13,740 nt of DNA from a virus (taxonomy: Duplodnaviria; Heunggongvirae; Uroviricota; Caudoviricetes). The notes beneath the pieces were generated by a model that did no database searches, was not told the DNA's origin, and worked only from the letters and a program-made list of their open reading frames with translations. How positions within the stretch are numbered: position 1 is the stretch's first letter; each line of letters starts with the position of its first letter. Below, in pieces: positions 1 through 13,740 of this stretch. The position numbers and the translations under genes are program-made. The stretch is from IMG/VR virus record IMGVR_UViG_2695420746_000009, positions 1 to 13,740 of that record; one strand, written 5' to 3'.

Positions 1-84
1 ATCACGGTAATGATTAACAGCCCATGACAGGCAGACGATGATGCAGATAATCAGAGCGGAGATAATCGCGGTTAACCTGCTCAT
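1..84 (-). CDS. Rz: i-spanin Rz, N-terminal 28 codons only (gene runs off the window start)
   Basis: Reverse strand from 84 reads [28 protein letters not shown], near-identical to my recollection of the lambda Rz N-terminus (single TM anchor). Its ATG overlaps the endolysin stop (ATGA). Confidence 0.85.
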
Positions 85-581
85 TGCTGCCCCCACAAAC
101 AGACTTCACGCTCAATATCACGACGGGTCATCAGCCCTTTCCATTGCTTACCGCCAGCGTATGTCCAGCGACGTAGCTGGTCACATGCGCCTTTGATATA
201 GCCCTGGTTTATTTTGCGAAGAAGCGTCGATGTTCTGAAATTGCCAGCACCCACGTTGTAGACGAACGAGTAAAGAGCGCCGCGCGTTGTTTCCGGTATA
301 TCGACTTTGATGTACGGGTTAATTTGTCTGGCGACCGTGGCAAGGTCTTTATTCAGGAGGGCTTTGCATTCTGCTTCGGTATACGTTTTACCTAGCATGA
401 TGTCTTTTCCAGTGTGTCCGTAACATACAGTCCATACGCCAACAATATCTTTGTATGGTATGTAACTGACACCTTCCAGACCATCGTTACCACTTGGGCC
501 AGTGATGAGCATAGACGCTATGGCAATAGCCCCGCCACCAATAGCAGCTGTGACAGCTTTGCGTAATGATGACTGCATCAT
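81..581 (-). CDS. SAR endolysin (phage lysozyme, GH24, P21 R-like)
   Basis: 166 aa. N-terminal Gly/Ala-rich weakly hydrophobic segment [20 protein letters not shown] typical of a signal-anchor-release domain, followed by a T4-lysozyme-like catalytic region ([24 protein letters not shown]). Near-identical to my recollection of P21 R. Tandem ATG ATG start overlaps the holin stop. Confidence 0.9.
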
Positions 582-850
582 ATTTCCTTCGGTGCTCTCT
601 TCCCCAGCTCTCCAATAACCATCGCTGTAGCAGAAAGATTATTGGTATTAGTTTTATCCAATATGTCCTGCAATATCTTCGTGCGCTTCATCTGCTCGCG
701 TTTATTGAGCCGGTATGTAAGCACACCGAGGATAATGCTGAACGCGACACCGATAATGAAGCCCCAATCCTGCAATGACAGGCTGGCAAAGAACGCAGCA
801 AGACCAGCGCTACCATAAGATGCACTGCTGTATCGTTCATCCATCTTCAT
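578..850 (-). CDS. class II holin / pinholin with dual-start motif (holin and antiholin)
   Basis: 90 aa with two hydrophobic segments ([11 protein letters not shown] and [18 protein letters not shown]) and a charged C-terminus. Starts Met-Lys-Met (ATG AAG ATG), the classic dual-start arrangement. SD GAGGT lies 7 nt upstream. Sits immediately upstream of, and overlapping, the SAR endolysin. Confidence 0.75.
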
Positions 851-945
851 ATCTCTTACCTCGCAATAGTTGCTGAGGTTTCGGCTTGGAAACTATATGG
901 CGAAAATAACCCCTACCAAAAACGGCAGGGGAATATATTCTCCAG

Positions 946-2022
946 TTACTCAAATAACTTTTTCACTTCATCAACTGTCTGAAGATAACGTTCGCTCTCA
1001 ATCTCAATACCTATTGCCTGACGTCCTAACTTCAGCGCAGCTTTAATAGTTGAGCCTGATCCCATAAAGAAATCGGCAACGATATCTCCGGGGCGTGAAC
1101 TACTCTTTATAATATGTTCCATCATCGCTGCAGGTTTTTCACATGGGTGCTTGCCAGGATAATATTGCACAGGAGGAAACTCCCATACATCGGTATAAGG
1201 TACATCAGCAGTAACATGAAATGGACGGCGTAAATTTTCATACTGAGTCTTCAAATCATCATACTGCTTCTTTACTTCCTCATAATGCAATTTCAGATCG
1301 CTATAACGCTTTTCATGTTCTGAATAATCAACATTAAAAGGATATGGACACGGGACACCGAGTGAATCTGCCTTCCTGCGAAATAATTCGCATAGTTTAT
1401 TAAAATCAATTAATGATGGAAGCCGCCACTGCGAATAAGAAAACCAGTGTGAACACATCTGCTTTCCTGTCGCTGAATTAATGTCTGCGGCTGATATATC
1501 TAACTGACGGCGAGCCAGCGAAAAAGCATCAATTAGTGGAGAAAATATATTTTTTCTTAAATCTGCACATTTTGAAGCATAACCTGACTGACCTTTAGCA
1601 TAACCTGACGCGCCGTAATGCTCTGCAAATAATATTCTTTCAGTAGCAGGAAAATAAGCCCTTAAACTTTCTTTATGACAACCGCGCCACATACCACTGG
1701 GTTTAGCCCAAATGATATGGTTCAGAACATTGAAACGGTCGCGAGTTAATAATTCAATTTTTGACGCAAGGCGAGAGCCGGTAAACATATACAGGCTGCC
1801 ATTAGGGGCCAATATCCGCCAAAATTCTGCCAAAAATTCGTCAATCCACCCCAAAAAGTCAGCATCGCTATCCCACTGGTTATCCCATGCGTTAGCCTTT
1901 ACGCCGAAGTATGGTGGGTCTGTTGCAATCAAATTGACCGAGTTATCAGGGATGGTTTTGATAAATTGCAGAGAATCTGCGCAAACGAGTTGTGCGCCAT
2001 GAATATTAGTGGTTTTGAACAT
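946..2022 (-). CDS. DNA N6-adenine methyltransferase, beta class (orphan, phage late-region moron)
   Basis: Motif IV DPPY near the N-terminus (LIATDPPYFG) and motif I FxGxG near the C-terminus (DFFMGSGST), i.e. the beta-class order. A coiled-coil-like insert (KRYSDLKLHYEEVKKQYDDLKTQYENLRR) lies in the presumed target-recognition region. Start chosen at the ATG giving MFKTTNIHG; the ORF track extends to 2067. Neither start has a clear SD. Confidence 0.85.
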   Translation of the reverse strand: MFKTTNIHGAQLVCADSLQFIKTIPDNSVNLIATDPPYFGVKANAWDNQWDSDADFLGWIDEFLAEFWRILAPNGSLYMFTGSRLASKIELLTRDRFNVLNHIIWAKPSGMWRGCHKESLRAYFPATERILFAEHYGASGYAKGQSGYASKCADLRKNIFSPLIDAFSLARRQLDISAADINSATGKQMCSHWFSYSQWRLPSLIDFNKLCELFRRKADSLGVPCPYPFNVDYSEHEKRYSDLKLHYEEVKKQYDDLKTQYENLRRPFHVTADVPYTDVWEFPPVQYYPGKHPCEKPAAMMEHIIKSSSRPGDIVADFFMGSGSTIKAALKLGRQAIGIEIESERYLQTVDEVKKLFE

Positions 2023-2157
2023 AGCTATTATTTTTTTGCCTGGGTAAGCTAACCCAGCGATGCGCATCGCGGGTGGGCTTTAGGTTCAGCCTATAGCTCT
2101 GGCATGGGTTGACCGCAGGACAAGCTGCAACTTGTCCTGCGCCCACTTTTCAGGCAC

Positions 2158-2179
2158 AAAAAAACCGCCATAAAGGCGG
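2158..2179 (-). terminator. Intrinsic terminator for leftward transcription (GC hairpin plus U7)
   Basis: Plus strand CCGCC-ATAAA-GGCGG (2165-2179) preceded by a run of 7 A (2158-2164). On the minus strand this is a 5-bp all-GC stem followed by UUUUUUU. Confidence 0.6.
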
Positions 2180-2218
2180 CTTGTTGGCTATTGGGTACAA
2201 AAAACCCAACTTAACAAA

Positions 2219-2247
2219 ACAATAACTAAAAACCGTCATTTTGCCAA
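2219..2247 (-). promoter_or_regulatory. Candidate sigma70 promoter firing leftward into the terminator and late genes (pR'-like by position)
   Basis: Minus-strand TTGGCA (rc of 2242-2247), 17-nt spacer, TATTGT (rc of 2219-2224). The terminator lies about 30-55 nt downstream. No other promoter-like sequence is visible before the methyltransferase start. Confidence 0.35.
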
Positions 2248-2264
2248 GCTTTTTCGTTTTTGTG

Positions 2265-2286
2265 CTGTGCGACCATGGTCGCACAG
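2265..2286. repeat. Perfect 22-bp palindrome CTGTGCGACCATGGTCGCACAG; copy 1 of dispersed TGCGACC-NN-GGTCGCA motif (candidate centromere-like site)
   Basis: Read directly. Intergenic, about 20 bp upstream of the candidate late promoter -35. Same core as the copies at 6573-6590 and 9017-9034. Confidence 0.5.
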
Positions 2287-2289
2287 TTT

Positions 2290-2517
2290 TTAGAAAGTTG
2301 CCTGCTTATATTCATCGGTCAAAGAATATCGACCAGACCCACTACGCTTTGCAACCCCAAAACAGATCATCTGTTCGATGATAAATTCAACGGCAGCCTG
2401 ACTCAAAAAACAGGCTTCGCTTAACTCTTTCAAGGAAATGCGTGGATATCCACGCATAACACATTCCACACTCAGGGCCGCTTCGGTCATATTTCCACGA
2501 ATTTCATTAATATTCAT
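2290..2517 (-). CDS. Hypothetical small protein with probable winged-helix/HTH segment
   Basis: 75 aa. SD GAGAGG 4-5 nt upstream of the ATG. Helix-turn-helix-like stretch ISLKELSEACFLSQAAVEFIIEQM followed by a Gly-rich wing-like segment. Second gene of a two-gene minus-strand operon, ending at the terminator. Confidence 0.55.
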   Translation of the reverse strand: MNINEIRGNMTEAALSVECVMRGYPRISLKELSEACFLSQAAVEFIIEQMICFGVAKRSGSGRYSLTDEYKQATF

Positions 2518-2530
2518 AACGCCTCTCTAA

Positions 2531-2752
2531 TCAATCTTGAAACTGGAAATCAACATCAGCCATAAAGCGGTTCAACTCAGCCAGTTTTGGCCCCATAGTC
2601 CCAATTAAGCGGCCAGCCAGTCGGTCTGTCAGGTTGGTACTGTTGAAACCATATTCCTTTTCGAAACGTTCAACCTTCTGCCACAACTCATACAATTCGT
2701 TAGCTATCTCCGCAACGTCGCCGCGCATTTTTTCGTTACCTTGATAATTCAT
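2531..2752 (-). CDS. Hypothetical small acidic protein
   Basis: 73 aa from the internal ATG (MNYQGNEK...), which has SD GAGGA 4 nt upstream. The ORF-track start at 2770 has no usable SD. Gap of 13 nt to the downstream HTH gene. Confidence 0.5.
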   Translation of the reverse strand: MNYQGNEKMRGDVAEIANELYELWQKVERFEKEYGFNSTNLTDRLAGRLIGTMGPKLAELNRFMADVDFQFQD

Positions 2753-2839
2753 AATATCCTCGAAATTCATATAGTTAGTGGGTTATCCCCCTCAACAACA
2801 CGAACTGTAACTCTGCCAAAAGAACACATCCAGTGTTAT

Positions 2840-2857
2840 TTTCACTTTTTAGTGAAA
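2840..2857. promoter_or_regulatory. Inverted repeat TTTCAC-N6-GTGAAA in the divergent promoter region (candidate operator for TA autoregulation)
   Basis: Read directly, about 60 bp upstream of the toxin start, between two divergent transcription units. Confidence 0.4.
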
Positions 2858-2915
2858 TTTTATATTTGCTTTGTTTTCTCGTTTTGGTGTATTTTGCGCG
2901 TTAGGAGGCTATAAT

Positions 2916-3227
2916 ATGTTTAACGTGATAACCCACCCTGCAGCACTGGATGAACTGCTTGAACTACCAGACGATCTGCGAGGTCGCATGACCAGGCTAA
3001 TTGAACGACTGGAGAAAGAGGGAAACAAACTTAAGATGCCCCATAGCCGTGTAATAGGCGGAGGACTCTTTGAACTAAGAGTAGGGGATAAAAACATCGC
3101 AAGAACGCTATACGCCTACGCGACTGGTAACGAAATTTATCTATTGCATGCATTTGTAAAAAAGACACAGAAAACACCAGTAAAGGCTATAGAAATCGCC
3201 AGAACTCGCCTGAAGGAGATGAACTGA
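2916..3227 (+). CDS. Type II toxin, RelE/ParE superfamily, HigB/Gp49-like (addiction module killer protein)
   Basis: 103 aa from the ATG with SD AGGAGG 7 nt upstream. Family-typical motifs LFELR, LLHAF and KKTQKTP. Stop overlaps the start of the downstream HTH gene by 1 nt. The ORF-track start at 2871 is over-extended. Confidence 0.8.
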   Translation: MFNVITHPAALDELLELPDDLRGRMTRLIERLEKEGNKLKMPHSRVIGGGLFELRVGDKNIARTLYAYATGNEIYLLHAFVKKTQKTPVKAIEIARTRLKEMN

Positions 3228-3514
3228 TGAAAGCAAAAGGCATCCCGTTTAACGAAGTAAAGGAAAAACTACTCAACACTCCAGAAGCTATCAAAGGATA
3301 TGAAGAGGCCGATAAAGAACTGGAGATGGTCGAAATGTTATACGAAATGAGGGAAAGAGCAGGTTTAACGAAGTCAGCTCTGGCAGAACGAATGGGATTG
3401 CGCCCGTCCGCCATCAGCCGCCTGGAAAGCAATCCTTTAGGGGCAAGCATGAAAACTTTATCAAAATATGCCCAAGCATGTGGCGCAACAATTAATATTA
3501 ATGCCGTCTATTGA
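3227..3514 (+). CDS. HTH (XRE-family) antitoxin, HigA-like antidote protein
   Basis: 95 aa. Classic HTH LTKSALAERMGLRPSAISRLE. Translationally coupled to the upstream toxin in toxin-first (HigBA-type) order. Confidence 0.8.
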   Translation: MKAKGIPFNEVKEKLLNTPEAIKGYEEADKELEMVEMLYEMRERAGLTKSALAERMGLRPSAISRLESNPLGASMKTLSKYAQACGATININAVY

Positions 3515-3531
3515 TTAATCACTTTTCACTA

Positions 3532-3551
3532 CCCCGTCCAGAAGGGCGGGG
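3532..3551. terminator. Hairpin between convergent genes (possible bidirectional terminator)
   Basis: CCCCGTCC-AGAA-GGGCGGGG, an 8-bp stem with one G-U pair. Lies between the antitoxin stop (3514) and the stop of the convergent ORF (3558). Flanking U-tracts are poor. Confidence 0.4.
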
Positions 3552-3557
3552 TGTGTA

Positions 3558-3776
3558 TCAATGATGTAAACACTCCACAGCAATCGCTTGTTGGCAATTC
3601 TGAGCAATCTCCCGCGACATACTAACAAGCCGTGAAATCTCGCCAAGATGCAAGCTAGCTTCGGGAGAAGCCAGAGCAACGCTAACCAGATCCAAAACGG
3701 CGTCGATGTCTTTTAGGTTTGATCCGAGTTCTTCAAGAGTTGATACAGATGCTTCAGTCATTGAATCTAATACCAT
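3558..3776 (-). CDS. Hypothetical small acidic protein; candidate LexA-regulated gene
   Basis: 72 aa, rich in D/E. No recognisable SD in front of the ATG. A consensus-like LexA box lies 23 nt upstream. Coding status uncertain. Confidence 0.4.
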   Translation of the reverse strand: MVLDSMTEASVSTLEELGSNLKDIDAVLDLVSVALASPEASLHLGEISRLVSMSREIAQNCQQAIAVECLHH

Positions 3777-3798
3777 TTAATTAAAAAAGGTTATTTGA

Positions 3799-3818
3799 TA
3801 CTGTATAAAATTACAGGG
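3799..3818. promoter_or_regulatory. Candidate LexA (SOS) box
   Basis: TACTGTATAAAATTACAGGG: CTGT-N8-ACAG with an AT-rich spacer, 16 of 20 matches to TACTGTATATATATACAGTA. Overlaps a possible -10 (TACAGT on the minus strand) for the 3558-3776 ORF. It is the only CTGT-N8-ACAG found in the intergenic regions inspected. Confidence 0.55.
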
Positions 3819-4017
3819 TAAAACTCAAATTTTATAGCCAACTTTCAATGGATTAACAGGGTTAATAGCTTTGTAGTCCGATACTTATGTTCTCTTCCTA
3901 CGCCTCACTCAACCACCTACAGAAGCCCATCATCACCATAAGAAAAACTCTTTTCGCTTCGTTTTCTCATCATTTCAAAAACTATGCCTTTTTGTTTATT
4001 TATCATTCCGTGACCAG

Positions 4018-4344
4018 TCACACTTTGAGCACAAGTTTCAGCCTCGTAGTTGTAAGGTGACATGAGCCTTCACCATCAAAAATACATTCTGAAACAGGCA
4101 TTTTCTGACCACATCGCGGGCAAGTAGTAGATAGCTGCTTCTGCAGCTCCTTATAGTTTTTCCTGATCAGCAGACCGATGACTTCATTCTCTGAATATGG
4201 AACTCGTCCCGGTCTACGCAATACACAAATTTCCCCCAACATACGTAGCTCGTCAGGTTCCAGAATCCAGTCCCGTCTTGATGTGCCTTCCTTCTTCAAC
4301 CGTTCCCTGCGTCTCCTTTGCCGTTCTGCAGCTGTCAGCGCCAT
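4018..4344 (-). CDS. Hypothetical protein with arginine-rich N-terminus and C-terminal Cys cluster
   Basis: 108 aa. SD AGGAGG 4 nt upstream. N-terminus AERQRRRRERLKK; Cys cluster CPRCG...C...C. Last gene of the minus-strand operon. Confidence 0.6.
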   Translation of the reverse strand: MALTAAERQRRRRERLKKEGTSRRDWILEPDELRMLGEICVLRRPGRVPYSENEVIGLLIRKNYKELQKQLSTTCPRCGQKMPVSECIFDGEGSCHLTTTRLKLVLKV

Positions 4345-4359
4345 AAATCCTCCTGAAAA

Positions 4360-5034
4360 TTACTTAACCCAATTAACTACACCGCCAGCGGCCACAACCG
4401 CTTTTTCACAGTCACGCTCATATCTCAAAGGTTGAAATACACCATCAATAAAATATTTATCTCCACCACATGCTGCAGGAAGTGAAACAGAAAACTGAAT
4501 ATGACCATCCGGAGTTACCGGAGAGTTGCCAGCCTCATACGCTACCCTTATCCAGTGCATAAGCATTTCTGTACTTACACATCCACAATCAACATCAATT
4601 TTGTCATGCTGCTGTTCCAGCCATTGCTCAAAAGTTAACTTGTAAGTTTGGCTTATAGGTTTGGCTTCCAGTTCTGCTATGTGATTTTTGGCTGATTCCA
4701 ACTCAATCGACAATTTTTCCAACTGCTCTTTATGCTTCTTGTATTCCTGATATGCGTGCCAAGACTGACCTTTGCGCACACTATCCGTGATATCAGTAAT
4801 CTGTTCTGGTGTTAGCGTGGTCAGTGGCTGTGCTGGGAAAATCAGCACTTTCCCGGAATCCCAATCAAAACCAGCGTGAATTGACTGAACCTCAACTGAA
4901 GGTGTTGAACCAATGCTGCCAGGCGAATGAACAACGATCGTTACATCCATATCGCGACGATCGCTGTGGTTGTTGGACAAAATACGATTCAACAAAATAC
5001 GATTCACCAACTCAGAAAATTTAGAAAATTTCAT
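4360..5034 (-). CDS. Hypothetical protein with central coiled-coil
   Basis: 224 aa. ATG overlaps the upstream gene stop (ATGA). Coiled-coil-like region KKHKEQLEKLSIELESAKNHIAELEAK. Contains an in-frame 15-bp tandem duplication near the 5' end. Confidence 0.65.
   Translation of the reverse strand: MKFSKFSELVNRILLNRILSNNHSDRRDMDVTIVVHSPGSIGSTPSVEVQSIHAGFDWDSGKVLIFPAQPLTTLTPEQITDITDSVRKGQSWHAYQEYKKHKEQLEKLSIELESAKNHIAELEAKPISQTYKLTFEQWLEQQHDKIDVDCGCVSTEMLMHWIRVAYEAGNSPVTPDGHIQFSVSLPAACGGDKYFIDGVFQPLRYERDCEKAVVAAGGVVNWVK
4977..5006. repeat. Perfect tandem duplication of 15 bp (ACAAAATACGATTCA x2), in frame inside CDS 4360-5034
   Basis: Read directly. Encodes the repeated NRIL(L/S) unit in the N-terminus. 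Confidence 0.8.
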
Positions 5035-5321
5035 GCTGATTCACCTTTCTCTGCTCTCTCCTGTCGGAACATCACTATCATCAGGTCGCCTTTTGTCGCT
5101 ATCTTGGCTGTTGTGCCTGGCTCAATGCGGCTAAGTTCAAATGCGTCATAGAACGCCTCCAACGCTTTCTGGCGTTTTTCCTGTTTGCGGCGCTTTCCCC
5201 ACTGCTTTAGAAAAACAGAGGCCGCCCACTTCCCCGCACTGAACATGATGTAAAACCAACCGAGAAGTGCCAGACCGGTATTTAGGGCCGTATCGATCGT
5301 TATCGTGGTGTCGATATTCAC
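5031..5321 (-). CDS. Small membrane protein (one predicted TM segment), GTG start
   Basis: 96 aa from GTG at 5321, which is preceded by SD AGGAGG at 7-nt spacing and overlaps the upstream stop (TAGTG). TM-like segment GLALLGWFYIMFSAGKWAASVFL followed by a basic stretch. The ORF-track start at 5399 would overlap the upstream gene by 79 nt. Confidence 0.55.
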   Translation of the reverse strand: MNIDTTITIDTALNTGLALLGWFYIMFSAGKWAASVFLKQWGKRRKQEKRQKALEAFYDAFELSRIEPGTTAKIATKGDLMIVMFRQERAEKGESA

Positions 5322-5740
5322 TACGCCACCTCCTGAAAATTTCCCTGATAAAACGCCAACACACGCTGCATAACTTCGCTCTTCCGACAATCGTGACAAA
5401 TCATGTTCAAGCGCCTGTCGTAACGACGTATTTCTCCATCAGGTAATGACCAGATAAGGTCAGGATCAACAACTACCGATTTCTTCGGCTTTACTCTTGA
5501 TAGCTTTTTGCGGGCGTTTTGCCAGTCCTTGCGCGCTTGTGCAGACAGAAATATCCCGGAGCCAGAGATATACAAATCACCACTGGTGGCAAGCTCTCTG
5601 GATAAACGATTAACAGCACATCGGCTAATACTAATTTCATCTGCCAGTTGCCTAACCGTTCCTCGCCCATTCAGGCGCACGAGTTCCACAATTTGTTTCT
5701 TCAGTTCTTCACGCTGTTCTGGTGTAAAAACTTTTGCCAT
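5321..5740 (-). CDS. HTH-containing DNA-binding protein, function unknown
   Basis: 139 aa. SD GGAGA 6 nt upstream. ATG overlaps the exonuclease stop (TAATG). HTH-like stretch VRQLADEISISRCAVNRLSREL. Confidence 0.7.
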   Translation of the reverse strand: MAKVFTPEQREELKKQIVELVRLNGRGTVRQLADEISISRCAVNRLSRELATSGDLYISGSGIFLSAQARKDWQNARKKLSRVKPKKSVVVDPDLIWSLPDGEIRRYDRRLNMICHDCRKSEVMQRVLAFYQGNFQEVA

Positions 5741-6339
5741 TACGATTCTCCTTTCCCTTTTATGAGACGGGAGAAAATTGCGGATACATACTTAGCCTGA
5801 TGAATAGCATCAGCTAGGGCATGGTGTCGTTCGCCATCAAATGGCATATCTTTTTTAGAATTGAAACCAATAAACTGACCAAGATTAACGATTGTTCGAA
5901 CATCCTGATCATTAAAATATTCCCACGGACAGGCTAAGCCAACGCGCTCATAAGCACCGCGTAAAATTACATTGTCGAATGTTGCTCCATTTCCCCATAC
6001 TTTCAATTTTTTTAAATTACATGCATGGCAAGTAATAAAGTGTGATAATTCAAAAAGTGCATCCTTAATATCAAGGGCATCATTAGTACAAATTGCGGCT
6101 CTGGCTTCCTTGCTCTGTTTCAACCACCATAAAATGGTATCACCATCGGCGACACCACCATTCAACATCGAGCTTCTGAGATTCACTGGCACATAAAAAG
6201 TAGGACCTAATTCCTCACTTTCTGGAGAAAAAAACACTGCCCCGATAGAAACAATTGGAGCACATGTGTTAGTACCCATTGTTTCAAGGTCAATCATTAC
6301 ATCAGACCGTTTCCTGTCGTAAATAATCTGATTAGTCAC
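5740..6339 (-). CDS. DEDDh-family 3'-5' exonuclease (DnaQ-like fold)
   Basis: 199 aa. Exo I motif MIDLETMG (D-x-E), Exo II GNGATFDNVIL, Exo III HHALADAIHQAKY (H-x4-D with Tyr). GTG start with SD GAGGAG 8 nt upstream. Confidence 0.75.
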   Translation of the reverse strand: MTNQIIYDRKRSDVMIDLETMGTNTCAPIVSIGAVFFSPESEELGPTFYVPVNLRSSMLNGGVADGDTILWWLKQSKEARAAICTNDALDIKDALFELSHFITCHACNLKKLKVWGNGATFDNVILRGAYERVGLACPWEYFNDQDVRTIVNLGQFIGFNSKKDMPFDGERHHALADAIHQAKYVSAIFSRLIKGKGES

Positions 6340-6362
6340 GAATAATTCTCCTCAACGTTTAT

Positions 6363-6566
6363 CTATACCCAAATTTTCTGTTGATATGTTCTGGATGGTT
6401 TTGGCGTTCTTTCTGATTCAGGTAAATGAACATAAACGCAATATCCATCACCTAAAAAATCAGAACGAACAACCAGAACTTTCTTACCACGCCGCCGATA
6501 AGTATCTGAAAGACGCTCTGCTTCATCATGCGTCATCGGCCCCTGCTTAAATGGCGTTATTTTCAT
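6363..6566 (-). CDS. Hypothetical small basic protein
   Basis: 67 aa from the ATG (MKITPFKQ...). The 18-bp palindrome lies 6 nt upstream of the start; no clear SD. The ORF-track start at 6590 is a GTG inside the palindrome. Confidence 0.5.
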   Translation of the reverse strand: MKITPFKQGPMTHDEAERLSDTYRRRGKKVLVVRSDFLGDGYCVYVHLPESERTPKPSRTYQQKIWV

Positions 6567-6867
6567 TTTCTTGTGCGACCGCGGTCGCACCCTCGCTGAT
6601 TTCCAAGTAACGCTTAATCCAAAGATTTTCTATATGCTTATTACCTGGCTGATTTGATAAATACCAATCGGCAATTACAGACTGCTTATTACTATCTGGT
6701 CGTGTCCTGTAACCACAAGTTGGACACCAGATAACATATTCATTTCTTACCCCCGAATACCTTAATTCTGGCTTCGACGGTTTCCTGAACATAACTTGTT
6801 TACAAAGGCAGAATGGCACTTCCTGCCCGATGGCGTTTGATGATTTCACTGCGCTTCTCCGCCGCAT
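6547..6867 (-). CDS. Hypothetical protein with Cys pairs (CxC ... CPxCG), possible zinc ribbon
   Basis: 106 aa as given in the ORF track; start uncertain (no SD at either candidate ATG, and it overlaps the upstream gene by 68 nt if full length). Cys pattern CLC ... CPTCG. Confidence 0.4.
   Translation of the reverse strand: MRRRSAVKSSNAIGQEVPFCLCKQVMFRKPSKPELRYSGVRNEYVIWCPTCGYRTRPDSNKQSVIADWYLSNQPGNKHIENLWIKRYLEISEGATAVAQENENNAI
6573..6590. repeat. Perfect 18-bp palindrome GTGCGACCGCGGTCGCAC; copy 2 of TGCGACC-NN-GGTCGCA motif
   Basis: Read directly. Lies within the 3' end of ORF 6547-6867 (encoding ATAVAQ) and immediately upstream of the start of the 6363-6566 gene. Confidence 0.5.
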
Positions 6868-7510
6868 TTAATAATGCGGTTCGATTTAAGCTCAGACATC
6901 GCGACTTAATTAAAAGCCAGCGTTCTTTATAATCTTGTCTCCAGCTATCAATAGATATATTCAGTAGAAAACTCAGATGCCTGTCCTGTTCTCTCTCATC
7001 AACTGCCTCAGCACACGTAAGTTCTGATTTAACCTGCTGTGCCGCGTAATAAATCAATTTCCGCATGGCTTTTTTCGTGGAGGCCTTCATTTTTTTAAAG
7101 CCGCCCCCAGAATGAGCAACCAGAAAATCAAGCCATAACCACTGACAAACAATCACATCATTGTTGTAGTCAGGCTTGCATCCGTAGCAATAATAAAGCC
7201 AGGCTGATTCCTCGTTATTCAACTGACCAATAGCCCTGCGCCAGCTGGCGCTCTGAAAATCAATATCAGTGAGCAACATTGATGATTGTTTAAATGTTTT
7301 CCCTTGGTGGAATCTAACCGACTCAGCGGGAACGGACACTTCGTATGAGTTATCATCCCCCACACTGATTGACCGGACTGGTTTATTGTTAAACCGTCCT
7401 GATCTACCGAGACGCATCTGCTCAAGCTGGACCTCCAGAATGCCACGCTGGCGATAATGAACATCAGCCAATGCCGTAGAGACGCAGCTGCGTATATACT
7501 CAAGCTCCAC
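6800..7510 (-). CDS. Hypothetical protein; positional candidate for a late-gene antiterminator (Q-like), unverified
   Basis: 236 aa. GTG start with SD AGGAGA at 9-nt spacing, overlapping the cro-like stop by 11 nt. First gene after the cro-like gene. I cannot confirm Q-family membership by eye. Confidence 0.55.
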   Translation of the reverse strand: MELEYIRSCVSTALADVHYRQRGILEVQLEQMRLGRSGRFNNKPVRSISVGDDNSYEVSVPAESVRFHQGKTFKQSSMLLTDIDFQSASWRRAIGQLNNEESAWLYYCYGCKPDYNNDVIVCQWLWLDFLVAHSGGGFKKMKASTKKAMRKLIYYAAQQVKSELTCAEAVDEREQDRHLSFLLNISIDSWRQDYKERWLLIKSRCLSLNRTALLNAAEKRSEIIKRHRAGSAILPL

Positions 7511-7721
7511 GCTTACGACTCTCCTTAATCGACTGCTTTACCCGCCGAGTTGTAAAGTCACTCTTCAGCTTGTAAGCAGTACGAACTTCAATATCGCTTT
7601 GCCGCAATGAAGGAATCTCTCCAGCGGTTAACCATTGGTAAACAGCTCCGGGTGTTACACCTACCCCTGCCGCTGCTTTTTCAACACTGCCAAAGTGGCG
7701 AATAAGTTCTTCTGGTTTCAT
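7500..7721 (-). CDS. Cro-like HTH regulator
   Basis: 73 aa from the ATG giving MKPEELIRHF. HTH VGVTPGAVYQWLTAGEIP resembles the lambda Cro GVYQSAINKAI region. Divergent from the CI-like gene across an operator-bearing intergenic region. TATAAT lies 7 nt upstream of the ATG, so the mRNA may be leaderless. Confidence 0.7.
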   Translation of the reverse strand: MKPEELIRHFGSVEKAAAGVGVTPGAVYQWLTAGEIPSLRQSDIEVRTAYKLKSDFTTRRVKQSIKESRKRGA

Positions 7722-7749
7722 GTTGTTATTATAAACAATAAATAACAAT

Positions 7750-7789
7750 TAAAGCCAGCTATAATAAATAAATTTTATAGCCAGCTATA
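7750..7789. promoter_or_regulatory. Two operator-like 14-bp sites (TAAAGCCAGCTATA and TATAGCCAGCTATA) between the divergent cro-like and cI-like genes
   Basis: The 12-mer AGCCAGCTATAA occurs twice, 26 bp apart. The second site is a near-perfect dyad (TATAGC-CA-GCTATA). The location is the expected OR-like switch region. Confidence 0.5.
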
Positions 7790-7812
7790 AGAAGATCATT
7801 TATGATTACAGT

Positions 7813-8409
7813 ATGAAAACACGAGGCGAACGACTGAAAGCACGCCGTTTAGAGATGAAGCTGACGTTGCGAGAAGTTGCTGAGGCTGTCGATATCTCTA
7901 TAGCAGGCGTCCAAAACTTAGAACGTGGCGACGTAATGCCGTCACTGGAGATAGGTATTGCCCTGGCTAAGTGCTTACGCAAGCCAGTGCATTGGGTGCT
8001 ATATGGGACAGAATATGACCCTGATCGCATTCCTGTTATTGGCACAACTGAAAGTGGGCCTGATGAAGAGTGGAAGCCGGGACAGGTTCCAAATACTGAG
8101 CGATTCCTGCCATTCATCAGCCAGCGCAATACTGTGTATGCGTTAACTATCAGCAATCTTACGCAGGGAAACTATCAGCCAGGCGATTTTCTCCTGGTCG
8201 ATTCTGCGCTGGAACTGGTCCCCGGCGAGGATGTTCTGGTTCGTGATACTGCAGGAAATATCACTATCCAGCGCCTAGCCCGTTTTGATGATGAAAATTA
8301 CTATCTGGATGGAACAAACTCACAACGCGCCATCTTCAGGAAAAGCGATCTTGAATTTGTTCACCAAATAGTCGGAACGATCAAATCATTCATGGTTGAG
8401 GGTAGATGA
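7813..8409 (+). CDS. CI-like prophage repressor (N-terminal XRE HTH, C-terminal CI/LexA-like domain)
   Basis: 198 aa. HTH LTLREVAEAVDISIAGVQNLERG. C-terminal region resembles lambda CI around PGDF (QPGDFLLVDS ... VGTIKS). I could not locate a canonical G-D-S-M catalytic Ser context by eye, so autocleavage competence is uncertain. Confidence 0.8.
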   Translation: MKTRGERLKARRLEMKLTLREVAEAVDISIAGVQNLERGDVMPSLEIGIALAKCLRKPVHWVLYGTEYDPDRIPVIGTTESGPDEEWKPGQVPNTERFLPFISQRNTVYALTISNLTQGNYQPGDFLLVDSALELVPGEDVLVRDTAGNITIQRLARFDDENYYLDGTNSQRAIFRKSDLEFVHQIVGTIKSFMVEGR

Positions 8410-8510
8410 CTTAATACGGGGTTTATTGTTTGCTGTAAATCTGGTTTAATGCAGGGCATATGTTCTGTGGGTTGACTCAGGTTACAGCAGCAGAAAAAAG
8501 ACGAAAAAAA

Positions 8511-8539
8511 ACCCGAGTCGGCAAACTCGGGTCCTTTTC
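8511..8539. terminator. Bidirectional intrinsic terminator between the cI-like and repA-like genes
   Basis: ACCCGAGT-CGGCAA-ACTCGGGT, an 8-bp stem. The plus-strand U-tract is weak (CCUUUUC); the minus-strand U-tract is strong (UUUUUUUUCGUCUUUUUUC). Confidence 0.5.
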
Positions 8540-8654
8540 AGGAAGCAGCCACAGTAACGCGACGGATTCCGTCAATTCAAGATGCGTTTATTGTGGCTGC
8601 TCCTGCGGATTTTTTCAACCCGAAAAAACATAATTCGCATGGAATGGCTAAAAA

Positions 8655-11600
8655 ATGACATTAAACGATTTCTATGCGGATCGCTTTGGCAGCGATCCGT
8701 TCTCGCTAATTGAAGCAGCACGGGATGAACTAACCGAGCTGGCACAGATGGCTGGTATCAACTGGCCTGCCTGTTCCGACAACATCCAACTCAACCCTCG
8801 CGGGGGAGTTGAGCGTTACTCTTCATACAATAAAACATCTCCAGAAGCTCTCGAAAAGAGCCTGAAAGGACGCGTAGAAATTTACTCCCGGCTGGAACAC
8901 AGCAAAGGGATTGATTACCCGTTCATTAACTTCGTCCATAAAGGCAGCGATGCTGGCTCATGGAGCGGTTTCTCCTTCCTGTTTTCTGAATATCGCCGTG
9001 AGCAACAACGGAATAATGCGACCGTGGTCGCACAACCGGAAGAAGAACGGGAAAGAATAGAACGTCAGGCCGAAGCACGTCGTCGCCGTGAAGAACAAAA
9101 ACGAATTAATGACCTGAAAAACAACCAAATGGACCATGAACGTTTGCTGGGATGGCTGGCATTCCACAGCGCGTGGGAACATGCTCCGGCTGAAGACGGC
9201 TCATGGCCATATGCGATTAAAAAAGGTATTCGTGACGTTTTTAGTTCATGTGATGTGCGTCGCGTGACCAGTCACGACAGTGCGAAATGGAGCCGGGGGC
9301 CAACCACATATATGGCTATCCCTCTGGCTCACCTGGACGGTCGTTACGATGGTCGTATTGTGGGTTGGCAGCGAATCGACAAACAAGGTGGGAAATACCA
9401 GACCAGCGCAGTAACCAGCGGCGATTTCGTCGGTGCCTGCTTTGTTATCGGTGAGCTGAAAGGGGCGCAAAACATCGCTGTTACAGAAGGTTTTGCTACT
9501 GGTGCATCCATCTGGCTTGCCACGAAAAAAGATAAACGCTTTGACGCTGTGGTTGTCGCTGTATCCGCTAACAACATGGTTCATGTTGTGGAACAACTGG
9601 TAAACATGTACCCAGCGGCAAAAATCACCTGCGCACTGGATAATGACCGGAAATCTGCCACAGAAGGAAAAGGGAATACCGGCCTGCGGACTGGCTATGA
9701 AATCTTATCGAAATTCAACGATGTCCGCTGCGTCTATCCAACTTTTGAAGACGATCCGCAAATGGAGTGCAGTGACTTCAACGACCTGCACAAACTACGT
9801 GGACTTCGTGAAACCGCACGTCAACTATTTACAACAGCAAACCGCCTGAAAACCGGTACTGATTTGCTATCTCTGACGCTCAACCGCCTGAAGACAATTA
9901 AGCGGGATAACCGTCGTACTTTTGCCAAAGAGCTGCTGAGAGCGGTGGATATTGGCATGCTAACCTGTCCAGTTCCTAACAGTCCGTCAGATTTATTTAA
10001 CATGTTCTGCATCGTTCTGCGTGAAATGGGACTGGAAAATATCTATCGCGCTACGGTAAAAGACCACATTGCCCGTCGCCTGAATAAAAAGTGCCGTATT
10101 GCCCAGGCTCCGCGCTCTTTCAGCGAACGCATAACTGATCCCAATAAACGCCCTCAACATATCACCTATAAGCGTTTTGAAACTTCGGTAATGACCGATG
10201 ATGTCCTGAAGTACGTGCAATCACTACAAGGGATAGTCATCGTCCGTGCTGGTATGGGTTCCGGCAAATCTACAGGATTGTTACGACCATTAATGCATAG
10301 CTCAGAACGTGGTATCTCTGTTGCTCACCGTGTCTCCCTTATTGGTGGCCTGTGGGAAATGATGACAGAAGGAAAAGGTGTAAAAGCCGATATCCTGCAC
10401 TATCAGGACCCTGGCTATCAGGAAATGGCTCCATACGCCAGTAAACTGACCATCTGCATAAACTCGATTGTCAAAAACTGCTGGCAACCGTTGATGCGCC
10501 AGCACGACTATTTTGGCTTTGACGAGGCCACACAAGGGCTACGTGCCGTTCTTTCCGGTCGGGCTATGGAAAACCCGGTGGCTGTATTCAATACGCTAAT
10601 TGACGCGCTGGCCAGAACGGAACAACACCCAATCATGGTGGATGCTGATGCGAACGATCTGCTGGTTGACCTAGCTGAACTGGCTATGAAACGCCGTGAA
10701 GAACTAGGTTTACCGGCATGGCTGCAGATCCACGTAATTGAATTACCTGTTGATGTTCGCAACCGCGAAACAGGTGAGCCAATCCGGGTTTTTTATACAG
10801 AAAAAGATCGCATCATGACCGAGGTGGTGAAAGCTGTATCGGATGGCGAAAAAATCATGTTGGCCACCGACAGCTCCACCTTTGCAGAAGATGTGACAGC
10901 CACCCTGAGAATGCATTTTCCTGGTAAGAAATTTCTGTGTGTAAACCAGAAAAACAAACCAGAGCCAGAAGTTGAAGCATTTACCAATCAACCGAAAAAG
11001 ATGGTCAAAAAATACGACGGCCTGATTTATAGCCCGTCTATTTCATCCGGCGTGTCGATTGAGCAAAAACATTTTGACCGTCATTTCGGCATGTTCTGTG
11101 GTGAAGTTGTACCCAGCGACGCAGTGCAAATGCTACGCCGCGACCGTACAGCAAAAGAATTTATTATCGGCTTTGATAAAGCTCGTGCAAAACGTGAAAC
11201 TGACCCGCAAAAAATAGAACGAGCATTCGCCCAGGCATTGCTTGCTACCGCAGGTATGAACGGTGAACTGACGGATGTTGTTTTCGATGGCGACCGTATA
11301 TCAATGGGGGTGGCCAATACCGACTTTACCAGGATGAAAATTAAAGCAGCCGCAATTGAAGCGACTGCGCGTAACGACTACGCCAGCAACATGATCTGCA
11401 TCATGCACAGCGACGGTTATAAGGTATCGCCGCTGGCCACCGATTATGCTGCGAATGATATCGGTAAAGATCTGCGTAAAGAAGCGCGGGATATTGTGTG
11501 GGAACAGACACTGGATCTGCACCTCAATACAGAAACTCCACAAGAATCAGAGCGTGAAGAACTGCTAAAAAAACGCGCGCTGACGCTTGAAGAACAGGCA

Positions 11601-12698
11601 AAACTTGTCCGCTGGGATATTGAAAACGAACTGAAACTACCGGTTGAAGAAGGCACGCTGAAATTCTATTTCGATGGTGCTCGAGACAAAGTTCGCCGCT
11701 ATGAAACAATGCTTTTAGATGAGGTAACAGCTCGTCGTTACGACCGGGAAGAAGCAGCCATCAATTTTACCTACGCATACCGTCAGGCGGGACAGTGGCA
11801 ATATTTTGTAGTGACCGCGATGACTCGCGAGCAGGCTGATGATGTCTTTAAAACTAAATTCCCTGGAATAATCGATCACAAGGTAAAAGCTACTCCTACT
11901 GTTGAAGTCGGGGCGCGCGGTTTCTATGCGCTTAAATCAGCAACTCTCCGGCAGTACTTTATCGACTGCGGTATCAACCCTGAGACTATGACCGGCGAGG
12001 CGACTCAGGAGCGTCTCAAATTTGCTCGAGATAACCTCATGACAGCCGAACGCCGTGACCTGTTGAATAACGTTCTGCACATTGGTGGTTTTATGACGCC
12101 AAAAGGGAAGCCTAAAGTGCCGGAAGCGTTGTTTAAAAACATTTGCGACTCTCTTGGCCTTAAAACAGGTAAACGTCGCGGCAGAGACGGCGATAAGCGT
12201 CCAACCTTGCGTTTTGTTGAGCCTGAATCAGCGGCATTTATGCTGGATATTCTTGCTCAGCGTCAGAAAGATGGCCTAACCCTGAAAACGCGTAAAGCCG
12301 AGAAGACCGCCATCGAAATGGATCGCGATTTGGATCTCAATATATATATGGATGATAAAACGCGATCCACAAACGAGCAGGTTCAAAACGCCCCTCATTC
12401 AGTAATTTCTGAGGCTTTGGCTGTGTTGCCAGTGGTTGTACCTGAGTCCTGGGCGATGAGTGCGCTTTCCGGTGAGGAGCTGGCCACTATGTCATCATGG
12501 TCATCAGCCAGCATAGCTATGACGTTTGCATCTCTGTACCTCACAGAGTTCATGGATCACTTATCCAGCAATGAACTGCGGCGGTTACGTGAATACATTA
12601 CCGGGAATAGCTGGATTTGCCCCTATATTTCCAGACATCTGTTATCACTTAACCCATTACAAGCCCGCTGCCGCAGATATTCCCGTGGCGAGCGATAA
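8655..12698 (+). CDS. Large multidomain replication initiator (primase-helicase, N15 RepA-like); 3' end disrupted by IS2
   Basis: 1347 codons as an ORF. Toprim-like motifs ([12 protein letters not shown] and CALDNDR) around aa 280-330, Walker A GMGSGKST around aa 535, Walker B-like FGFDEAT, then a roughly 700-aa C-terminal region. Native sequence ends at 12611 (1319 codons); codons 1320-1347 are read from the IS2 terminal inverted repeat. Weak SD. Confidence 0.8.
9017..9034. repeat. Palindrome TGCGACC-GT-GGTCGCA; copy 3 of the motif, inside the repA-like coding sequence
   Basis: Read directly. Encodes ATVVAQ in a charged linker ([21 protein letters not shown]), in the same codon phase as copy 2 (ATAVAQ). 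Confidence 0.5.
12320..12368. other. Candidate origin-like element inside the 3' part of the repA-like gene
   Basis: 8-bp inverted repeats GGATCGCG / CGCGATCC flank ATTTGGATCTCAATATATATATGGATGATAAAA, which includes an (AT)5 run and three GATC sites within 49 bp. Confidence 0.3.
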
Positions 12699-13528
12699 CC
12701 CAGCGCACTATGCGGATGCCATTCGTTATAATGCTCGAACGCCTCTGCAAGGTTCTTTGCTGCCGTTAACCCGTCTGGTTTGGGCATGATACTGATGTAG
12801 TCACGCTTTATCGTTTTCACGAAGCTCTCTGCTATTCCGTTACTCTCCGGACTCCGCACCGCCGTGTTCTTCGGTTCAAGTCCCAACATCCGGGCGAACT
12901 GGCGTGTTTCATTAGCCCGGTAGCATGAACCATTATCCGTCAGCCACTCCACTGGAGACGACGGAAGATCGTTGCCGAAGCGGCGTTCCACCGCTCCCAG
13001 CATGACGTCCTGTACTGTTTCACTGTTGAAGCCGCCGGTAGTCACCGCCCAGTGCAGTGCCTCACGATCACAGCAGTCCAGCGCGAACGTGACACGCAGT
13101 CTCTCTCCGTTATCACAGCAGAACTCGAACCCGTCAGAGCACCATCGCTGATTGCTTTCTTTCACGGCCACTCTGCCTGTATGTGCCCGTTTCGATGGCG
13201 GTACAGCAGGTTTTCGCTCAAGCAACAGCGCATTCTGGCGCATGATCCGGTAAACACGTTTGGCATTGATCGCAGGCATACCATCAAGTTCTGCCTGTCT
13301 GCGAAGCAGCGCCCATACCCGACGATAACCATACGTGGGCAGCTCTCCGATAACATGGTGTATACGGAGAAGCACATCCGTATCATCAGTGTGACGACTG
13401 CGGCGGCCATCCATCCAGTCATCGGTTCGTCTGAGAATGACGTGCAACTGCGCACGCGACACCCGGAGACAACGGCTGACTAAGCTTACTCCCCATCCCC
13501 GGGCAATAAGGGCGCGTGCGCTATCCAC
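12623..13528 (-). CDS. insD: IS2 transposase OrfB (InsD), normally expressed as an OrfAB fusion by -1 frameshift
   Basis: 301 aa beginning [23 protein letters not shown] and ending SDNRCLEI, matching IS2 InsD from memory. DDE-type integrase core. Confidence 0.9.
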
Positions 13529-13740
13529 TTTTTTGCCCGTCCATATTCAACGGCTTCTTTGAGGAGTTCATTTTCCATCGTTTTCTTGCCGAGCAGGCGC
13601 TGGAGTTCTTTAATCTGCTTCATGGCGGCAGCAAGTTCAGAGGCAGGAACAACCTGTTCTCCGGCGGCGACAGCAGTAAGACTTCCTTCCTGGTATTGCT
13701 TACGCCAGAGAAATAACTGGCTGGCTGCTACACCATGTTG
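13486..13740 (-). CDS. insC: IS2 OrfA (InsC), C-terminal part (5' end beyond the window)
   Basis: Reverse strand reads ...[20 protein letters not shown] ... [24 protein letters not shown], then a stop. Overlaps the insD start region, which contains the slippery AAAAAAG. Confidence 0.85.

What the first reader, a model, noticed from the sequence alone, without database searches (positions are those of the whole stretch)
12320..12368. Origin-like core inside the 3' part of repA: inverted repeats flanking an (AT)5 run with clustered GATC sites
GGATCGCG ... CGCGATCC flank a 33-bp AT-rich segment containing ATATATATAT and three GATC sites within 49 bp. N15 ori was reported to lie inside the 3' region of repA, and clustered Dam sites with an AT-rich unwinding element are typical of origins. 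The site is about 250 bp upstream of the IS2 junction.
Basis: inference. Interest (0 to 1): 0.45.

Follow-up and report, generated by a model that had tools for sequence, protein, structure and literature searches.

The report
Replication origin core inside repA
A 51-bp palindromic, AT-centred, GATC-studded stretch inside the replication gene of an N15-like phage-plasmid matches the position of the repeats annotated in phage N15's repA, is conserved as DNA rather than as protein, and is most likely the already known type of replication origin.

Summary
GGATCGCG (12320-27) and CGCGATCC (12361-68) flank (AT)5 (12340-49), with GATC at 12321, 12333 and 12364. The repeat is longer than reported: 13-nt arms, 12/13 complementary.

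The window is an N15-like phage-plasmid. The element lies at RepA aa 1223-1238, exactly where GenBank U63085 (N15 repA) annotates three repeats.

Across 27 lineages (27-100% aa identity in the 3' region) the DNA is conserved while the peptide is not:
- It has the highest synonymous-codon identity in the 4-kb gene (0.90 vs 0.52).
- Third-codon-position information is 1.0 bit against a mean of 0.41.
- GATC density is 63/kb against 2.2/kb in the rest.
- The two outer GATCs sit 43 bp apart in 23 of 27 lineages.
- The arms keep complementarity through compensatory changes (85% strict Watson-Crick, no strand bias).
- It is the least stable duplex in repA.

No promoter, terminator, Rfam family or DnaA box explains it.

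This is a new member of the known intragenic N15/PY54-type origin. RepA most likely binds the dyad arms and melts the AT centre. The invariant GATCs suggest Dam/SeqA control, which is inferred and untested. IS2 lies 243 bp downstream and leaves the core intact. Interest is modest.

The parts
8655..12611 (+). repA (N15-type primase-helicase initiator, CyRepA1 family), native part. The ORF runs on to 12698 through IS2 sequence, which replaces the last 12 native residues with 28 IS2-encoded ones.
   Evidence: ORF list. Pfam Toprim at aa 274-383 and Herpes_ori_bp at aa 522-674. NCBIfam CyRepA1 at aa 525-1034. C-terminus compared with relatives. 96-99.8% nt identity to PhiR46_1 and to E. coli plasmids.
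12319..12331 (.). Left arm of the dyad, TGGATCGCGATTT, containing the invariant outer GATC (12321-12324).
   Evidence: Inverted repeat I1. GATC present at this column in 25 of 27 lineages. Compensatory covariation with the right arm. Homologous to N15 repeat_region L001 3399-3409.
12331..12343 (.). Degenerate third copy of the arm motif, TGGATCTCAATAT, containing the inner left GATC (12333-12336).
   Evidence: Motif search, 3 mismatches. An inner-left GATC at this column or one base later in 16 of 27 lineages. Homologous to N15 repeat_region L001 3411-3421.
12337..12356 (.). AT-rich centre of the dyad, including (AT)5 at 12340-12349; presumed unwinding element. It contains GATG at 12351-54, which is the inner right GATC in sister clades.
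   Evidence: The least stable 20-, 30- and 40-bp duplexes of the whole repA start at 12339, 12328 and 12321. Centre ATATA(T/G)ATAT is conserved, with the rare ATA codon in 19 of 27 lineages. Inner right GATC present in 48ST307-like and PY54-like lineages.
12357..12369 (.). Right arm of the dyad, AAAACGCGATCCA, containing the invariant outer GATC (12364-12367).
   Evidence: Inverted repeat I1. GATC present at this column in 25 of 27 lineages, always encoded as NGA+TCN using the rare codons CGA or GGA. Overlaps the position of N15 repeat_region L001 3450-3460.
12612..13740 (-). IS2 (partial, runs off the window end), inserted 243 bp downstream of the dyad. It is context rather than part of the origin.
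   Evidence: 99.4-99.8% identity to annotated IS2 copies from position 12610/12611 onward.

Best explanation
Window 12319-12369 is the core of the plasmid-prophage replication origin (N15/PY54 type), embedded in the coding sequence of its own initiator gene repA.

Anatomy (shown): two 13-nt arms in inverted orientation, each anchored by a GATC, flank a 25-nt AT-rich centre that is the easiest place in repA to melt. A further GATC-bearing half-site lies just inside the left arm.

Proposed mechanism (inferred):
1. RepA is a Toprim primase fused to an SF2 helicase of the UL9/CyRepA1 kind. It binds the two arms as a symmetric complex.
2. The AT centre opens, possibly helped by cruciform extrusion.
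3. RepA's helicase is loaded in both directions and its primase starts both leading strands. This gives the bidirectional replication reported for N15.
4. The invariant GATCs, spaced 12, 31 and 43 bp apart (about 1, 3 and 4 helical turns), are most simply read as Dam methylation sites. After initiation they would be hemimethylated and bound by SeqA, delaying re-initiation and so holding the low copy number. This step has about 0.4 confidence. Alternatively the GATCs are simply the invariant core of the RepA recognition site.

The peptide encoded here (aa 1223-1238) is a poorly conserved segment whose sequence is dictated by the DNA element rather than the reverse.
For: Position:
- The element aligns base for base with the three repeat_regions annotated in N15 repA record U63085.

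DNA-level constraint:
- It has the highest synonymous-codon identity of any 15-codon window in the 4-kb gene (0.90 against 0.52 overall, 12 full-length genes).
- Third-position information content is 1.0 bit against a mean of 0.41, while positions 1 and 2 are below the gene average (0.86 against 1.05).
- GATC density is 63/kb in the 57-nt core against 2.2/kb in the rest, over 27 lineages.
- The outer GATC span is 43 bp in 23 of 27 lineages.
- The GATCs are built from GAT+Cnn (coding Pro, His, Arg or Leu) and from the rare codons GGA/CGA followed by TCN.

Dyad:
- 75.8% of cells are paired against 30-46% in slid registers. The covariation score is 0.37 against 0.08-0.18, and 0 of 500 shuffles reach it.
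- The outer arm is 85% strictly Watson-Crick. G.T (12) and A.C (10) mismatches are balanced, which indicates a duplex-level symmetry rather than a one-strand RNA structure.

Unwinding: it is the least stable duplex in repA.

Specificity:
- The arm motif occurs nowhere else in the window.
- There is no sigma-70-like promoter, no terminator at the site, no credible Rfam match, and no DnaA box within 180 bp.

Initiator: RepA carries Toprim, UL9-like helicase and CyRepA1 domains.

SeqA: it prefers GATC pairs on the same helical face at variable spacing (PMC2691817).
Against: - No experiment exists for this clade.
- The papers that mapped the N15 and PY54 minimal origins (Mardanov & Ravin 2006; Ziegelin et al. 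2005; Ravin et al. 2003) are not held in the library. Their coordinates could not be compared, so the link rests on the GenBank repeat annotation, on conservation, and on my recollection of their abstracts.
- In this single sequence the inverted repeat and the GATC triple are only weakly improbable.
- Cumulative GC skew in N15 follows gene orientation and gives no origin signal.
- The element's own methylase belongs to PF01555, not the D12 Dam family, so it gives no support for a self-encoded GATC methylase.
- All hosts found belong to gammaproteobacterial groups (Enterobacterales, Orbales) that, to my knowledge, carry Dam. No Dam-free host was available to separate methylation from RepA recognition of GATC.
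- If the minimal origin extends more than 240 bp downstream, IS2 would truncate it.
Confidence: 0.8

Rival explanations
1. The dyad is a conserved cis-regulatory site in repA, but not the place where the duplex opens. It could be a RepA or SeqA/Dam-dependent copy-control, handcuffing or incompatibility site, with initiation occurring at another point in the 3' part of repA.
For: Conservation and dyad symmetry show that a protein-binding or structural site exists, but not that unwinding happens there. The GATC invariance fits a control site as well as it fits an origin.
Against: The centre of the dyad is the least stable duplex in the gene. No other part of the 3' kilobase shows third-position constraint. 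The N15 record marks these very repeats. The arm motif is not repeated elsewhere, as a handcuffing or titration site usually would be.
Confidence: 0.12
2. It is a target for site-specific recombination or some other DNA transaction, such as dimer resolution or a nuclease/packaging signal. Inverted binding sites around a central spacer also describe recombinase core sites.
For: Inverted arms with an AT-rich spacer, and strong DNA-level conservation.
Against: The 25-nt spacer is far longer than the 6-8 nt of tyrosine-recombinase cores. No recombinase gene is adjacent in any relative; the neighbours are small ORFs and the protelomerase, whose telRL target is annotated elsewhere in N15 (24775-24830). 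Linear hairpin plasmids resolve their dimers at the telomeres.
Confidence: 0.03
3. It acts as an RNA hairpin in the repA mRNA, for example as a processing, pausing or attenuation signal.
For: The single strand folds into a hairpin better than shuffled sequence does: z = -3.4 in the window, and between -2 and -6.5 in most lineages.
Against: G.T and A.C mismatches in the arms are balanced (12 against 10), so neither strand is favoured. An RNA hairpin does not require invariant GATC at fixed spacing or an AT-rich loop. There is no U-tract, and no Rfam family beyond a chance miRNA-like score of E = 0.53.
Confidence: 0.03
4. It is a coincidence, or the conservation reflects protein-coding constraint alone.
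For: Single-sequence statistics are weak.
Against: The peptide varies ([49 protein letters not shown]) while the GATCs, the AT centre and the dyad persist. Third-position conservation exceeds that of positions 1 and 2 here. The rare codons CGA, GGA and ATA are fixed.
Confidence: 0.01

Closest known systems
[quoted passage not shown] Repeats are annotated in GenBank U63085. Functional mapping by Ravin et al. 2003 and Mardanov & Ravin 2006 is cited from memory; the papers were not readable here.
   Same: Same gene, same codon positions (N15 AF064539 30144-30192 corresponds to window 12320-12368). Same plan: two GATC-bearing repeats on the left, an AT-rich centre, and an inverted GATC-bearing repeat on the right. 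Same 43-bp outer GATC span.
   Different: - RepA is only about 56% identical in this region.
- The arms are complementary over 12/13 positions here, against about 7-9/13 in the N15 clade.
- The centre is (AT)5 here instead of ATATAGATAT.
- Origin function has not been tested in this clade.
- repA here is fused to IS2 at its last 12 codons.
ori of Yersinia phage PY54. From my memory of the abstract of Ziegelin et al. 2005 (J Bacteriol 187:3445), it is a 212-bp origin in the 3' portion of repA, with structural elements conserved with N15 and phiKO2.
   Same: Homologous position. Four GATCs spaced 13, 18 and 12 bp apart, with a 43-bp outer span. Centre ATATAGATAT. Arms complementary.
   Different: About 37% aa identity. 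The arm sequence is different (GATCTAACTTG / CAAGTTGGATC). The inner right GATC is retained in PY54 and lost in the window.
Herpes simplex virus oriS with the UL9 origin-binding helicase (established knowledge).
   Same: It works alike. Inverted initiator-binding sites flank an AT-rich centre inside a palindrome, and an SF2 helicase-initiator opens it. RepA matches Pfam Herpes_ori_bp (PF02399) over its helicase motifs.
   Different: There is no sequence relation between the origins. The Pfam match covers only helicase motifs (profile positions 46-198 of 820), not UL9's DNA-binding domain. HSV oriS has no GATC or methylation component. UL9 has no primase domain.
GATC-rich unwinding regions of E. 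coli oriC and the P1 plasmid origin, controlled by Dam and SeqA (established knowledge; SeqA spacing from PMC2691817).
   Same: Clustered GATCs lie in and next to the AT-rich region that melts. Spacings are close to whole helical turns, which suits SeqA.
   Different: Those origins depend on DnaA boxes (and, for P1, RepA iterons) and have tandem rather than dyad repeats. There is no DnaA box here. Methylation dependence is untested.
Satellite phage P4 ori/crr with the alpha primase-helicase (from memory).
   Same: A single multidomain primase-helicase-initiator recognises short repeats in both orientations and needs no host DnaA.
   Different: The repeats are different and lack GATC, there are two separate cis regions, and the helicase family differs. 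This comparison was not tested here.

Membership tests
Intragenic origin of N15/PY54-type telomere phage-plasmids | Lies inside the 3' part of the gene for the N15-type RepA (Toprim plus SF2 helicase, CyRepA1 family). | tested here: met
   The element is at aa 1223-1238 of the 1347-aa ORF. Domains; homology to N15 gp37, phiKO2 gp35 and PY54 RepA.
Intragenic origin of N15/PY54-type telomere phage-plasmids | Positional homology to the repeats marked in the N15 repA record. | tested here: met
   U63085 repeat_regions L001 3399-3409, 3411-3421 and 3450-3460 correspond to window 12314-24, 12326-36 and 12365-75.
Intragenic origin of N15/PY54-type telomere phage-plasmids | Conserved structural elements: inverted repeats flanking an AT-rich segment. 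| tested here: met
   Present in all 27 lineages, with compensatory changes. The centre is the least stable duplex in repA.
Intragenic origin of N15/PY54-type telomere phage-plasmids | Falls inside the experimentally defined minimal origin of N15 or PY54. | not testable with these tools
   The primary papers are not held. Only the statement that initiation occurs within repA could be cited (PMC2847241).
Intragenic origin of N15/PY54-type telomere phage-plasmids | Supports RepA-dependent replication in cis. | not testable with these tools
   Needs a two-plasmid origin assay.
Intragenic origin of N15/PY54-type telomere phage-plasmids | The replicon carries a protelomerase and hairpin telomeres. 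| tested here: inconclusive
   The window ends in IS2 before the position where telN lies in relatives. PhiR46_1-type relatives, YDC107_1, N15, PY54 and most other loci have a protelomerase 1-3 kb beyond repA.
Dam/SeqA-controlled origin (oriC or P1 oriR kind) | Cluster of GATC sites in or next to the unwinding region, conserved among relatives. | tested here: met
   63 against 2.2 GATC per kb. Two columns are occupied in 25 of 27 lineages, and the sites are kept through amino-acid changes.
Dam/SeqA-controlled origin (oriC or P1 oriR kind) | GATC spacing compatible with SeqA binding (same helical face). | tested here: inconclusive
   Spacings of 12, 31 and 43 bp equal 1.1, 3.0 and 4.1 turns, and SeqA prefers same-face pairs (PMC2691817). 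Other lineages have spacings of 6 and 18 bp, which are not in phase.
Dam/SeqA-controlled origin (oriC or P1 oriR kind) | Initiation or copy number depends on Dam methylation or SeqA. | not testable with these tools
   No data were found. The window's own methylase belongs to PF01555 and its specificity is unknown.
DnaA-dependent origin | DnaA boxes (TTWTNCACA) near the unwinding element. | tested here: not met
   No match with one mismatch or fewer between 12139 and 12612. The total count in the window equals chance (31 against 31.4).
Intrinsic terminator or structured RNA | GC-rich stem followed by a U-tract, or a match to an Rfam family. | tested here: not met
   No terminator at the site. 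Only a chance match, E = 0.53 at 19.9 bits against a gathering score of 95. No strand bias in wobble pairs.

The most novel reading that the evidence does not exclude
The four symmetric GATCs, with the outer pair fixed at 43 bp, would be a methylation-read licensing device common to all CyRepA1-type telomere phage-plasmids. The origin would fire only when fully methylated and would be sequestered by host SeqA when hemimethylated. That would tie a RepA-only, DnaA-independent linear replicon to the host cell cycle. On this reading the dyad has been maintained by compensatory evolution inside an open reading frame, in lineages down to about 27% RepA identity, with the encoded peptide acting as a passenger of the DNA signal.
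Probability: 0.35. Interest if true: 0.5.

Novelty: new member of a known kind. Interest (0 to 1): 0.3.

Why it matters
It pins the likely origin of a common group of E. coli and Klebsiella N15-like phage-plasmids to a 51-bp core. These elements are frequent in clinical isolates: 222 plasmid records matched.

It shows that the origin survives an IS2 insertion only 243 bp away.

It gives a clear example of a cis-acting DNA element overriding protein-coding constraint. The amino acids change only among those whose codons keep GATC and the dyad.

The universal GATC pattern offers a simple, testable hypothesis for how these low-copy linear plasmids avoid over-initiation.

For engineering of N15-derived linear vectors (pJAZZ type), it indicates which synonymous recoding of repA must be avoided.

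Tried and rejected
Literature. Eight full-text searches and about 16 look-ups were made. The papers that mapped the N15 and PY54 origins, the phiKO2 genome paper and Ravin's reviews are not held. Secondary papers give no coordinates.

Promoter hypothesis. No sigma-70-like site was found in 12100-12650.

Terminator or RNA hypothesis. Rejected.

DnaA boxes. None near the element.

Extra copies of the arm motif (iteron or handcuffing sites elsewhere). None in the window.

GC skew as an independent origin marker. In N15 the cumulative skew follows gene orientation, with its minimum at the cB/cro divergence, 10.0 kb from telL, whereas the dyad is at 5.4 kb. It is uninformative.

Self-encoded Dam. 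The window's methylase belongs to PF01555, not the D12 class, so the idea of the element methylating its own origin is unsupported.

Structure of the RepA C-terminal region. The homologue search returned only 5 fragmentary proteins, and a profile search of the PDB found nothing. No structure prediction was attempted, because the alignment would have been too shallow.

Source record with the same IS2 junction. None in the phage, plasmid or E. coli genome collections.

An early impression of mine that the PY54 right-hand site is in direct rather than inverted orientation was wrong. Arm-by-arm comparison shows the dyad is kept there too.

Full report
**1. What is in the sequence**

Reading 12100-12800 confirms every detail of the finding. 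GGATCGCG is at 12320-27 and CGCGATCC at 12361-68. ATATATATAT is at 12340-49. GATC occurs at 12321, 12333 and 12364.

The repeat finder shows that the inverted repeat is longer than reported. The arms are TGGATCGCGATTT (12319-31) and AAAACGCGATCCA (12357-69), 12 of 13 complementary, with 25 nt between them. A degenerate third copy of the arm motif, TGGATCTCAATAT, lies at 12331-43.

The 33 nt between the octamers are 79% A+T, against 51% for the gene. The least stable 20-, 30- and 40-bp duplexes of the whole repA start at 12339, 12328 and 12321.

On this sequence alone the case is weak. An inverted repeat of this quality appears in 14.5% of dinucleotide shuffles, and a GATC triple within 47 bp in 29%. 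GATC is nonetheless under-represented in the window (36 against 51 expected), and this is the only such cluster.

**2. Context**

The window is part of an N15-like phage-plasmid. It is 96% identical over 12.6 kb to Escherichia phage PhiR46_1 and 99.8% identical in repA to E. coli plasmid NZ_LR883007.

The 8655-12698 ORF is RepA. It carries a Toprim domain at aa 274-383, an SF2 helicase region matching Pfam Herpes_ori_bp at aa 522-674, and NCBIfam CyRepA1 at aa 525-1034. The element encodes aa 1223-1238, outside any recognised domain.

IS2 joins at 12611/12612. It replaces only the last 12 residues of RepA with 28 IS2-encoded ones, 243 bp beyond the right arm. No record in the three collections shares this junction.

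**3. Link to the known origin**

GenBank U63085 (N15 repA) annotates three 11-bp repeat_regions, two direct and one inverted. Their sequences are CGAAGTGGATC, CGATTTGGATC and the complement of ATCCAAAACAG. They align without gaps to window 12314-24, 12326-36 and 12365-75.

In the complete N15 genome the homologous dyad is at 30144-30192, 5.37 kb from the telL cut. It is the only place in 46 kb with three GATCs within 47 bp.

From my memory of the abstracts, Ziegelin et al. 2005 placed a 212-bp PY54 origin in the 3' portion of repA, with elements conserved in N15 and phiKO2. Mardanov & Ravin 2006 did likewise for N15. Those papers could not be opened, so the published coordinates were not compared.

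**4. Conservation beyond coding constraint**

I collected repA 3' ends from phages, plasmids, genomes and IMG/VR contigs. This gave 73 distinct sequences, which fall into 27 lineages below 88% nt identity and span 27-100% aa identity to the window.

- In a codon alignment of 12 full-length genes, synonymous-codon identity is 0.52 overall. It peaks at 0.90 in window 12339-12374, the highest of all 15-codon windows in the 4-kb gene.
- In the 27 lineages, third-position information content peaks at 12312-12368 (1.0 bit against a mean of 0.41). Positions 1 and 2 are below average there (0.86 against 1.05).
- The peptide differs between clades: [49 protein letters not shown]. The DNA plan persists.
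- GATC density is 63/kb in the 57-nt core against 2.2/kb in the rest. The columns of 12321 and 12364 carry GATC in 25 of 27 lineages. The other two lineages have it displaced by indels, with a 46-bp span.
- The left GATC is always GAT followed by a codon starting with C (coding Pro, His, Arg or Leu). The right one is GGA, CGA or AGA followed by TCN, using codons that make up only 7-13% of their families elsewhere in the gene.
- Typical spacings are 12-18-13 or 13-18-12 (four sites), 6-31-6, and 12-31 in the window. The window has lost the inner right site (GATG at 12351-54).

**5. The dyad is selected**

On an ungapped alignment of 24 lineages (A2), the 21 symmetric pairs around position 12344 are 75.8% paired, against 30-46% in slid registers. 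The covariation score is 0.37 against 0.08-0.18, and none of 500 shuffles reaches it. Fifteen pairs show changes on both sides.

Counting strict Watson-Crick pairs only, the outer arm (12320-31 with 12357-68) is 85% complementary. Arm sequences as different as TGGATCGCGATTT, TGATCCAGATCTTT, TGATCCAGCTTTT and GATCTAACTTG are each matched by their partner.

G.T and A.C mismatches are balanced (12 against 10). The symmetry therefore belongs to the duplex, or to both strands equally, and not to the mRNA. The single strands can form hairpins, with z between -3 and -6.5 in most lineages. Cruciform extrusion is therefore possible, but it has not been shown.

**6. Alternatives examined**

- No sigma-70-like promoter and no terminator at the site.
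- No Rfam family.
- No DnaA box within 180 bp, and no enrichment in the window.
- No further copies of the arm motif.
- The 25-nt spacer and the absence of a neighbouring recombinase argue against a recombination core.
- GC skew in N15 follows transcription and is uninformative.
- The window's methylase (946-2067, minus strand) belongs to PF01555, not the D12 Dam class, so a self-encoded GATC methylase is not supported.

**7. Mechanism**

Shown:
- a conserved, symmetric, GATC-anchored dyad around the most meltable segment of repA;
- its location at the N15-annotated repeats;
- its position inside the gene of a primase-helicase initiator.

Inferred: RepA binds the arms symmetrically, opens the AT centre, loads its helicase in both directions and primes. 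The logic resembles HSV oriS with UL9. RepA shares helicase motifs with UL9, but no demonstrable homology in the DNA-binding part.

Inferred with less confidence (about 0.4): the invariant GATCs are Dam sites read by SeqA after initiation. Spacings of 12, 31 and 43 bp are near whole helical turns, and SeqA prefers same-face pairs (PMC2691817). This would limit re-initiation. The GATCs could instead be the invariant core of the RepA site. No Dam-free host was available to separate the two readings.

**8. Verdict**

This is a new member, in an untested clade, of the known intragenic origin of N15/PY54-type telomere phage-plasmids.

Three points may go beyond what is known: the breadth of the GATC invariance, the fixed 43-bp span, and the compensatory evolution of the arms inside an ORF. 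I could not check these against the 2005-2006 papers. Interest is modest (0.3).

Noticed in passing
window 9015-9032: A 16-bp palindrome, TGCGACCGTGGTCGCA, lies inside the 5' part of repA and shows raised synonymous conservation (0.73). PY54 has TGGGACCACGGTCCCA and the Orbaceae plasmid has GAGACCACGGTCTC at the same place, so the palindrome is kept by compensatory changes. The phiKO2 record annotates the homologous site as a putative plasmid partitioning site, so this is probably a SopB/ParB centromere embedded in the coding sequence.
   Followed up: partly
window 9261-9279: A second intragenic palindrome, CGTGACCAGTCACG, has high synonymous conservation (0.79, the third-highest peak in repA). 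It is present in the window, N15 and phiKO2 clades. The five codons carrying it are absent in PY54, P840 and the Orbaceae plasmid. Its function is unknown.
   Followed up: partly
window 12611-13740: IS2 is inserted 12 codons before the native repA stop, creating a RepA with 28 IS2-encoded C-terminal residues. No record in the phage, plasmid or complete E. coli genome collections has this junction. Whether the replicon is still functional is open.
   Followed up: partly
window 8545-8600: This is the only other inverted repeat in the window with 13-nt arms at 12/13 or better (30-nt loop). It lies just upstream of the repA start, where N15 has a terminator and the CB repressor operators.
   Followed up: no
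window 946-2067 (minus strand): The gene annotated 'DNA adenine methylase' in PhiR46_1 is a PF01555 (N6_N4_Mtase) enzyme, not a D12-class Dam. Its target sequence is unknown.
   Followed up: partly
window 2871-3514 (compare NZ_LR883007 26899-27497): A RelE/ParE-type toxin with an HTH antitoxin is annotated in the closest plasmid at the position of the window ORFs 2871-3227 and 3227-3514.
   Followed up: no
L018 (NZ_BMZO01000013.1, 'Limoniibacter endophyticus'): A 52-kb contig assigned to 'Limoniibacter endophyticus' (to my knowledge an alphaproteobacterium) carries a repA 3' region about 80% identical in protein to the window's and grouping with the Klebsiella phage 48ST307 lineage. It is probably a contaminant contig.
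   Followed up: no
L094 (NZ_LR883007.1) 40047-46243: The 'circular' assembly of the closest plasmid contains an inverted duplication around the protelomerase region and many frameshifted genes. This looks like a long-read fold-back through a hairpin telomere rather than the true structure.
   Followed up: no
L095 (ENA metagenome scaffold) 2613-6612: In two metagenome contigs repA is called as two ORFs (1110 aa and 203 aa). The second is 100% identical to the window over the stretch it covers (57% of the 337-aa query). This is either a sequencing frameshift or a natural split upstream of the origin.
   Followed up: no
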